IMG/VR virus record: IMGVR_UViG_3300042564_003265
Length of the DNA: 64,000 bases
Origin: a virus
Taxonomy: Duplodnaviria; Heunggongvirae; Uroviricota; Caudoviricetes
Direction: 5' to 3' (one strand)
Of this stretch, positions 1-64,000 are shown in pieces (the first letter of the stretch is position 1; the number at the start of each line of letters is the position of its first letter). The translations under genes and the position numbers were made by a program. The notes beneath the pieces are model-generated. The model was not told the DNA's origin, did not search any database, and saw only the letters and a list, made by a program, of their open reading frames with translations.

Positions 1-1
1 G

Positions 2-145
2 TTCAAAGGTAACTCGATTGAGAGACACCTTTTCGACCAATGGGTTATCAAGTCGAGTAAGAACAACGTTAATGTTCGTCAAGTGAATATCGAGAACATC
101 AACGAAATCACAATCGACCACACGAAGTACATTCGAGTAAGGTAG
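2..145 (+). CDS. 3' end of a hypothetical protein (partial; start lies upstream of the window)
   Basis: Frame open from the window edge to TAG at 143-145; a rho-independent terminator follows. Confidence 0.35.
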   Translation, partial: FKGNSIERHLFDQWVIKSSKNNVNVRQVNIENINEITIDHTKYIRVR

Positions 146-165
146 GGTAAAGTTGATAGGTTAAA

Positions 166-193
166 GGGGGTGTAGTAATACACCCCTTTTTTT
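166..193 (+). terminator. rho-independent terminator
   Basis: Hairpin GGGGGTGTAgtaaTACACCCC followed by T7. A near-identical terminator is at 6869-6895. Confidence 0.7.
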
Positions 194-195
194 AT

Positions 196-292
196 GTCCA
201 CAATCCATCTTGGTTCAGGACGTATCCAAATGTCCACCGGTTATTTGAAAGCTGTAAGACATTCTACCATCACAGAACCTTCGGGGGTTTTA
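196..292. repeat. GC-rich intergenic element, copy A (AATGTCCACCGG ... GTAAGACATTC)
   Basis: Shares AAATGT(T/C)CA-C and GTAAGACAT motifs with elements at 1600, 2683, 3876, 6896, 9150 and 10688. Confidence 0.6.
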
Positions 293-313
293 ACATTATC
301 ATAACAAAATAAA

Positions 314-346
314 TTTGGTAGTTAAATAAAAAGGTATTACCTTTAC
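314..346 (+). promoter_or_regulatory. Bacteroidetes-type sigma-A promoter (TTTGG - N - TAttaccTTTAC)
   Basis: -33 TTTG and -7 TAnnTTTG-like elements with correct spacing. The cassette aTTTGGtagttaaataaaa is reused upstream of many early genes. Confidence 0.6.
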
Positions 347-368
347 TCCATAATCAAACTACTACAAA

Positions 369-518
369 ATGGAAAACATTAACATCAAAAAATTGATTGA
401 CGACTTACAAGAATTATTAGACAGAGGAGAAACGACACTAAAATTCGAGGGTACAATTGTATGTATCGAACAAGACGGAAGTTGTAATTGTATTAGAAGT
501 ACTAAACCCCAAATGTAA
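369..518 (+). CDS. small early hypothetical protein (49 aa)
   Basis: ATG 23 nt downstream of the promoter; ORF MENINIKKLIDDLQELLDRGETTLKFEGTIVCIEQDGSCNCIRSTKPQM is too short for the ORF track. Confidence 0.35.
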   Translation: MENINIKKLIDDLQELLDRGETTLKFEGTIVCIEQDGSCNCIRSTKPQM

Positions 519-524
519 ACAAAA

Positions 525-719
525 ATGGAAACACTTATTATCACATCATCATCACCACAAGGTCTAAATGAGAAAATCGAAAAGTATTACAACGAGGGTT
601 ATAGAGTTGAGGGAAGTCATCAAGTTGTTGAAACACGTCACCAAAATCGTTTTCGTGGTACTCAACACGTTGATACGTTAATTGAACACGAATACTCAGT
701 TACCTTAACAAAGGTTTAA
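525..719 (+). CDS. hypothetical early protein
   Basis: ORF in a plus-strand operon downstream of the promoter at 314. Confidence 0.45.
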   Translation: METLIITSSSPQGLNEKIEKYYNEGYRVEGSHQVVETRHQNRFRGTQHVDTLIEHEYSVTLTKV

Positions 720-728
720 CAAGAAAAA

Positions 729-761
729 TTTGGTGGTCTCGTATAAAGGTTATACTTTTAC
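729..761 (+). promoter_or_regulatory. Bacteroidetes-type sigma-A promoter
   Basis: TTTGGtggtctcgtataaaggttaTACTTTTAC. Confidence 0.55.
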
Positions 762-780
762 ATTCTAAAATTAAAACACT

Positions 781-987
781 ATGACTTCTACATTTGTAAA
801 AATTGATGAACTACCAATGAAATGTTTTAGATTAACATTTCCTGAAAAAACTTATGATGTGTTTATCCCTGACACTACTGATAGTAGTAGTTGTGTAAAC
901 ATTACTGATGAAAACGGAGACCAAGTTCCATTCGAGGAGTGGGACAATATCCTAATGTTTTTGGGTCATCAAACACAAGAAATTTAA
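781..987 (+). CDS. hypothetical early protein
   Basis: ORF preceded by a promoter and followed by a terminator. Confidence 0.5.
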   Translation: MTSTFVKIDELPMKCFRLTFPEKTYDVFIPDTTDSSSCVNITDENGDQVPFEEWDNILMFLGHQTQEI

Positions 988-1009
988 GGTCGTAAAGATT
1001 CCTTAAACA

Positions 1010-1036
1010 CCCTCAACGAAAGTTGGGGGTTTTTTA
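1010..1036 (+). terminator. rho-independent terminator
   Basis: CCCTCAAC gaaa GTTGGGGG stem (one G-U pair) followed by a T-tract. Confidence 0.6.
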
Positions 1037-1059
1037 TTTCCAAGAAGAATGGTTCGAAA

Positions 1060-1105
1060 AAATCCGACTCCGAATGTTTAACAGCTTTCACCAAATAACC
1101 GGTGA
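1060..1105. repeat. short copy of the intergenic motif (AATGTTTAACAGC ... GGTGAACATTTC)
   Basis: 13-mer variant plus the reverse-complement of the GAAATGTTCACC motif. Confidence 0.45.
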
Positions 1106-1266
1106 ACATTTCTCTACCCCAACAGGTATGAGTCGTTAAAAAAAATTAACGGATTTTAACAAAACTTTTTATCAAAGTATTAGGAAATATCATTTTTATT
1201 CTCGTACTTTGTATTGTTATATTATTCAACACTACAACGGGGACGGGTTACCGAACAACTACTACT

Positions 1267-1557
1267 ATGTTAGAATTTGAATTTGGAATGGACGATGTAA
1301 GTGAGGACATTTATGTCGAGGGTGAGTTCACCGACACTATCACGGAAGAACACGTGTTAAATGTTCTACACTTTGTTAGAAACCAAGAATGGTTTAGTGA
1401 GGGGAACAAAACGGAAGGTGTGATTACCTTCTCCAAAGGAAGTACCGAGGTGATGTGGAACAAAGTCTTTATGGTTATCACGAATAGTGGTGATGTGTTC
1501 GATGAGGTGGAAGGTCCGGAGACCTACACAATCGACCGACAATTCTTCAAGTTCTAA
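1267..1557 (+). CDS. hypothetical early protein (acidic)
   Basis: ORF followed by a strong terminator. Confidence 0.5.
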   Translation: MLEFEFGMDDVSEDIYVEGEFTDTITEEHVLNVLHFVRNQEWFSEGNKTEGVITFSKGSTEVMWNKVFMVITNSGDVFDEVEGPETYTIDRQFFKF

Positions 1558-1569
1558 ACTTGACTACGA

Positions 1570-1598
1570 AACCCTCATCAGAAATGGTGAGGGTTTTT
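1570..1598 (+). terminator. rho-independent terminator
   Basis: AACCCTCA ... TGAGGGTT, perfect 8-bp stem followed by T5. Confidence 0.75.
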
Positions 1599-1599
1599 A

Positions 1600-1665
1600 T
1601 TTGGTGGACAAACCATCTTGGTTCACCGTCAGAGGGAAATGTCCAACAGCTTTTAGATATATCGT
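1600..1665. repeat. GC-rich intergenic element, copy B (GAAATGTCCAACAGC)
   Basis: Shares AACCATCTTGGTTCA with copy A, plus an AATGT(T/C)CAACAGC variant. Confidence 0.55.
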
Positions 1666-1688
1666 TAACAAATTTTTAACAAGAATTA

Positions 1689-1720
1689 TTTGGATATATC
1701 ATTTATATTGTTTTACTTTG
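1689..1720 (+). promoter_or_regulatory. Bacteroidetes-type sigma-A promoter
   Basis: TTTGGatatatcatttatattgttTTACTTTG. Confidence 0.55.
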
Positions 1721-1740
1721 TGGTATTAAATTATAACATT

Positions 1741-2007
1741 ATGAGTAAAAACATTGTTGATTTGTCAAATCTCGATACTTGGGATATGATTAAAGAGTTA
1801 CAAAGTCGTGGTTGGAACACGGAACTACTTTGGTGTAGAGATGATGTTCAAACACAATTAGACGACATCAATGAAGAAAAAAGTGAAGATGAGAAAATCA
1901 CTTTAACTGATGAGGACAAAGATGAAATCTTGGACGACTTGTCTTACGAGTGGTATTGTGAAAGAATAAATGAAGAAATCTATAATAAAATTTTAAACTA
2001 TGAGTAA
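1741..2007 (+). CDS. hypothetical early protein (acidic)
   Basis: Internal ATG 21 nt after the promoter (MSKNIVDLSNL...). The longer track ORF from 1690 would overlap the promoter. Confidence 0.5.
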   Translation: MSKNIVDLSNLDTWDMIKELQSRGWNTELLWCRDDVQTQLDDINEEKSEDEKITLTDEDKDEILDDLSYEWYCERINEEIYNKILNYE

Positions 2008-2233
2008 GAAAAAAGTAAGTAAAAAATGGAGAATTTTATCTCCCGATGGTTTTCCGATTGAGTTCGGAGTATCGTACTACACAAGTAGTGAGAAAATGTA
2101 TGAGAGTTTTGAGAAATGGAAACAACGATACGAACAACAAGGGTATTATAGTACAATTGAAGACGGAAGAAGGATACAAATTCCTTTGGACGAATTGGAA
2201 AACTATTGTTTTGTATCGTGTTTAGATAATTAA
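2000..2233 (+). CDS. hypothetical early protein
   Basis: ORF overlapping the previous gene by 8 nt (ATGA-type coupling). Confidence 0.5.
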   Translation: MSKKKVSKKWRILSPDGFPIEFGVSYYTSSEKMYESFEKWKQRYEQQGYYSTIEDGRRIQIPLDELENYCFVSCLDN

Positions 2234-2245
2234 AACCATAAAACT

Positions 2246-2599
2246 ATGTTAAAAGTTAAAGACCACAACAAGTATCGTCACTTCGACTACGAAAACGAAC
2301 CCAGTAATACGTACCAACTTGGAGATGTGTTACTCAAAAACTATGATGATGATTTAAGTCCTGAGATTGGAGTGGTGATACAAACATTCTCCGATGGTGA
2401 TTTTAGAACTGATATGTGGGGTATGAGTTCTTATAGTGAAGTGTTACGAGCTAAACTATCAGATGTTAAAGAATATAGACCTGACCTTCTATCAGATTTA
2501 ATTATTAACATAGGTGTTTACTTCACCACCGATGATAATGGTGAAATAACATTTGATGTTGAGGAAATGGAAAACGAGTTAGTCCACTTGACTATGTAA
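2246..2599 (+). CDS. hypothetical early protein
   Basis: ORF followed by a terminator. Confidence 0.5.
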   Translation: MLKVKDHNKYRHFDYENEPSNTYQLGDVLLKNYDDDLSPEIGVVIQTFSDGDFRTDMWGMSSYSEVLRAKLSDVKEYRPDLLSDLIINIGVYFTTDDNGEITFDVEEMENELVHLTM

Positions 2600-2654
2600 A
2601 AATAATTCACTATACTTTAATTAGTTTTAGTTTAGTGTTTGGTAGTAAGTTTAA

Positions 2655-2682
2655 AGGTGAACAGAAATGTTCACCTTTTTTC
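2655..2682 (+). terminator. rho-independent terminator
   Basis: GGTGAACA gaaa TGTTCACC, perfect 8-bp stem followed by T6. The same hairpin recurs at 10661. Confidence 0.75.
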
Positions 2683-2835
2683 GTTTCCAAGAATATCTCC
2701 CCGAAAGCCCGGTACAAATGTAATGTTCAACAGCTAAACGCCGTAAGACATCTCGGATTACCAGCGCTGGTCCAGGTAAACACTGGTAAAAACTATCGCC
2801 GTAAGACATTCGTCTGGTTTCGCGCCAGACCCTAA
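2683..2835. repeat. GC-rich intergenic element, copy C (AATGTTCAACAGC-N5-GCCGTAAGACATCT, plus a second GCCGTAAGACATTC)
   Basis: GC-rich island in an AT-rich context. Track ORF 2635-2835 is rejected as coding. Confidence 0.6.
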
Positions 2836-2887
2836 TTCATCTGTTAAAAAAATAATTTAAAATTTAACAAAAAAATATATCAATTTA

Positions 2888-2919
2888 TTTGGTTTATAAA
2901 ATCTCGTGTAGTAAATTTG
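2888..2919 (+). promoter_or_regulatory. Bacteroidetes-type sigma-A promoter
   Basis: TTTGGtttataaaatctcgtgtagTAAATTTG. Confidence 0.6.
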
Positions 2920-2937
2920 TATAAATAATTAAATCGT

Positions 2938-3804
2938 ATGACAGAACAAACTATCTCCACAGGTAACGAGATTACCGACATTTTGAATCAGACAGGTCTG
3001 AATTGGAATGTAAGAACAGAAGAATTACAAACCACATCAGGTATTATTATTCCTGACAAGATTGGTTTAATCCGTGATGACAACAACACTTGTCTTGGTG
3101 TTCACTCGGGTTCGTATGTTCCTTATCAAAATCAGGAACTACTTGAATTGTTATTCCGTATCTCTCAACAAACAGGATTGGAACTTCACACAGGGGGTTC
3201 ATTCAAAGGTGGTGAGAAGGTGTGGTTTCAATTAAAGTCAGAGGACTTGAAGTTATCTAATGACCGAATCGAAGGTTACATTAGTGGGTTCAACTCATTT
3301 GATGGAAGAACGTCATTAGCGTTTGGTAACTCCAACGTTACAGTATCTTGTCAAAATACTTTTTGGAAAGGATACCGAGATGTGGAAACCAAATTGAGAC
3401 ACTCGTCCGCGATGAAACCAAAGATTGAAGAAATTTTGAGAAAGATTGATGTTCTATTACAAGAAGAACAACAAACCTTTGACAACATTCAACGTCTTGG
3501 GAATGTAAGAATGACTGAACAAGTTAAAGACTTGGTTATCCGTAGATTGTTCGACATTCAAAAAGAAGAGAGATTAGATAGTGATGACTTATCAACGAAT
3601 AAGAAAAACAAACTATCTCGTTTCTACATTGACTTGAATGGTGAACTTCAACAAAAAGGTGATAACCTTTGGGGTTTATTTAGTGGTGTAACAAAATATA
3701 CTACTCATTCTATGAAGAAAGGTGATAACACGGAAGGTAAAATCTTCGGACAAGTTGGTTTCAAAGAGAGACAAATTTGGGACAACCTCGTAGAATTGGT
3801 GTAA
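2938..3804 (+). CDS. DUF932-like phage/plasmid-like protein (TIGR03299-type), tentative
   Basis: ~290 aa with an N-terminal ...ILNQTGLNWNV... motif reminiscent of that family, in an early-gene context. Called from memory only. Confidence 0.35.
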   Translation: MTEQTISTGNEITDILNQTGLNWNVRTEELQTTSGIIIPDKIGLIRDDNNTCLGVHSGSYVPYQNQELLELLFRISQQTGLELHTGGSFKGGEKVWFQLKSEDLKLSNDRIEGYISGFNSFDGRTSLAFGNSNVTVSCQNTFWKGYRDVETKLRHSSAMKPKIEEILRKIDVLLQEEQQTFDNIQRLGNVRMTEQVKDLVIRRLFDIQKEERLDSDDLSTNKKNKLSRFYIDLNGELQQKGDNLWGLFSGVTKYTTHSMKKGDNTEGKIFGQVGFKERQIWDNLVELV

Positions 3805-3845
3805 GACATTGATTTGAGGAAATCAATTGGTGACAACCTGTCGAA

Positions 3846-3875
3846 CCCTCGGACTTTTAGTTCGGGGGTTTTTTG
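3846..3875 (+). terminator. rho-independent terminator
   Basis: CCCUCGGAC uuuua GUUCGGGGG, 9-bp stem (2 G-U pairs) followed by U6. Confidence 0.6.
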
Positions 3876-4030
3876 TTTCCTGTGTACTGTACCTGCACAG
3901 GACCTGGACAGATGTTCAACGGCGAATGGCCGTAAGACATTCACCTGCTGCAGCGCTGCGCTGTTGCGCTGCTTTACTTATTTAACCGGTAGACATCTCA
4001 CCAGTTCAGGGCTGGGGAATTATTCTTCTT
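3876..4030. repeat. GC-rich intergenic element, copy D (GATGTTCAACGGC-gaatg-GCCGTAAGACATTC; ACCGGTAGACATCTC; CAGCGC repeats)
   Basis: Best-preserved copy. Motif pair is separated by 5 nt and can form an imperfect hairpin (AATGT...ACATT outer stem, ACGGC/GCCGT inner stem). Confidence 0.65.
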
Positions 4031-4061
4031 AAAAAACTTTAACACTTTTTAACAAAATAAA

Positions 4062-4093
4062 TTTGGTAGTTAAATAAAACTATATTACTTTTA
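4062..4093 (+). promoter_or_regulatory. Bacteroidetes-type sigma-A promoter
   Basis: TTTGGtagttaaataaaactataTTACTTTTAC. Confidence 0.6.
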
Positions 4094-4112
4094 CATCATT
4101 AAACAAAGAGAT

Positions 4113-4256
4113 ATGAAACTATATTATTATTTACCCAAAGGAGGTTCAGGTATTGGATTCAGTATTAGAGGAAATGATTTAGTAGAAATTAAAAAATCTA
4201 TTAAATCTATTTTAGGTGTTAAGACATTAAGAGGTGTACAAATTTGGGAGGGTTAA
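4113..4256 (+). CDS. small early hypothetical protein (47 aa)
   Basis: ATG 20 nt after the promoter; MKLYYYLPKGGSGIGFSIRGNDLVEIKKSIKSILGVKTLRGVQIWEG. Confidence 0.3.
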   Translation: MKLYYYLPKGGSGIGFSIRGNDLVEIKKSIKSILGVKTLRGVQIWEG

Positions 4257-4276
4257 CAAAAATTTAACTAAAATTA

Positions 4277-4309
4277 TTTGGTAGTTAAATAAAACTATAT
4301 TACTTTTAC
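4277..4309 (+). promoter_or_regulatory. Bacteroidetes-type sigma-A promoter
   Basis: Identical cassette TTTGGtagttaaataaaactataTTACTTTTAC. Confidence 0.6.
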
Positions 4310-4331
4310 ATCGTAATCAAAAACAACTACA

Positions 4332-4550
4332 ATGATAAAGTCAATCGAAGAAAAAGTAACTAAATTAGAAATCGACCTTACAGGTCCAGAGGGAAACTCA
4401 TTTGTCCTATTAGGTATGGTCAAAGATTTATCTAAACAATTAGGATTAGATGGTCAGAAAATTAGATTTGAAATGACAAGTGGAGACTATGAACACCTTG
4501 TCAATACGTTCGACAAGTATTTTGGTGAGTATGTAACATTATATCGTTAA
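4332..4550 (+). CDS. hypothetical early protein
   Basis: ORF 23 nt after the promoter. Confidence 0.5.
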   Translation: MIKSIEEKVTKLEIDLTGPEGNSFVLLGMVKDLSKQLGLDGQKIRFEMTSGDYEHLVNTFDKYFGEYVTLYR

Positions 4551-4566
4551 CAAAAATTTAAATCAT

Positions 4567-4935
4567 ATGGACAACATTAAAGAAATTATCAAAAAAACAA
4601 TGGTACCCAAAGGTTTCTTATCATCAAATGATAGACCTACACAAAGGGCGATAGAGATGTTTTTCATCTATCTCTCACATTTACCAAAAGGTTGGGATGT
4701 TAAAAAAATTAACCGGAATTCAATCGAAGAAGTTAGAAACTACTTTAGGGTTGATTATGGATTCGAGGCGATGATTGCTTGGGGTATAACTATTGGTTGT
4801 GCGAAATCTAACACTTCAAAAGGAAGGTACGAGGCGATGTCAGTTGCTTTCACAATTGCCCAAGGTATGATTGGACAAGGGGTTGTAGTTACTAAAAAAA
4901 CATTATGTCCTACCGAATATTTAAAAGTTGCTTAA
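4567..4935 (+). CDS. hypothetical early protein
   Basis: ORF in the operon. Confidence 0.5.
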   Translation: MDNIKEIIKKTMVPKGFLSSNDRPTQRAIEMFFIYLSHLPKGWDVKKINRNSIEEVRNYFRVDYGFEAMIAWGITIGCAKSNTSKGRYEAMSVAFTIAQGMIGQGVVVTKKTLCPTEYLKVA

Positions 4936-4955
4936 CAAAACTTTAACTAAAATTA

Positions 4956-4988
4956 TTTGGTAGTTAAATAAAACTATATTACTTTTAC
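4956..4988 (+). promoter_or_regulatory. Bacteroidetes-type sigma-A promoter
   Basis: Third copy of the TTTGGtagttaaataaaactataTTACTTTTAC cassette. Confidence 0.6.
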
Positions 4989-5018
4989 ATCATTAAATCA
5001 CAACTAATAAAAAAACTT

Positions 5019-5270
5019 ATGTCAGAGTTAAAAACTAAAACTGATGTCCTAACACATTGGACACAAAAATCGAAAGAGGTTTTACAGGGTAAAACTATTG
5101 TAGAAGTTCGTTATCTAAATGATGATGAAATGGAAATGATGGGTTGGTATAAACGACCTGTGTGTTTCTTCCTTAATGATGGTACAAGTTGTATCTTGTC
5201 CTGTGATGATGAAGGGAATGATGGTGGTGTATTATTTTATGGTAATGACGGAGTGTTACCAACATTATAA
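5019..5270 (+). CDS. hypothetical early protein
   Basis: ORF downstream of the promoter. Confidence 0.5.
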   Translation: MSELKTKTDVLTHWTQKSKEVLQGKTIVEVRYLNDDEMEMMGWYKRPVCFFLNDGTSCILSCDDEGNDGGVLFYGNDGVLPTL

Positions 5271-5289
5271 ACCTTTAAATCAAATCAAG

Positions 5290-5523
5290 ATGAGTTACCT
5301 AACATTAAGAGATTGGAGAGAGAACCACGTTAGAGTGTTGTTCGACCTCAACGGAAGTAAAGTAGAAGTTAAATCAACTGATAGTGATATAACTTACTTC
5401 AAAAGTACGGATAGAAAAATTGTTCAAGATTTTATTGATGATTCTTCAAAACAATTAACTACTATCTATCGACTTAACTTCGAAAACATTCAAGAAGATT
5501 TTTTAAAACTTTTAAATAACTAA
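5290..5523 (+). CDS. hypothetical early protein
   Basis: Internal ATG (MSYLTLRDW...) chosen to avoid overlap with the previous gene. The track ORF starts at 5176. Confidence 0.4.
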   Translation: MSYLTLRDWRENHVRVLFDLNGSKVEVKSTDSDITYFKSTDRKIVQDFIDDSSKQLTTIYRLNFENIQEDFLKLLNN

Positions 5524-5526
5524 GAA

Positions 5527-5976
5527 ATGGGATATACACATTATTGGAACTACAAAAAGAAATCACCGAATTTCGAACAAGAAATGATTAATGTTCATTT
5601 AGACATTCAAACAGGGTTGAAACATATCGACCGAGATAAGATTGTACTACGTGGTGGTGATGGAACAGGAAATCCTGAGTTTACAACCGAGTCCATCATA
5701 TTCAACGGCGATGGGAACGTAGGATTAGACCACGAGACATTTTACTTTGATGGAGAACCAACGGACTATACGTTTTGTAAGACCGTACATAAACCTTATG
5801 ACTTCGTTGTGTGTCTATGTTTATTATCACTATGTAATAGATTAGAAGGGTTTGAATTCAGTTCAGACGGAGGTATTACGGAATGGGAACCGGTTATTCT
5901 TTTCTATCAAAAGTTTATCGGAGAATTAAAACCCGAGGTCATACAAGACTTTATTAAAGTGGAAGAAAATTTTTAA
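5527..5976 (+). CDS. hypothetical early protein
   Basis: ORF. Confidence 0.5.
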   Translation: MGYTHYWNYKKKSPNFEQEMINVHLDIQTGLKHIDRDKIVLRGGDGTGNPEFTTESIIFNGDGNVGLDHETFYFDGEPTDYTFCKTVHKPYDFVVCLCLLSLCNRLEGFEFSSDGGITEWEPVILFYQKFIGELKPEVIQDFIKVEENF

Positions 5977-6006
5977 CACCTTTTAACAAAATTTTAATAA
6001 AAAAAA

Positions 6007-6037
6007 TTTGGTAGTTAAATAAAATTGTATAACTTTG
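6007..6037 (+). promoter_or_regulatory. Bacteroidetes-type sigma-A promoter
   Basis: TTTGGtagttaaataaaattgTATAACTTTG. Confidence 0.55.
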
Positions 6038-6099
6038 TAAACGTATTCATTATTCTATAACTAAATCGGGGACAGGAGTAAATCTGAACAACTACTATC

Positions 6100-6846
6100 G
6101 TGAATAAAATTCAAACAGGTAAAAAAGTAGGAGAAATCTTTGAGACCAAAGATTATTCAATCTTCAAGTTTCGTGATGACAATCGTATTGTGAACACGAA
6201 CCACGTTAAAAAACTTTCACAACGAATGAAAGACAATGGTTGGTTATCTACATCAGTTGTAACAATCAACGGAAGTGGAGAAGTAATTGACGGACAACAT
6301 AGAGTCAAAGCCGCGATGTCGGTGGGTTGTCCAATCCGTTACAAATGTGTAAGGGGAGCGGGTAGTGATGAAATGACATCAATGAACACACTTCAACGAA
6401 ATTGGAGTCCGTTTGACCACTTACATAAGTTTGTTAAGAAAGGAAATCCTAACTACATAACTTTCCAAAAGTTTACAGAGGAGTTTCCAATGTTTAAGTA
6501 CACGGAAATCGCGATGTTGTTACAAAATAGTACAACATCAATCAAAAGAGATAATTTTGATAGTGGTAATTATGTCGTGAGAAACGAAAAGAAAGGTCGT
6601 TTGTGGGGACAATACTTATTAGAGTTGAAACCATACTTTGAAAAGTATTACAACAAATCAATCTTTGTTAGAGGTTTCTTAAAAATCATCTCAAACAAAA
6701 AGGAGTTTGTATTTGAGGAGTTTTTACACAAAGTAAAATTGAGACCAAATATGTTGGTCGCGTGTGGAACTACCGAACAATATATTGAGATGATTGAGAA
6801 CATTTACAATTATAAGAGAAGTAATAAAGTGAATTTGAGATTTTAG
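6100..6846 (+). CDS. ParB/Srx-fold (ParB-like nuclease domain, DUF262-like) protein
   Basis: GTG start. N-terminal domain with ...VVTINGSGEVIDGQHRVKAA... resembling the DGQQR/DGQHR motif of ParB-like nuclease / DUF262 domains. Confidence 0.4.
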   Translation: MNKIQTGKKVGEIFETKDYSIFKFRDDNRIVNTNHVKKLSQRMKDNGWLSTSVVTINGSGEVIDGQHRVKAAMSVGCPIRYKCVRGAGSDEMTSMNTLQRNWSPFDHLHKFVKKGNPNYITFQKFTEEFPMFKYTEIAMLLQNSTTSIKRDNFDSGNYVVRNEKKGRLWGQYLLELKPYFEKYYNKSIFVRGFLKIISNKKEFVFEEFLHKVKLRPNMLVACGTTEQYIEMIENIYNYKRSNKVNLRF

Positions 6847-6868
6847 TAGTTGTAGATGATGAGTGAAA

Positions 6869-6895
6869 GGGGGTGTAGAAATACACCCTTTTTTT
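6869..6895 (+). terminator. rho-independent terminator
   Basis: GGGGGTGTAgaaaTACACCC followed by T7. Near-identical to the terminator at 166-193. Confidence 0.75.
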
Positions 6896-6990
6896 ATGTC
6901 CAAGAATTGTTGAACCCGCAGCGGGTTTGAATGTTCAACGGCGATAACACAAAAGCCGGAGGACATTTACCATCCAGGAACAGAAAAATT
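6896..6990. repeat. GC-rich intergenic element, copy E (GAATGTTCAACGGC ... GCCGGAGGACATTTACC)
   Basis: 13-mer perfect, second motif degenerate. Also an AACCCGCagcGGGTT hairpin. Confidence 0.6.
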
Positions 6991-7026
6991 CTTTAACAAA
7001 ATTTTTAGAAAAAAAAGTAAAATATA

Positions 7027-7059
7027 TTTGGAAATATCAAACTATTAATTGTATATTTG
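7027..7059 (+). promoter_or_regulatory. Bacteroidetes-type sigma-A promoter (consensus)
   Basis: TTTGGaaatatcaaactattaattgTATATTTG, a perfect TAnnTTTG. Confidence 0.65.
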
Positions 7060-7094
7060 TAGTGTAATAATTAATCATCTCAATTTATTAAAAA

Positions 7095-7355
7095 ATGAAA
7101 AAGAAAACCAAACACACATTATTGAAGGGTGAGGGAACAAACCAACATACCCTTTATGGTGATTTCTCAATCGAAGAAGTTACCGAGTATCCTTCATTAG
7201 AAGTAACAAAGGATAGTTTACTTAAACACGAACAACCTGATGGTTCATTTAGTAATGAACACCAAACTCTCAAAATCGAGAAGGGTGATTGGGTGATGGG
7301 TAAACAAGTAGAGTACAATCCATTTGAGGGCAGGGTAACACAAATTTGGGACTAA
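7095..7355 (+). CDS. hypothetical early protein
   Basis: ORF. Confidence 0.5.
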   Translation: MKKKTKHTLLKGEGTNQHTLYGDFSIEEVTEYPSLEVTKDSLLKHEQPDGSFSNEHQTLKIEKGDWVMGKQVEYNPFEGRVTQIWD

Positions 7356-7762
7356 CAATGGCGAACCCTTTAATACATTCAAAATCCAGTGTAAAGAGGT
7401 GGGGTGGAAAAGTAGAAGACTACATATCCATTCACGAATTAATTGATAGTCCGAAGGCGACTATGAATAATAATTCATCAAGATTATTAACACATAATAC
7501 TTGGTTCGCATATCACATTTGTCCAAAAATCTTTGGATACAACATTACCAACTCTGATGGTAGAAGTGTTGATGTGGTTGATATAGCGATGTTACATATC
7601 GCTGAGGACTTTCGTATGAAGTTCGTTCCTACACCACAGGATTACTTACAACACCTACAAGTCCAACCCTGGATGAACAATGGTGTAAAAGTTTTAGAGA
7701 GTGTAGAAGGTCAAGAAATCGTTAAACAATTAAATCAAAAATTACATTATGAAAACAACTAA
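7346..7762 (+). CDS. hypothetical early protein
   Basis: ORF overlapping its neighbours by a few nt. Confidence 0.5.
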   Translation: MGLTMANPLIHSKSSVKRWGGKVEDYISIHELIDSPKATMNNNSSRLLTHNTWFAYHICPKIFGYNITNSDGRSVDVVDIAMLHIAEDFRMKFVPTPQDYLQHLQVQPWMNNGVKVLESVEGQEIVKQLNQKLHYENN

Positions 7763-8399
7763 TGAAGAAATGATTGAGTTATGGAAAAAACTCAACATTG
7801 AACAATGTCTTATGGAGTTCTCTTGTGGTGGGGATAGTATGAACGAAACTGAATTTAAGTTTTTCAACTCAAAGAACGAAGAAGTAGATGGTGAGGAACT
7901 TGAAAGTTACTTTGAAAGTGAAGTATATAATCAAGTTGAGTTTTACGAAGTGTCAGACGGACATTATATGGGTGAGTTTGGTCAGGTGGTAATTACTTTG
8001 GAAGAAGAAGATGGTGAAGAACCTTTCTTTCAGTATGACAAACAATCTCAAAGTGAGTGGGAAGAAAGAGAAGTTCAAGTGATGGAGTATGAACTTACTG
8101 ATAGTGAGGTGAAGTTCCTTACAGAAAAGGTAGATAGTATTGTAGGTGGTGAAGATGGTGAGGCGATTAACTACAAAACCGATTGTGTTCTATCTGATGA
8201 AGAAGAAGAAATTTCTGAAAAGTTATTAAAGGATATTTCTGATACCGCAAATGATTTTGAATTTGAGAATGTTGATGGTGAACAACAAGATTGGTTTATC
8301 TTCACTACAAGAATTGATGATGAAGATGGAGTTATCATTGACGGAAATAAACTATCGGTGGAAGTAACAAGAAATTATTATCAAACAAGAGAAGACTAA
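7749..8399 (+). CDS. highly acidic early protein (candidate DNA mimic / anti-restriction)
   Basis: 216 aa, roughly one-third Asp/Glu and few basic residues, in an early operon. Composition only, no homology claimed. Confidence 0.45.
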   Translation: MKTTNEEMIELWKKLNIEQCLMEFSCGGDSMNETEFKFFNSKNEEVDGEELESYFESEVYNQVEFYEVSDGHYMGEFGQVVITLEEEDGEEPFFQYDKQSQSEWEEREVQVMEYELTDSEVKFLTEKVDSIVGGEDGEAINYKTDCVLSDEEEEISEKLLKDISDTANDFEFENVDGEQQDWFIFTTRIDDEDGVIIDGNKLSVEVTRNYYQTRED

Positions 8400-8410
8400 A
8401 ACTACAAAAA

Positions 8411-9094
8411 ATGAAAATAGTAATCAGTAATCAAAGATTTGACTACAACTTGGGAGTAAGATTGTTAAAGTCAAAATATAGAGAGTGTCCAGATTGGATT
8501 GACATTCAAGACATTTGGAACGACATTGAACCAATGACATTCAAAGAAGTCGCTAAGTCATTTAAGAATGTTGAGGAACGAAGAATTGCGATTGGGTGTT
8601 TGGGTATTACAAATATCGCAGAGGAATTAAATCCTGTGTTGGTTAAGAGTGAAACCTTAAATAAACAAACCACTTGGGTTAAACCTGATGGTGAGTTGTT
8701 TACCAAGAAGTTTGATGATACCTACGAACTTTACAAAGTGAAGAAGGAAGATTTGTTAGATGGTACTGAACGTAGTTGGGGTTTAGATGATGTGTACTTT
8801 TTGAAGTTCAAAGACACATCAACCGATAGGGAGTATATGTTGTGGATTGACAGGGATAGTGTCGCTCGGGTGAATAACAAACAACGACATTTTTCTTCTG
8901 ATATGAGAAACGAAATTACTCCAACCCAATGTATCGCTTGGACTATTCAGACAGATATTGTTGAAGGTGGGATTGAGAAGATTGTTCGTCAGGGTGATTG
9001 TATCTTAATTAAAAAGAAACCAACCGCAGAGAAGGGTAGTGTAAGACACATTACCGAAAGTGAGTATCGAAATTTATTGGTGTTAGAAAGTTAG
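8411..9094 (+). CDS. hypothetical early protein
   Basis: ORF followed by a terminator. Confidence 0.5.
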   Translation: MKIVISNQRFDYNLGVRLLKSKYRECPDWIDIQDIWNDIEPMTFKEVAKSFKNVEERRIAIGCLGITNIAEELNPVLVKSETLNKQTTWVKPDGELFTKKFDDTYELYKVKKEDLLDGTERSWGLDDVYFLKFKDTSTDREYMLWIDRDSVARVNNKQRHFSSDMRNEITPTQCIAWTIQTDIVEGGIEKIVRQGDCILIKKKPTAEKGSVRHITESEYRNLLVLES

Positions 9095-9117
9095 TAGTTC
9101 ATAGGTTTAATGGTTAA

Positions 9118-9147
9118 AACCCTTCGCTTTTAGTGAGGGGTTTTTTT
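9118..9147 (+). terminator. rho-independent terminator
   Basis: CCCUUCGC uuuua GUGAGGGG followed by U7. Confidence 0.55.
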
Positions 9148-9149
9148 AT

Positions 9150-9300
9150 GTATAATGATTTCCGACGCTGCGCTGAGGGTGAATGTTCAACAGCTTTTAA
9201 CCGGTAGACATCTCTACATTGCTGTGCAAAACCAGAAGAGTAAAAAAAAGCCCCGACATTGCTGTCGAGGCTCGGGACTTACTAACCATCCACAAAGAAA
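9150..9300. repeat. GC-rich intergenic element, copy F (GAATGTTCAACAGC-N6-CCGGTAGACATCTC)
   Basis: Also holds a CCCGA...TCGGG hairpin with an A/T-tract that can terminate the minus-strand gene 9308-9703. Confidence 0.55.
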
Positions 9301-9307
9301 CACTATA

Positions 9308-9703
9308 CTAAATCGTACCTTCTATTCCGTGTATTTTCTTGGTAATACGTTTACCCTTCTTTTCGTAGTTCTCGTATCCAATTAAGAAGTTGTCTTTTTG
9401 AGTTCCAATTAAACAAGAACCTTCAACTTTAACATTACCATAATTTACTTTCAACTGCTTCATAAAAGAATTGAAAGACTTTTCAAGTTTACGCCCTATG
9501 ACATCTGACGGAGGTACAGGTGCGTTTTCAATTCGGTAATGTGTTCCTATTCTTGAAAATTTAATTCCATACATAGACTTCTTTTCAAATCCCGGAACAC
9601 TTTGACTCAAGCAACTTCTCATAGAGTCGAGGGACTTCTTTAAAGTTTGTGTTGTGTCTTTTCTTGGTTTTTGTATCATAACAAATTTTGTTTGTTTCCA
9701 CAA
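9308..9703 (-). CDS. hypothetical protein; the only minus-strand gene inside the plus-strand early block
   Basis: 131-aa basic ORF in opposite orientation, flanked by a GC-rich element and a promoter-rich A/T tract. No recognisable motifs. Confidence 0.4.
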   Translation of the reverse strand: MWKQTKFVMIQKPRKDTTQTLKKSLDSMRSCLSQSVPGFEKKSMYGIKFSRIGTHYRIENAPVPPSDVIGRKLEKSFNSFMKQLKVNYGNVKVEGSCLIGTQKDNFLIGYENYEKKGKRITKKIHGIEGTI

Positions 9704-9756
9704 AAGTAATGCTAATATGTTAATAAAAAAAAAATAAAAAAAAAATATCCATAATA

Positions 9757-9789
9757 TTTGGGTATATCAAAGTAATAGCCGTATATTTG
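9757..9789 (+). promoter_or_regulatory. Bacteroidetes-type sigma-A promoter (consensus)
   Basis: TTTGGgtatatcaaagtaatagccgTATATTTG. Confidence 0.65.
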
Positions 9790-9829
9790 TACTCGGGATA
9801 TTTATCTATTACAATATAAACATCTGAAT

Positions 9830-10624
9830 ATGAAACTAACCGATATAATTAACGAGTCACCAGAGAGGGAAGTTGGTGAAGGGGGTTACTCCAGAGTAAT
9901 GACATCTATGAGAGGAGCCGTTCCTAAAATTAAAACCATAGGAATCCTAACCGCCCATAATCCTTGTGCAAATGAACTTTCGCCAGAGGAAAACAATAGA
10001 CGTAATGCTCGACTTGAAAAAGAATTGGGTAGTTACTTATTTGGATACAGGAAGGTGAAGGGTAAGTACGGGACAGAGGAAGATAGTTTCTTGGTAAACA
10101 ACATTACTAAAAAGCAATTGCTGCAACTTGGAAATGATTATGAACAAGAGAGTGTTATCTTTGGTGATTACTTTGAGGAGGGTGAAGAGTATGGTATGAA
10201 CTTCTCAATGATTAGGACTCATACTTGCGACACTGATGAACCGGTTGGTTCTATAATGGGTATCAGAAAAGTATTCATTGACAGAAACAACTCTGATAAC
10301 TTCTACTCCGAGATTAAGGGACGTAAATTCCAAATCCCATTCTTCGAAGTACCAACCTTTGATGATAAAGATGGAACACAGACAGGTGAGAAGTTCAAGC
10401 ATATGTATGATGACCATTATGATAATGCATCGTTTGATGGTGGTAAAGTAGTTGGTAGTATTAGAACATACCCAAACAAAAAAGATGTGGCAGATAAAAT
10501 ATCTGATGAGGACAAGAAAGAGATTGAGAAGTTAAATGACCAATCCTTAAATGAGAATAAGACTTTATCTAACGGATACAATAAAAGAGGTAGGATTATT
10601 AATATCCTTAACAAATATATGTAA
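9830..10624 (+). CDS. hypothetical early protein
   Basis: 264-aa ORF followed by a terminator. Confidence 0.5.
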   Translation: MKLTDIINESPEREVGEGGYSRVMTSMRGAVPKIKTIGILTAHNPCANELSPEENNRRNARLEKELGSYLFGYRKVKGKYGTEEDSFLVNNITKKQLLQLGNDYEQESVIFGDYFEEGEEYGMNFSMIRTHTCDTDEPVGSIMGIRKVFIDRNNSDNFYSEIKGRKFQIPFFEVPTFDDKDGTQTGEKFKHMYDDHYDNASFDGGKVVGSIRTYPNKKDVADKISDEDKKEIEKLNDQSLNENKTLSNGYNKRGRIINILNKYM

Positions 10625-10660
10625 GATTGTTTTTTAGTGGTTATGATTTAATCGAAGAAG

Positions 10661-10687
10661 GGTGGACAGAAATGTTCACCTTTTTTT
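10661..10687 (+). terminator. rho-independent terminator
   Basis: GGTGGACA gaaa TGTTCACC followed by T7. Confidence 0.7.
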
Positions 10688-10875
10688 GTGCTAATAATCG
10701 TCCGACGCACAGCTCGGCGACAAATGTTCAACGGCGAATAGCCGTATGACATCTACCATCGCAGCGCAAACGCCAGGCATTTCTGGTTTATTGCGCGCAA
10801 ATACCAGTTTTTACCAGGCACAGTCTCCAGCGCAACAGGGAGGATGTTCAACGGCTTAGTAGCCGATAAACTTTT
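10688..10875. repeat. GC-rich intergenic element, copy G (AAATGTTCAACGGC-gaata-GCCGTATGACATCTACC; second GATGTTCAACGGC; CAGCGC repeats)
   Basis: Two copies of the 13-mer within one element. Confidence 0.65.
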
Positions 10876-10896
10876 TTAAAAATATATAAAGATTTA

Positions 10897-10929
10897 TTTG
10901 GAATACGGTCCATATTGTATTACCTTTAC
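10897..10929 (+). promoter_or_regulatory. Bacteroidetes-type sigma-A promoter
   Basis: TTTGGaatacggtccatattgtatTACCTTTAC. Confidence 0.5.
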
Positions 10930-10952
10930 ACTGTTATAAAAAAAAGACACTT

Positions 10953-11078
10953 ATGTGGAAGATATTCAAGACCGCACTCAAGATTACCATCACCGTTTGG
11001 TTAATAAAATCCATATGGAATGATATTGGACAGGAGGATGTTGACAAGCTTAAGTCAGTCTTTAAACAAATCAATTAA
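10953..11078 (+). CDS. small hydrophobic early protein (41 aa)
   Basis: ATG 24 nt after the promoter; MWKIFKTALKITITVWLIKSIW... includes a TM-like stretch. Confidence 0.3.
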   Translation: MWKIFKTALKITITVWLIKSIWNDIGQEDVDKLKSVFKQIN

Positions 11079-11096
11079 AATAAAACAAACACAATT

Positions 11097-11606
11097 ATGG
11101 CCAGAAACAACAGACTTATTGAAGTCGTGTTCTCAAACGTTATCGGTAACGACGAACGTGTGAGTCAGTACGAGAAATTTTTAACTACAGACAAAGCCCT
11201 TGGTATTGAGGAGACTGAAGACATCAGAGACGCTAAAGCTTTGTATGCATCTATCATCAAGAATAACAAGACTGTTTTGGATGAACTTGCAAAGCTTGAG
11301 GAATCAATTGTACAGTTAAGATGTCGTGAGCAAGTGCTAAAGGAATTCAAATTGTCCAAGGTACGTGAGTATATCTATGCAAGAGCATTATTTTTTAGAC
11401 CCGGTCGTGAGGTGAAGGACATCCGTGTAGTGGTTGGTCGAACAGACGTCTACGGGGAGGACCTTCAGGACCTAATGTTCAACGGCGACTTTATGACGAT
11501 AGCCCGAGCTAAACTATCTGAGGCAATGGATTATGAGATTACTGAGAACAAATATTATATCAGAAATCTTAAGACGAAGTATGGGAAAAAAATGTTAGTA
11601 AAATAA
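11097..11606 (+). CDS. hypothetical early protein
   Basis: 169-aa ORF. Contains an in-frame copy of TAATGTTCAACGGC at 11473. Confidence 0.5.
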   Translation: MARNNRLIEVVFSNVIGNDERVSQYEKFLTTDKALGIEETEDIRDAKALYASIIKNNKTVLDELAKLEESIVQLRCREQVLKEFKLSKVREYIYARALFFRPGREVKDIRVVVGRTDVYGEDLQDLMFNGDFMTIARAKLSEAMDYEITENKYYIRNLKTKYGKKMLVK

Positions 11607-11627
11607 ATCTAGAATTATTTGGAATAT

Positions 11628-11649
11628 TCTAGAATATATTTTAATTTAC
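11628..11649 (+). promoter_or_regulatory. Bacteroidetes-type sigma-A promoter
   Basis: TTTGGaatattctagaatatattTTAATTTAC. Confidence 0.45.
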
Positions 11650-11668
11650 ACCCCTAAACCAAACACAT

Positions 11669-12022
11669 ATGAATTTCATATCTCAATTGAATACCATTAG
11701 GGATTCGATGCACCGTGAATTAGTTCAGGAAGCAACAGTACGTACATTTATAAAAGAAGATAGTACCGACGGTTTCATAGAACTGGTAGAACCATTTAGA
11801 TTTTATAAGGATGACTATCATCCGCTAAAAGGTAATTACACATACGAGTGTTACGTGATAGGAATTCATAGTTTGTCTGGTGATTTGATGGGAGAAGACA
11901 TTGACGGATTCCAAAGATGTATTAACTACAGGGACCTGAGTCTTGAGGAGATGTCAAAGCTCCACGAATATATTGTGCAACAAAAACAATTTAAATTTAG
12001 ACTGTATGACGAAAAGAATTAA
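11669..12022 (+). CDS. hypothetical early protein
   Basis: ORF. Confidence 0.5.
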   Translation: MNFISQLNTIRDSMHRELVQEATVRTFIKEDSTDGFIELVEPFRFYKDDYHPLKGNYTYECYVIGIHSLSGDLMGEDIDGFQRCINYRDLSLEEMSKLHEYIVQQKQFKFRLYDEKN

Positions 12023-12416
12023 AGTACGGTTCAATCTCGGACGAGGTCCTAATTACCTGAAGTGGAAGGTGTCATACCCGAACGGGGAGGTAATGTATTA
12101 CCATCCGACCGGTACACAGCTCACAATGAGGGGCTGTACACTGAAGAATAATAAAAGTGCAGCACAAAAGATATTCCGTGGTGAGACTAATAAGACAGTT
12201 TGTGCTTGGGTCCTATGTGAGGGTATCGATATTAAGTTTGATAACTTCGAACAGCACGACCTTGGTAAGAGCCCAAGGTTGAAGTATAATCCTCGGGTAG
12301 CTCCGTCTTGGATGATAGAGTACACACATATGCATCACTCCGACATCAGGGTTGACAATGAGTACTTCAATCAAATCTCCTCAGTGGATTACAGATTATT
12401 CATTACTAAAATTTAA
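12006..12416 (+). CDS. hypothetical early protein
   Basis: ATG at 12006 (MTKRIKVRFNLGRG...). The track ORF begins at an upstream TTG. Confidence 0.45.
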   Translation: MTKRIKVRFNLGRGPNYLKWKVSYPNGEVMYYHPTGTQLTMRGCTLKNNKSAAQKIFRGETNKTVCAWVLCEGIDIKFDNFEQHDLGKSPRLKYNPRVAPSWMIEYTHMHHSDIRVDNEYFNQISSVDYRLFITKI

Positions 12417-12418
12417 AT

Positions 12419-12568
12419 AATGGAAAATAACGAGCAACAAGAAATGTTCACATCAGATGAGGTGGACCATATAGTGAAGAAGGTAAGAAATTACCAAGCA
12501 AATATTGGTATACTCATTGCAGCAATTGTAATGGGTCTGTTATTCTTGAGGGACTACCTGATGAGATA
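12419..12568 (+). CDS. small membrane protein (49 aa)
   Basis: MENNEQQEMFTSDEVDHIVKKVRNYQANIGILIAAIVMGLLFLRDYLMR, with a C-terminal TM helix. Confidence 0.3.
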
Positions 12569-12613
12569 ACAGCACCGTCGTAAATGTTTAACGGCTAACT
12601 AATTTTTTTATAT

Positions 12614-12820
12614 ATGAAACGCACACTAAATCGTATCGGCTGGTGGTTTGACTACTACATCGCCTATTTCCTGTACCACCCAACTAAAAGGAAACGTTAC
12701 CACAGGTATATGTTCCACAAGTATGGTAAGTTATATGACCAACGATGTCCCAACTGCCATAAAGAGAAATCCCCGTATGAAAACTTAGAACAACTACGTC
12801 GAGGACGTTCAAAACATTAG
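12614..12820 (+). CDS. small basic protein
   Basis: ORF preceded by the TAAATGTTTAACGGC motif at 12581. Confidence 0.4.
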   Translation: MKRTLNRIGWWFDYYIAYFLYHPTKRKRYHRYMFHKYGKLYDQRCPNCHKEKSPYENLEQLRRGRSKH

Positions 12821-12821
12821 T

Positions 12822-13187
12822 ATGAGAATATTCCTCATTTTTGCAACGTTGTTTGCCTCCTTCAGTATTCTGTACCCCCCTTGGGGGACACAGTTACTTT
12901 CTGTTGCAGTTTTAAATCTGTGTCTACATCTGTTGGACCTGAAGACGGTGACAAATGTTCAACGGCCAAAACCAAGGGTCAAAAAGCCGGAAGACATTCC
13001 CAAGGCCCCTGTGCCTGAGTCACCTCCTCCACCCTACGTTCAGGATGTCCTTTCAGGACTTTCGAATATGGGACTTAAGAAGTCCGAAGCCGTTAGACTT
13101 GTATTACAGGTCCGTCGGGAGGAACCGTCCCTTCGGGACACAGGTGAAATTCTAAAGAGATGTATTACTCTATCCTATAAAAAATAG
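12822..13187 (+). CDS. questionable ORF in a GC-rich region: N-terminal TM helix, Pro-rich linker, RuvA domain III-like C-terminus
   Basis: C-terminus DVLSGLSNMGLKKSEAVRLVLQV...TGEILKRCI resembles the RuvA C-terminal helical domain. The region is ~50% GC and contains the AAATGTTCAACGGC ... GCCGGAAGACATTCC element and a GTCCC-UUCG-GGGAC hairpin, so it may instead be non-coding. Confidence 0.3.
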   Translation: MRIFLIFATLFASFSILYPPWGTQLLSVAVLNLCLHLLDLKTVTNVQRPKPRVKKPEDIPKAPVPESPPPPYVQDVLSGLSNMGLKKSEAVRLVLQVRREEPSLRDTGEILKRCITLSYKK

Positions 13188-13249
13188 TTCCGGCAAATTT
13201 GACTTTGTCATATTCTAATGTTATATTTTATATATAAACATTTATAGAA

Positions 13250-13444
13250 ATGGCAACTAAAAAAACAACAACCCTGAAAAAGACTCGTCGCACACCCGTA
13301 ACAACTTACGTTCCTGTGGCGAGCAATGTGTACTTCGACGGTACGTCATACCGTGTACGCGTTATTAAGAATGGCGTTCGCAACAGCAAGAACTTTTCTT
13401 CTAAGCGTGCAGCATTACAATACCGCAAACAGTTGTTAGGCTAA
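13250..13444 (+). CDS. small basic DNA-binding protein, AP2/integrase-arm-like fold (tentative)
   Basis: SNVYFDGTSYRVRVIKNGVRNSKNFSSKRAALQYRKQLL matches the Y.GV...G.(R/K)...F.T.(E/K)AA..Y pattern of AP2-like / arm-DNA-binding domains. Confidence 0.35.
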   Translation: MATKKTTTLKKTRRTPVTTYVPVASNVYFDGTSYRVRVIKNGVRNSKNFSSKRAALQYRKQLLG

Positions 13445-14053
13445 TCCCTACGACTCGATGTATGACCGAATTCCCTGGGGACTGATTGTCCCTGGGGATT
13501 TTTTATGCCCCTTCGGGGAAGTGATGTATGACTCATTTAGCCGTATGACATTCTGAGAATAGATGTATAAACAACTAAATTACGCCGTAAGACATTGTTT
13601 AATTCTGTTTAACTAAACCGTCCATTCCTTAAACAAAATAATGGGACCAGTAATCGGGCCTCCCTGCGGTCGGCCCTTCGGGGACGAGGTGTAGTACGTC
13701 GGGGAAAGGTCACGTATGACCGTATATGTGTATATGTATGTGTATAAATTGTGGATATAAATGTATGACCTTTATAAATTTTTTAAAACCAGGTCTCGTT
13801 TCACGGACAGGACAATCCCCCACTATTTACCACTTATCCCCACTTTTTCCCCAAAACTGGTTTCTCTGTATGACCAGGGGGAATTTTAGTCTGTAATACC
13901 TATATACTAATATAAAAATATACTACGACAAAAAGTATGACAAAATGTCTGGTTTTTTAGGGGTATTTTTATCCCTTTTTAGTATATCTGAGGGGGAAAA
14001 AATTTAGGGTGTTGCCGGAACCTGACATATAGGTCGGGGACTGTCGTCCCCTC
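13445..14053. other. ~600 bp non-coding convergence zone with GTATGAC iterons, (TG/TA)n tract and CCC-UUCG-GGG hairpins; candidate replication origin, packaging site or terminus
   Basis: At least 8 copies of GTATGAC / GTAAGAC within the zone (13459, 13526, 13543, 13587, 13714, 13764, 13868, 13935) and one more just inside the adjacent ORF at 14088. GC-rich hairpins at 13507 and 13683. Lies between convergent transcription units. Confidence 0.5.
13472..13504 (+). terminator. rho-independent terminator at the end of the early plus-strand block
   Basis: UCCCUGGGGAC ugauu GUCCCUGGGGA, 11-bp stem (2 G-U pairs) followed by U6. Confidence 0.7.
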
Positions 14054-14365
14054 CTAAGCTAGTAAAGATTGTAGTAAGTATGACAACTTATACCCTGTGA
14101 ATGCTCCGAGAGCTGAGGGGATGGGGAACACTATAAGTTTCCCTAAGTCTGTAACATATCGGGGTCTATTCTGAATTCTTCCTAACATATAGTAGTAACT
14201 CATATACCCTACTAAAACCATAACGTCTACTCTTGTGGAAATGAAAACCACGATGGTTGCTCCTAAGAATCCGAAGAAGAAATTATCTCTTACTCCTTCC
14301 CATACCTCTAAGGGTGTTGCCTCATTCCATTCCTTTACTATCTTTTGTAATCTCTTCTTTGCCAT
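14054..14365 (-). CDS. membrane protein (2 TM helices)
   Basis: Hydrophobic segments FFFGFLGATIVVFISTRVDVMVLVGYM and LIVFPIPSALGAFTGY. Confidence 0.45.
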   Translation of the reverse strand: MAKKRLQKIVKEWNEATPLEVWEGVRDNFFFGFLGATIVVFISTRVDVMVLVGYMSYYYMLGRIQNRPRYVTDLGKLIVFPIPSALGAFTGYKLSYLLQSLLA

Positions 14366-14366
14366 A

Positions 14367-14567
14367 TTATTTTATCTTACTCTCAGGGTAACACTCCAAA
14401 AGGAACCTCTTATTATATACATTAGTCCAACCTCTTCCATCAATTCCTGACACTGCTGCATCGTGTGCTGACCGTAGAGATTCCCTTACGTGTATCTTGG
14501 CAAACTCAATCATTAGTTCCTCAGTGGTGGAACCTTCCATCTTTTCAATTAGTTCTTTTGCTGTCAT
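14367..14567 (-). CDS. hypothetical protein
   Basis: ORF adjacent to the previous gene (1-nt gap). Confidence 0.4.
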   Translation of the reverse strand: MTAKELIEKMEGSTTEELMIEFAKIHVRESLRSAHDAAVSGIDGRGWTNVYNKRFLLECYPESKIK

Positions 14568-14889
14568 TATATATTAGTGGTTCTTCACAATGTGGACATT
14601 CTTCAATTACTATAAGATTATTCTTATGGAAACTCCATTTACTTACTATAGGGATTTCTTCACTGTTTAGTTCAGTATATCCTATACAACCTCTTTCACC
14701 ATTTATATCATAGTACTTACCTTTGTATCTGGTAATGATATGATTTTTATTCCAAGAAATATATGGGGTACAATTCTTATACATCTTTGATAGTAGGAGA
14801 TGAAACTTATAACATCCTCCTTCTGTGTAGATGTGTTTAATGTACCTATCACTATTCCTTAATTCCTCTATGAATGTTAGGATATCCAT
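14545..14889 (-). CDS. hypothetical protein with a C-terminal CPHC motif
   Basis: ORF. Confidence 0.4.
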   Translation of the reverse strand: MDILTFIEELRNSDRYIKHIYTEGGCYKFHLLLSKMYKNCTPYISWNKNHIITRYKGKYYDINGERGCIGYTELNSEEIPIVSKWSFHKNNLIVIEECPHCEEPLIYNDSKRTN

Positions 14890-14896
14890 CTTATTA

Positions 14897-15457
14897 CTAT
14901 ATTATATTCAGTTTATATTCTGTTCTATTAAAGTATTGAATATAGTTTGTTCTTGGAATAAGATATCCCCGGCTGTCACTTCCAGGGTCACCACCCACAC
15001 CAATTGGGAAATCATTCTCACTAATTAACTTCCTTAACCTATTTGTGGGTATTGTCCATATCTCCCTGAGATAATAGAAATTATATAACCATATGTCCGA
15101 TTTGGTGGTTACAATCCCCGATTCCTTTCCCCACGATGTGAACTCAATGAATATATTCCCCGTATCGGTCGATTTAATCATATCCATCCTCTTTGTTACA
15201 ATATTATAGTGAGGTCTCTCAGGTTTACATAACACATCAATCTTACATTCAAACTTCTTCGTCTTATCCCCATATGAACATAACAAATCAAACTCCTTCA
15301 ATACAGAATCATCAGGACCACCGAGGTATTTGTAACCAAGTTGTTCAACATATTGTTTGGCCAAATCCTCCCCGACCATACCCGCGTTTAGGTCAACCTT
15401 AAACTTTAGGTGACTCACCATCGATTCATCCTTCTCCTTTGTTATGTTAAAAACCAT
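14897..15457 (-). CDS. hypothetical protein
   Basis: 186-aa ORF. Confidence 0.45.
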   Translation of the reverse strand: MVFNITKEKDESMVSHLKFKVDLNAGMVGEDLAKQYVEQLGYKYLGGPDDSVLKEFDLLCSYGDKTKKFECKIDVLCKPERPHYNIVTKRMDMIKSTDTGNIFIEFTSWGKESGIVTTKSDIWLYNFYYLREIWTIPTNRLRKLISENDFPIGVGGDPGSDSRGYLIPRTNYIQYFNRTEYKLNII

Positions 15458-15458
15458 A

Positions 15459-15788
15459 TTATCTGTTAAACGCTATACTAAAATCTGATAACCTATGGAA
15501 TATATCTGTTTCTCTATCCTGTCTTTCCCACATATTCTTTAGATACTCAGCATTGGATTTACTTCTAAAATACCATAGAACATCATAGTCAGGTTTGAAT
15601 TTATCCTTATATATTGGGTGAATACATCTTTGTACTATAGTATATTTTGGAGTTACCTTTCTTTCTCCCGTATAGGTATACTTAACAATCTCCTCCTTAT
15701 TCATACTATAGAAGTATTCCCCCGGATATATATAACCGCCGTCGTGGGCCGTTATAATGGGATTCCTTAAGAACTTAAATGGTCTCAT
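15459..15788 (-). CDS. FKF-motif family small protein (N-terminus MRPFKFLRNP)
   Basis: Shares the N-terminal M-[KR]-[PED]-FKF-[FL] peptide with 10 other small ORFs. Confidence 0.5.
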   Translation of the reverse strand: MRPFKFLRNPIITAHDGGYIYPGEYFYSMNKEEIVKYTYTGERKVTPKYTIVQRCIHPIYKDKFKPDYDVLWYFRSKSNAEYLKNMWERQDRETDIFHRLSDFSIAFNR

Positions 15789-16137
15789 TGTTTCTTATTA
15801 CTCCTCTGAATATTAGTGGTCTATCCTTTGGCATATCATCAAAATTATCTTGGTTGTAATGTATCATATTACTTATATCCGCATTGTCCACGAATTCATA
15901 TGCAAATATAATCTTATCCCTGTTCATTTCCATAAATTGATTGTATGAATTGATGTATCTACTATAAACCGACACCGTCATTGATTTTATTTCCTCCGTA
16001 AACACACCATCATTATTTGTCCTTTCCATATAGAATATTACGCCCACCGGTCTATACATCCATTGTAGTTGACCGAGATACCTACTCTCTAACCATCTTC
16101 TTGTTATATTCTTTTGGAAGAATTTAAATGGTCTCAT
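15775..16137 (-). CDS. FKF-motif family small protein (MRPFKFFQKN)
   Basis: N-terminal family motif. Overlaps its neighbours by 4-14 nt. Confidence 0.5.
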   Translation of the reverse strand: MRPFKFFQKNITRRWLESRYLGQLQWMYRPVGVIFYMERTNNDGVFTEEIKSMTVSVYSRYINSYNQFMEMNRDKIIFAYEFVDNADISNMIHYNQDNFDDMPKDRPLIFRGVIRNNETI

Positions 16138-16472
16138 AGTCTTCGTGTTAAATAATCGTAGGTCTCATTTAATATTAGTCGAGCATCCATATGACTTATC
16201 TCATAATCCACACCGGTGATTCCCCTATAACTCAAATAAAGATATCTCCTCACCTCAGACGGACTTGTTATCTGTCCATCCCTAATAAAACCACTCGACC
16301 TATTGTAAAGGTCCCAAGCCGATTGACAATGTATATGACGAATGTCGGTTATCCCGTGATAACGAACATAATGATAGTCCAACCTCCTATTATATTCTCG
16401 AAGAAACTCAATGGTATTGCTACTCACCTCACCACGATTGTTGGTCAAGAATTTAAATGGTCTCATATCCAA
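16134..16472 (-). CDS. FKF-motif family small protein (MDMRPFKFLTNN)
   Basis: N-terminal family motif. Confidence 0.5.
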   Translation of the reverse strand: MDMRPFKFLTNNRGEVSSNTIEFLREYNRRLDYHYVRYHGITDIRHIHCQSAWDLYNRSSGFIRDGQITSPSEVRRYLYLSYRGITGVDYEISHMDARLILNETYDYLTRRL

Positions 16473-16966
16473 TACTGTTGATTGGTTAATCTTAAGAATA
16501 CCGTATAGGTTAGTCTTCCATTATCCTTACTATCACCAAATGATTCCTTTATTCTATGCAACGTGGTTGAAGGATATATCGTTAGTCTATTATATACATT
16601 CTCCACATAATCTATCTCTTCATTCTTATCATTATAAAATGCCGTTCCTGAATTTGGTGGTGGGTTTGGTGTTAAGTATAGAACACCGGCGAAGTCAAAT
16701 ACCCCATCCGTGTGAATAGTATTCGACATATCCTCATTTAATGTATAGTGAAAATAACACCTTAAAAACGAATTATCGAACTTCGGGTTCAACTCTGAGA
16801 GTTTATCCTTTACGAGTTCATATACCTCATCCCCCACCATATTGGTGTATAGACATCTATGTCCCCTCCAACCCGGTGAGTTGGGTTGTGCCTTGGTATA
16901 GGTCAACTCCAACGCATCCTCCCTGACTCTATCAGGGTCATTTAAAAAGTTATCAATTATAATCAT
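16463..16966 (-). CDS. 2OG-Fe(II) oxygenase superfamily protein (P4H/PhyH-like)
   Basis: Start placed at MIIIDNFL... Contains the HxD motif IHTDGVFDFAGVLYLT (the T.LLYLN-type strand of prolyl-hydroxylase-like enzymes) and a distal His in TTLHRI. Confidence 0.4.
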   Translation of the reverse strand: MIIIDNFLNDPDRVREDALELTYTKAQPNSPGWRGHRCLYTNMVGDEVYELVKDKLSELNPKFDNSFLRCYFHYTLNEDMSNTIHTDGVFDFAGVLYLTPNPPPNSGTAFYNDKNEEIDYVENVYNRLTIYPSTTLHRIKESFGDSKDNGRLTYTVFLRLTNQQYWI

Positions 16967-17039
16967 ATACAATAAAATGACAAAGTCGGAAGCAAAACAC
17001 GTCCAAACTCGGAAGTAAAAACGTGACAATCTCGGTAAT

Positions 17040-17345
17040 TTAGTCCACGAAGATGTACCTCGAATCCTTATAATCCCTTCTTGCCTGTTGTTCTTCCTTC
17101 CAATTATTTATAATATCCTCCGCCTGTGACTTGTGTTGAAATGGGTATGAACCCGATTTCCATACCTTGAATGGTAATGGAAAGTAATTTGTTTTATACC
17201 ATACCTTTTGTTGTGGCAAATAATAGGTTGTCCCATTATATACCCACGACTCAATACGATACTTCGGTTTTCCTTCTGTTGTCATCACTCCCAATAACAA
17301 CGATATTAATATAATAATCCTTTTCATTATATGTAAAATATACAC
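17040..17345 (-). CDS. small secreted protein (signal peptide)
   Basis: MKRIIILISLLLGVMTTEG signal-like N-terminus. Confidence 0.45.
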   Translation of the reverse strand: MYILHIMKRIIILISLLLGVMTTEGKPKYRIESWVYNGTTYYLPQQKVWYKTNYFPLPFKVWKSGSYPFQHKSQAEDIINNWKEEQQARRDYKDSRYIFVD

Positions 17346-17361
17346 AAAAATTCTTATTATA

Positions 17362-17667
17362 TCAAATTATATCAGGGAAATTCCACATCGGATGGTTAGA
17401 TTCTATTCTTTGTCCTTGTACCGTATTCCCCTCCTCAATATGTCTGAATAACATATGTTTATATGGTGTTAACCAAATAGGGTCAAACATAATTTGGGTC
17501 ACATCACAGAACACAAACTCATCCGTGTTATAATACTCAGGGTCTGTCGGTTCTAATGGTCTGGTTGGTTCTGTTGTTATCCCACCGAGAAAATAATCAT
17601 CCATCTGGTCCATCCAGTTGGAGAATACTCTCTCCGGTTTGTTTTGGAAGAATTTAAATGGTTTCAT
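17362..17667 (-). CDS. FKF-motif family small protein (MKPFKFFQNKP)
   Basis: N-terminal family motif. Confidence 0.5.
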   Translation of the reverse strand: MKPFKFFQNKPERVFSNWMDQMDDYFLGGITTEPTRPLEPTDPEYYNTDEFVFCDVTQIMFDPIWLTPYKHMLFRHIEEGNTVQGQRIESNHPMWNFPDII

Positions 17668-17888
17668 CGTCTGTTTAATTGTCTACCCATTGCAGAATTT
17701 GTTGATAGATAGTATTCATAACTCATCCTAAACTTTCTCTGTGTCTCCTGAACCGTATATACAAAATGATTCTGCAACATTCTGGTTACAGTACAATAGT
17801 ACCCACGATAATGAAACGATGAACCAATATCTAGTCGACACCTATTCTCATAAGGATTCCTACGAAAGAACTTGAACTCACTTACCAT
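17664..17888 (-). CDS. FKF-motif family small protein (MVSEFKFFRRNP)
   Basis: N-terminal family motif. Codons differ from the paralogs (ttc aag ttc ttt). Confidence 0.45.
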   Translation of the reverse strand: MVSEFKFFRRNPYENRCRLDIGSSFHYRGYYCTVTRMLQNHFVYTVQETQRKFRMSYEYYLSTNSAMGRQLNRR

Positions 17889-18343
17889 ATGTTTAATATT
17901 TTTGCAATAACTGAGGAAACGATAATTGTTATGAGTGTTGACAAAAAGATAATCCCAAATACTTCGTCACTTTGTAACAATATCTTTTGAAAGAACATTT
18001 TTATCTTCGTCTTCCAATTTGGATTTACTCTTGTTACTCTTGGACCACCGGTAAAGAATGGAATATAATCTATGTTGCCGTGATTATCATTATGAACTAT
18101 TCCTGTTGGTTGAGTAGTTTCAAAACGTCTTAACTCCCTATCATAGAAATATCTTTCCATTTCATTATTATTAGGAGGATTACGAAGTCTATCATATAAC
18201 TCACGGTCTGTGTGATATAAACGTCTTCTGTAAACGTGACCATCAGGAGTATCGGCATTGAATGATGCAGTTGCTCGAGTCATCCCCTCCAACATCTGTG
18301 GGTCATCCAATGTTCCCTTCTGAAAAAATTTGAACTCCTTCAT
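17882..18343 (-). CDS. FKF-motif family protein with a C-terminal TM helix (MKEFKFFQKG)
   Basis: N-terminal family motif. C-terminal IIFLSTLITIIVSSVIAKILNIW. Confidence 0.5.
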   Translation of the reverse strand: MKEFKFFQKGTLDDPQMLEGMTRATASFNADTPDGHVYRRRLYHTDRELYDRLRNPPNNNEMERYFYDRELRRFETTQPTGIVHNDNHGNIDYIPFFTGGPRVTRVNPNWKTKIKMFFQKILLQSDEVFGIIFLSTLITIIVSSVIAKILNIW

Positions 18344-18519
18344 TAACGTAAGAATTTAAATTCATTTATTGTTGGTTTCGGTACATCCTCAACAACAATA
18401 TTTTCTAAATAATCAATATAATCTTGTGTCATTGTTATCATTTCACTATACGTTTTATAAAAATCATATAATGAAAATGATAATGTAAGAGGTTCTGTAC
18501 TTATTTCTTTCATATCGTT

Positions 18520-18759
18520 CTATGTGTTAACATCTGGTGTTTCCGCAAACCAACCATCATCAAATATTAGTTTACTTCCGTTGCTTATTAAGTTTCTTCT
18601 GGTCCAATTATCTCTAGGGTTACCCATTCTAAAATTCAATACTCCACAAACGAATAACTCCCTTTGATAGTCTGTATTGTATTTGTTAGGTACAATGATT
18701 TCTCTCCCATCCTCTGGAATAAAAACAAATCCATTTCTTAAAAATTTAAATGGCTTCAC
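18520..18759 (-). CDS. FKF-motif family small protein (GTG start; V/MKPFKFLRNG)
   Basis: Start moved to GTG so the family motif is N-terminal. The track ORF starts 33 nt upstream at an ATG inside the preceding gene. Confidence 0.4.
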   Translation of the reverse strand: MKPFKFLRNGFVFIPEDGREIIVPNKYNTDYQRELFVCGVLNFRMGNPRDNWTRRNLISNGSKLIFDDGWFAETPDVNT

Positions 18760-19057
18760 TATATTGAATTTGTTCTTCAACAATCTCATCAATCATCGGT
18801 TGGTTCTCCAACTCCTCAATAACAATATTAATTGCTTCCGGATAATTGGTGTGACCTTTTTGGAAATAGATACCTGCAAGGCCTAATACTTCATTGTTAA
18901 TGTAGTGACGGTTCTTACCCTTACCATTCACAATTTCGTGGTCCATTGACACATCATCCCAATCTTCCAACACACACCTATGTCCACCTTTTATTTTGTA
19001 ATGTAATCTCACAATATTATTGTGAGAAAATTGTTTGATGAATTCCCCTAATTTCAT
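18746..19057 (-). CDS. hypothetical protein
   Basis: ORF. Confidence 0.45.
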   Translation of the reverse strand: MKLGEFIKQFSHNNIVRLHYKIKGGHRCVLEDWDDVSMDHEIVNGKGKNRHYINNEVLGLAGIYFQKGHTNYPEAINIVIEELENQPMIDEIVEEQIQYSEAI

Positions 19058-19387
19058 TTAAAAATTTTTAATTAGTCCAAATAAAAAACTGATTTGTACT
19101 TTAATACCTTGTCCCCATTCTATATAAAATAATGGGTGGCCATAATTGATTTCTAAAAAAGAAACCCAACTTCTTCCTACTTTGTAGTAGTCAAAAGCAA
19201 ATAGCTCAATGTTTAATCTCATTTTACTTAATTTTAATCTGTTATGTCAACGTGAAAAAATAATGAATCCCATTTCGAATGTGCAAGAAAACGTGAACCG
19301 TCTTTACATTCATAAAGATTAACATCTCGACCATTTACAACATCAGTAAATCGACGACTAATGAATTTTGCAAATAGTCTTTTCATT

Positions 19388-19648
19388 TTACAATTGTTGC
19401 ACTTTTAACATTACATCTGTAACATCTTCAGGTCTTAACCAACCAATCACATCTTCAGTGATGGGTGTGTCGTATGTTAAATCACCGTTTTCATTTAAAA
19501 CTGCCAATTCATATAGTCCTTTATCACCACCATAAGAATAGTCGTGTTTAACAACTGAAACCCCATACCCATTATCAAAAAAAGTACGAGACACAACACC
19601 ATTATTGAATGAGTGTGGTTTAAATTCTAAGTCTTTAAATGTTTTCAT
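19388..19648 (-). CDS. small conserved protein, paralog of 24187-24465
   Basis: KTFKDLEF ... GVSV ... GLYEL ... Y.TP ... VTDVMLKVQQL is shared with the ORF at 24187. Confidence 0.5.
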   Translation of the reverse strand: MKTFKDLEFKPHSFNNGVVSRTFFDNGYGVSVVKHDYSYGGDKGLYELAVLNENGDLTYDTPITEDVIGWLRPEDVTDVMLKVQQL

Positions 19649-19653
19649 ATGTT

Positions 19654-19824
19654 TTAGTTTTTGTCTTCTTTAATTGATTGAGCAAGAAAAAATAAAAAAA
19701 AGAAAGTGGTTAACGCCCATCTATATGGTTCAATCGGCGTGTTAAACTTATATTGGGATGTAACGTATCCACCCAAGACAAATGCTTGTAGGTATGTTAC
19801 TAACTTAATTAAATTCTTTCTCAT
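19654..19824 (-). CDS. small membrane protein
   Basis: Internal start MRKNLIKL... chosen to avoid overlap. Hydrophobic C-terminal half. Confidence 0.35.
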   Translation of the reverse strand: MRKNLIKLVTYLQAFVLGGYVTSQYKFNTPIEPYRWALTTFFFLFFLAQSIKEDKN

Positions 19825-19825
19825 A

Positions 19826-20020
19826 TTAATATCTTCTTTTAATAAACCAAAAAAATGAATTCGGTGATGAACCAATTCTAACTTGTTTTCTATGTTTACC
19901 CGGTTGGTATTTGTTTTGTGATAAGTTGTGATGTCTCATACCCGCACCGTTTATGTGTAACATCGGATTACAAGATACCAAAAATATTCCAGTTAATAAC
20001 AAAAAAAATATTCTTTTCAT
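19826..20020 (-). CDS. small secreted or membrane protein
   Basis: N-terminal signal-like MKRIFFLLLTGIFLVSC. Confidence 0.4.
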   Translation of the reverse strand: MKRIFFLLLTGIFLVSCNPMLHINGAGMRHHNLSQNKYQPGKHRKQVRIGSSPNSFFWFIKRRY

Positions 20021-20118
20021 AATTTAAAATTTACCCCATTGAGATTTGTGTCTGTTTTCTTCGGCAATCTTAAACCCTAACCATATTTCTTTGAAGAATG
20101 ATTTTATTTTATTCATAA

Positions 20119-20361
20119 TTAATATTTGTTTTTTTCTGATTTACCTAAATGTATTCGACCTTTAACAGTTCCATTAAAATTATCCTCTTCAATATTTCTA
20201 TCAACAATCAATGATGTACCATTTAGACTTATCATTTCTTGAAGTGTTTTCTTTGCAATTGAATTGGCATATTTTCTTTTGTGTTTGGTATTATCAGCAC
20301 CTAACAATGGTGCTTCAAATTCAACCTCCAACTCTAAATTAACTGTGTACTTAAATAACAT
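20119..20361 (-). CDS. hypothetical protein
   Basis: ORF with its own promoter at 20366-20396. Confidence 0.45.
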   Translation of the reverse strand: MLFKYTVNLELEVEFEAPLLGADNTKHKRKYANSIAKKTLQEMISLNGTSLIVDRNIEEDNFNGTVKGRIHLGKSEKNKY

Positions 20362-20365
20362 AGGA

Positions 20366-20396
20366 TAAAGTTATTACTTTTTTGGAATATTCCAAA
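20366..20396 (-). promoter_or_regulatory. Bacteroidetes-type promoter on the minus strand
   Basis: Reverse complement reads TTTGGaatattccaaaaaagTAATAACTTTA immediately upstream of gene 20119-20361. The core TTTGGAATATTCCAAA is palindromic. Confidence 0.45.
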
Positions 20397-20636
20397 TTAA
20401 TTTTTAAAAATATTAATCATAATACCCGCTGACCCCGAAGAGACGGTATAATTGTTAAATCTATTGTCATTAATCCACCCGAAGTCCTTGAATCTGAATA
20501 TGATACACAGTTTTCCCTCAAACGTTGCATATATTGCATTGTCTGCGTAGTCTATAGATGGGTGTTGGATGTGACCCATTTTCCAACTATTTCTAAACTC
20601 TTCTTCTAATTCATCAGGTGTGATTAGTATTGTCAT
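20397..20636 (-). CDS. hypothetical protein
   Basis: ORF. Confidence 0.4.
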   Translation of the reverse strand: MTILITPDELEEEFRNSWKMGHIQHPSIDYADNAIYATFEGKLCIIFRFKDFGWINDNRFNNYTVSSGSAGIMINIFKN

Positions 20637-20938
20637 AGGTCTTCTTCTTCGGTGAATTTATAATATTCAATTAATAATAGGTCTGAAGTAATATCAAATC
20701 CCCAACCATCATCATAACGACTAACACCGGTGTGTATCCTACCGTTACAAGTAATTGATTTAACAACCGCAATAAAATTATTAGGAAATTGATTTAAAAA
20801 TTGGTGAATGCCTTGATACTCCTCTACCACCGTGAAACAGTTAAGACCGTTCAAGTTCACAAATGTATCGAACATCCAACTCGGTGAGTCGTCTAATTCT
20901 AATTCATCACCGTTAGAGAAAAATTTGAAGTCCTTCAT
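20633..20938 (-). CDS. FKF-motif family small protein (MKDFKFFSNG)
   Basis: N-terminal family motif. Confidence 0.5.
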   Translation of the reverse strand: MKDFKFFSNGDELELDDSPSWMFDTFVNLNGLNCFTVVEEYQGIHQFLNQFPNNFIAVVKSITCNGRIHTGVSRYDDGWGFDITSDLLLIEYYKFTEEEDL

Positions 20939-21085
20939 ATTATAAAATATAATGAAGAAAAATTAAAATTCCAAAAATATATTATTAAAATAATATAGCT
21001 TTTATAATATGGTAAAGTAAGATACCTCCGGTCCAAAAAACCAAAGTACCAACACCTATAGCAATAATTAGAAATATAATTCTTG

Positions 21086-21778
21086 CTATATTTTCTTTTT
21101 TGTTTGTATCCATTGTTTGATTATTTTATATAAATCTTTTGCCAATTCTTTATGTCCATCTTCTGAATAATGACCATCATTCATTACACCTAACGTTTCG
21201 AGTGTTAGAGTTTCGTAATTATATAACGGAATCACATCTTCAAAAAAACTTTTAATATTCTCATCATCTTTCTCTCGACTTAAATCTGAAAAATACCAAA
21301 AGACAGGACAGATTTCCTCACCACAAATCTTTTTTATTACTTTTGTGTAGTTGGAAACCTCTTTATAATATATACTTGAGGAATTACGATTCACCCCAAT
21401 TTCCTCTAAACTTTTTTCGGACACAAATCTGTTGGGAGATTTACAACCGGCCTGAATCATCACCTTCTCAAACTTGTTGTTGTCATCTGCGATTCTGAAT
21501 CTGTTTGGATATGTCCAGTTGACGATTACGATATCCCCATCCTCAATTTTATCCATAACTTCTATGAAACTATGGAATATTTCATCATTAGAATTACCGG
21601 CAGATGCAAAGATTTCTATGTGACAATTTAATTTATCTCTAATAATTTCACCATAAGACAATGGTGAATAACCTTTCCAAATGTGGTATCTAACCCTATA
21701 ATCAACAGGGTCGTAAAGTTTCGCGTCGAAGTCACTAAACCTCTGACTGAATGAGTCTCCGAATATCCAAATTTTCAT
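21086..21778 (-). CDS. SGNH/GDSL hydrolase family protein, paralog 1
   Basis: Block I at the N-terminus (MKIWIFGDSFSQRF) and block V DxxH near the C-terminus (DGHYSEDGHKELA). Confidence 0.55.
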   Translation of the reverse strand: MKIWIFGDSFSQRFSDFDAKLYDPVDYRVRYHIWKGYSPLSYGEIIRDKLNCHIEIFASAGNSNDEIFHSFIEVMDKIEDGDIVIVNWTYPNRFRIADDNNKFEKVMIQAGCKSPNRFVSEKSLEEIGVNRNSSSIYYKEVSNYTKVIKKICGEEICPVFWYFSDLSREKDDENIKSFFEDVIPLYNYETLTLETLGVMNDGHYSEDGHKELAKDLYKIIKQWIQTKKKI

Positions 21779-22384
21779 TTATAACGAATGTATTCTAGTG
21801 TTTATTTCTTCATAAAATTTATCAGCCACAATCTGATTCCCAACCTCATCGAACATATTATCAATTACAGTTGCACCATTCTCCTCAAAATATTTAACCA
21901 AACAAGTTGTCGATTCATTACACAAGTAACTTCTCTTAGACTTAAATGATGGTCTGGCAGGATAAATCAATCTATCCTCATTACTCGACCAAAAGAATAG
22001 ACTAAATCTTTTTGTTTTAGCCAACTCATCTAAAATATTTTCATAGTAATAAATTTGTTCACACCATTTCTCCGATTGTCTATCTCTTGTGAGATTTTCA
22101 ATAAACAAAGAATCAATGTGTTCATCTCCTAAATCGTTTATATCATAACTAACAAACTCATTGTCTACCGCCATTCTGAAGTTAGTAACTTTACCCCAAC
22201 CAACAATCACAATATCATTTGAATTAATTAAATCACATACTCCACAAAAATCGTCGAATATTTGATAGTTGCAAGTTTTATTTTTCGATAAATTCTTAAC
22301 TTCATATCCAAACTTATCTCCCAATAATTTGGTCCAACTACTTGAACTAAAACTATCACCAAATATCCAAATTACTCTATTCAT
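21779..22384 (-). CDS. SGNH/GDSL hydrolase family protein, paralog 2 (possibly degenerate)
   Basis: VIWIFGDSFSSS N-terminus. Block V reads DNMFDEVGNQ with no His. Confidence 0.45.
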   Translation of the reverse strand: MNRVIWIFGDSFSSSSWTKLLGDKFGYEVKNLSKNKTCNYQIFDDFCGVCDLINSNDIVIVGWGKVTNFRMAVDNEFVSYDINDLGDEHIDSLFIENLTRDRQSEKWCEQIYYYENILDELAKTKRFSLFFWSSNEDRLIYPARPSFKSKRSYLCNESTTCLVKYFEENGATVIDNMFDEVGNQIVADKFYEEINTRIHSL

Positions 22385-23130
22385 ATTAATTTTGGTTTTA
22401 ACTTTTCTGAAATTTCTTTATAAAAAACTTCAGCTTGTATTTGATGTCCAATTTCTCCAAAGTGAACATCTTTAACCTCTCCTTTAGTTTCCACTTCGAT
22501 TTTCTTCGCACCTTTTTTTCTAATTAGGTGGGTTATGGTATCGTCAACAGAATCGCTACACAAATATCTTCTTTTATTTTTAAAATTTGAGGGTTCATTA
22601 TAAATAACTTCGGAGTCACTTGACCAAAAAAATATATCAAAACCTTTAAACTTTGATAGTTCTTCCATAACATCCTCTCTAAAATATATTTCCTCAACAT
22701 ATAATCTATCAGTTCTTTCCACCAAAAGAAAATCCAACACATCAGTTGTCATAAATGATGTTGTATCAACATTGGTGGTCATATTTGGGAGGACTGACAT
22801 AAATTTCGGTAACCCTCTCTCATCATATACTGCAGCTCGAAATCTTGATATTTGTGTCCAACCTACAATAACAATATCACCTTTAGAAATAAATTCACAA
22901 TTATCACAGAACTCTCCAAAAATATGGTCATTAGATGCACCACCCATACCTTTGTTTTCGACCTCCATACCTAACATTTTAGATAGTCTAGTTGGCCAAA
23001 TATCGGGTAGGGTACCACCTAACCATTCTCTATATAATGTATAATTGTTTTTGGTTCCATTTGCATTTATAGATTGGACAGGATGATATTCCGCAGTGTA
23101 ACTACAACCGAATGTCCACAATTTACTCAT
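22381..23130 (-). CDS. SGNH/GDSL hydrolase family protein, paralog 3
   Basis: MSKLWTFGCSYTAEY (G-C-S replacing G-D-S) and DVHFGEIGHQIQAE. Confidence 0.5.
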   Translation of the reverse strand: MSKLWTFGCSYTAEYHPVQSINANGTKNNYTLYREWLGGTLPDIWPTRLSKMLGMEVENKGMGGASNDHIFGEFCDNCEFISKGDIVIVGWTQISRFRAAVYDERGLPKFMSVLPNMTTNVDTTSFMTTDVLDFLLVERTDRLYVEEIYFREDVMEELSKFKGFDIFFWSSDSEVIYNEPSNFKNKRRYLCSDSVDDTITHLIRKKGAKKIEVETKGEVKDVHFGEIGHQIQAEVFYKEISEKLKPKLI

Positions 23131-23875
23131 TGTATAAATTGTTTCTATAACGATTTATATCTCTTAAAAAATATTCAGCCATCACTTTATGACCTACCTC
23201 ACCATAATGTTCATCATCTGGTAGTTCTCTAAGAGTTTCCTCGTGAAAACTTTTCGCACCATATTTGCGTAAAAATTTAGTCATATCAGTATCTGCTTCA
23301 GGAACCAAACACTTGAACTTTAACTTAAATTCTTTGTCTTCTTTATTTATGATATGTTTATCTGCCGACCAAAAATACAATTCAAATTGTTTGGCAAGAC
23401 TCAATTCTTTTATCAATTTCATAAAAGAATACACCTCATCACACCAAATCATATTGGTTCTATTAACCAATATTTGTTGCATAACTTTTAAATCGTATTG
23501 AATATGACTATGTGCTTCGGATGGAATTACAGAAACCCATTGGTGGTACCTTCCCATATTATTATTAACAATATCGAAACGTTCTTTTCTTGACCACTCA
23601 ATAATTACAGTGTCTCCCGATTGAATTCTATGACAATTTGCAACGAATCTATTGAATATTCGGTAATTAGAGAAACCGGGATATCCCATATTTTCTTTCT
23701 CTAAACCTAATTCTCTTGCGACAATAGTTGGCCACACATCAGTAACTTCTCCATTTCTTAAATTTCGATATCTGATGTTGTTATTCTCATTCTCTTCACT
23801 TTGGCCGGGTTTAATATACGATGTGAAATCGTACTCCGCAGTGAAACTACAACCAAATGTCCACAATTTACTCAT
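23123..23875 (-). CDS. SGNH/GDSL hydrolase family protein, paralog 4
   Basis: MSKLWTFGCSFTAEY and DEHYGEVGHKVMAE. The four paralogs 1-4 are tandem and overlap each other by 4-8 nt. Confidence 0.5.
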   Translation of the reverse strand: MSKLWTFGCSFTAEYDFTSYIKPGQSEENENNNIRYRNLRNGEVTDVWPTIVARELGLEKENMGYPGFSNYRIFNRFVANCHRIQSGDTVIIEWSRKERFDIVNNNMGRYHQWVSVIPSEAHSHIQYDLKVMQQILVNRTNMIWCDEVYSFMKLIKELSLAKQFELYFWSADKHIINKEDKEFKLKFKCLVPEADTDMTKFLRKYGAKSFHEETLRELPDDEHYGEVGHKVMAEYFLRDINRYRNNLYNE

Positions 23876-23890
23876 ATCAATAATTATCTT

Positions 23891-24190
23891 TTAAGCTGGT
23901 TCAACAACCTCTTCTACTTTATGCCAAGTCATTTCCTCTTCAGGGAAACAATTACGAAGTGCAAGTACGAAAGTCTTTAGATGGTTAATACAATCTTTGT
24001 CAGCTCTCAGTACTGCCTCACTTAAATTGTTCTTCACTACTGATTGAACAAAGTCACCACCTTGCCAACCAACGTTGTCTCTTGTTCTCATTACTGAAAC
24101 GATAATGTCCACAATGTGCTCACTAGCTTCGATATTATACCTCTTCAAGAAATTTCTAGCGGCTGGATAATACAATTCATCTGTTTTCAT
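23891..24190 (-). CDS. hypothetical protein
   Basis: ORF. Confidence 0.45.
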   Translation of the reverse strand: MKTDELYYPAARNFLKRYNIEASEHIVDIIVSVMRTRDNVGWQGGDFVQSVVKNNLSEAVLRADKDCINHLKTFVLALRNCFPEEEMTWHKVEEVVEPA

Positions 24191-24465
24191 ATTACATCTT
24201 TTTTTGGTAAATTTTGTACTTCTATCATTAGTTCTGTTACCTCATCTTCGGTAAGAAAACCAATGGGTCCTTTCAATGGTGTGTTATAAACAACATTAGT
24301 ATTTAAATCCAATGTCACCAACTCATATAGTCCTTGTTCAGCACCCAAAGAACAAGCAAAAGTTCTAGTAACACTAACACCCCACCTATTTTCAAACATT
24401 AACGTCGAATATTGACCATCTCTATCATAGGTAAATTCGATATCTTTAAATGTTTTATAACTCAT
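24187..24465 (-). CDS. small conserved protein, paralog of 19388-19648
   Basis: MSYKTFKDIEF ... GVSV ... GLYELVTL ... VTELMIEVQNL. Confidence 0.5.
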   Translation of the reverse strand: MSYKTFKDIEFTYDRDGQYSTLMFENRWGVSVTRTFACSLGAEQGLYELVTLDLNTNVVYNTPLKGPIGFLTEDEVTELMIEVQNLPKKDVI

Positions 24466-24674
24466 AGTGATTTCATATATTTCACGTGTTCTTCGATTCC
24501 TTTAAGTTTGGTTGAATACATTTCTCTAATAAACTCACCCAACTTTAAATCGGTTATTGTTTCATCTAAAATAATATCAGATGAAATCGTCAATGTCTTT
24601 TTAGATTCTTCGGACATTTCTATGATTTGTTTAACATAGATATTTCTATCCGATGATAAATTATTCTGTCCCAT
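24462..24674 (-). CDS. hypothetical protein
   Basis: ORF. Confidence 0.4.
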   Translation of the reverse strand: MGQNNLSSDRNIYVKQIIEMSEESKKTLTISSDIILDETITDLKLGEFIREMYSTKLKGIEEHVKYMKSL

Positions 24675-25002
24675 ATTCTATTAAATTAATCGATAATGGT
24701 TTTTCGTATTCGTGAATTAGTTGACCGACATTACTCACGGGTAGGTTATATTTTTTTGAGAACCATTGACCTAAAACTTCAGCAGCTTCATAGTTGTATA
24801 GTTCAAAATTATCTGAAACAAATTCAACGTCATTTTCTAAAACCCATAGGTTATTATCCACGCAAGATTCACCCTTTAATTCAAAAGACATTCTGAAGTG
24901 TTTGTTATCTTCAGTTAAGAATTTGGTAGGTCCTTTAGATTTAATCTTATACTTCTCAAATTTTTTATCTAACGCCTCAAAAATTAATTTATTCTGCTGC
25001 AT
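24661..25002 (-). CDS. hypothetical protein
   Basis: ORF. Confidence 0.45.
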   Translation of the reverse strand: MQQNKLIFEALDKKFEKYKIKSKGPTKFLTEDNKHFRMSFELKGESCVDNNLWVLENDVEFVSDNFELYNYEAAEVLGQWFSKKYNLPVSNVGQLIHEYEKPLSINLIEYGTE

Positions 25003-25549
25003 ATAATCTCATATGATTGTACTCGGCAACATCATTTTTTTCCGCAATTATTCCATATTCGTTTCGAACATTTTCATAAATGATGCCGGTTGGTTCGTTA
25101 ATATATTTACCAATGATGTTAACAAATCCATAATTAGATTCATCAACCGATTCTTGTTTTGTGTTAGGTAACCCACAATAAACCGCCTCACCTACTTCGC
25201 TGATGAACATTCCTGAATAGAATCCCTTCAACCCAAATAAGTCAACAAACTTATCAGCGTTACACCAAATAAACACATTATCCTTCTTCTGTTTTAAAAG
25301 TGGAACACAATGTTGGTCGATGATATAACCCGAATTTCTCCAACCCGAATATTTGAATTGACCCACGGAGAAGAGTCCACCCGGACTGCCGTGACCCATC
25401 ATCATTACTCGGTCGTGTTCTTCAATAAGGTTCATTACGTCCATTTTAGAGATACCACCTCTAACTACAGTCTTGTCTACAACGTCCTTATAAACAATGT
25501 CAAGAAACGAAGTACTATCGTCTTCAGGATGTATAATTAATGTTTTCAT
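24989..25549 (-). CDS. hypothetical protein
   Basis: 186-aa ORF with a promoter at 25554-25584. Confidence 0.45.
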   Translation of the reverse strand: MKTLIIHPEDDSTSFLDIVYKDVVDKTVVRGGISKMDVMNLIEEHDRVMMMGHGSPGGLFSVGQFKYSGWRNSGYIIDQHCVPLLKQKKDNVFIWCNADKFVDLFGLKGFYSGMFISEVGEAVYCGLPNTKQESVDESNYGFVNIIGKYINEPTGIIYENVRNEYGIIAEKNDVAEYNHMRLYAAE

Positions 25550-25553
25550 ATCA

Positions 25554-25584
25554 CAAAGATATTGATATTTTTGAATATTCCAAA
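25554..25584 (-). promoter_or_regulatory. Bacteroidetes-type promoter on the minus strand
   Basis: Reverse complement reads TTTGGaatattcaaaaatatcaaTATCTTTG (N18 spacer) 4 nt upstream of the ATG. Confidence 0.55.
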
Positions 25585-25619
25585 AAAATTAAAGATATTT
25601 TTATATAAATGATATTTTA

Positions 25620-25985
25620 TTATACTCTATCGTACATATCATCTAAAATTCGTTCTGTGACTTCAGTATATCTATCTTCATACTTACATCTTGAGTCATA
25701 GGTCTCAATAGAATGAATTGCAGTTGTGTGGTCTCGACCACTAATCATCTCACCAATACTCTTTAATGAATAATCGAATTCTCTTCTCATAATTGCACAG
25801 AATATGTGTCTAGCGTCACACATCTCACTTTTTCTGCGTCTTGAGAGGATGTCGGTTACCGTAACCCCACAATGTTTAGCAACTATCCCCATTACTTTTT
25901 CAGGTGTGATAATTGCTCTTTTCTTTTTTTTAACCGACGGTAATGAATTTTCTTTAATACCCGGATAAACGTAAGGACTAATCAT
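25620..25985 (-). CDS. DnaA C-terminal (domain IV, DnaA-box-binding HTH) domain-only protein
   Basis: VTVTDILSRRRKSEMCDARHIFCAIMRREFDYSLKSIGEMISGRDHTTAIHSI aligns closely with DnaA domain IV (...SKSRKREIVEARQIAMYLSRELT.LSLPEIG..FGGRDHTTVIHA...). No AAA+ domain. Confidence 0.6.
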   Translation of the reverse strand: MISPYVYPGIKENSLPSVKKKKRAIITPEKVMGIVAKHCGVTVTDILSRRRKSEMCDARHIFCAIMRREFDYSLKSIGEMISGRDHTTAIHSIETYDSRCKYEDRYTEVTERILDDMYDRV

Positions 25986-26006
25986 TTACATAGTTTTGAT
26001 TGTGAA

Positions 26007-26507
26007 TTAATATTTGATGTAACTTATACCACCTTGTGTACCATTAAGTGAATTGTTATATTTTTTTACAGCTTCACTTCTTGGAATAATTTTAGATTTT
26101 TTGTGATAGATTGCCCACTTCCATTCTTTCTCAGGTCGATAACCAGGGCCTTTCCAATGGTGGTGTAGTGATTTAGAATAGTTTTCTAATCTTACAACCT
26201 TACCCTCTAAAACGTTATTTTCAGATACTTCTAAGTACGGCATACCTTCATATAACTTTGTCTTGTTTGGACAATTGTACATAACCGCATATCCACAATC
26301 TAATGATGTTTCTAAATCATCATCACTTCTACCTGAAATTAAAAGTGCGGTGTCAGTAGGAACATTTGTTTCCTTTTTTACTTTTGATTGATATTCGATT
26401 AATCTTGCAAGATTCGAACCGAACTTCTTCATTGCCTCTTGTGGTGAGTTGAAAATATCTGAACAGATACCTTCTTTTAATTGAACTTTGTATTGTTTAA
26501 CTTCCAT
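26007..26507 (-). CDS. hypothetical protein
   Basis: ORF. Confidence 0.45.
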   Translation of the reverse strand: MEVKQYKVQLKEGICSDIFNSPQEAMKKFGSNLARLIEYQSKVKKETNVPTDTALLISGRSDDDLETSLDCGYAVMYNCPNKTKLYEGMPYLEVSENNVLEGKVVRLENYSKSLHHHWKGPGYRPEKEWKWAIYHKKSKIIPRSEAVKKYNNSLNGTQGGISYIKY

Positions 26508-26518
26508 AATATATTTGT

Positions 26519-27592
26519 TTATAATGATATTGAACCTGAGCCGGGTGATTGTGGTTGATTTTCCCTATCTTCATATTGACGCTCTTCATTTCTTTCGATA
26601 AGTTCACCCAGTAGTCTTCTTTCCCTTGCTCTTCTTTCTTCATTTCTTCTTTCAATTCTATTAAGAGTATCTTGGGTAGTGATTTCATTTATGTTGACTT
26701 CCATATTTTGAAGTTCTTGTGGTTCTTCCATCGCTACTGGTTCCATCGGTTGTTCCATCAGTGTTTCAACATCTCTAAATCCTCTATTCATTGAATCTTC
26801 AATTTTTCTTTCGTCATCAGATAGTAAGAATCTATTTGTTTTAGCCTTCTCATTTTTAGATTCCTTTTGAATTAATAATCTTACTTCGTCAGGTATCTCA
26901 GCATCTAATGAATCAATTCTACTATCCTTCTGATTCCAAAATGAAAACTCGGGGTCGTTCTTGTCTAATGAATAAAAACTTGCAACTTTATATCCTGTCT
27001 TTTTATTCAAACAATAAATCAAAACACCTTTACTACTATACTTTATGAAGTAATCAGGATTACCTTCAGAAGTGGTACACCATTTAGTGTTAGAACCATA
27101 TTTTTTAGATGCCAAGTATGTTAATGGTCTTAACACCAACCATTCATCAGTGTCCATTAGTTTTATGATTTGACTTTCCATTTGTTTTGCGTTGAATTTC
27201 AACTCTGCAAGACTGAGTTGATTCATAACATCGTCAAATGATTTATATGTACTTAAATCATTTTGTGGTATCAATCCTCTTTCATTGAAATCACAAAACT
27301 TTCTATATTTTTTTAGGTCCTCGAAATTAAAAAAGCTATCAAGGAAACGATACGTCATCATCAATTGAATATCCGAAAATTGATTTAAATCATCGATTCT
27401 AATAAAATCAAAACTACTCATTAAATTAGTTTTGATTTCCATTATATGTTCATCTAAATTTCGAGTATTTTTCATTAAACGAATTAATGTGTCAGTATAC
27501 TTCGATTTTTTTTCGGGACTGAACAATTCTAAAACATCAATAATGTTTATTGAATTTTGTGTGTTGGATTTTAGTTCCTTGATTTTTGACAT
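26519..27592 (-). CDS. hypothetical protein with a charged Arg/Glu-rich C-terminus
   Basis: 357-aa ORF immediately upstream of the RNA-repair gene set. Confidence 0.45.
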   Translation of the reverse strand: MSKIKELKSNTQNSINIIDVLELFSPEKKSKYTDTLIRLMKNTRNLDEHIMEIKTNLMSSFDFIRIDDLNQFSDIQLMMTYRFLDSFFNFEDLKKYRKFCDFNERGLIPQNDLSTYKSFDDVMNQLSLAELKFNAKQMESQIIKLMDTDEWLVLRPLTYLASKKYGSNTKWCTTSEGNPDYFIKYSSKGVLIYCLNKKTGYKVASFYSLDKNDPEFSFWNQKDSRIDSLDAEIPDEVRLLIQKESKNEKAKTNRFLLSDDERKIEDSMNRGFRDVETLMEQPMEPVAMEEPQELQNMEVNINEITTQDTLNRIERRNEERRARERRLLGELIERNEERQYEDRENQPQSPGSGSISL

Positions 27593-27604
27593 CTTGATAA
27601 ATTT

Positions 27605-28096
27605 TTACTCTGTGATATTATGGTTTCTATCCCATTTAGCCTTTCTTGCTTCAGGAGACAATAAATGACTTTCATCAATTGTATGAGGTATTTGTGCCCT
27701 GATACAAGTTTGTGGTAATCTTGAATTCATTAGGTAGTTATTAATATACCCCATCATATTCGCCGAACCGATTGGGTTAGCCGAATGTATGTAAATTTGT
27801 GGTAATGGAATCTTTTTATTCATACTTTCTGCAACCAACCATTTACAACAATCGTACCCGGTCTTTTCGTTAACTATGTTTTCATAGTTTAATGTGTAGT
27901 TGTTCTTTACATTAGTATAATATTCCACCATTGACTCTTCACCTAAATCGTGGTCTAAAGATATTACTTCAAAGTTCTCCAAACCTTCTAATCTTATTTT
28001 AGTTACAAACTCTGTGTAGTTTCTTACCACAACCCAGTCACCCTCGGTTGGTGTTCTTACGTCATCAAGATATAAGAATATTTTCTTTTTAGTCAT
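27605..28096 (-). CDS. receiver-like domain protein, candidate CPR (cyclic-phosphate-processing receiver) domain
   Basis: N-terminal FLYLDDVRTP and a VISLDHDLGEE motif. Overlaps the RNA ligase gene by 8 nt (translational coupling). The CPR assignment rests on remembered family motifs and operon context only. Confidence 0.35.
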   Translation of the reverse strand: MTKKKIFLYLDDVRTPTEGDWVVVRNYTEFVTKIRLEGLENFEVISLDHDLGEESMVEYYTNVKNNYTLNYENIVNEKTGYDCCKWLVAESMNKKIPLPQIYIHSANPIGSANMMGYINNYLMNSRLPQTCIRAQIPHTIDESHLLSPEARKAKWDRNHNITE

Positions 28097-29285
28097 CTTT
28101 TTTAAATGGTTTTGAATATTTTGGATATAGGTTTTTCCAAATCAATTCGGAACAATCCTTCCCATCCAATAATTTAAACAAAATAGATTGTATTTCCAAA
28201 TTTTGTTTCTTTATTATTTCGGCAGATTCTTTTCTTGTCATCTCAGGAGTGATATATTTCAAGAACGCCATCTCTGCCATTGTTTTAGTAATGACGAACA
28301 TTTGATTAAACTTATATTCTTCATTTTTAACCCAATCATAAAACTCATCAGGAACTTTATCTAATATCTCATCCATTGGTTTACCCGCTCTCAAATATTC
28401 CCATATGTCTCGATTAGATATGTTAGTTAAAATTCTATGAAGACGTTTGTATTCTTCTCCTTTGATTTTCATACGAAATCCATTTTTAAAACGGATTACA
28501 TAACCTTCTCTATCGTTACTGATTTCTTCTTTAAGTAAATCATAACCCTCACCCCAAGTTTTATAAACAGTAACAATGTTTAACTTCAAATTCTTTATTA
28601 AATTTTTCAATCTAATATCTTCATTGTTATCATTATGAATGTCCACTTCATCTCCTGTTGGTGTGTGTATCATTCCTAATAAAACCAAGTCTTCAAAATT
28701 GTAATTGCAAACTATTCTATTCTCGGGATAGATGATTTCAAATAGATAAGTGTAATCTTTAACTAGTCTATTGTAATCGTACTTCTCTAATAACTCTCTC
28801 CCTTTAATTGCTTGTGTTGATGTAAATGAACCTCTAGTTGCTAAAACCCACTCACCTTTTGTTTTTGGTGTTGGTTCATAATACGGGTCATCAAAATCAG
28901 GTAAATTGTTCGGGTCAAAGAACCTTTCCATACCTGTTTCATAATTGTTGTTAAACCAAATGTTATATCTCCTCTCATCACTCAATTCTTCTTCATAATA
29001 AAAAAGAATACCTAATGAACCGTCCATTTTTTCATATACAACAAAATCTTCGTTAGGTATTTCTTCTGGTTTATGTTCTTCGTAGTTAAAAAACTTTTTG
29101 AATGGTCTAGCAACAATTTCACCTTTTGAATTTGTAACCAATCCTCGACATTGCATAGTTATCTCATCCCACAACTTTTCATACTGAACCCTTGGTGAAT
29201 AATTCCAAATGGTTAAGTCTAAGGTTGGGTGTGTTTGTTTATGTAACAAACCGTCCTTGTGATATTTTTCTAATGTCTCTATCAT
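28089..29285 (-). CDS. ATP-dependent RNA ligase, Rnl1 (T4 RnlA)-like
   Basis: Nucleotidyltransferase motif I KxDG in VVYEKMDGSLGILFYY, resembling T4 Rnl1 KEDGSL. 398 aa. Coupled to the flanking phosphoesterase and receiver-like genes. Confidence 0.55.
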   Translation of the reverse strand: MIETLEKYHKDGLLHKQTHPTLDLTIWNYSPRVQYEKLWDEITMQCRGLVTNSKGEIVARPFKKFFNYEEHKPEEIPNEDFVVYEKMDGSLGILFYYEEELSDERRYNIWFNNNYETGMERFFDPNNLPDFDDPYYEPTPKTKGEWVLATRGSFTSTQAIKGRELLEKYDYNRLVKDYTYLFEIIYPENRIVCNYNFEDLVLLGMIHTPTGDEVDIHNDNNEDIRLKNLIKNLKLNIVTVYKTWGEGYDLLKEEISNDREGYVIRFKNGFRMKIKGEEYKRLHRILTNISNRDIWEYLRAGKPMDEILDKVPDEFYDWVKNEEYKFNQMFVITKTMAEMAFLKYITPEMTRKESAEIIKKQNLEIQSILFKLLDGKDCSELIWKNLYPKYSKPFKKDD

Positions 29286-29938
29286 TCTTTCATATGTTGT
29301 AACAAATCAATGTGGTGGTCTAATGCACCTAATTCGGAACCGGTTTTAAGTTTCTTTAATGGATTTAAACATTCCTTTAACAAATCATAAGGTCTGAATT
29401 CAGGGTGACCATCCATACCAACATCCATTCTTCTACCATTACTTATCTTAACTGCGTGTGGTAGATGACAATGTCCGTGTAAGTGAACCCTACCCTTACG
29501 AAGACCATTCCAACTTGATATTGGATAGTGCATCATTTCGATAGTCTCTCCTTGATATTGAAATTGTTCAAACCAACTCACACTTAAGAATAATCTTTTA
29601 ATGTTCTCTCTGTTTCTATCTATGTGATGGTCGTGGTTACCAAGAATAAGATGTATGTTCTTACATATTAATCTATCATAGAACTCTTCTATTTGTTCAA
29701 ATCCTCCGAATGACCAATCACCTAAATGAATTAGTACGTCATCCTGACCAACAACTTCATTGATGTTATTAACAATTGCACTATTCATTTTTTCTAAGTT
29801 TGGGAAATCTCTTGTCTGTGATTCAGGTAATGAACCATCGGGCATTCTCCAAGCAGTTACACCACGACATATGTTTGTGTGGTTATAATGTGTGTCGGAT
29901 GTTATCCAAACTTTTATATTATTTTCTATTTTTATCAT
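29282..29938 (-). CDS. calcineurin-like metallophosphoesterase
   Basis: All MPE motifs present: D-x-H (SDTHYNH), GD (HLGDWSFGG), GNHD (ILGNHDHH), GHxH (LHGHCHLPH). Confidence 0.8.
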   Translation of the reverse strand: MIKIENNIKVWITSDTHYNHTNICRGVTAWRMPDGSLPESQTRDFPNLEKMNSAIVNNINEVVGQDDVLIHLGDWSFGGFEQIEEFYDRLICKNIHLILGNHDHHIDRNRENIKRLFLSVSWFEQFQYQGETIEMMHYPISSWNGLRKGRVHLHGHCHLPHAVKISNGRRMDVGMDGHPEFRPYDLLKECLNPLKKLKTGSELGALDHHIDLLQHMKE

Positions 29939-30237
29939 CCTCTAAAAAATTTAAAATCTTTCTTTTCTTTTTTAACTTGTGATATTGGTGGTGGAGGTGG
30001 TATCGTAAAACCACGAGCTCTTATATGTCTATCACTATTCATATAATTCTTAATCGACTCCTCCTGAGTCCTTTCTTCGCTGACATCTTTCATAATTAAT
30101 GCCAATAATGGACCAAATAATAATGAAAGAATAACCACTTCAAATTTTAACTTATAATGTTTTTTATGATGGTACATTACATATGTTGCGGATGTCAGTT
30201 GAAAAACTATTAGTACAAAAATTAATTCATTACTCAT
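29935..30237 (-). CDS. membrane protein ending in a C-terminal FKF motif (…KKDFKFFRG)
   Basis: Two TM helices and a PPPPP linker. C-terminus matches the FKF family peptide, and the stop overlaps the ATG of the phosphoesterase gene. Confidence 0.4.
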   Translation of the reverse strand: MSNELIFVLIVFQLTSATYVMYHHKKHYKLKFEVVILSLLFGPLLALIMKDVSEERTQEESIKNYMNSDRHIRARGFTIPPPPPISQVKKEKKDFKFFRG

Positions 30238-30238
30238 A

Positions 30239-30430
30239 TTAATCTTTTAATAATGCGTTAATGATTCCTGTTGTTGCACTGAAGGAGAATAATAGATATA
30301 AGATTTTAGTGACCCAATGCCACATAAATAAATTTGGCTCATTACTCACGAACCAAAATATCAAATACCAAAACCCGAATCCAAATACTAATCCAATAAT
30401 GAAAAGTAATATTATTTTAATTGCTTCCAT
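30239..30430 (-). CDS. small membrane protein (2 TM)
   Basis: Hydrophobic 63-aa ORF fitting the gene spacing. Confidence 0.35.
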   Translation of the reverse strand: MEAIKIILLFIIGLVFGFGFWYLIFWFVSNEPNLFMWHWVTKILYLLFSFSATTGIINALLKD

Positions 30431-30434
30431 AATT

Positions 30435-30932
30435 TTAACAAAAATCTGTTGATGTACTCACACGAAGTCCATTGATTATTAAATCATCATATTCAGGTCT
30501 ATCAAAAAATGAACCCATACCATTTGTTCTTTGTTTTCTACGATATTCTTCATTAACAACTAACCCATCCGGTTCACCCCAATTCAAAGACATTAAAATA
30601 AATTCATTAACATCTTGTTCTTCACCATACTCATCAACAACTCGACCTGAACGAATGAATGAAAGTAGTTCTTCTTTGTCGGAGTAGTATTTGTTGTTAT
30701 GAAAATTCCAACAGAATTTCCAACCGCTACTTCGTTTACCTAAATGAATATTAGTATCTTCAATGAAAGAATCCCAAGGAGATTCGCTGGACCATTCATC
30801 AACTTGGATAACACGAAACCCCCTTTCAATATTAAATGGTGTTAATATTAAATCTTCAATGTGTTTTATTAGTTTTTCCTTTTTAGATTCCATCTCGTCT
30901 ACGGTTGGAATTCTATAGTAATTTGTACCCAT
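30435..30932 (-). CDS. hypothetical protein
   Basis: 165-aa ORF. Confidence 0.45.
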   Translation of the reverse strand: MGTNYYRIPTVDEMESKKEKLIKHIEDLILTPFNIERGFRVIQVDEWSSESPWDSFIEDTNIHLGKRSSGWKFCWNFHNNKYYSDKEELLSFIRSGRVVDEYGEEQDVNEFILMSLNWGEPDGLVVNEEYRRKQRTNGMGSFFDRPEYDDLIINGLRVSTSTDFC

Positions 30933-30990
30933 AATAATGTTAGTAAGTCTAAAACAAATTTAGATATTTTTATTGATATTGCAAAATTTT

Positions 30991-31021
30991 CGAAAAAAAA
31001 ATCCCCGATTTTTTCGGGGAT
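30991..31021 (-). terminator. rho-independent terminator (minus strand) downstream of the kinase gene
   Basis: Minus-sense ATCCCCGA aaaaa TCGGGGAT, perfect 8-bp stem followed by U9. Confidence 0.7.
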
Positions 31022-31026
31022 TCATT

Positions 31027-31461
31027 TTATAACTTGACATTGAAACGGTCTCTCATTTGTTTAACCTTTTCATCAGGTACTCCGTGAACATTCTCCCCTC
31101 CGTGGCGATTCTCAACAATTAACGTGTGAACACGATATTTGTATCTTTCCGCAATTTCAAAGTACTTCTCCATCTCCCATTCTTCGGTAAAGGTGTTGGC
31201 TACGACGATTCGACTGAACTCGTTCTTCATTCTCTCCGCACATTTCAACAGACAATCATTGTGGGCTTCTTTTAATTTTGTAGCATCAAAATTATAGGTT
31301 CCCTTTTCGTTTAGAAAGAAGTTGTCTGCCGATAAAACATCGGGATTATCACCTCTCACACATCTTAAAATAACCTCACCAACGGTGGTCTTTCCCGAAC
31401 CGGGAACACCCCTCAATAAGATTAATTCACCGATATATTCAATTTCACTCATAATACTCAT
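31027..31461 (-). CDS. P-loop kinase, polynucleotide 5'-kinase-like (AAA_33 / T4 Pnk kinase-domain type)
   Basis: Walker A LLRGVPGSGKTTVGEV. 144-aa single-domain kinase sitting with the RNA ligase and phosphoesterase. Confidence 0.5.
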   Translation of the reverse strand: MSIMSEIEYIGELILLRGVPGSGKTTVGEVILRCVRGDNPDVLSADNFFLNEKGTYNFDATKLKEAHNDCLLKCAERMKNEFSRIVVANTFTEEWEMEKYFEIAERYKYRVHTLIVENRHGGENVHGVPDEKVKQMRDRFNVKL

Positions 31462-31492
31462 TTTTTATAAATACCCAACAAAGATATTAATT

Positions 31493-32440
31493 TTATTGAA
31501 TATTCTTAAACATTTGTGGTACCGTCCCATAAACAGGTAACTTACCATCCCATTTGTTAATCCATTCTAATTGTAATAACATTGGGGTGATTGTCTTTTG
31601 TTTAAGACTATTCGCCTCAGCTTCCGCCTTAGCAGATGTTAGCATTGCCTGAGCATTACCTTGTGCAGTTGCAACTTTAATCTTGGCTTCCGCCTCGGCT
31701 TGTTTAACTTTGTTCTCAGCCATCAAAGCTCCCTGAACCGCATTATTCTTAGCCTCAATTGCTTTCTTGAATGTTTCAGGATATAAAAGGTTAGATGTGA
31801 ATTGTGTGATGATAAACCCTTCTTTACCTAACTCACCATCTAAAATTCTACGAACCTCAATTTCGAACTTCTGACGATTACTAATCAACTCATCTGCGGT
31901 ATAGACGTTGGTTGCTAATCTAAACGCATCAAACACCGCAGTCTTTAAAAACCCCTCTTCAATTTGGTCTAAACTTCTACGATACTTAGCAAAGATTTGT
32001 GGTACCTTCTCTCTTTGTACTGAGTAGTTAATGATTGGTGAAACGTGAAACTCACTACCATCTTTACTATTCACTACGAACGAATTCTCACCCGTGTATT
32101 CCTTGTGTTGAATGAATGTAGGGAACTCATAAATTGAGTGGGTAATAGGGTTAAAAAACACCATACCAGTCACTTCTACCACATCACTTACTCCTTTATT
32201 GTCACCATACTGATTAACTTTAACACCAACGTGTCCCGCGTCAATTCTCTCACAAGAGAAGAATAAAAAAGTTAATGTAAAAAATGCTGCTACTCCGATT
32301 AAAATGCTTCTCATAATTTTTGTTTGTTTTTCTTTTTGTTCATTATTAAATTCTTGTTCCATCCGGTCTAATTCTTCGACAGTCCTTGGTCTTCTTTCGT
32401 TAAAGTTCCATTGATTGTCGTATCTACTAAATTTTGCCAT
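31493..32440 (-). CDS. SPFH/band-7 (prohibitin/HflK-like) domain membrane protein
   Basis: N-terminal TM helix, SPFH-like core (HVGVKVNQYG...) and an Ala/Glu/Lys coiled-coil tail (KQAEAEAKIKVATAQGNAQAMLTSAKAEAEA). Confidence 0.5.
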   Translation of the reverse strand: MAKFSRYDNQWNFNERRPRTVEELDRMEQEFNNEQKEKQTKIMRSILIGVAAFFTLTFLFFSCERIDAGHVGVKVNQYGDNKGVSDVVEVTGMVFFNPITHSIYEFPTFIQHKEYTGENSFVVNSKDGSEFHVSPIINYSVQREKVPQIFAKYRRSLDQIEEGFLKTAVFDAFRLATNVYTADELISNRQKFEIEVRRILDGELGKEGFIITQFTSNLLYPETFKKAIEAKNNAVQGALMAENKVKQAEAEAKIKVATAQGNAQAMLTSAKAEAEANSLKQKTITPMLLQLEWINKWDGKLPVYGTVPQMFKNIQ

Positions 32441-32441
32441 A

Positions 32442-32831
32442 TTATTTGTTTTTAATTGGGTGGTGAGGGGGTAAAGGAAATTCTGATTTCTTTTTCTTTC
32501 TCGTCTTTACAAATTGTTCGTCACTTTTAACTCCATCGAATTGTTTAGGATTTCTTTTCCTTTTAGGTTTTAGTTCTTCAGGATTAATATAATCCAATTC
32601 AGTTTCACCCGGTTCGATTATCGGTTCGCTAAGTAAATCACTATCTTTCAAATAGAAAAATACAAACACCAAAGTGAACAACCCAACGACACCAGAAACG
32701 ATGTTAAAGATTGTACTTGGAGCTGTTAATCCGGGAAAAACAATAAATGTAAAAATTGCAAAGGTTCCCAAACCAATGAAGATTGGTGTGGTGATTTTGT
32801 TGTTAAATGTTTTTTTGAATAGTTCTTTCAT
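32442..32831 (-). CDS. membrane protein (2 TM) with a basic C-terminus
   Basis: Hydrophobic N-terminal half. Confidence 0.45.
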   Translation of the reverse strand: MKELFKKTFNNKITTPIFIGLGTFAIFTFIVFPGLTAPSTIFNIVSGVVGLFTLVFVFFYLKDSDLLSEPIIEPGETELDYINPEELKPKRKRNPKQFDGVKSDEQFVKTRKKKKSEFPLPPHHPIKNK

Positions 32832-32881
32832 AGTTAGTAAGGTTTTATAAAAATATAATTAAAATTTTTTGAGATTCCAAA

Positions 32882-33202
32882 TTATTGCTCAAGTTTTTTA
32901 TAGGTCATTCCATAAAAACCGTAATTACTTATTACTGATTCCTTATCACCCATAGACATCGCAACTTCTTCGGTAGGAAATATTGCATCGACCGGACATT
33001 CAGGTTCACAAGCACCACAATCAATACAAGTATCAGGATTTATGTAAAGTTGTTTACCCAGTAAATCTCCTTTAGACATTGTAGTTATTTCCGCACCTAA
33101 TCTATCGGTGAATATTGGTCCATTGATTGCATCCACGGGACAAACCGCAACACAACTGGTGTCCAAGCAATTAACACATTTTTTTCCTATAATATATGAC
33201 AT
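32882..33202 (-). CDS. 2x[4Fe-4S] ferredoxin
   Basis: Two CxxCxxCxxxCP clusters: [14 protein letters not shown] and [12 protein letters not shown]. Start placed at MSYIIGKK. Confidence 0.75.
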
Positions 33203-33212
33203 AAAATAATTT

Positions 33213-33626
33213 TTAACTATCAAACCAAAAGACAAATCGAGGTACCATTCCACGATTGTCAAGGGCTTTCATTATATCAAGTACAAGATGGTAATCAGTA
33301 CCAATGAATACATCTTCATCTTCTTTTTTAAGCATCTCCTCAATTAGCATTTCATATTCGTTGAGTGATAACCAAGAGGGTGTATGGGTATCTTCTTCTT
33401 TATATGCCTCCCTCACTTCATAACTAACAACACCTTTCGGTATACCCTTTGGATGAACTCCGAATTTGAGTTCGGGGTCATATCTGACTATCCCATCAGT
33501 AAGATAACCAAATAGATTATAGTTTCTACCTAAACTAAGTTCTTCCGATACTGAATACCAATGTGGTTCATCTCGTTTATCATCTTTATCTCTATACTCT
33601 ATGTATCCGTGGATGTCGCACCCCAT
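33213..33626 (-). CDS. hypothetical protein
   Basis: ORF. Confidence 0.45.
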
Positions 33627-34210
33627 AACTTTAAATTTTTTGAAATGTATATTGTTTTATTCATCCAAATGGTTTCTTTTTTTATTATATTATTAAAAAA
33701 AATCCATTCATTTGGATATTCGTTTTTTAATTTTTTTAATAATTCTTTTTTAGTTAAATGTAATTTGTTATTTAAGAAATCAAATTCAGTTCTATTATAT
33801 GGGAACTTATCCCCAAACAATTTTGATAGGTTTTTTAAATTAACAAACTCAAATACGGGTTTCTTTTTTTCTATATCACTATAGAGTGTTTCCCACATAT
33901 TAGTAGACCAATGTTCCGCGTAATTAGTTTTAAATGTATTAACCACCGGTTTCAAGTCTAACTCATCTAACATATTCTCTCTAGCATATGTTAAAACTTC
34001 AGTATGAAGTGCAGTAATAAAGTGTTCTTCAGGTTCGCGATAAATAAAATACGTTATCTTATTTTGGTCAAAATCTTGTTGACTTATTTCTGTGTGGCAC
34101 CCAAGTCTCGTCCAACCCAAAGGACTGGTATAGTCATTCAACCATCTTGTTCCGCACTTTAAAGGTGCTAGAATTGTGTAATTAGTATACCAATACCTCT
34201 TTAATACCAT
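33599..34210 (-). CDS. hypothetical protein (weak sulfotransferase-like PSB-loop resemblance)
   Basis: ILAPLKCGTRWL loosely resembles the 5'-PSB loop P(K/R)SGTTW. Confidence 0.3.
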   Translation of the reverse strand: MVLKRYWYTNYTILAPLKCGTRWLNDYTSPLGWTRLGCHTEISQQDFDQNKITYFIYREPEEHFITALHTEVLTYARENMLDELDLKPVVNTFKTNYAEHWSTNMWETLYSDIEKKKPVFEFVNLKNLSKLFGDKFPYNRTEFDFLNNKLHLTKKELLKKLKNEYPNEWIFFNNIIKKETIWMNKTIYISKNLKLWGATSTDT

Positions 34211-34867
34211 TTAATAAAATTTTCTCAAAACTTCAATCACATCCCAAGCGTCCTCAAGTGCGTCGTGAGTTACAACACCTTCAATACCTGCACGTTCTTT
34301 ACAAGTTGTTAAGTTTGGTAATGACTTATCGTTATTCCAATCAACCATTAAAATTGCCGGGTCCAATACTCTTTGACGAGTACGGATTAACTTTTGCCAC
34401 CAAGGTAGTTCTTGTAAGAATAATTTATCAAATGTTCCAAAGTTCTTACCTGCAACATTTAATGTGATTGGTTTAGATTTCCCGTCGATGATTGGTATTC
34501 CATTTACATCATTCAAAATTGACGGTGAATCCAAATGTGAGAATCCATTACACCAAAGAAATGTATAAAACTGTTTAATCACATCCTCTTCTCTATGGAA
34601 ACTATAATTAAGAATCGTGTCCATATTAAATCTAACATCATCAGTACCTTCTAAGTATTCCCCAATCATTGCAATTAAACCTTTGTTCATTGTAAGTGCT
34701 CGTGGTGAACCTGTGATTTCATTTTGAAGAATAACCGCATTGAACTTTGGACATTCTTCATACGGTAATTTCTTCTCAGTGTCTTCGATGATTGCACCGA
34801 TAGATAGTACTTTGTGTTTCTCGTGGTCAAGACCTGATGTCTCGATGTCTATTGATACATATATCAT
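34211..34867 (-). CDS. DEDDh 3'-5' exonuclease (DnaQ/oligoribonuclease-like)
   Basis: Exo I YVSIDIETSGL and Exo III VVTHDALEDAWDV motifs. Confidence 0.75.
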   Translation of the reverse strand: MIYVSIDIETSGLDHEKHKVLSIGAIIEDTEKKLPYEECPKFNAVILQNEITGSPRALTMNKGLIAMIGEYLEGTDDVRFNMDTILNYSFHREEDVIKQFYTFLWCNGFSHLDSPSILNDVNGIPIIDGKSKPITLNVAGKNFGTFDKLFLQELPWWQKLIRTRQRVLDPAILMVDWNNDKSLPNLTTCKERAGIEGVVTHDALEDAWDVIEVLRKFY

Positions 34868-35331
34868 AATCCTAATGATTTAAGTTGGTCAATTGTATGT
34901 TTTGTGTTGATGTGGTGAATACCGATACCACCAGCATCTCTCCATCCTTGAATGTTATCGATACGGTCATCTATCAATATCGATTTTGGTGCTGCAAAAT
35001 CTTTTTTATGTTTTGCACTTCTTAATATGAGATGAACACCGGGTAGTTCTTTGTAAACCCAATCAAGTTTAGCAACTCTTGACACCTCTTCTCTAGAAGG
35101 TGCCGATAATAATTCGGGTTTGTATTTTTCAATATACTTCCATAACCTCTTACCATCGTTCATCCATTCAAGGTTAATCCAAAAATCGTAACCCGCCGCA
35201 TTTATTGGGTCCCAAAAATGTTTATCATTTCTATGGGTACCATCCAATTGATGTCCGGTAAGTTCAAAATAGCCCTTGTCAAAATCGACAAGGACTCCGT
35301 CCATATCACAATATATTTTATATTCCGACAT
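34864..35331 (-). CDS. 5'(3')-deoxyribonucleotidase, HAD family NT5C type
   Basis: IYCDMDGVLVDFDKGY (DxDGVLxDF) and ILIDDRIDNIQGW, matching NT5C-family hallmarks. Confidence 0.7.
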   Translation of the reverse strand: MSEYKIYCDMDGVLVDFDKGYFELTGHQLDGTHRNDKHFWDPINAAGYDFWINLEWMNDGKRLWKYIEKYKPELLSAPSREEVSRVAKLDWVYKELPGVHLILRSAKHKKDFAAPKSILIDDRIDNIQGWRDAGGIGIHHINTKHTIDQLKSLGL

Positions 35332-35332
35332 A

Positions 35333-35515
35333 TTAATCTTTAGTATTATTTTTTATGAATTCAAATGTGTGGGTGACTGATGTTAAAAATATAAGGAAAA
35401 AAATCAATAATCCAAAATTGACATCGATATTTGGGTAAAAAATAATGAACAATCCAGGTAATGACATTACCAAGAGAGTGGAGAGGATTTTACTTGTATT
35501 TTTCATAATATTCAT
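35333..35515 (-). CDS. small membrane protein
   Basis: Hydrophobic 60-aa ORF. Confidence 0.35.
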   Translation of the reverse strand: MNIMKNTSKILSTLLVMSLPGLFIIFYPNIDVNFGLLIFFLIFLTSVTHTFEFIKNNTKD

Positions 35516-35551
35516 TTAAAATACAAATATAAAATATATTCTCGAATATCC

Positions 35552-35577
35552 AAAAAAAAACCTCACAAAGTGAGGTT
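35552..35577 (-). terminator. rho-independent terminator (minus strand)
   Basis: Minus-sense AACCUCAC uuug GUGAGGUU followed by U9, downstream of gene 35584-35826. Confidence 0.7.
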
Positions 35578-35583
35578 TAAATT

Positions 35584-35826
35584 TTACATAAATAATTGAT
35601 GTTTACTGTGTAGCTTTCTAACGTATTGACAATCAGGTAGATTATCCTTACCTTCGCACCATCTTAATGCAAAGTTAGTTAACATTCTAGCATCTTCTCT
35701 CGACATAGAAACCTCTCTTTGCTTTTCGTCGTTAAAGTTCTTCATCATTCTTTCGAAACTAATTTCCTCTTCCTCTTTAACTATTTTTTTAAGTTGTGAT
35801 TCTGTAATTACTATTTTCTTACTCAT
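35584..35826 (-). CDS. hypothetical protein
   Basis: ORF. Confidence 0.45.
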   Translation of the reverse strand: MSKKIVITESQLKKIVKEEEEISFERMMKNFNDEKQREVSMSREDARMLTNFALRWCEGKDNLPDCQYVRKLHSKHQLFM

Positions 35827-35855
35827 TTTATCTTACTTTTTAATTTTTTTGTTTA

Positions 35856-37178
35856 TTAATCCATTTTAGTAACATCACTTGGTTCGAACAATAATTTTTC
35901 AAGTACAGCATCTGGTTCAATTTCCAATATTTTATCAGTTAACTTTTGGAATAACTCAATGTATAAATTTTTGAATAGTTCTGTATTTTCAATGCAGTTC
36001 ATTGATTCTTTTGGGAATTCTCTTTCATCTCCCATTTCGTGTTCTACCCCCACTGTGATTGGGTTGAATAGGTTACCTCTTGTAGATGCATAAGTTGTGT
36101 TTACAGTTCTAACCGAATTAGTTGCACTGAAACGAGCAGTTAGAACATAAGAATTAGTGTCACCCTTTGTTACTACTTTACCCATCACAGTTAAATCGGA
36201 AATAACGTTGAATGCCTTTTCACCTTTTTGTACTGCTTGTTTATATAATTTATAAATTGGTGTTAATTCAAAATGAGGTTTGTCATATGCTCTTTGTTCT
36301 GGTGACCATTGACCTCCAGAATATACTTGTCCAGCATATTGTCTAACCATTTTACCTGGTTCAGGTCTTTTACCTTTAGGCTTCTCACCCATCTCAAGGG
36401 ATGCTCTGTAGTTAATAATTTTATCAATCGCATCTTGAATATCATCATCGTCACGTACTGTGTGATAATTGAAATAAATGTCAGGTCCACAGAATTTAGA
36501 TTCTTTATCTCTACGTGGAGACAAAACATTAATATTTGTGGTTGGTTCAGTAAATGTTGAACTTGCTTTTAATTCAGGAATACCACACTTATCCAAATGT
36601 GTAATAATACTTTTTTGACCGAAGAACTTATTGATAATAGGGTGCACCAATTTTCTCTTAGATTGTTCATCTTTTGCACTTAATTCAAGTCTTCCTCTAA
36701 CCATTTGTCTTTGATACTCATCTTCCTTATCCCAACCGGCTTGTTTTTGACGCTTTTGTAATTTCTCAATTCTTTTGTCAACTTTAGTTTCCATATCAAC
36801 AGGACCACCATAAGCAGTTCCGTATTTTTCAAGTCTTGGTGGGAATTTAAATGTGTTTACAGCATTACCGTTTCCGTCTATTTCAACATATCTCGTTTCT
36901 CTTTTACCATTCTCTAAGTTCATAAATTGTAACAATCTATGTTCAGTTGGTGATGTTCTCACCATATTACTTTTAATGGTACCAGGTTCTAATGGTTCGC
37001 CTGTGTTACTGTCAACAGCATTTACAGGTATACCACGGATACTATCAACATTTAAAGTTAATTGTTCAGGTAATTTAGAAGGTGCCCAAGCGGCATTAAG
37101 AGCCATTTCCGATAGTTCAAAGTTCTGAACTTCTTCGAAAATTAGTCTCGATATAAATTCTTTGGTTAAAAATTCCAT
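35856..37178 (-). CDS. hypothetical protein (440 aa)
   Basis: Large ORF with no recognised motifs. Confidence 0.5.
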   Translation of the reverse strand: MEFLTKEFISRLIFEEVQNFELSEMALNAAWAPSKLPEQLTLNVDSIRGIPVNAVDSNTGEPLEPGTIKSNMVRTSPTEHRLLQFMNLENGKRETRYVEIDGNGNAVNTFKFPPRLEKYGTAYGGPVDMETKVDKRIEKLQKRQKQAGWDKEDEYQRQMVRGRLELSAKDEQSKRKLVHPIINKFFGQKSIITHLDKCGIPELKASSTFTEPTTNINVLSPRRDKESKFCGPDIYFNYHTVRDDDDIQDAIDKIINYRASLEMGEKPKGKRPEPGKMVRQYAGQVYSGGQWSPEQRAYDKPHFELTPIYKLYKQAVQKGEKAFNVISDLTVMGKVVTKGDTNSYVLTARFSATNSVRTVNTTYASTRGNLFNPITVGVEHEMGDEREFPKESMNCIENTELFKNLYIELFQKLTDKILEIEPDAVLEKLLFEPSDVTKMD

Positions 37179-37413
37179 TATGTTTTGGTTTTATATTATA
37201 AATATACCAAAACGTACTTTAATTCTCGATAATAGTAAACCAATTGAGGATTTTTCTACTTTCTTTTCTTGAATAGGTCAGATAGTTTCTTACCGGGTTT
37301 AATGATTCTACCGGTTCTTTCATCCATCGTAGGTGCTCGATAGATTTCATACGCTGTCCAAAACCCAACCACAACCATAAAGATTCCAATGTAAGTTAAC
37401 ATAGTCTAAGGTT

Positions 37414-37704
37414 TTATTTTATTTTCCAAAATTGCCACCACTTCTTTTCTTTGGGTGGTAAACATTGTGAGAATGGATTGTCACCGAATGAAACCCTACC
37501 ATAATACTTTGAGGTCATCATATTTAAAAAGACTTCGTGGTATTTTTTAGGGATAGTAGCAAAATCGGCGGTAATTTTAACATCTAAAGTAATTTCTTCA
37601 GAGTCGTCTGTTAATTGAAGAGCACATCTCAATTCAACAGGGGTGGATGTGGTTACACCAACGTGGTCACCATTTCCTATGTGTCTTAAGTCGAAATTAT
37701 TCAT
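37414..37704 (-). CDS. hypothetical protein
   Basis: ORF. Confidence 0.45.
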   Translation of the reverse strand: MNNFDLRHIGNGDHVGVTTSTPVELRCALQLTDDSEEITLDVKITADFATIPKKYHEVFLNMMTSKYYGRVSFGDNPFSQCLPPKEKKWWQFWKIK

Positions 37705-37762
37705 ACACCAAATATAACAATATATTTGATAAATCCAAAATAATATTGAAAAAAATTAAGAT

Positions 37763-39343
37763 TTACGCCAAAGATGACGTTGAGGACATACTATTGGTGA
37801 TTTTCGCAATTTTAGGGGCTCCCTGAACAATTAAACTGTTGCCACTATTTTTTCTTCTATCAATAGCAACCTGTAATAATTCTTTAGGGTCTGTAACTCC
37901 CTGAGCAACTTTATCATTAATAGTTTTTGCAAATCTTTGGAACCAACCCGGTCCATTCCAAGTTGCATATGCGAAGTTAAATGTGAGTGGGGTATCATTC
38001 ATTACTATCTTTCTAGCCTCCTCACTCATATATCTACCTAAGTAATCTTGGAAATTAGGTTTCATAATTTCTGCAATCTTTTGTTTCAATTGAGGAGCGA
38101 TATTACCTCCCATATAATTCCAAGGCCAATTCTGTCTCGCGTTCTGAGCATCTATAATTGCCCAAAAGTCTCTACCAGCTTGAGTTGATTCGGTTTCACC
38201 TGTTTTTCTATCCATACCAAACATAGTCTCGCCAGAACCTCCATATCTTGAATCTTTAATTCTACCATCTTTTAACATATCAGGATGGTAATAACCACCC
38301 TCAAGGTTATCGACAATGATATCAATGATTTTTTCGAAATCAGTTGCGGCAACTCCTTCTAATGATGCTTCAGCACCGCCTTTAAGTCTAACTTTAGCTG
38401 CGTTAGTTAATTTTGAAATATCTTCTTTGGTGATGTTTTTAGCTTTAAGAAGTTCAATCATCTTAAGTAACATTTCCTTCGATGCTTTAACCATCGTTAG
38501 TGATGAACTACCACCACTAGAAGCAGAACCCGAACCTCCCGTTGCATTTGACAAACCTGTAGCATAATCGGCTAAGTTACCATATGAAAGTGCAACGTGA
38601 ACGTGTGACGGCATTCCAGGTAATGTCATAATCTTACCTATAACATCTCCTTCTTTAACATTATCACCTTGGTTTACCGTACCCTCAATGTGTGTATAAA
38701 AAACATCAGGACCACCATTACTTTGAACTTTTATTTGGTCTCCGTAGATTTTCTTAACCCCATCTTTCTTCATCGTACCATCACCCTTCTTAACTGCGGA
38801 AACGGTTCCACTTGTCAACGAACGAACGTCAGTACCAACAGGTGCGGCAACGTCCCAAGCGTTATTGTTTGCCCAACCAGGTGCACTGTGTGTACCCTGA
38901 CGCGGTCTACCAATAATACCTGAGCTAGAACCAACTAAACTAACCGCCTCATTAATAGTTTTACCACTATCTCCTGTAACATATTCGTTGGTGAATTTTT
39001 GAACCGCAGCTGCAGTTTCAGGACCAAATAGTCCATCGATACCGTAGTTTGGTAATTCGTATCCTAATAATTTTAATCCAATTTGCATTGATTCAACTTC
39101 ATTTTTAAATGACATTGAACCTTTTTCTTGTTGAGTTATCCCCTCGCCACTTGCGGCCTTTTCTAATGTTTCATAGAAATTCGATAAGTCGTCTTTAACA
39201 GTATCAGCCTTTTTAGGGTCTTCTCCCTCTTTAGCACCGTCTGATGAAGACGTTCCGAAAATCTTACCTAATAAGTTTTCAGATAATGTTCCGTAAGTTA
39301 AGGTGTGTATTCTACTAACCTCCTCAAGTAATGTTTTCTTCAT
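37763..39343 (-). CDS. multidomain peptidoglycan hydrolase: PG-binding domain + M23 (LytM) peptidase + C-terminal domain
   Basis: PG_binding_1-like LKLLGYELPNYGIDGLFGPETAAAVQKF. M23 core WDVAAPVGTDVRSLTSGTV ... YGDQIKVQS..GPDVFYTHI ... GDVIGKI ... SHVHVAL. Gly/Ser-rich linker. Confidence 0.6.
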   Translation of the reverse strand: MKKTLLEEVSRIHTLTYGTLSENLLGKIFGTSSSDGAKEGEDPKKADTVKDDLSNFYETLEKAASGEGITQQEKGSMSFKNEVESMQIGLKLLGYELPNYGIDGLFGPETAAAVQKFTNEYVTGDSGKTINEAVSLVGSSSGIIGRPRQGTHSAPGWANNNAWDVAAPVGTDVRSLTSGTVSAVKKGDGTMKKDGVKKIYGDQIKVQSNGGPDVFYTHIEGTVNQGDNVKEGDVIGKIMTLPGMPSHVHVALSYGNLADYATGLSNATGGSGSASSGGSSSLTMVKASKEMLLKMIELLKAKNITKEDISKLTNAAKVRLKGGAEASLEGVAATDFEKIIDIIVDNLEGGYYHPDMLKDGRIKDSRYGGSGETMFGMDRKTGETESTQAGRDFWAIIDAQNARQNWPWNYMGGNIAPQLKQKIAEIMKPNFQDYLGRYMSEEARKIVMNDTPLTFNFAYATWNGPGWFQRFAKTINDKVAQGVTDPKELLQVAIDRRKNSGNSLIVQGAPKIAKITNSMSSTSSLA

Positions 39344-39386
39344 AATAATATAAATATATGGACATCATTATTATGATTCATAAGGA

Positions 39387-39599
39387 TTAAAATTCCCCCT
39401 CATAATGTGATTTAGAGTTTCTCTCTTTTTGTTCAGATTTATCTTCTTTAATTGGGGGGATGTCGTCGTCCCAATTAAGAAAATCATCACCTTTATAATC
39501 AGGGTGATTCTTTTGCATATAGTCAATGCCATTTACCCATCTCCAAGATATTATCGCAACCACGACAAACATCAATCCAAAAACTGGTAAGTATTCCAT
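39387..39599 (-). CDS. small membrane protein
   Basis: N-terminal TM helix. Confidence 0.4.
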   Translation of the reverse strand: MEYLPVFGLMFVVVAIISWRWVNGIDYMQKNHPDYKGDDFLNWDDDIPPIKEDKSEQKERNSKSHYEGEF

Positions 39600-39600
39600 A

Positions 39601-40203
39601 CTATTTTTCGTTTAAATAATTTATAACCTTCTCTTTAATTCCTGTTTGTTTAATTCCTTCAGAACTTAATGGAGTCTCTACAAAGTTATCTAATCCCCAT
39701 TCGTGTTCATAAGGTATACTATAATCAAGTCCTGTTTTACCCATTCTCAAATCATCGATTGAAACCCAATGGGTAACTTCAGGATGGTCAACCAAGTATT
39801 GTTTAATTTCAATACTTCTAGTTTGTTCCAATTCCCAAGCACGAGACCAAATAAACCCGGCAGGATATGCTTCGATGTACCAAGTACACTGTCCTAAGTT
39901 TGGTGTGAAATCAATTGGTTTTTTAATGATACCCTGTTGTTCATAATATTCACCCATCTCCTCTACAGACGCCCATCTCTTCCAATCTGAACTAACAACA
40001 ATTTCAGCACCTGTTTCTTCTAAAATAGAATTTAATAGTTTAATCGCTTTCTTATCGAAATCATCAAAGCGACATTCCAATGGAACTTCACCATTCGTCA
40101 TTGACATCTTACGACCACCCCAACTCTTTTGTTTTTTGTGACGACCACCCCAATTGTTGGATAAACAGATTACACCATCGTGGTCAAGAAATATTACTTT
40201 CAT
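39601..40203 (-). CDS. HAD-superfamily phosphatase-like protein
   Basis: N-terminal MKVIFLDHDGVICL (DxDG motif I). Confidence 0.35.
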   Translation of the reverse strand: MKVIFLDHDGVICLSNNWGGRHKKQKSWGGRKMSMTNGEVPLECRFDDFDKKAIKLLNSILEETGAEIVVSSDWKRWASVEEMGEYYEQQGIIKKPIDFTPNLGQCTWYIEAYPAGFIWSRAWELEQTRSIEIKQYLVDHPEVTHWVSIDDLRMGKTGLDYSIPYEHEWGLDNFVETPLSSEGIKQTGIKEKVINYLNEK

Positions 40204-40513
40204 TTCTTTTTTTGATTATATTCCTAAATGTACTAAAAATTCCTAATAACATAAACATTTGTACTGGCCAAAATGGTAAGTTTTGTAGTTCGTGTAACAT
40301 CCAAAAGATGTTCATAAAGACCCAAGACAATAACGTTAAGTTAGATTTTCTATTCTCTTTTTCTGTTATAAAAATATAAAGTGTCAATACAGATGTGGGA
40401 ATGACCATAAATGTGGCCATCCACGTAAATTTAAGACACCAGAATATATCTTTAAACAGCCACGAAATTATATGAATTTCTTGTATATTCCAAATAATTT
40501 TAGGAATTTTCAT
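40184..40513 (-). CDS. membrane protein (3 TM)
   Basis: Hydrophobic ORF filling the gap between flanking genes. Confidence 0.35.
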   Translation of the reverse strand: MKIPKIIWNIQEIHIISWLFKDIFWCLKFTWMATFMVIPTSVLTLYIFITEKENRKSNLTLLSWVFMNIFWMLHELQNLPFWPVQMFMLLGIFSTFRNIIKKRNESNIS

Positions 40514-40925
40514 CGATATATTGCAATTGTGGAGACCAAGTACCTTCGGATATTATCGTCGGTTTACTGTTTCTATCAATCATCACCCACTCCACATTAA
40601 CAATACCCCAAGGTTCGAATTGTTCTAACACATCTGACAATGTGAAACATTTACAACTGTAGATATCAAATTGAGCCATTGCCGGTTGGTGGTGGTCCCA
40701 TATATGAATCGATGAATGAGATGTTGCAAGTGTTACTGTTCCTGTCAATCCTTCATTACCCGGATAATCCACGTAAACACTCGTTGGTCCACCAACTACT
40801 TCCATTTTAACTTTATGAACTAAATCAACAAACCACTTGTTGAGTGTGTCCACCTCTTTTGGTGGATTGGTAATCCAAATCTTCATTAGAAGATGTTGGT
40901 GATAAGGTACAAATTCTTCCTGCAT
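40500..40925 (-). CDS. pyruvoyl-dependent decarboxylase, S-adenosylmethionine decarboxylase (SpeH/SpeD class 1)-like
   Basis: GLTGTVTLATSHSSIHIWDHH ... FDIYSCK matches the G.sGvv.I.ESH(L/I)(S/T)IH(T/S)(W/F)PE ... D(V/I)(Y/F)(T/S)CG proenzyme cleavage and active-site region. Confidence 0.5.
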   Translation of the reverse strand: MQEEFVPYHQHLLMKIWITNPPKEVDTLNKWFVDLVHKVKMEVVGGPTSVYVDYPGNEGLTGTVTLATSHSSIHIWDHHQPAMAQFDIYSCKCFTLSDVLEQFEPWGIVNVEWVMIDRNSKPTIISEGTWSPQLQYIDENS

Positions 40926-40977
40926 TAATATGTTTTTACATTACATATATATTGCGGAAAATGGTATTTTTCTAATG

Positions 40978-41661
40978 TTACTTACTATATTTTTTAAAAT
41001 TTTTAATGAACCCATTTTCGTATTTCTCTATTTCTTTTGTGTCTAATCCATTATAAAGACCGGTTGATAAAAATGCGTGAGCTTCGTCATCTAATATCTT
41101 TCTATCGTTTACATAACCCATTTTAATAAGCTTCTTATCAATCTTATCCATAGTTTTTTTGGGTATTAAAGACAATTGATATTGTACCCTCATTCTATAT
41201 TCTCTATTTGTAAAATACAAAGCGTGAGCAATCTCGTGATTCATAGTTTTAACATCTTTACTACTTGCACCAATCAAATACCAATCACATCTAGTACCAT
41301 CATTTCTTTCCATTGCATCATTTGCACAATAGAAAACTATGTCATTCATAATTTCATCATATTCAGTTTCTTTATAAAAAGCGTCGTTTGACTTTTCTAA
41401 AACTGTTGATGGGATGTTATAACCTGACCAATCGATTGGGTATGTGAATGTATCCTTCTTCCAATGATTTTTATAATGTCTCATATACTCCATCCAAGTA
41501 AAATACTCTCCTCTAAACTTTTTTATTGGGGATTCGTAGAACTCTTGGTGTCGACAAAACAACATTGCTCTGTCATAATCATCATCAATAATTGCACAAT
41601 AGATTCTTGGTTGTATTTCTTTTACCTTACCCTTAACTAATGGGTGTTTAATTTTCAACAT
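40978..41661 (-). CDS. hypothetical protein with an HExxH motif (putative zinc metallopeptidase-like)
   Basis: MNHEIAHALYF. Confidence 0.25.
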   Translation of the reverse strand: MLKIKHPLVKGKVKEIQPRIYCAIIDDDYDRAMLFCRHQEFYESPIKKFRGEYFTWMEYMRHYKNHWKKDTFTYPIDWSGYNIPSTVLEKSNDAFYKETEYDEIMNDIVFYCANDAMERNDGTRCDWYLIGASSKDVKTMNHEIAHALYFTNREYRMRVQYQLSLIPKKTMDKIDKKLIKMGYVNDRKILDDEAHAFLSTGLYNGLDTKEIEKYENGFIKNFKKYSK

Positions 41662-42077
41662 ATAAGTAAATTTGTGATGTCGTTACCATCCTTATATATG
41701 TCAAGATACCCCACGACCTTGGGTATCTTTTCGTTATTCTCAAATTCAGTTGTTTTTGGCATCATACCAACCACCCATTCAGGTTCATTAATCTTCGATA
41801 GATTAAATGAAAAAATACCTTTAGGTGTTGAATTAATATAATATACGGACCCTTTCTGAATAAGGGAATCCCATTTTATTTTTTCTATCAATAAATCAGA
41901 ATAATCCGCTCGTCTACATTTTAGTTCGTAAATCTTTTTTCTTACAACACTAAACGCATCCGTCGGATTAAATTGGTCAGTCTTTTCCAAATCAGGAATC
42001 AACTTATCTTTAATAAGGTTGAAAAGTGATTCCTCATTAAGTCTAATAAGGAATCTTTTCTTTTCAAAGGGGGTCAT
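41655..42077 (-). CDS. hypothetical protein
   Basis: ORF. Confidence 0.45.
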   Translation of the reverse strand: MTPFEKKRFLIRLNEESLFNLIKDKLIPDLEKTDQFNPTDAFSVVRKKIYELKCRRADYSDLLIEKIKWDSLIQKGSVYYINSTPKGIFSFNLSKINEPEWVVGMMPKTTEFENNEKIPKVVGYLDIYKDGNDITNLLIC

Positions 42078-42358
42078 TATCTCAAGTATTTAAATTTCTC
42101 AGCAAGGCTGTTTATGAAATTTTCTTCCTCAAGAGATAGTAGGTCTCTACACTTTGCTAACTTATGGAGATTGTCCCAAAATCTTTGGTCATTAATGTTT
42201 GGTCGACGAACACCATTGTTACCATTTTTGGTGGCTTGGTCGGGTTCAATATCTCCATCCTCGATTAAGATTTCAATTAATCTAGCTTTTTCTCGTTGAC
42301 TACAAGAGTCTACAAACTCACTTGGGTCAATGTCTACTTCTGCTGTAAATTCAGGCAT
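42077..42358 (-). CDS. hypothetical acidic protein
   Basis: ORF. Confidence 0.45.
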   Translation of the reverse strand: MPEFTAEVDIDPSEFVDSCSQREKARLIEILIEDGDIEPDQATKNGNNGVRRPNINDQRFWDNLHKLAKCRDLLSLEEENFINSLAEKFKYLR

Positions 42359-42380
42359 AATATTCTATTTTAAAAATTAA

Positions 42381-42650
42381 TTATTCAGTGTTATGTGACA
42401 TCCATTCCTCAGCTTGTTTTGCCGCTTTAGGGTTAACTTCTTTTAGATGTTCCATCGTTATTTCATATCGACCAATGATGGTACCCTTAATGAAATCTTC
42501 ACTCTTAAGTGAATCTGCTTCGGCTTTAACTACCTTAACTTCAGTTCTTAATTTGGTCAATTCTTTTTGTTGTAAAAAACAAATCAGAAGAACTGATACC
42601 GCACCGGTACCTACAATTGCCTTCTGATATTTTGATATCCACTCTTTCAT
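42381..42650 (-). CDS. small membrane protein
   Basis: N-terminal TM helix. Confidence 0.4.
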   Translation of the reverse strand: MKEWISKYQKAIVGTGAVSVLLICFLQQKELTKLRTEVKVVKAEADSLKSEDFIKGTIIGRYEITMEHLKEVNPKAAKQAEEWMSHNTE

Positions 42651-42795
42651 AGTTTTGTTTTATAGTTCTTCAACAATACCTAACACCTCTGCCAACCCTA
42701 AAAGGATTGCGGTGTTACCGAATTGTTCATTAAATAAGAAGTAACAGGCTCCGATACGGACAACTGATTTAAACACACTTATATAAAAGTGTGAT

Positions 42796-43062
42796 TTACT
42801 TTTTGATTCTTTTGGTTGCATTTGTTTTTTTCTTAAAACTTTTTTTCAATGTATAAATTATCTCATCGATTTCATTAATGGCCATACCAAGTCCGAGTGA
42901 GACTTCTGTCGATAGTTGGAAATTTTCGTTATCTCCGAGTTTAAGATACCTCATCGATTCTTTACGAAACCCCAATGATTGTCTTTTGAGATTTTCTTTT
43001 TTTGCTCTTAACTCAGCATATACTTTGTTAAGTGTTCTTTGGTCGTAAGTAAGTGCTTTCAT
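42796..43062 (-). CDS. hypothetical basic protein
   Basis: ORF. Confidence 0.4.
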   Translation of the reverse strand: MKALTYDQRTLNKVYAELRAKKENLKRQSLGFRKESMRYLKLGDNENFQLSTEVSLGLGMAINEIDEIIYTLKKSFKKKTNATKRIKK

Positions 43063-43079
43063 AATAAAAATATAATAAA

Positions 43080-44066
43080 TTATTTTTTAGATTCCAAAAA
43101 ATTTACGGTCTTTTTTTTCAAATACTTCATAATGTATCCCGTAACATAGATTGACCACCCATTACCAATCATCTTAATTCTTGCGGTTTCTGATACACCT
43201 TTAACATTTGTGTAACCCGGTTCAAGACCCTGTAAAATTTCAGTTTGTTCAACTGTTAGTAATTTGGTTTTACCCTTTTTATCAAGATAGAATCCCGTAC
43301 CATACATCTTACCATCTTTTTTACCAACGGTACCTAAACTCGTAACCAAACAATTTGATTTCTTATCCGGTCTGATTGTTTGTGGGTAAGTATAGAAATC
43401 ATCCCCACCAACTTTCCTACCTCTAAAACCAGAACCTGTTACTGCACCTTTAATAACATCACCTAAAGTAATATTCATATCTTGTGGAACTTCGATTCGG
43501 TTAATGTTAGTCCAAAACAAACGAATACGACTCTGAGCACTTACAACTGCGGCATCGAAAAGAACTGGTTCGACACCAACTGCCTTACTAATAATATTCT
43601 CCCACTTCTTTGTCATTTTAACATTCTCTAAAAGAAACTTCGCTTCAGGTAAACCTGCCTTTCTTTGTAGTGAAGTTATCTCTTTGTAAAGTCTAACGAA
43701 CTCCCAAAAAAGATATGACTGACCCTCGAATTGAAATCCGTCTTTCTTTAATTGTAGATATTGTTTCAATGTGGTAATCTCGATATTAGTCTTTGTAACC
43801 ATACCTTTCTTCTTACCACAAAATGAAAATGATTGGCAAGGTGAACCGGCAGTAATCATATCAACATCAATAAAATCCTTAGCTTTTAGGTTTCTAACAT
43901 CACCAACAAATACTGCGTTGGGGTAATGTTTTCTCAACACTTTAAGTGCCGATTCATTAATCTCACTGATGTAACTTTTTTTAACTTTGATACCTGCGTG
44001 TTTTGCCGAAAGTTCAGCTCCACCATAACCTGCGAATAGGTCCAAGATAACGATACTTTTTTTCAT
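43080..44066 (-). CDS. DNA (cytosine-5)-methyltransferase
   Basis: Motif I DLFAGYGG, motif IV GSPCQSFS (catalytic PCQ), motif VI LLENV. Confidence 0.85.
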   Translation of the reverse strand: MKKSIVILDLFAGYGGAELSAKHAGIKVKKSYISEINESALKVLRKHYPNAVFVGDVRNLKAKDFIDVDMITAGSPCQSFSFCGKKKGMVTKTNIEITTLKQYLQLKKDGFQFEGQSYLFWEFVRLYKEITSLQRKAGLPEAKFLLENVKMTKKWENIISKAVGVEPVLFDAAVVSAQSRIRLFWTNINRIEVPQDMNITLGDVIKGAVTGSGFRGRKVGGDDFYTYPQTIRPDKKSNCLVTSLGTVGKKDGKMYGTGFYLDKKGKTKLLTVEQTEILQGLEPGYTNVKGVSETARIKMIGNGWSIYVTGYIMKYLKKKTVNFLESKK

Positions 44067-44170
44067 TGTGTTTGTGTTTAGTTAATAAGATTAAACAAAT
44101 CTAACAATAAAAAATTAAATTCAAAAAAATTTTGAAATCTTTTTTAATATATCATATAATAACCTGAAAA

Positions 44171-45568
44171 TCAATTAGTTATTATTTCGTATTTTTCTTT
44201 TTTCCATATTAAATATGGATATTTCTTTAATCGTTCACACAATATATCCATAGCATCTCCGAACATTTCCCTGTTTACCGGTGTGTTTGCTTTACCATAT
44301 GCTTGAACAAATGAACCTCTTCTGTATTGTAAGTTAATTCTTTTTCTACCTAATGACAAAGAAATATAGATATATAATGCTCCGTGTAAAAATTGTTTGG
44401 ACATACAGTTTTTCATAAGTGCACCTTCGAGAATAAAATCATCTTCAGATAATATTACTTTCGGTGTAAAAACTTTATCGTTAATCACTATAGGAGTTTC
44501 AATATCATTAACAATTTCATCGGGTATATTGTATTTTAGTTTATATCCAACTGTTAAATGTTTTTTAAGTAGTGACCAAAAACTAATGAGGTAATCAATA
44601 TCATCAGGACTCCTCAATTTAATTTTTAAATCGTGACCTTTATCCTCCAAATATTTTCTTAATGTAAATAAATCTTGGATAGTGCTGAAAGGACTTTCAA
44701 TTCTTTCATCATCACTCATCCACTTAATAAGAACTTTAACTATGGCTTCTTTTTCAGAATCGTTTTTACAAGTGAAAGTTTTTCTTGGAGTGTTATGTAC
44801 CATACAGATAGTTTTCCAATCAATCTTTTTGATATACTCAAGATAGTTCTCACCAAACAATTTACATAGAAAGCTCAGACATTTAATATTAACTTTTCCC
44901 TTTGTATTTGAGGATAGTTCCCCAACTATGTACTTTGATTTAATTCCGTAGGATTCTAAAACTGCGGGTAGAAATTTATTATCATTCAGTTTTAAGTACT
45001 TCTTTTTTGGATACTCATCCATAATATGTTGATACACATTATTATGGAACTTGATATTCTTTTTATGTAGATGAAAGTCAACAATCAAATCATATAATGG
45101 ATTAATACAATTTTTGTTTTCGTAATCTTTATTTTTAATAAACTCATCATCAACATTTAGTAGTAATTCATTTTTGATGTGAGTGTAGATTGTTTCAATA
45201 ATTCTTTTATACTTTACACCCCAATAGTTTAAACGCTTCTCACCATAATAAAATCCTCTATCAACTAAATCACATATCTTTTCAAAGTTATTCTTCTTAA
45301 CGAATATGGCGGATTTTAATGAGCTCCCATTTTTAAGTCTATCATTTTCTAAACGATAGGTTACTTGGATATCTCCGGTATGTTTATTGATTATTAGTTC
45401 GTGGAAAAATCTTAATTTATTTCCTACATCGTATCTTGAATAGTTTGTATAAAAATCTGCACAATAAATTATATTGTTCTCATCTGAACCAAGTCTTAAT
45501 TCACAAGTGGAACTTGACTGTTTGTTTCTCTCAACCTTTTCTTGAAAATAATGTTCGTGTGTTACCAT
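44171..45568 (-). CDS. large hypothetical protein (465 aa), paralog of 45607-47439
   Basis: Shares the block LPAVLESYGIKSKYIVGEL (vs AAILDRLGIKSKQTVRIL in the partner) and a C-terminal H.C ... Y.Q motif region with the upstream gene. Confidence 0.5.
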   Translation of the reverse strand: MVTHEHYFQEKVERNKQSSSTCELRLGSDENNIIYCADFYTNYSRYDVGNKLRFFHELIINKHTGDIQVTYRLENDRLKNGSSLKSAIFVKKNNFEKICDLVDRGFYYGEKRLNYWGVKYKRIIETIYTHIKNELLLNVDDEFIKNKDYENKNCINPLYDLIVDFHLHKKNIKFHNNVYQHIMDEYPKKKYLKLNDNKFLPAVLESYGIKSKYIVGELSSNTKGKVNIKCLSFLCKLFGENYLEYIKKIDWKTICMVHNTPRKTFTCKNDSEKEAIVKVLIKWMSDDERIESPFSTIQDLFTLRKYLEDKGHDLKIKLRSPDDIDYLISFWSLLKKHLTVGYKLKYNIPDEIVNDIETPIVINDKVFTPKVILSEDDFILEGALMKNCMSKQFLHGALYIYISLSLGRKRINLQYRRGSFVQAYGKANTPVNREMFGDAMDILCERLKKYPYLIWKKEKYEIITN

Positions 45569-45606
45569 CTACATAAAATGTAGACAATAACTATTACATT
45601 GTGTAG

Positions 45607-47439
45607 TTAAAAGTCCCCAAAAATATCAAGGACGGTGTTGGGTTTTTTTGCTACCTCAATTCCGTTTATGGTTAATGGAATTACTCTTTTTTCGGTTGAT
45701 TTGATTGAATACTTATAATTTGTGATTCTTCTTTTTAATGCATCTAAAGCATCCTCAAAGTGTTCGGGAGGTGTTTGATTACAGAAATATCTTGATTGAG
45801 TACAAGTCTTATCCCTAACATCGAATTCATTGGTCACTCTTTCAGTACCTACCGGACTATCCGCTCTCAATGATACGATTATGGATATTTCCTTATTAGA
45901 ATATGATGCAACACAATGATGCATATGTGAACCTTCTTCAGAATATTCCATCTCCTGTTTTAATAATACCGGATAGTACATTCTATACTTTTCACTATGA
46001 ACAATACCGTCTAACTCCCAAACTTTAATTGGTTCTTCAATCGTTGAAATTAGTTTCTCGTCGAAAACATATTCAATTACACTACCCTTTTTAATTAACC
46101 TATCAAGACGTGAAAGTTCCAAGTGTTCGTTATGAAATTCCTGCCAGGTCTTAGCCCTCATCATAATATCAGGGTAGTAATCCCTTAATTTCTTAATCAT
46201 ATGGAAGTGGTCATCAACTTGATTAAGTTGACTATTGAACACTGACTCCAACCTATGATTGTTTTCATTATTTTTTGAAAACTCTTCAAATAATTTGATG
46301 AGGTTGTACTTCTCAGTGTCGTTTAAATCAAATGTATTTTCATACGTTACTTTCTCTTTGTAGAAGTTATTGTTATATGGTGACACTTTTGTTGGTAACG
46401 TCTCATCAAAAAGTCTCACGTCAATGTTTGAGAGGTATTTAAATAATCCATCCCCAAAGTATCTTTTCAAACGAAACAATCCTCTAATATCTGCATTAGG
46501 TATCTGATGAAGAATTCTTACTGTTTGTTTTGATTTAATACCCAATCTATCTAAAATTGCTGCAATTAATTTATTATCATTTCTCTTAAGAAATGGTTTT
46601 GTTGGGTAACATATACTAATCAGTCTTCTATAATTGTTTGGTGTTTTAATACCTTTAATCAACACAAACAAATCAATAAGATTGTTATATACCCATTCTC
46701 TACATTCATCCTTTGAATTGTAGTTTGGTTCTTCGGTTCTGTGATTTTGAAATGTATTGAAAAAATGGTAGAGTGTTTGATGAAAAGTCTTATCATTAAA
46801 CTCCTCACCAATCTCATTTTTTATTCTTTTACAACTTTCAAAATCTGTATTGTTTATACATCTAACCGCTCTTTCATTAAACCAAGTGATTGGTGACTCC
46901 AAAGCCATCATAACATTGGCAAAGGTATTTTTCCTTGCTTTCATTTGAGACGAGTTATATGCTTTCTCAAATGTGGTAATGTCACCGGTTTTTAAGTTTA
47001 TGGAAATACCATTTATGGTTGAGGCTTTTTTAAAATATTTACAATTCACAAAACGTTTTTTTGTGTGTGTAAACAATTTAATTGTCAACTTATCACCATT
47101 TTGAATAATTGACCTTTCGTATACGTAAGTTTCAACAGAACTAAAAGCCCTACCAAAATGTCGTTTTATTTGTTTATCATTTTTTGTGAAGTATGCCCCA
47201 TTTTTGTGACTAAAAAATCCGGTTAATGATATGTTAATACCTGTGGCTTCGGGAGAATAAAAAAACTTAGTATTTTTTCTTCTTAGTTCTGATTTAGATT
47301 CTAATTCAATAGTGGTTTTTGTGAACACGTCGAACGTATTAAACCCAAGATTTTTGGGTTTTTCAGATAACTTACAATAGTCCCTAAATGGGTGGATTTC
47401 CGAAAATGTGTACCTCTGAACAAGTATTTCTTTTTTCAT
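45607..47439 (-). CDS. large hypothetical protein (610 aa), paralog of 44171-45568
   Basis: See partner. C-terminal GSHMHHCVASYS vs NCMSKQFLHGALY in the partner. Confidence 0.5.
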   Translation of the reverse strand: MKKEILVQRYTFSEIHPFRDYCKLSEKPKNLGFNTFDVFTKTTIELESKSELRRKNTKFFYSPEATGINISLTGFFSHKNGAYFTKNDKQIKRHFGRAFSSVETYVYERSIIQNGDKLTIKLFTHTKKRFVNCKYFKKASTINGISINLKTGDITTFEKAYNSSQMKARKNTFANVMMALESPITWFNERAVRCINNTDFESCKRIKNEIGEEFNDKTFHQTLYHFFNTFQNHRTEEPNYNSKDECREWVYNNLIDLFVLIKGIKTPNNYRRLISICYPTKPFLKRNDNKLIAAILDRLGIKSKQTVRILHQIPNADIRGLFRLKRYFGDGLFKYLSNIDVRLFDETLPTKVSPYNNNFYKEKVTYENTFDLNDTEKYNLIKLFEEFSKNNENNHRLESVFNSQLNQVDDHFHMIKKLRDYYPDIMMRAKTWQEFHNEHLELSRLDRLIKKGSVIEYVFDEKLISTIEEPIKVWELDGIVHSEKYRMYYPVLLKQEMEYSEEGSHMHHCVASYSNKEISIIVSLRADSPVGTERVTNEFDVRDKTCTQSRYFCNQTPPEHFEDALDALKRRITNYKYSIKSTEKRVIPLTINGIEVAKKPNTVLDIFGDF

Positions 47440-47513
47440 ATGTGTGTTATTAGTCCGAATTCAAAGATAAGAAAAAAACTGGAATATCACTATTTATTTA
47501 AAAAGTTTTTAAT

Positions 47514-47642
47514 ATGGCAAAAGCAAAAGGAAGCTCTTCATCTATGAAGGTATCATTCGGTAAAAAAAGTTCAGGTAAAGCTCGCAAATCTTACGGACCT
47601 AAAGACCAGAAACCAAAGAGATACAGAGGTCAAGGACGTTAA
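47514..47642 (+). CDS. small, very basic protein (42 aa)
   Basis: MAKAKGSSSSMKVSFGKKSSGKARKSYGPKDQKPKRYRGQGR. Lone plus-strand ORF convergent with the neighbouring gene. Below the ORF-track size cutoff. Confidence 0.3.
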   Translation: MAKAKGSSSSMKVSFGKKSSGKARKSYGPKDQKPKRYRGQGR

Positions 47643-47890
47643 TCTTCATCATATATAGGGTAAATGTGAATAGGGGTATATTCACCAACATATGCGTTTA
47701 GTATGTTGAAGTGTACCCATTCCAAAGCGTCTTCGAATGAGTAACCACTCGTTTGTTGTGTTATCGATATCATTTTATCGATATCGTATACCGCTTTGCC
47801 TAAATCGGTAAACCCAATAATTGCCGAATCCAATCCATCCCATAGAATTGCGTCAGGATTAACCTCCGCTAGTTTTTCTTTTACTGTCAT
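47639..47890 (-). CDS. hypothetical protein
   Basis: ORF. Confidence 0.45.
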   Translation of the reverse strand: MTVKEKLAEVNPDAILWDGLDSAIIGFTDLGKAVYDIDKMISITQQTSGYSFEDALEWVHFNILNAYVGEYTPIHIYPIYDED

Positions 47891-48420
47891 AGTCTACCTG
47901 CTCCTTTATATGATTTTTTATATTTTGGTTCACTTAATGAACTAATCTTTACCCCCTCATCTTTATTTGCTGCGTGTACAAATCTATCATCACCAATGTA
48001 AATCCCACAGTGCCAACCTGATGGACTTTGTCTACTTCTAAAAAAAACTATGTCACCAACAACCAAATTAGTTTTAGGGATTCTTTTGGTTTGATTCCAT
48101 TGTTTGTACGCCACATTCTCCAAACGTAAATTGTAAATTTCAGAATATAATCTTTTTGTAAATTGTGAACAGTCAATCCCTCTTTTGGTTGAGCCACCTA
48201 ATTTATATCTAACCCCTAACCAGTCTCTCACAAATGCGTCAAGTCTTGCACTATCGGTAAGTGGTATTTTCTCAGTTTTACCTTTAACCATTACATACAT
48301 AAAATTGGTGTCAACCAATGATTGTTTGTAGGTTACATAATCTGAAAATTGATTTTGTCCTAATGTTGAAATTGTTGGTAATATAATCAACAACAATGTT
48401 ATAATATTTTTCATACTCAA
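47887..48420 (-). CDS. NlpC/P60-family peptidoglycan endopeptidase with a signal peptide
   Basis: Signal-like MSMKNIITLLLIILPTISTLG. Catalytic core GIDCSQF ... GDIVFF ... WHCGIYIGDDRFVHA (Cys-His-His). Confidence 0.8.
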   Translation of the reverse strand: MSMKNIITLLLIILPTISTLGQNQFSDYVTYKQSLVDTNFMYVMVKGKTEKIPLTDSARLDAFVRDWLGVRYKLGGSTKRGIDCSQFTKRLYSEIYNLRLENVAYKQWNQTKRIPKTNLVVGDIVFFRSRQSPSGWHCGIYIGDDRFVHAANKDEGVKISSLSEPKYKKSYKGAGRL

Positions 48421-49511
48421 TTACTTAATGGTGCCTTAATCGGTGGATGTGATATATAGTTTTCCAAAATCACGTCGTGCTCACCAAATGAAAATATACC
48501 ATCTCTAACTTGTACAGTTGGTAAATCAAACGGTTCTCTTTTTATTTGTTCTTTGGCTTGTTCAATATGGTCAGAATAAAGATGAACATCACCTAAATTA
48601 CCGATTAACTCATCCGGTATCATATTCATTTCATCTGCTATCATCATCAATAATAAACCATAAGATGCAATGTTAAATGGTAAACCTAAAAACGTATCAA
48701 CACTTCTTTGATTCCACATTAATGAGATTGCTCTCTTAGGTATATTATTTGATTGTAGTTCTTCACTTAATCCTCCACCGAACGGTACAATATCTTCAAC
48801 CATCAAGTCGAATATTTCTTTACCGACTTTCTTTTCTAATAGTTCCCATCTTTCTTCACCACTCAACTCTCTTGTGTAAACTTGAAATCCATAATGACAA
48901 GGTGGTAAAATCATATAATCCAATTCACCCACATTCCAAGCAGATACCATTAATCTTCTACTATCCGGATTTGTTTTAAGTTCGTTGATTAGGTTTTGTA
49001 TTTGGTCAATCTGTTCACCGACCTTACTCCAACTTCTCCATTGCTTACCATAGATTGGTCCTAACTCACCCCACTTCTCCGCAAACTCATCATCGGTTTT
49101 GATATTCTCGATGAACTCTTCTTTTGTTAGTGGTGTAAGTTCATCGGCGTTACTAAACCATTTTTCAATGTGAGGTTGCATCCCCATAATGTCACCAGAT
49201 TTATAACCATCAATAACATCCTCGATTTTTTTACTGTAATTTTTGTAGGCATCACCATCCCAAATATGACATCCATTCATCACAAGGTATTTGATGTTGG
49301 TACTTCCGCTTAGGAACCATATTAATTCAGTAACCATCGTTTTCCAAGCCATCTTCTTAGTTGTTAACAATGGAAATCCTTCACTCATTTTATGACGGAT
49401 TTGTCTACCGAATACTGAAATTGTTCCTGTACCGGTTCTATCTTTTTTCTGCACACCCCAATGAAGAATGTCTTCTAGTAATGCTTGGTACCTCGGGTCT
49501 AAATTATTCAT
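48417..49511 (-). CDS. thyA: thymidylate synthase (ThyA) homolog with a ~100-aa insertion
   Basis: KKDRTGTGTISVFG, active-site ILPPCHYGFQVY, GLPFNIASYGLLLMMIA (Asn retained, so uracil-specific). 364 aa versus ~264 for canonical ThyA. A dUMP hydroxymethylase cannot be excluded from sequence alone. Confidence 0.75.
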   Translation of the reverse strand: MNNLDPRYQALLEDILHWGVQKKDRTGTGTISVFGRQIRHKMSEGFPLLTTKKMAWKTMVTELIWFLSGSTNIKYLVMNGCHIWDGDAYKNYSKKIEDVIDGYKSGDIMGMQPHIEKWFSNADELTPLTKEEFIENIKTDDEFAEKWGELGPIYGKQWRSWSKVGEQIDQIQNLINELKTNPDSRRLMVSAWNVGELDYMILPPCHYGFQVYTRELSGEERWELLEKKVGKEIFDLMVEDIVPFGGGLSEELQSNNIPKRAISLMWNQRSVDTFLGLPFNIASYGLLLMMIADEMNMIPDELIGNLGDVHLYSDHIEQAKEQIKREPFDLPTVQVRDGIFSFGEHDVILENYISHPPIKAPLSN

Positions 49512-49878
49512 AATTGTTTTTTTCTATTTTCAATCTTTTTTTATTTTCTCTCTCAAGTTCAGATGAATATCTTTCTTTCATTCCGATTATTCTATGGAAA
49601 TCTTTATACGCCGTTGGGTGGTAATCTTTAAGGTACGATATCCCCAATTCGTATTCAAATAAAACATCTTCATATCTAAGTTCCTTTTTAGACCAACCAT
49701 CCTCAGCAAATTGTAGTTCTGATTTTAATGAGTCAATTACATTTCTTAAAGAATCTTCTTTACTAATGTTAATTGGTGGGGGGACCATATTGTGTGGTTT
49801 GTTTACCGCAATTATTGTTAAAAGTAGTATAACGGCTATACCAATAATTAGACTAGTCGTTGTGTCTCTGTTATCCAT
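49504..49878 (-). CDS. membrane-anchored coiled-coil protein
   Basis: N-terminal TM helix followed by charged helical segments. Confidence 0.45.
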   Translation of the reverse strand: MDNRDTTTSLIIGIAVILLLTIIAVNKPHNMVPPPINISKEDSLRNVIDSLKSELQFAEDGWSKKELRYEDVLFEYELGISYLKDYHPTAYKDFHRIIGMKERYSSELERENKKRLKIEKNNYE

Positions 49879-50525
49879 TATATTAATTTGTTTTTAAGTT
49901 TCTCTGAAAAAATTGAAGCTAATTTTTTATGTGCGTTTTCACCATAATGATTATCTTCCACCACTTTAGTTTCCATTTTTATCGTTTCAAGTTTCAACAA
50001 CTTATTTACGTTCAGATTAACATTATCATCAAAAGGAGTCCAATGAATTATCTTATTATTTTTCATTGTGTGATTAATGAAATGAATCCAGGCGTTAACT
50101 TCGTTGTAATATAATAAATTATCTCTATTAACAAAAATTTCTTCGATAGTACTTCTTGAAAGGTCGGTGTGATGACTAATATGGAAGTCGGTGACTGTAC
50201 CCGGCACAAACTTTACCCAATCACCATCTTTTGCCGCCAATCTAAATCTAATAACACTTGACCAACCGATTATTACTATGTCATTTTCTTTAATTCTGTG
50301 TACATTCTTACATAGGGTTCCAAAAATAGAATAGTTATCATACCCACACACTCCACAATTTTCCGATTCAATACCTAACTCTTCACCTAAGAAATCGCAA
50401 TATACTTTTGGAGTGTATCCTTTGAATTCGATATAGTTTTTAGACCATTCGGAATTCATATCATACCTCTGAGTGTAACTATCACCAAAACACCAAAGTT
50501 TATTTTTCATTTGAGTAATATGCAT
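49878..50525 (-). CDS. SGNH/GDSL hydrolase family protein, paralog 5
   Basis: KLWCFGDSYTQRY and DNHYGENAHKKLA. True start may be the internal MKNKLW. Confidence 0.5.
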   Translation of the reverse strand: MHITQMKNKLWCFGDSYTQRYDMNSEWSKNYIEFKGYTPKVYCDFLGEELGIESENCGVCGYDNYSIFGTLCKNVHRIKENDIVIIGWSSVIRFRLAAKDGDWVKFVPGTVTDFHISHHTDLSRSTIEEIFVNRDNLLYYNEVNAWIHFINHTMKNNKIIHWTPFDDNVNLNVNKLLKLETIKMETKVVEDNHYGENAHKKLASIFSEKLKNKLI

Positions 50526-50718
50526 TTCTTTGAAATTGTACCCCCATAAAAAATGTTAACCATCTCATACTAAAACCGAACGCGGGTGTAAAAAGACCGG
50601 TTTCAAAGAACACATCTTTTCTGTAAAAAAATACCACCGTTGGTATAATAAACCAATGATACCTTTTATTATAAATAAAAAAATCTGTTAGATATTTTGG
50701 TTCTTTAATTTTTGTCAT
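50500..50718 (-). CDS. small membrane protein
   Basis: Hydrophobic ORF bridging neighbouring genes. Confidence 0.3.
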   Translation of the reverse strand: MTKIKEPKYLTDFFIYNKRYHWFIIPTVVFFYRKDVFFETGLFTPAFGFSMRWLTFFMGVQFQRNAYYSNEK

Positions 50719-51188
50719 ATGATTGTTTTTATTCTTTTTTGTTTAACGTATTTGTTCTTTATATGAATGTAAGAATCAAATAATGTCATATCTAATGGAA
50801 TGTTTAAATATTCACACAATTCATATAACGATTCTGATGGTTCGTCCTTAAAAATGTCTTCATAATAATAAATTTTATTATTACCTGCAACCGAATCAAA
50901 AATTGAAGTCCATTCGTTATTTATTTTTCTTTTAATGTAAATAACTTTGTCAAACTCTTTTATGATTCTATACGAATGTTCCAACAATGATTCACCATTT
51001 TTAAATAAAAGTGGGTCTGGTTCTTTTGAAAAAACTGTTTTAACAATACAATCGTCACCCCATTCAACTTCGGTTGTTCTTTTAAATGGTTCGTACATTG
51101 AAACGTAATGTTTTGGGAACGACTCCACAATAAATTTAAATAAAGAACTGGTACCTGAATTTTGGATTCCGAATATTAAAACTTTCAT
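50715..51188 (-). CDS. P-loop-like protein, weak sulfotransferase-like N-terminus
   Basis: MKVLIFGIQNSGTSSLFKF resembles the sulfotransferase PSB loop (G.P(K/R)SGTT.L). Confidence 0.3.
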   Translation of the reverse strand: MKVLIFGIQNSGTSSLFKFIVESFPKHYVSMYEPFKRTTEVEWGDDCIVKTVFSKEPDPLLFKNGESLLEHSYRIIKEFDKVIYIKRKINNEWTSIFDSVAGNNKIYYYEDIFKDEPSESLYELCEYLNIPLDMTLFDSYIHIKNKYVKQKRIKTII

Positions 51189-51191
51189 AAA

Positions 51192-51494
51192 TTACTCACC
51201 ATCACCGTCATCATCATAGTTACCGGTTGTTTTTCGCAATAATCTATCCACCTCATCTTCCTTTTCCCTCATCTCAATCATTCTAATATAGTAGGTTTCA
51301 GGACTATTGGTTTCTGACTTCATATTTTTATCAAACCATTTACTAAACCATTTTCCTTGGTATACCAATACTTGACATCTATCGGCAAATTCATTTGCAT
51401 CATCTTGGTCTAATAATCCTTCGTCAACTAACTTAGATAGTACTAAGTCTTTAACTTTGTTGTAATTTTCCATTTCACCTTTTAAATCAAACAT
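51192..51494 (-). CDS. hypothetical acidic protein
   Basis: ORF. Confidence 0.45.
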   Translation of the reverse strand: MFDLKGEMENYNKVKDLVLSKLVDEGLLDQDDANEFADRCQVLVYQGKWFSKWFDKNMKSETNSPETYYIRMIEMREKEDEVDRLLRKTTGNYDDDGDGE

Positions 51495-51705
51495 TGTCTT
51501 GGGTTTTAGGTTCTTCTTTTAATTTGTTTAAACACTTATAAAGTGTGTGGGACTCGGCCAGTGTGTACGCTCCCTGACTCTGTAAAGTCTCGATAGATAA
51601 CTCAATAATCTTCAACGAAGTCTCCTTATCAAGTTTATCCACCAAATAGTCATCCAGCTCTTGGGATGTCCTATATTCTAAAAATCCATTAAAAATACTT
51701 GCCAT
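51487..51705 (-). CDS. hypothetical protein
   Basis: ORF. Confidence 0.4.
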   Translation of the reverse strand: MASIFNGFLEYRTSQELDDYLVDKLDKETSLKIIELSIETLQSQGAYTLAESHTLYKCLNKLKEEPKTQDNV

Positions 51706-51752
51706 AGTTTAATATTACAAAATTATTTCGGAAAAACCAAATAATTATAGGT

Positions 51753-52112
51753 ATGTCAGTTTTAATTAATAACCAAACCTTTTCTGCTGAGTACCTAAGT
51801 GAACCCAATGATATCAGAAGGGGTATGATGGGTAGAGAAGAATTAAACGGTTGTATGGTCTTTAAAATGGGTATGGGGACACATTCATTTTGGATGAAGA
51901 ACTGTCTAATACCTCTTGACATTGTTTTCGTTAATAAAGATAGAATTAGTAACATACACCGTGATTGTCAACCCTGTGACGCTGATTGTAATCAAAGATA
52001 CGGAGGTATCGGTGACCACGTAATCGAATTCCCATCAGGTACCACTTCCAATTGGAAGATTGGTGATAAGGTTAAAATGTATCTTGGGACTCCTCAAAAC
52101 CCTGTTCGATAA
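51753..52112 (+). CDS. DUF192 (COG1430) family protein
   Basis: GMMGREELNGCMVFKMGMGTHSFWMKNCLIPLDIVFVNKD...GDHVIEFPSG matches the DUF192 core (GLM.R ... GMlF ... FWMkNt.iPLDiiF ... EL..G). Lone plus-strand gene inside the minus block. Confidence 0.55.
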   Translation: MSVLINNQTFSAEYLSEPNDIRRGMMGREELNGCMVFKMGMGTHSFWMKNCLIPLDIVFVNKDRISNIHRDCQPCDADCNQRYGGIGDHVIEFPSGTTSNWKIGDKVKMYLGTPQNPVR

Positions 52113-52773
52113 AATCCTCAACCTTCGTTAAAAATTCATACTTAACTTTGGGTTTAACCTTTTCAAATACCCAAAAATAGGAGTGGTATTTTCTAGCGTG
52201 TTCTTGTTTTGTCCATTTAGTACCGAAACTATTGATACGAACGTTAGATGTTAACACGAACATATCTTTAGGGTAAAATCCAATCTCCATCGCCATATTC
52301 ATAATTAAACAATGGGTAAAATGATTCTTACCACCTGAAACGGTATCTTGGCATTTGAATACCACGATTCCACCCTTTTCAGTTATTCTATATAACTCTT
52401 TTAATGTGTTATAATAGTTTCTAGTTAGGTGACCATAACTCTCATAACCTTCATATCTCTTTGCGATGATTGAACTTCCTTCTTTGTTACCTCGATAAGA
52501 TTTACCTGCAATAACGAATGGAGGGTCGTACATAACACTTTTCATTGAACCATCATCAAAAGGTAGATTCTCAGAATCTGCTTGGATAATAGTATCGTTC
52601 TTAGGAAACAAATCAGATTTAATCTTAGGTCCCTTTAAGTTTTTCCAAAAATTACCCGTGGAATATGTACAATCAAGGTCAAATTGTTCAATATTATACA
52701 ATTCCATTATGCTCTTGATAACTTCGTCGTTTGAGTTGTAAACGCTTTTAATTGGTTTGAAATCCTTTTCCAT
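52072..52773 (-). CDS. DNA methyltransferase, N6-adenine/N4-cytosine type (DPPF motif)
   Basis: VMYDPPFVIAG (motif IV DPP[YF]) preceded by an FxGxG-like segment. Target base not determinable. Confidence 0.45.
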   Translation of the reverse strand: MEKDFKPIKSVYNSNDEVIKSIMELYNIEQFDLDCTYSTGNFWKNLKGPKIKSDLFPKNDTIIQADSENLPFDDGSMKSVMYDPPFVIAGKSYRGNKEGSSIIAKRYEGYESYGHLTRNYYNTLKELYRITEKGGIVVFKCQDTVSGGKNHFTHCLIMNMAMEIGFYPKDMFVLTSNVRINSFGTKWTKQEHARKYHSYFWVFEKVKPKVKYEFLTKVEDFIEQGFEESQDTF

Positions 52774-52776
52774 TTT

Positions 52777-53475
52777 TTAAATTAAATTTTTTAGTTGCGG
52801 GTAAATAAATTCTTCAAATATTATTTTTTGTGATTCGTTTCCAAAGTGTGAATCTTTCGGTATTGGCGGTATGTTATTTTCTTTAACAAACTCATCCACC
52901 GTACCATAAAGTATACGTATTTTTTTTATCAATTCCAAATAACCGGATTTTTCTGCCAACTTATGTATATCCTCATACCAACTGAAGAAAACTACTTTCT
53001 TTCCATAACCCTCACATATTGTATTGATTGTCAATATAGTATGGAATATTTTTAGTTCTAAATTAAATCTTGAGATGACTGATTGTTCATATATGAAATC
53101 TAAAATTTTATCAGCATCGTATCTTTTACCAAACTCAGATTCAAACGCCGGTTTGTTTCTCATTGTGGTAAAATTAAAATATGTGTATCCATTGATTTGT
53201 GTTGGAGAGTGTAAACCTTTCTCATATGAATTTATCATTGACGCACCTACCATTGTTCTCGCGGGGTGTGTTAGTTGAACAACAAAGAAGTCTAAATCCG
53301 GATTGTTATCAATTATGTATTTTATTTTTTCAATGTTATATTCATTTGACCCTCCTCTTGAGGATGATGAAATTATCTCAGCACCATATTTTTCACCCAT
53401 ATGAAACCACCAAGGTTCTCCCCCATAATTTAATGAACTATGAGAACAACCTGTAACTCCAATTTTCATATTCAC
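52777..53475 (-). CDS. SGNH/GDSL hydrolase family protein, paralog 6 (divergent)
   Basis: MNMKIGVTGCSHSS and C-terminal DSHFGNESQKI. Confidence 0.4.
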   Translation of the reverse strand: MNMKIGVTGCSHSSLNYGGEPWWFHMGEKYGAEIISSSSRGGSNEYNIEKIKYIIDNNPDLDFFVVQLTHPARTMVGASMINSYEKGLHSPTQINGYTYFNFTTMRNKPAFESEFGKRYDADKILDFIYEQSVISRFNLELKIFHTILTINTICEGYGKKVVFFSWYEDIHKLAEKSGYLELIKKIRILYGTVDEFVKENNIPPIPKDSHFGNESQKIIFEEFIYPQLKNLI

Positions 53476-53563
53476 TTGATTTTAAAATAATTTTTAGTTA
53501 GATTTAATTAAAATATATACAATAAAAAACAATAAACCAAAATATTTATAAAAAAACAAAATT

Positions 53564-53752
53564 ATGGGCTGCGGATGTAAAAAAAGAAATGTTCAACCAC
53601 AAAACACTCCGTTACCAACTGAGGTAACATTAGATTTGTCTACGGAAACCACAAGTACTGAGTTGGGTCCGGTAACTGAGGAACAAAGTCAGTTAATTGA
53701 TGAGATAGCTAAAAAATTAAGAGAAATCAATTCTACTGAGGAAACTCAATAA
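53564..53752 (+). CDS. small hypothetical protein
   Basis: ORF followed by a terminator. Confidence 0.4.
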   Translation: MGCGCKKRNVQPQNTPLPTEVTLDLSTETTSTELGPVTEEQSQLIDEIAKKLREINSTEETQ

Positions 53753-53762
53753 TATTAAAATG

Positions 53763-53786
53763 TCGGACTATGTCCGATATTTTTTG
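53763..53786 (+). terminator. rho-independent terminator
   Basis: TCGGAC tat GTCCGA followed by a T-tract. Confidence 0.5.
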
Positions 53787-53818
53787 TCCTTATAATATAT
53801 AAGATTATATATACTAAT

Positions 53819-54016
53819 ATGAAAGCAGAAGTTAAATTAACAAGTGTAAACATTTTAGATGATGTTTACAAAAAATTCAAAATCAAATCAATCGACGGTT
53901 CTATCAACCTACAAAAACTTGTAAACAGGTCTTTAGATTTATACATTAAAGACGAAAATTTTAAAGATAAGATTGAAAATCATAACGGATTAGCGTCCAG
54001 CGGTTCAAAGTTTTAA
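53819..54016 (+). CDS. small hypothetical protein
   Basis: ORF immediately upstream of the glycosyltransferase gene. Confidence 0.4.
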   Translation: MKAEVKLTSVNILDDVYKKFKIKSIDGSINLQKLVNRSLDLYIKDENFKDKIENHNGLASSGSKF

Positions 54017-54019
54017 TTA

Positions 54020-55375
54020 ATGAAGAAAAAGATATTATTACTGTCTGATGATTTAAGAATGACATCAGGTATCGCCACTATGTCTAAAGAGTTAGTGTTG
54101 GGTACCATTCACAAATATGATTGGGTTCAATTGGGTGCGGCAATTCACCATCCTGAGATTGGTAAAATTGTTGATGTCAATGATGATGTTAGAGAAAAAA
54201 CAGGTGTTGAGGATGCTAGTTTAAAAATCTACACAAGTAATGGTTATGGTGATATTCATACATTAAGAAAAATTATTGATATCGAAAAACCGGATGCCAT
54301 TCTACACTTCACGGACCCACATTATTGGCAATGGTTATATGATAACGAACACGAAATAAGACAACAGGTTCCGATATTATATTACCATATTTGGGATGAT
54401 TTACCTGACCCGAAATACAACAGAGACTATTATGAAAGTTGTGATTGGATTGGATGTATTTCTAAACAAACATATGGTATTGTTCATAGAGTTGGTAAGA
54501 TGATTGACAAAGCAACTTACAAACCTTTAGAAGATTGGCAAATTAGTTATGTTCCTCACGGAATTAATCCAAATGTTTTTAAACCTTTGGAAACCGTTAG
54601 TGATGACATAAAGAAATTATTATTCGGAGACAAGGAATATGATTTTATTTTATTCTACAACAACAGAAACATAAGAAGGAAGCAACCATCTGATGTGATT
54701 TATTCTTATAAACTATTCTGTGATAGTTTAACAAAAGAACAATCTGAGAAATGTTTGCTATTGATGCACACAGCCGCGGTGGATGAGAATGGAACAGATT
54801 TACCTGCAGTGATTGAAGCGTTATGTCCTTACGATGTTAAGTTCACCGGTTTGAAATTAGAACAGGACAGATTAAATGAAATTTACAATCTTGTTGATTG
54901 TACTATCAATATTGCAAACAACGAAGGATTTGGTTTGACAACCGCAGAATCGTTGATGGCGGGTACACCAATCATAGTTAACGTAACCGGTGGATTACAA
55001 GACCAATGTGGTTTTAATTACACCGCAGACAACTATATAACATTTGGAACATTACACAATAGAAAAACACACGGTTCAACAATACACGGTGAGTGGGTTG
55101 TACCTGTTTGGCCATCTGCAATCAATTTAAATGGTTCTGTACCAACACCGTACATTTTCGATGATAGAGTAAATGATGAAGAAGTTGCCGGCGCGATTAG
55201 TAAAGTTTATGAATGGTCGAAAGAAGAAAGAAAAGAAAGAGGATTGAAGGGTAGAGAATTTATGATACAAAACCTTTCGTCAGAAATTATGGCAAATACT
55301 TTAATTAAAGGTATTGAACAAACATTTCAAAATTATAAACCAAAAAAGAGATTTGACTTATACAAGATAGTTTAA
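54020..55375 (+). CDS. glycosyltransferase, GT4 (group 1) family
   Basis: C-terminal EX7E-type signature NNEGFGLTTAESLMAGTPIIV. Confidence 0.65.
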   Translation: MKKKILLLSDDLRMTSGIATMSKELVLGTIHKYDWVQLGAAIHHPEIGKIVDVNDDVREKTGVEDASLKIYTSNGYGDIHTLRKIIDIEKPDAILHFTDPHYWQWLYDNEHEIRQQVPILYYHIWDDLPDPKYNRDYYESCDWIGCISKQTYGIVHRVGKMIDKATYKPLEDWQISYVPHGINPNVFKPLETVSDDIKKLLFGDKEYDFILFYNNRNIRRKQPSDVIYSYKLFCDSLTKEQSEKCLLLMHTAAVDENGTDLPAVIEALCPYDVKFTGLKLEQDRLNEIYNLVDCTINIANNEGFGLTTAESLMAGTPIIVNVTGGLQDQCGFNYTADNYITFGTLHNRKTHGSTIHGEWVVPVWPSAINLNGSVPTPYIFDDRVNDEEVAGAISKVYEWSKEERKERGLKGREFMIQNLSSEIMANTLIKGIEQTFQNYKPKKRFDLYKIV

Positions 55376-55376
55376 T

Positions 55377-56624
55377 ATGAAACCATTTTTATTATTTAGA
55401 GGACCAGTTAAAACAAGAAGTGGATATGGTGCACATTCGAGAGATTTATTACAAGCACTATATGAAATGGATATATTCGAAATTAAGATTGATAGTTGTA
55501 TGTGGGGGGTAACTCCGATGACTGCACTCGAAAAGGATAATCAATTCCATATGTGGATAGAATCAAACATTGTTAGGTCACTCAATACCACACCCGACAT
55601 CTATGTTCAAGTTACTGTACCAAATGAATTCGAGAGAAAAGGAAAATTTAACATAGGAATTACTGCAGGTATTGAGACCACGGTCGCTCCTAAAGATTGG
55701 ATTGACGGATGTAATAGAATGGATTTAATCATTACTACATCGAAATTCTCAAGAGATGTTTTATTATCAACAGTTTACAATGAGAATGAAAACAACACAG
55801 GTAAGTTAGTTAAACAATATAAGATAGAGAAACCGGTCGAAGTATTATTTGAAGGTGTTGATGTATCCATTTTCAATAATGAATTTAAAGGTATTGACAT
55901 TGATATAGAAGAAGACTTTGCATATTTGTTTGTTGGTCATTGGTTAAAGGGTTCACTTGGTCAGGATAGAAAAGATGTTGGTATGATGATTAAATGTTTT
56001 ATGGAAGCATTTAAAGATGAGGAAGACAAACCCGCATTGATTTTAAAAACATCATCAGCAACTTTCTCAGTTAAAGAAAGAGAAAATATGAGGAGAAAGA
56101 TTGAGGACATTACAAAGGGTTATGAAAATCCTCCATCGGTTTATCTATTGTTTGGTGAGTTAACGAACCAAGAAATGAATGAACTATACAATCATCCAAA
56201 GGTTAAGTCTATGGTGTCAATAACTAAGGGTGAAGGATTCGGTAGACCTCTATTAGAATTTTCAATGACAGGTAAACCAATCATCGCATCGAATTGGTCA
56301 GGACATAAGGACTTTCTTCCAATGGATAAAGCAATTATGATTGGTGGGACATTAACTGATGTTCACGAAAGTACTGTGGATAATTTCATTCTTAAAAATT
56401 CCAAATGGTTTACAGCAAACTATAATGAATTTGCTGAAGTGTTAAAATTAGTTAAGAAAGATTATCAAGAGTTTAAAGAAAAGTCTGAATTGTTAAGAGA
56501 GGAAAATAAGGAAAAGTTTTCTTTAAATAATATGAAAGAAGTATTCTCTAATTTACTTAAACCATACACAAATAAACCAAAAGAGCATAAATTAGTTCTA
56601 CCTAAATTAACAAAAATTAAATAA
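55377..56624 (+). CDS. glycosyltransferase, GT4 (group 1) family
   Basis: KGEGFGRPLLEFSMTGKPIIAS signature. Confidence 0.65.
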   Translation: MKPFLLFRGPVKTRSGYGAHSRDLLQALYEMDIFEIKIDSCMWGVTPMTALEKDNQFHMWIESNIVRSLNTTPDIYVQVTVPNEFERKGKFNIGITAGIETTVAPKDWIDGCNRMDLIITTSKFSRDVLLSTVYNENENNTGKLVKQYKIEKPVEVLFEGVDVSIFNNEFKGIDIDIEEDFAYLFVGHWLKGSLGQDRKDVGMMIKCFMEAFKDEEDKPALILKTSSATFSVKERENMRRKIEDITKGYENPPSVYLLFGELTNQEMNELYNHPKVKSMVSITKGEGFGRPLLEFSMTGKPIIASNWSGHKDFLPMDKAIMIGGTLTDVHESTVDNFILKNSKWFTANYNEFAEVLKLVKKDYQEFKEKSELLREENKEKFSLNNMKEVFSNLLKPYTNKPKEHKLVLPKLTKIK

Positions 56625-56884
56625 TGTCATTTAAATTTTTAAGAGGAGAAGAATACTTTACGACTTTAAATTTAGAACCGACACAAGTTTTATCATTACG
56701 ACCTCATAGATTTATCGATAATGTTGAATTTTGTTTTCAGTTTAATGATGAGGAACCAGTTGTATTTGCTACAGGCCCAAACGAATGTCATATAACAATA
56801 AACCCAACAGTTGATGGCAATATGACATTCACCGATAACGATAGAACATTTAAACTATTCGCAAGAGAAAGAGAAAATGATTAA
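56624..56884 (+). CDS. FKF-motif family small protein (MSFKFLRGEE)
   Basis: N-terminal family motif, on the plus strand within the glycosyltransferase cassette. Confidence 0.45.
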   Translation: MSFKFLRGEEYFTTLNLEPTQVLSLRPHRFIDNVEFCFQFNDEEPVVFATGPNECHITINPTVDGNMTFTDNDRTFKLFAREREND

Positions 56885-57092
56885 AGATTTTAAATTTTTT
56901 CACGGAATTGTTAACGTCAAAATGAGATTAGTTTGGCCTGAGGATATGGAAGACCTTAATACCCGTCAAGCCATCGACGCAGAAAATGAATTAACAAGAT
57001 TGTTAAGTGAGGAAATTGCCAGAAGTGTTGACGATGAAGTTTTACGAATGTTAACCAGAAGAATAAACGGAGGATATAATCAAATAGCATAA
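56877..57092 (+). CDS. FKF-motif family small protein (MIKDFKFFHG)
   Basis: N-terminal family motif. Confidence 0.45.
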   Translation: MIKDFKFFHGIVNVKMRLVWPEDMEDLNTRQAIDAENELTRLLSEEIARSVDDEVLRMLTRRINGGYNQIA

Positions 57093-57095
57093 AAT

Positions 57096-57716
57096 ATGAT
57101 ACTAAGTTACGCAATTACAATTTGTAATGAATTGGAAGAAATTAAAAGACTATTACCGTTCTTACTTGAGAAGAAAGGTGTTCAAGATGAAATCGTAATT
57201 CTTTTTGATGAGAAGAACGGGAGTCCTGAAGTTCTTGAATACTTGTTAACGTTTAATAAGTTACCGAATGTTCAAACTTGGAGAGGATTTGACTTTGAAA
57301 ACAATTTTGCTGATTGGAAAAATAAACTATCAGATTACTGCAAAGGTGATTACATATTCCAAATTGATGCGGATGAACTGATTAGTGAGATGTTTATGAT
57401 TAATATTAAATCTATATTGGAATCGAATCCTGAAGTTGATTTATATTATCTATCAAGAATAAACATAGTTGACGGTATAACCGATGAACATATTAGGAAA
57501 TGGGGATGGAGTGTGAACCAAAGAGGATGGATTAACTTCCCTGATAAACAAGGAAGAATCTTTAAAAAGAATTTAAGATGGTATGGTAGAGTTCACGAAA
57601 GAATAATGGGTGCCGAAACAGTAACCTCATTACCAAGTGATGAAGATTTCTGTATCATTCACCATAAGAATATTGAAAGACAAGAGAAACAAAATAATTT
57701 TTACACAACAATTTAA
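57096..57716 (+). CDS. glycosyltransferase family 2-like
   Basis: N-terminal SYAITICNE and the DxD motif QIDADE. Confidence 0.45.
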   Translation: MILSYAITICNELEEIKRLLPFLLEKKGVQDEIVILFDEKNGSPEVLEYLLTFNKLPNVQTWRGFDFENNFADWKNKLSDYCKGDYIFQIDADELISEMFMINIKSILESNPEVDLYYLSRINIVDGITDEHIRKWGWSVNQRGWINFPDKQGRIFKKNLRWYGRVHERIMGAETVTSLPSDEDFCIIHHKNIERQEKQNNFYTTI

Positions 57717-57717
57717 G

Positions 57718-58719
57718 ATGAAGATATTAATTACAGGAGTTGCCGGTTTATTAGGTTCAAGATTGGTTGACTATATTGTTGAGAATCACCCCGGTACTGA
57801 AATTGTCGGTATTGATGATTTAAGTGGTGGTTACTTTGAGAATGTTAACCCTAAGATAACCGAGTTTAGAAAATTTAATTTAGTTGATGGGAACATCTCA
57901 GGATGTTTTGAAGAACATAAATTTGATTACGTTTATCATTTCGCAGCATACGCTGCTGAAGGATTGTCACCATTCATTAGAACGTACAACTATCAAAACA
58001 ATTTAGTTGCAACTTCACGTATCATTACTGAATGTATAAAACACAACGTTAAGAGATTGGTGTTTACATCAACGTTAGCTGTGTATGGTCATCAAGATGG
58101 TAATATGTTTGATGAGGCCCAAGTACCAAAACCTATTGACCCATATGGTGTGGCGAAGTATGGTTGTGAAATGGATATACAAATTGCCGGTGAACAACAC
58201 GGATTAGATTGGTGTATCATTCGTCCACACAATGTGTTTGGTGTTAAACAAAACATATGGGACAAATATAGAAACGTATTGGGTATATGGATGTATCAAC
58301 ATATGATTGGTGAACCAATGACAATCTTTGGTGACGGTACTCAAACAAGAGCGTTTAGTTATATTGATGATAGTTTAGAACCATTATGGAAAGCATCACA
58401 AGATGAAAGAGCAAGTAAACAAATAATTAACCTCGGAGGTATTAAAGAATATTCAATTAACGAAGCCAATGAAATATTAAGAGAAGTAGTTGGTGGTGGT
58501 TCGGTTCAATATTATGAACAACGACACGAAGTTAAACATTCAATACCGACTTGGCAGAAGTCAATAGACCTATTAGACTTTGAGTTTAAGACGGATTTAA
58601 AAGATGGGTTAACAAAGATGTGGGAATGGGCAAAGAAACAACCTGTAAGAGAGAGATTCGTGTGGCCATCTTACGAATTAGATAAAGGAATTTATTCATT
58701 TTGGAAAACTAAAAAATAA
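57718..58719 (+). CDS. NAD-dependent nucleotide-sugar epimerase/dehydratase (extended SDR)
   Basis: MKILITGVAGLLGSRL (GxxGxxG Rossmann) and YHFAAYAAEG. The track ORF starts 81 nt upstream. Confidence 0.75.
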   Translation: MKILITGVAGLLGSRLVDYIVENHPGTEIVGIDDLSGGYFENVNPKITEFRKFNLVDGNISGCFEEHKFDYVYHFAAYAAEGLSPFIRTYNYQNNLVATSRIITECIKHNVKRLVFTSTLAVYGHQDGNMFDEAQVPKPIDPYGVAKYGCEMDIQIAGEQHGLDWCIIRPHNVFGVKQNIWDKYRNVLGIWMYQHMIGEPMTIFGDGTQTRAFSYIDDSLEPLWKASQDERASKQIINLGGIKEYSINEANEILREVVGGGSVQYYEQRHEVKHSIPTWQKSIDLLDFEFKTDLKDGLTKMWEWAKKQPVRERFVWPSYELDKGIYSFWKTKK

Positions 58720-58722
58720 TAT

Positions 58723-59346
58723 ATGATAAGTGTTATAATGCCGACGATGTTCGTGCCAGATGGTATTGTTGAATTAGTTAAAGAAGTTACCTCACATCCA
58801 TTAGTTAGTGAGTTAATTTTAATCGACAATACAAATGATGATGAGATTCACATTAAAGAATCAATACCTAAACTTGTTTACATTAAAGAAGGTAAGAATA
58901 CATACGTAAACCCTGCTTGGAACAAAGGGGTTACAATTGCCAAAGAAGATAAGTTGATGTTCTTAAATGATGACATCACAACAGATTGGTCATTAATCGA
59001 TACTATTCACGATAGTATAACCGAAGAAAAAGGAATCATTGGATTAGGTGAGGGTTGTTGGACAGAACCAAGAGGTAGATTTATGTTAACACCAATCTAC
59101 CAATTAATTGGTGGGTTCGCTTGTCTGTTCTTCATACATAAGAAATCTTATAGAATGATACCTCCTGATATTAAGGTATGGTATGGTGATAACTTTTTAA
59201 TCCATAAAGGACCAAAACAAGCATTTCAAATATTGAATTGGAAAATGGGTGGTCACATTTCAAAAACAGTTTTAAAACCTGAATTTAGTCCGGTCATTAG
59301 AGAAGATGGTGTGGCTTGGGCAAACGTAATATCAAGAATGAGATGA
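58723..59346 (+). CDS. glycosyltransferase family 2-like
   Basis: MISVIMPT ... LILIDNTNDDE. Confidence 0.45.
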   Translation: MISVIMPTMFVPDGIVELVKEVTSHPLVSELILIDNTNDDEIHIKESIPKLVYIKEGKNTYVNPAWNKGVTIAKEDKLMFLNDDITTDWSLIDTIHDSITEEKGIIGLGEGCWTEPRGRFMLTPIYQLIGGFACLFFIHKKSYRMIPPDIKVWYGDNFLIHKGPKQAFQILNWKMGGHISKTVLKPEFSPVIREDGVAWANVISRMR

Positions 59347-60455
59347 GTATATCCTTAGTGATGGCGGTCTACAATAAATTAGACCTAACAAAAAAATGTT
59401 ATGAAAGAGTTCGTGAACTTTATCCTGAATCACCATTTGTAATTAGTAGTGGTGGTTCAAGTGATGGAACAAAAGAATGGTTAGAATCATTAGATGATGA
59501 ACACCTATCTTATATACACGACGATGATAGATTAACATTTTCTGACACATACAATGCAGGTATTAAATTGGTTGATACTGATAAGTTAGTATTGATACAT
59601 AACGATATGGTGTTGGGTGAACAGTTTCTTGAAAATTTGGAAACTTTATTGGACGAGAATCCAAATACTTTAATCTCATATACAACAGTTGAACCTCCTA
59701 TTTTCAAGGGACATATGAGAGCTGGTAAAGTTCTCTTAGACTTGGGTTCGGGGTTTGATGATTTTAATTATTTCCATTTTAATAATTTTGTTAATCAATG
59801 GAAGGGTAGTAAAAATCTTTACAACGGTGCAGTATTTTTTATGTCAGGAACCAAAAAAATGTTTGATGATATTGGTGGTTTCGATGGGTTTAGTTTTGTA
59901 CCGGCATTTTGTGAAGATGATGACTTCTTACTTCGTGCGAAACTAAAAGGATATGAATTAAAAACTTGCGACTCTGCTATAGTTTATCATTTTGTTTCGC
60001 AGACATCAAGATTCAGTGATGACTACAAGAAAGATAGAATGTTATATGAAGTCTCATCAAATAGAAACTTTGTTAGAAAATGGGGCATACCATTCTCATC
60101 GTTTAATGAACTTAGATTTTGGGAGGAAAAAGATTTTAAATACAAGACATTCACTATGGGTTTAACAACCAATAGTCGAAACAGACTTATGGAGATTGAA
60201 CCATTCTTCGATAAAATCGAATTAGGGACGATTCCTGAGGATTACATTCAAAATGAACAGAAGAATACTCGTTATGATTTAAGGTCGAAATTTACGTTCA
60301 CAGACAACGTAGATGTGATGATTTATGAAACTTCACCATTCGATGACAATGACGTTAGAACATTACACAAATTAAGGTTATCTATACCTTACTACGAACC
60401 GGGTGAGTATGAAATTGGTAATATGTTAATAGAAATAAAAAAGGAGGTTATTTAA
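59316..60455 (+). CDS. glycosyltransferase family 2
   Basis: ISLVMAVYNKLDLTKKCYERV and SGGSSDGT (GT2 DxD region). Confidence 0.5.
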   Translation: MGKRNIKNEMSISLVMAVYNKLDLTKKCYERVRELYPESPFVISSGGSSDGTKEWLESLDDEHLSYIHDDDRLTFSDTYNAGIKLVDTDKLVLIHNDMVLGEQFLENLETLLDENPNTLISYTTVEPPIFKGHMRAGKVLLDLGSGFDDFNYFHFNNFVNQWKGSKNLYNGAVFFMSGTKKMFDDIGGFDGFSFVPAFCEDDDFLLRAKLKGYELKTCDSAIVYHFVSQTSRFSDDYKKDRMLYEVSSNRNFVRKWGIPFSSFNELRFWEEKDFKYKTFTMGLTTNSRNRLMEIEPFFDKIELGTIPEDYIQNEQKNTRYDLRSKFTFTDNVDVMIYETSPFDDNDVRTLHKLRLSIPYYEPGEYEIGNMLIEIKKEVI

Positions 60456-60468
60456 CCTCCTTATTTTT
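60441..60468. terminator. bidirectional rho-independent terminator between convergent genes
   Basis: AAGGAGGTTA ttt AACCTCCTT, 9-10-bp stem with T-runs on both sides. Confidence 0.6.
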
Positions 60469-60915
60469 AATTAGTCTAAATAGAACTAAGTAATTGTCAT
60501 TTGTTTTCCCTGCATTTTTTAAATCTTCTTTGGTGATTTCAGGATATTCAACTTCAATCTCCTTATCTAAAAGTTCACCAAATTCCTTATCGAACTCAAG
60601 ATAAACAGGATTAATTTTTCTACCGATTATTTCACCCAAGTCATTCTTTACATCAAGGTACATATTAACATAGATTCCTCCCTTTCCATCATCTTCACCA
60701 TATTTTTTCACCAATTCATCTTTAATTGAATCGACCTTTTTTCTTTCTTTTGTTAAGAACTCAATGGTTTCTCTTAAGTCGTATTTTAAAATGACTGATA
60801 GATTTTGATTAATGAATCCTTCGTAAAAAACTTCTCCGTTTTCAGGGTTTCTAAATCCGTTAAGTTCACTTTCTAATTGAAGTGCGTCTTTTAATTTTAA
60901 TGTTATCTTTTCCAT
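60448..60915 (-). CDS. hypothetical protein
   Basis: ORF. Confidence 0.45.
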   Translation of the reverse strand: MEKITLKLKDALQLESELNGFRNPENGEVFYEGFINQNLSVILKYDLRETIEFLTKERKKVDSIKDELVKKYGEDDGKGGIYVNMYLDVKNDLGEIIGRKINPVYLEFDKEFGELLDKEIEVEYPEITKEDLKNAGKTNDNYLVLFRLIKNKEVK

Positions 60916-60955
60916 AAACTAATAATACTAAAAATGATTGTAAAAGTCAATATTA

Positions 60956-61324
60956 TTATGACTCTTTAGGGAATTGAGTTTTAACATCATTTATTGTTTG
61001 AAACCATTCTCCTGTTGTTGTAATGGTACCATTCTGATTAATCTCGTGCCATAGCATATCTAATTGTTCTCCCAATTCAGGATAATGAATTCTTCTCATT
61101 GCATCATAAGGAGGGACAAATGATGGGTCAGGAAGTGGTGTGTATTCGAACTCTTGTTCTACCCAATCTTCCTCAGGTTCCACATCCGCCAAAATCGTGT
61201 GTATATCACCATTCGGTGCCACATATCTTTTATATTGGTCGATAACCTCAACCCAAGAATCTTGTGGAGTTTCTCCATCAAGTAAATGGTGCATAACACC
61301 TAAACTGTCTATAAATTTTCTCAT
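60956..61324 (-). CDS. hypothetical protein
   Basis: ORF. Confidence 0.45.
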   Translation of the reverse strand: MRKFIDSLGVMHHLLDGETPQDSWVEVIDQYKRYVAPNGDIHTILADVEPEEDWVEQEFEYTPLPDPSFVPPYDAMRRIHYPELGEQLDMLWHEINQNGTITTTGEWFQTINDVKTQFPKES

Positions 61325-61336
61325 ATATTTAAATTT

Positions 61337-61825
61337 TTATTGTACCGGTCCTCCGTAATAGTTACCACTATCACTTGTTTGAATTACTGAAATTATACTT
61401 ACGTTTGATTGTGTAACATCACTTCTAGTTGCATAAGCATTTAATGTAAATCCATTATAATAGTTACTACCATTTGCATATGCCCTTAACACAATGTAAC
61501 CATCAGATGCTACATACACTCCGTGTGCGGACATACCAGGGTATTGATTTCGTAATCCAATATTATATAAAAATCCATTAGTATACGGCATACCTGCAGT
61601 ACTAATGTGAAATCCCCAAGCACATCTGATAGGTGCTGCAACACCATAGTTATACCCAACAGCTTCAAACATCCACATATTATAAGTGGTTGCACCAATT
61701 AGGTTTGTCTTCATATGAATATACAATGGACTACCGGCAGTTGTGTTAAAGTTAAAAATGTACTTTTGTTGAAAGTACCAACTACTAACCGATGATATTC
61801 TAAAAGGTGGTGTTAAAATTGCCAT
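61337..61825 (-). CDS. Gly/Tyr/Asn-rich adhesin-like protein, tandem paralog 3
   Basis: Core FEAVGYNYGVAAPIRCAWGF shared with the two upstream genes. Confidence 0.5.
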   Translation of the reverse strand: MAILTPPFRISSVSSWYFQQKYIFNFNTTAGSPLYIHMKTNLIGATTYNMWMFEAVGYNYGVAAPIRCAWGFHISTAGMPYTNGFLYNIGLRNQYPGMSAHGVYVASDGYIVLRAYANGSNYYNGFTLNAYATRSDVTQSNVSIISVIQTSDSGNYYGGPVQ

Positions 61826-61828
61826 ATA

Positions 61829-62269
61829 TTAATAATAAGTTGCTGCCGATGTTTGAACCGCCGACACCACGGATGTTATGGTTCCATAACCATTTCCTGC
61901 AGTATTGTAAGCATTTAATGTGAATCCACAATAATACAAACTACTAGCGTATGCAACAATTACGATTTTATTATCTGCAGCAACATAGTGACTATGTGCC
62001 GTTAATCCATCATAAGCCGAGTTCTGAACATTACCAAAAAAGTAACTGTAACAGTAGAAATTCCAAGCACATCTAACAGGTGCAGAAACACCATAGTTAT
62101 AACCAACCGCCTCAATCATAATCATTGCATATGATTGGTGTGTGATGTTTAATTTCATATGGTAATATTGACCACCACCTGATGATAGATTGGCAACATT
62201 ATATATTCCCAACTGTTCTAAATAACCACCATCCGGATATATCCCCGTACCACTTGCTAAATTTGCCAT
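61829..62269 (-). CDS. Gly/Tyr/Asn-rich adhesin-like protein, tandem paralog 2
   Basis: IEAVGYNYGVSAPVRCAWNF. Confidence 0.5.
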   Translation of the reverse strand: MANLASGTGIYPDGGYLEQLGIYNVANLSSGGGQYYHMKLNITHQSYAMIMIEAVGYNYGVSAPVRCAWNFYCYSYFFGNVQNSAYDGLTAHSHYVAADNKIVIVAYASSLYYCGFTLNAYNTAGNGYGTITSVVSAVQTSAATYY

Positions 62270-62697
62270 TAATAATAATTTCCTGCGTTATCTGTTTGAA
62301 CACTAGCGGTCACACTAACTTCAAAATTATATCCTGTCGGATTTAAACAATAAGCATTTAACACCCAACCACTATAGTATGATGCACAGTTTGCTCTAAT
62401 TACCACATAACCATCTGATGATGTGTAAACTCCGTGAGCACTCATTCCACCATACACGTTTGATGTTCCGATACTAATCGTACTATTACTACCGGCGTAT
62501 GCGTAAAAACTCCAAGCACATCTAATTGCTTGATTCGCCCCATACGCATAACCAACAGCTTCGATAGTACACATAATATTATTCATATTAATGTTAGTCT
62601 TATAATGGAAATAGTTATTTCCACCATAGTACCTATCTTTAAAAAATCCCAACTGGACGCCAGGTGCTGGTCTGGTATTTCCTAGTAGGTTAGCCAT
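62269..62697 (-). CDS. Gly/Tyr/Asn-rich adhesin-like protein, tandem paralog 1
   Basis: IEAVGYAYGANQAIRCAWSF. Immediately downstream of the tail-fibre gene. Confidence 0.5.
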   Translation of the reverse strand: MANLLGNTRPAPGVQLGFFKDRYYGGNNYFHYKTNINMNNIMCTIEAVGYAYGANQAIRCAWSFYAYAGSNSTISIGTSNVYGGMSAHGVYTSSDGYVVIRANCASYYSGWVLNAYCLNPTGYNFEVSVTASVQTDNAGNYY

Positions 62698-64000
62698 TGT
62701 TCTTTAATTCGTTTATTTCTTTTTTCAAGTCTTTTATTGCCTCGATTAATACCGCAGTTATTCTTCCATAAGATACGGAATCTGGTTTACCTTCTGAATC
62801 GTAAAGTACAATATCAGGTAAAATTTCGGCAATTTCTTCAGCAATAACTCCGACTTCTTTTATATCATTTTCTTTTTTAAGGTATGTAACACCTCTCATT
62901 TGTAAAACCTTATCCAAACCATATGAAATGGTTTCAATGTCTTTCTTATATCGGATAGATGAGTTTTCAGTTAGTGTTCCACCAACTGTCATATTACCAG
63001 TATTATATGTATAATCATCCGCGATGTGGAATCTCAATGTTTGACTTGCTAACACGCCACCGGTCCAAAATTTATGTCCCTTACCCGATGAAATTGTTCC
63101 ACCATATTGATAATAGTTTGTATAATCCGCAGCGGTTCCATTTCTATCTCCCCTCATAATAATACTGTGGTTAGTGTCATTTGCATATATCCAACCATAC
63201 CCTCCATTGTTTAATACAAGATTTCCCTCAACCCCTGTAGAACCTTTAACGTGTAATTTATAAGATGGGTCACCCGCACTAAAGTTACCTATACCGACAT
63301 TATTTGATACAACGACTAAACCGTCCGTAGGTCTAGCGATATCTGCAGGTTCACCATTATAACCATTGGCCAGGAATATCATTCCACTATTATTCACAGT
63401 CCAAATTCTTAACTCAGCATCCGCATCATCGTGTTGTCTAATACCACATCTCCAAGTGGTAGATGAACCAAATAAAATTGAACCTTCATACGAACCTCCA
63501 TTAAGGTAAAGTCTATCTGTCAATGTTGCACCGGCAAATGTTGGTTGGTTACTCGTTCCAACACTTTGATTAATCGTGTAACTTGTAATGTTACCGGCAG
63601 TACCTGCGGTATCGGCATAACCTGCGTGTATTTTTCTCCAACTTCCAAATGAATTACTTTCATTAAATCTAACTGAAAGATAAGGTGTTGTAACATTTCT
63701 GTCAACTGCAAACATTGCACCATATGAACCTGCTCCTGTGGATGGGTAATCATTTCCTAAACCGATATACCAAGAATAAAATTGACCTCCACCTGTGCCA
63801 GGTCCATTTGTTGAACCTTGAACAAATCTAAAACCAAATCCGTATGTTGGTGTTGATGAGTCGAATCCTGTTCTTGTGCTATGGTTTTCACCCATATTGT
63901 TAAAGAACTGAACAGGAGTTAATCCACCAACTGTTCCTGCGTTTCCTGTAATGTTTGTTACACTTGTTAAGTAACCACTATTGTTGGTAAACTGAGATAT
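62690..64000 (-). CDS. tail fibre / tailspike protein with a C-terminal intramolecular chaperone (peptidase S74) domain; N-terminus lies outside the window
   Basis: C-terminal SSIRYKKDIETISYGLDKVLQMRGVTYLKK...EVGVIAEEIAEILPDIVLY...SVSYGRITAVLIEAIKDLKKEINELK matches the S74 chaperone domain. Frame stays open upstream of the ATG at 63895 to the window end. Confidence 0.75.
   Translation of the reverse strand: MSQFTNNSGYLTSVTNITGNAGTVGGLTPVQFFNNMGENHSTRTGFDSSTPTYGFGFRFVQGSTNGPGTGGGQFYSWYIGLGNDYPSTGAGSYGAMFAVDRNVTTPYLSVRFNESNSFGSWRKIHAGYADTAGTAGNITSYTINQSVGTSNQPTFAGATLTDRLYLNGGSYEGSILFGSSTTWRCGIRQHDDADAELRIWTVNNSGMIFLANGYNGEPADIARPTDGLVVVSNNVGIGNFSAGDPSYKLHVKGSTGVEGNLVLNNGGYGWIYANDTNHSIIMRGDRNGTAADYTNYYQYGGTISSGKGHKFWTGGVLASQTLRFHIADDYTYNTGNMTVGGTLTENSSIRYKKDIETISYGLDKVLQMRGVTYLKKENDIKEVGVIAEEIAEILPDIVLYDSEGKPDSVSYGRITAVLIEAIKDLKKEINELKNNG

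What the first reader, a model, noticed from the sequence alone, without database searches (positions are those of the whole stretch)
27605..31461. Phage RNA-repair module: receiver-like (CPR?) protein, Rnl1-type RNA ligase, metallophosphoesterase and stand-alone polynucleotide-kinase-like P-loop protein
Three translationally coupled genes are predicted (overlaps of 8, 4 and 4 nt). The first is a receiver-fold protein with LDDVR and SLDHDLG motifs (27605-28096). The second is an ATP-dependent ligase with KMDGSL motif I like T4 RnlA (28089-29285). The third is a calcineurin-like phosphoesterase with all canonical metal-binding motifs (29282-29938). Two membrane genes and one ORF further on lies a 144-aa Walker-A kinase (31027-31461) of the polynucleotide-kinase size class. 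Together these supply the three activities needed to heal and seal tRNA cleaved by host anticodon nucleases: 5'-OH kinase, removal of 2',3'-cyclic or 3'-phosphate, and ligation. Here they are split across separate polypeptides, unlike the fused kinase-HAD-phosphatase Pnkp of T4, and carry an extra receiver-like domain that I tentatively equate with the cyclic-phosphate-processing receiver domains described next to RNA-repair ligases. An HAD phosphatase-like gene at 39601 could contribute. This implies the host fields a tRNA-targeting (PrrC/RloC/colicin-like) defence.
Basis: partly seen in the sequence, partly recalled or inferred. Interest (0 to 1): 0.7.

Follow-up and report, generated by a model that had tools for sequence, protein, structure and literature searches.

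The report
Split phage RNA-repair gene set
An uncultured phage, probably of Bacteroidota, carries separate genes for an RNA ligase, an RNA-end kinase and two or three phosphate-removing enzymes that together look able to mend cut tRNA; the kit is real but of a kind already described by comparative genomics, and the one unexpected item is a 45-residue peptide inserted in the ligase.

Summary
All genes exist at the stated coordinates, on the minus strand, with overlaps of 8, 4 and 4 nt. Every family assignment holds:
- cREC receiver-like domain: PF20274, E=4e-23.
- T4 Rnl1-type ligase: PF09511. T4 Rnl1 is the only significant solved relative, and no DNA-ligase or capping family matches.
- Binuclear metallophosphoesterase with all five motifs.
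- 144-aa P-loop kinase whose nearest solved folds are polynucleotide kinases (C. thermocellum Pnk, T4 Pnkp).
- HAD_SAK_2 phosphatase at 39601-40203.

Synteny is the strongest new evidence. In 78 of 80 related viral contigs the kinase lies within 8 kb of the ligase, and in 65 it is within 300 nt upstream. cREC (45 loci) and the metallophosphoesterase (19 loci) are variable additions. Homologous ligase/kinase/phosphoesterase sets occur in cultured Escherichia, Vibrio and Pseudomonas phages.

This gene combination was already described computationally (Iyer et al. 2021, 2022), so it is a new member of a known kind. No activity is shown. The role of cREC and the claim about host anticodon nucleases remain inference.

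One thing was unexpected. The ligase carries a 45-codon in-frame insert under stronger purifying selection than the enzyme itself. It is absent from a 95%-identical relative. It is shared with phage thymidylate synthases and with small thymidylate-synthase-fragment-like proteins, and matches no Pfam or PHROG family.

The parts
31027..31461 (-). Stand-alone P-loop kinase (144 aa), predicted RNA 5'-OH polynucleotide kinase
   Evidence: Pfam AAA_33 2e-12; PHROG 2071 2e-36 and PHROG 505 'polynucleotide kinase' 2.5e-6. AF2 model pLDDT 81.8; Foldseek top hits are CthPnk 4jt2/4gp6 and T4 Pnkp 2ia5/1ly1. Invariant GSGK24 and D46 in 24 homologues. Lies within 8 kb of the ligase in 78/80 related loci, within 300 nt upstream in 65.
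30999..31023 (-). Terminator-like hairpin directly after the kinase stop codon
   Evidence: 10-bp stem (5 GC pairs) plus T-run. Conserved after the kinase only in the window clade (L003-L007, L081), folding at about -20 kcal/mol.
30955..30984 (-). Bacteroidota-type promoter-like site (TTG-N19-TAnnTTTG) upstream of the o165...cREC block
   Evidence: Exact match. 7 such sites in the window against 1.98 expected, and 0 of 100 shuffles reach 7; 5 of the 7 lie just upstream of genes on the coding strand. The consensus itself is from established knowledge of Bacteroidetes promoters.
30435..30932 (-). ORF of 165 aa, unknown function, first gene of the downstream block
   Evidence: No match in Pfam, PHROG, NCBIfam, PDB or deposited phages. 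Conserved next to the MPE in the window clade, L083 and L063. Membership in the module is unproven.
29935..30430 (-). Two small hydrophobic ORFs (63 aa at 30239-30430; 100 aa at 29935-30237)
   Evidence: Hydrophobic sequences, no family. Absent from the closest relative L083, where o165 abuts the MPE. Accessory, probably not part of the repair chemistry.
29282..29938 (-). Binuclear metallophosphoesterase (218 aa), candidate 2',3'-cyclic phosphodiesterase / 3'-phosphatase
   Evidence: Pfam Metallophos 1.3e-9; PHROG 547 8e-43. Motifs D15-x-H17, G73-D74, G100-N-H-D103, H137, G155-H-x-H158. Nearest solved relative is Aquifex aq_1665, 1xm7, 7e-5. Homologous to the phosphoesterase next to the kinase in phage RudolfGeigy (28.6% identity, 3e-14). 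Relatives found in 1292 phage records.
28089..29285 (-). Rnl1-type ATP-dependent RNA ligase (398 aa)
   Evidence: Pfam RNA_lig_T4_1 4e-16; PHROG 562 2e-67 over residues 141-396; T4 Rnl1 structures at 1e-8. Residues aligned to T4 R54, K75, F77, K99, G102, E159, E227/G228, K240/K242 are R47, K64, F66, K86, G89, E183, E260/G261, K273/K275; T4 K119 aligns to R151.
28860..28994 (-). 45-codon in-frame insert in the ligase, right after motif I (about residues 98-142: EEELSDERRYNIWFNNNYETGMERFFDPNNLPDFDDPYYEPTPKT)
   Evidence: Exactly absent from L083/P0260, whose ligase is otherwise 95% aa / 91% nt identical. Nonsynonymous differences per codon 0.112 against 0.315 in the rest of the gene, at equal synonymous difference 0.246 against 0.243. 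The same peptide occurs in ThyA of L073-78 and in 70 protein clusters. No Pfam or PHROG family.
27605..28096 (-). cREC (cyclic-phosphate-processing receiver-like) protein, 163 aa
   Evidence: Pfam PF20274 3.8e-23; PHROG 1479 2e-29. Invariant D11, D12, D48, D50 and S105 in 18 homologues. Directly 3' of the ligase in 45/80 related loci.
39601..40203 (-). Stand-alone HAD_SAK_2 phosphatase (200 aa); possible additional 3'-end-healing enzyme, not linked
   Evidence: Pfam PF18143 8.4e-21; N-terminal DHDG (DxD) motif. Lies 8 kb away among unrelated small genes; linkage could not be assessed in related loci because it falls outside the fetched flanks.

Best explanation
This is a distributed RNA (most likely tRNA) heal-and-seal pathway of an uncultured phage, probably infecting Bacteroidota. 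After a host or competitor ribonuclease leaves 2',3'-cyclic-phosphate and 5'-OH ends, three things would happen. The 144-aa kinase phosphorylates the 5'-OH. The cyclic phosphate is opened and removed by the cREC protein and/or the metallophosphoesterase, possibly helped by the unlinked HAD_SAK_2 phosphatase. The Rnl1-type ligase then adenylates the 5'-phosphate and seals the nick. What is shown: the family identity of each protein, intact catalytic motifs, and conserved genomic linkage of kinase and ligase, with cREC and MPE as variable partners. What is inferred: every substrate and activity, the division of labour between cREC, MPE and HAD, whether a 2'-phosphate is kept (Trl1-like route) or removed (T4-like route), and the counter-defence purpose.
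For: Family assignments are above curated cut-offs for all five proteins and supported by PHROGs. Ligase: T4 Rnl1 is the only significant solved relative, and the essential T4 residues align to identical residues apart from one K-to-R change. Kinase: the predicted fold is nearest to bacterial and T4 polynucleotide kinases; the best profile hit among solved proteins is the stand-alone tRNA-splicing RNA kinase RazKIN (PMC11571804); the P-loop and the downstream Asp are invariant. Synteny: the kinase is within 8 kb of the ligase in 78/80 related viral loci and within 300 nt upstream in 65; cREC is immediately 3' of the ligase in 45; the MPE is present in 19. Homologous ligase + kinase + phosphoesterase sets occur in Escherichia phage RudolfGeigy, Vibrio phage Brizo and Pseudomonas phage PseuPha1. 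The closest actinophage ligases sit next to a classical fused Pnkp. The literature predicts cREC as a cyclic-phosphate-processing enzyme linked to RNA ligases (PMC7824862) and describes the ligase/cREC/kinase/calcineurin-like neighbourhood (PMC9503650). A binuclear MPE with 2',3'-cyclic phosphodiesterase and phosphatase activity is the end-healing domain of C. thermocellum Pnkp (PMC2190708).
Against: No biochemical data exist for any of these proteins or close relatives; cREC is stated to be experimentally uncharacterized (PMC9503650). The kinase has an invariant Phe (F49) where T4 Pnkp and CthPnk have the Arg of the D-x-x-R motif (alignment by eye from recalled sequences; for invariance). Motif II of the MPE is GDWSFGG, not the GDxxDRG of the lambda-phosphatase/CthPnkp clade, and its nearest solved relative has no known function. 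In this window a terminator-like hairpin separates the kinase from the rest. Twenty related loci have kinase and ligase but neither cREC nor MPE within 8 kb, so neither is obligatory. No tRNA gene and no Rfam RNA lies in the 64 kb. Foldseek scores are modest (E about 3e-5, TM about 0.6), and other small-molecule P-loop kinases follow closely.
Confidence: 0.72

Rival explanations
1. Only the kinase and ligase repair RNA. cREC and the metallophosphoesterase mainly destroy soluble signalling or toxic nucleotides (cyclic nucleotides, ADP-ribose-derived cyclic phosphates) produced by host defence systems.
For: cREC was proposed to process cADPR or ADPr>p as well as RNA ends, and is often fused to Nudix (PMC7824862, PMC9503650; Nudix-annotated hits). 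cREC and MPE are each dispensable next to kinase-ligase (20 loci have neither). Calcineurin-like enzymes of phages are also predicted nucleotide phosphodiesterases (PMC7824862). The MPE family occurs in 1292 phage records, more than the 413 with a ligase relative.
Against: cREC overlaps the ligase stop codon by 8 nt and follows the ligase directly in 45 loci. The MPE overlaps the ligase start by 4 nt. In distant phages the MPE homologue sits next to the kinase. No NAD-utilizing enzyme (sirtuin, KptA, Macro, Nudix) was found among the window ORFs scanned.
Confidence: 0.15
2. The ligase has a non-repair role, and the neighbouring enzymes are unrelated nucleotide-metabolism genes. The role could be virion assembly, like the tail-fibre attachment activity of T4 gp63, or processing or circularizing phage RNAs.
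For: PHROG 562 is labelled 'RNA ligase and tail fiber protein attachment catalyst'. The window holds many nucleotide-metabolism genes, including ThyA and an NT5C-like nucleotidase.
Against: All nucleotidyl-transfer residues are conserved. Kinase-ligase linkage is conserved in nearly all related loci and across phages of unrelated hosts, which is not expected for unrelated functions.
Confidence: 0.06
3. The set heals and seals DNA nicks (5'-OH / 3'-phosphate ends) rather than RNA.
For: Polynucleotide kinases of this clade commonly accept DNA as well (PMC11571804 for MciKIN). MPE-family enzymes also act in DNA repair (general knowledge).
Against: The ligase matches the Rnl1 family only, with no DNA-ligase family hit. 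In phage RudolfGeigy a separate ATP-dependent DNA ligase is encoded a few genes from the homologous RNA-ligase set.
Confidence: 0.03

Closest known systems
rV5 / Mydo-type phage RNA-repair neighbourhood (Iyer et al. 2022, Viruses 14:1977, section 3.7.3; cREC-ligase linkage in Iyer et al. 2021, Viruses 13:63)
   Same: Same component list: T4-like RNA ligase, cREC protein, stand-alone nucleotide/polynucleotide kinase, calcineurin-like phosphoesterase. The window kinase (37% identity), MPE (29%) and the N-terminal part of the ligase (34%) are detectably homologous to those of the Vequintavirus RudolfGeigy.
   Different: No sirtuin and no MazG gene was found in the window. Gene order differs, with ligase and cREC downstream of the MPE on one strand. 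The ligase is longer (398 against about 305 aa) and carries a 45-aa insert. The host lineage is probably Bacteroidota.
T4 Pnkp + Rnl1 tRNA repair pathway
   Same: Same predicted chemistry (5' kinase, 3' end healing, Rnl1-type sealing). The ligase is a detectable homologue of T4 Rnl1 with the essential residues conserved.
   Different: T4 fuses the kinase to a HAD-type phosphatase. Here the kinase stands alone, and the candidate 3'-healing enzymes are a binuclear MPE, a cREC protein and an unlinked HAD of a different family (HAD_SAK_2). The NCBIfam equivalog score is far below cut-off (72.8 against 242), so the ligase is not an orthologue-level match.
Clostridium thermocellum Pnkp (kinase-metallophosphoesterase-ligase) of the Pnkp/Hen1 system
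   Same: Same three catalytic domain types: P-loop polynucleotide kinase, binuclear MPE, ATP-dependent ligase. CthPnk is the top structural neighbour of the window kinase. PHROG 8238, a 737-position kinase...ligase profile, is hit by both the window kinase and the window ligase.
   Different: Here the three are separate polypeptides. The MPE lacks the GDxxDRG motif of the lambda-phosphatase/CthPnkp clade. No Hen1 methyltransferase was found. The ligase is Rnl1-type.
Mucorales split tRNA-splicing apparatus (stand-alone RNL + stand-alone KIN; Ghosh et al. 2024, RNA 30:1674)
   Same: A monofunctional 160-210-aa RNA 5'-OH kinase works with a separately encoded ligase. RazKIN is the best sequence-profile hit of the window kinase family among solved structures (E=0.004).
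   Different: The Mucorales system is eukaryotic tRNA splicing and its kinase is GTP-specific. The similarity is weak and mostly in the P-loop region.

Membership tests
Rnl1 (T4 RnlA-type RNA ligase) | Match to the family profile above the curated threshold | tested here: met
   PF09511 scores 60 bits against a cut-off of 28.3. PHROG 562 at 1.8e-67, aligned over residues 141-396 to profile positions 114-370 of 377.
Rnl1 (T4 RnlA-type RNA ligase) | Nucleotidyltransferase motifs with the lysine nucleophile (KxDGS) and the T4 Rnl1 essential residues R54, K75, F77, G102, K119, E159, E227, G228, K240, K242 (list recalled from Shuman-lab mutagenesis) | tested here: met
   The alignment to 2c5u with positions gives R47, K64, F66, K86, G89, E183, E260, G261, K273, K275. 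T4 K119 aligns to R151, a conservative change that is invariant in this clade.
Rnl1 (T4 RnlA-type RNA ligase) | Orthologue-level (equivalog) similarity to T4 RnlA | tested here: not met
   TIGR02308 scores 72.8 bits against a cut-off of 242.25. It is a distant family member, not an equivalog.
Rnl1 (T4 RnlA-type RNA ligase) | All-helical C-terminal domain (tRNA specificity domain in T4) | tested here: inconclusive
   The AF2 model gives confident helices for residues 290-395 (pLDDT 84-96), but the catalytic domain is poorly modelled (mean pLDDT 59). No fold comparison was run on it.
Rnl1 (T4 RnlA-type RNA ligase) | Sealing of 3'-OH/5'-PO4 RNA nicks, with preference for tRNA anticodon loops | not testable with these tools
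   Requires biochemistry.
5'-OH polynucleotide kinase (T4 Pnkp / CthPnk / Trl1-KIN clade) | P-loop GxxxxGK[ST] plus a downstream aspartate general base | tested here: met
   G18-P-G-S-G-K24-T25 and S44-A45-D46 are invariant in 24 homologues. The role of the Asp is as described in PMC11571804.
5'-OH polynucleotide kinase (T4 Pnkp / CthPnk / Trl1-KIN clade) | Arginine three residues after the catalytic Asp (D-x-x-R; T4 R38, Cth R41; recalled from memory) | tested here: not met
   The sequence is SADNFF, and F49 is invariant in the family. The equivalence rests on alignment by eye, not on a structural superposition.
5'-OH polynucleotide kinase (T4 Pnkp / CthPnk / Trl1-KIN clade) | Nearest structural neighbours are polynucleotide kinases | tested here: met
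   Foldseek ranks 1-12 are CthPnk (4jt2, 4gp6, 4jst, 4gp7) and T4 Pnkp (2ia5, 1ly1), E 3e-5 to 1e-4, TM 0.58-0.66. APS, gluconate and PSTK kinases follow closely.
5'-OH polynucleotide kinase (T4 Pnkp / CthPnk / Trl1-KIN clade) | Genomic linkage to an RNA ligase | tested here: met
   The kinase is present in 78/80 related loci and within 300 nt of the ligase in 65. It is also adjacent in RudolfGeigy, Brizo and PseuPha1.
Binuclear metallophosphoesterase (calcineurin-like) superfamily | Five metal-binding motifs: DxH, GD, GNH[D/E], H, GHxH | tested here: met
   D15/H17, G73/D74, G100-N-H-D103, H137, G155-H-C-H158. PF00149 scores 39.2 bits against a cut-off of 21.5.
Lambda-phosphatase / CthPnkp phosphatase clade (MPEs with proven 2',3'-cyclic phosphodiesterase activity) | Motif II GDxxDRG and detectable sequence similarity to lambda-Pase/CthPnkp | tested here: not met
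   Motif II is GDWSFGG. The only solved relative found at E<=10 is aq_1665 (1xm7), of unknown function.
cREC (PF20274) | Profile match above cut-off, conserved acidic residues of the receiver active site, and no histidine-kinase partner | tested here: met
   82.4 bits against a cut-off of 27. D11, D12, D48 and D50 are invariant. No histidine-kinase family was found among the scanned window ORFs.
cREC (PF20274) | Cyclic-phosphate-processing activity | not testable with these tools
   Predicted only; stated to be experimentally uncharacterized in PMC9503650.
HAD_SAK_2 (PF18143) | Profile match and the HAD motif I DxD | tested here: met
   75.2 bits against a cut-off of 27.5. The N-terminus reads FLDHDGV.
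HAD_SAK_2 (PF18143) | Linkage to the other repair genes | tested here: inconclusive
   It lies 8 kb from the kinase among unrelated genes, outside the flanks fetched for related loci.
Sirtuin-centred rV5/Mydo-type neighbourhood (Iyer et al. 2022) | Presence of the distinct sirtuin (and often MazG) next to ligase, cREC and kinase | tested here: not met
   No SIR2 or MazG family appears among the families listed for 66 window ORFs scanned against Pfam. Two of the 27 families were not displayed, and ORFs under about 110 aa were mostly not scanned.

The most novel reading that the evidence does not exclude
The 45-residue insert in the ligase (ELSDERRYNIWFNNNYETGMERFFDPNNLPDFDDPYYEPTPK) may be one allele of an undescribed, transferable beta-hairpin insertion module. 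It sits between two strand-like flanks in at least four contexts: Rnl1, two different sites of phage thymidylate synthase, and a family of small thymidylate-synthase-fragment-like proteins whose paralogues carry different sequences at the same hairpin. In the ligase it is under stronger purifying selection than the enzyme and has been lost precisely at least three times. A shared, selected peptide grafted onto unrelated enzymes would point to a common partner, localisation or regulatory signal in a large group of uncultured (probably Bacteroidota) large phages.
Probability: 0.45. Interest if true: 0.6.

Novelty: new member of a known kind. Interest (0 to 1): 0.33.

Why it matters
The main finding adds a well-supported example of a split heal-and-seal RNA repair kit, this time in freshwater-type uncultured phages that probably infect Bacteroidota. 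It shows that the stand-alone kinase plus Rnl1-type ligase pair is the conserved core, with cREC and the metallophosphoesterase as interchangeable add-ons. That distribution (38 loci with cREC only, 12 with MPE only, 6 with both) makes the still untested proposal that cREC heals 2',3'-cyclic phosphate ends directly testable with a small set of natural variants. The same kinase and phosphoesterase families are annotated merely as 'ATPase' and 'phosphoesterase' in hundreds of cultured phages, so the assignment has annotation value. The ligase insert could matter more if it proves to be a portable functional peptide.

Tried and rejected
- Nucleotide search of the module against 50,697 deposited phage genomes found nothing. 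The nearest cultured relative by protein is Flavobacterium phage immuto_3-5A: cREC 59%, MPE 47%.
- Sequence search of the kinase alone against solved structures gave only P-loop-level hits. A structure prediction plus Foldseek was needed.
- cREC has no solved relative by sequence.
- The AF2 model of the ligase was poor: pLDDT 59 overall and below 30 in the insert. It could not be used to place the insert or for fold search.
- I tested whether the insert is an RNA-level element (intron-like). The RNA fold z-score is -0.5 and the peptide is under purifying selection, so this was rejected. An intein was rejected on size (45 aa) and the absence of splice-junction residues. A recent selfish in-frame DNA element was rejected because synonymous divergence inside the insert equals that of the rest of the gene.
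- ORF 30435-30932 matched nothing anywhere.
- No tRNA genes and no Rfam families in the window.
- No sirtuin, MazG, Nudix, Macro, 2H or KptA families were seen in the scanned window ORFs.
- Burroughs & Aravind 2016 (PMC5062991) is not held in the paper library, so it is cited only through Iyer et al.

Full report
**1. Observation**

- cREC-like protein, 27605-28096 (163 aa)
- ligase, 28089-29285 (398 aa)
- metallophosphoesterase (MPE), 29282-29938 (218 aa)
- two small hydrophobic ORFs, 29935-30237 and 30239-30430
- an ORF of 165 aa, 30435-30932
- the P-loop kinase, 31027-31461 (144 aa)

The overlaps of 8, 4 and 4 nt follow from these coordinates, and the quoted motifs are present. Transcription therefore runs kinase -> o165 -> two membrane ORFs -> MPE -> ligase -> cREC.

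A strong terminator-like hairpin (31023-30999) follows the kinase. Next comes an exact TTG-N19-TAnnTTTG site (30984-30955). That motif occurs 7 times in the window against 1.98 expected, and 5 of the 7 sites lie just upstream of genes. From established knowledge this is the Bacteroidetes promoter consensus. Together with the nearest cultured relative being a Flavobacterium phage, it suggests a Bacteroidota host. It also suggests that in this window the kinase and the MPE-ligase-cREC block are separate transcription units.

**2. Family identity**

Pfam places each protein above its curated cut-off:

| Protein | Pfam family | E-value |
|---|---|---|
| cREC | cREC_REC | 3.8e-23 |
| ligase | RNA_lig_T4_1 | 4e-16 |
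| MPE | Metallophos | 1.3e-9 |
| kinase | AAA_33 | 2e-12 |
| gene at 39601-40203 | HAD_SAK_2 | 8.4e-21 |

PHROGs agree: the ligase hits phrog_562 (RNA ligase / gp63 family) at 2e-67 and the MPE hits phrog_547 (phosphoesterase) at 8e-43. The kinase hits phrog_2071 at 2e-36 and, more weakly, the polynucleotide-kinase phrog_505.

*Ligase.* Its only significant solved relatives are the T4 Rnl1 structures. Residues aligned to the T4 essential positions are identical, except that T4 K119 aligns to R151. No DNA-ligase or capping-enzyme family appears at E<=0.01. The similarity is distant: it is below the NCBIfam equivalog cut-off, and the closest deposited phage ligases are only 32-34% identical.

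*MPE.* It has all five metal-binding motifs. Its motif II is GDWSFGG rather than the GDxxDRG of the lambda-phosphatase/CthPnkp clade. Its nearest solved relative is the uncharacterized Aquifex protein aq_1665.

*cREC.* The protein keeps the acidic residues of the receiver active site: D11, D12, D48 and D50 are invariant.

**3. The kinase**

Sequence alone gives only P-loop-level similarity to solved proteins. An AF2 model built on 24 homologues (pLDDT 81.8) is closest to C. thermocellum polynucleotide kinase and T4 Pnkp (Foldseek ranks 1-12). Other small P-loop kinases are not far behind.

A profile of the family finds, as its best solved hit, RazKIN. RazKIN is a stand-alone RNA 5'-OH kinase that works with a stand-alone ligase in Mucorales tRNA splicing (PMC11571804).

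The P-loop and the downstream aspartate (D46), the two features that paper highlights for polynucleotide kinases, are invariant. The arginine three residues after the Asp in T4 and Cth kinases is replaced by an invariant Phe. I record this as a feature not met. Hits to dNMP or uridine kinase models cover only the P-loop.

**4. Synteny**

Eighty related loci from IMG/VR (ligase 43-90% identical, contigs up to 316 kb) were compared with the window proteins.

- The kinase is present in 78 loci. In 65 it lies within 300 nt upstream of the ligase (median gap 81 nt).
- cREC follows the ligase directly in 45 loci.
- The MPE is present in 19 loci.
- Six loci have both cREC and MPE (as do the window and L083), 38 have cREC only, 12 have MPE only, and 20 have neither within 8 kb.

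These loci are not independent, since there are only 55 distinct ligase sequences, so I draw no statistics from the apparent complementarity.

In the window clade, o165, the membrane ORFs and the MPE lie between kinase and ligase. In most other related loci the two genes are less than 300 nt apart. The closest relative, L083, lacks the two membrane ORFs.

The linkage is not confined to this clade. Escherichia phage RudolfGeigy has sirtuin - small ORF - RNA ligase, divergent from polynucleotide kinase - phosphoesterase. Vibrio phage Brizo has RNA ligase - 'ATPase' - ORF - phosphoesterase. Pseudomonas phage PseuPha1 has RNA ligase - 'ATPase'. The window kinase, MPE and ligase are detectably homologous to the RudolfGeigy proteins. 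The nearest actinophage ligases sit beside a classical fused Pnkp.

**5. Mechanism**

The best-supported reading is a distributed heal-and-seal pathway for RNA broken to 2',3'-cyclic-phosphate and 5'-OH ends. The kinase supplies the 5'-phosphate, cREC and/or the MPE (and perhaps the unlinked HAD) process the 3' end, and the Rnl1-type ligase seals.

- Shown: families, catalytic residues and linkage.
- Inferred: all substrates.

Two routes remain open. One is complete removal of the phosphate, as in T4. The other is opening to a 2'-phosphate that is tolerated or removed later, as in Trl1-type systems and as Iyer et al. propose for sirtuin-linked sets.

The main rival is that cREC and the MPE mainly destroy soluble nucleotide or ADP-ribose-derived signals. 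It cannot be excluded, but the tight coupling of both genes to the ligase weakens it.

The window holds no tRNA gene and no Rfam RNA.

**6. Comparison with what is known**

- The cREC domain and its operonic linkage to RNA ligases were described by Iyer et al. 2021 (PMC7824862).
- The combination of T4-like ligase, cREC, nucleotide kinase and occasional calcineurin-like phosphoesterase was described for rV5/Mydo-type phages by Iyer et al. 2022 (PMC9503650).
- The SAK-type HAD comes from Burroughs & Aravind 2016, cited in those papers.

The window differs in several ways. No sirtuin or MazG was found. Gene order is different, the host lineage is probably different, and the ligase is longer. By domain content the set is also a split version of C. 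thermocellum Pnkp (kinase-MPE-ligase), but the MPE belongs to another subfamily and no Hen1 was found. I therefore rate it a new member of a known kind. cREC is still experimentally uncharacterized (PMC9503650).

**7. Unexpected: an insert in the ligase**

Right after motif I the ligase has 45 extra codons (about 28860-28994).

- *Presence and absence.* They are missing, cleanly and in frame, from the ligase of L083/P0260, which is otherwise 95% identical in protein and 91% in DNA with identical synteny. They are also missing from L054/55 and from the L073-78 clade.
- *History.* A neighbour-joining tree without the insert columns shows the insert in almost the whole environmental clade, including the deepest branch. 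It is absent at three nested positions and in the actinophage outgroup. This fits one old gain and at least three precise losses or allele replacements.
- *Selection.* Across 78 coding sequences the insert codons differ synonymously as often as the rest of the gene (0.246 against 0.243 per codon). They differ nonsynonymously about one third as often (0.112 against 0.315). The peptide is thus more constrained than the enzyme. The RNA has no unusual fold (z=-0.5).
- *Distribution.* The same peptide lies inside thymidylate synthase in L073-78, the clade whose ligase lacks it. A search of 1.84 billion representative proteins finds it in 70 clusters (27 at E<1e-10). These include ThyA at two different sites and many small unannotated proteins.
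- *Relation to ThyA.* The small proteins resemble pieces of phage ThyA: the EFIxKIKTDxEFxxKWG helix plus a hairpin. Tandem paralogues carry different sequences at the same hairpin (L103). The window's own ThyA (48417-49511) has yet another insert at that site.
- *Databases.* No Pfam or PHROG family covers the peptide. It has no match in the deposited phage genomes and only one copy in the window.

The AF2 model of the ligase was too poor to show how the insert folds. I could not determine its function, and I report it as a partly followed side finding and as the most novel reading.

**8. Verdict**

Novelty is low, because this is a known kind predicted in the literature. Interest is modest at 0.33. 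It is raised slightly by the clean natural variation in accessory 3'-healing enzymes and by the unexplained ligase insert.

Noticed in passing
window 28860-28994 (minus strand), inside the ligase gene; also L074 10003-10128, L073, L076-78 (ThyA genes): A 45-codon in-frame insert after ligase motif I (ELSDERRYNIWFNNNYETGMERFFDPNNLPDFDDPYYEPTPK). It is absent from the 95%-identical ligase of L083, more conserved than the enzyme itself, and shared with thymidylate synthases and 70 clusters of mostly small proteins. No Pfam or PHROG family covers it, and there is no match in deposited phage genomes.
   Followed up: partly
window 48417-49511 (minus strand); L091 3812-4258 and 4847-5962; L103 2535-4390: The window's thymidylate synthase has a different ~45-aa insert at the same hairpin (after PPCHYGFQVYTRELS...) where related phages carry the ligase-type module. 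Related contigs encode small proteins that look like ThyA fragments (EFIxKIKTDxEFxxKWG + hairpin), in L103 as three tandem paralogues with different hairpin inserts: a hypervariable hairpin scaffold.
   Followed up: partly
window 6008-6037 (+), 25554-25583, 30955-30984, 35524-35553, 37709-37738 (all -): TTG-N19-TAnnTTTG sites (Bacteroidetes-type promoter consensus) are enriched: 7 found against 1.98 expected, with no shuffle reaching 7. Five of them lie just upstream of genes on the coding strand, which points to a Bacteroidota host.
   Followed up: partly
window 29935-30430 (minus strand): The two small membrane ORFs between o165 and the MPE are missing from the otherwise syntenic closest relative L083, where o165 abuts the MPE. 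The two genomes differ by this two-gene block.
   Followed up: partly
L010, L020, L023, L025, L029, L038 and others, directly after the kinase stop (about locus 7750-8000); not present in the window: In many related loci a short conserved ORF (MSQFIESF...) starts at the kinase stop codon (TAAATGAGTCAATTTATTGAATC...) and contains an A-rich run (CAAAAAAC-type) shortly before the ligase start. Whether it is a real small gene or a regulatory or recoding feature is unknown.
   Followed up: no
window 31493-32831 (minus strand): An SPFH/Band-7 protein (315 aa, Pfam 1.8e-21) and a 129-aa membrane protein lie just upstream of the kinase. The same pair precedes the kinase in the window clade and in L049-53 and L071.
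   Followed up: no
P0363 (222-aa metagenomic protein fragment): A ThyA fragment in which the region after insertion site B is joined through the module to the region after site A, duplicating about 60 residues. It is either recombination between two module copies in one gene or an assembly artefact caused by them.
   Followed up: no
window 32882-33262, 34211-34867, 34864-35331, 40500-40925 (all minus strand) and elsewhere in the window: Other recognisable genes in the window: a 4Fe-4S ferredoxin, a DEDD (RNase T-like) exonuclease, an NT5C-like nucleotidase and an AdoMet-decarboxylase-like protein. The batch scan of the larger ORFs also reported C5 and N6/N4 DNA methylases, an S-AdoMet lyase, glycosyltransferases, a sugar epimerase/dehydratase, and M23 and NlpC/P60 peptidases. 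There are no tRNA genes and no Rfam RNAs in the 64 kb.
   Followed up: no
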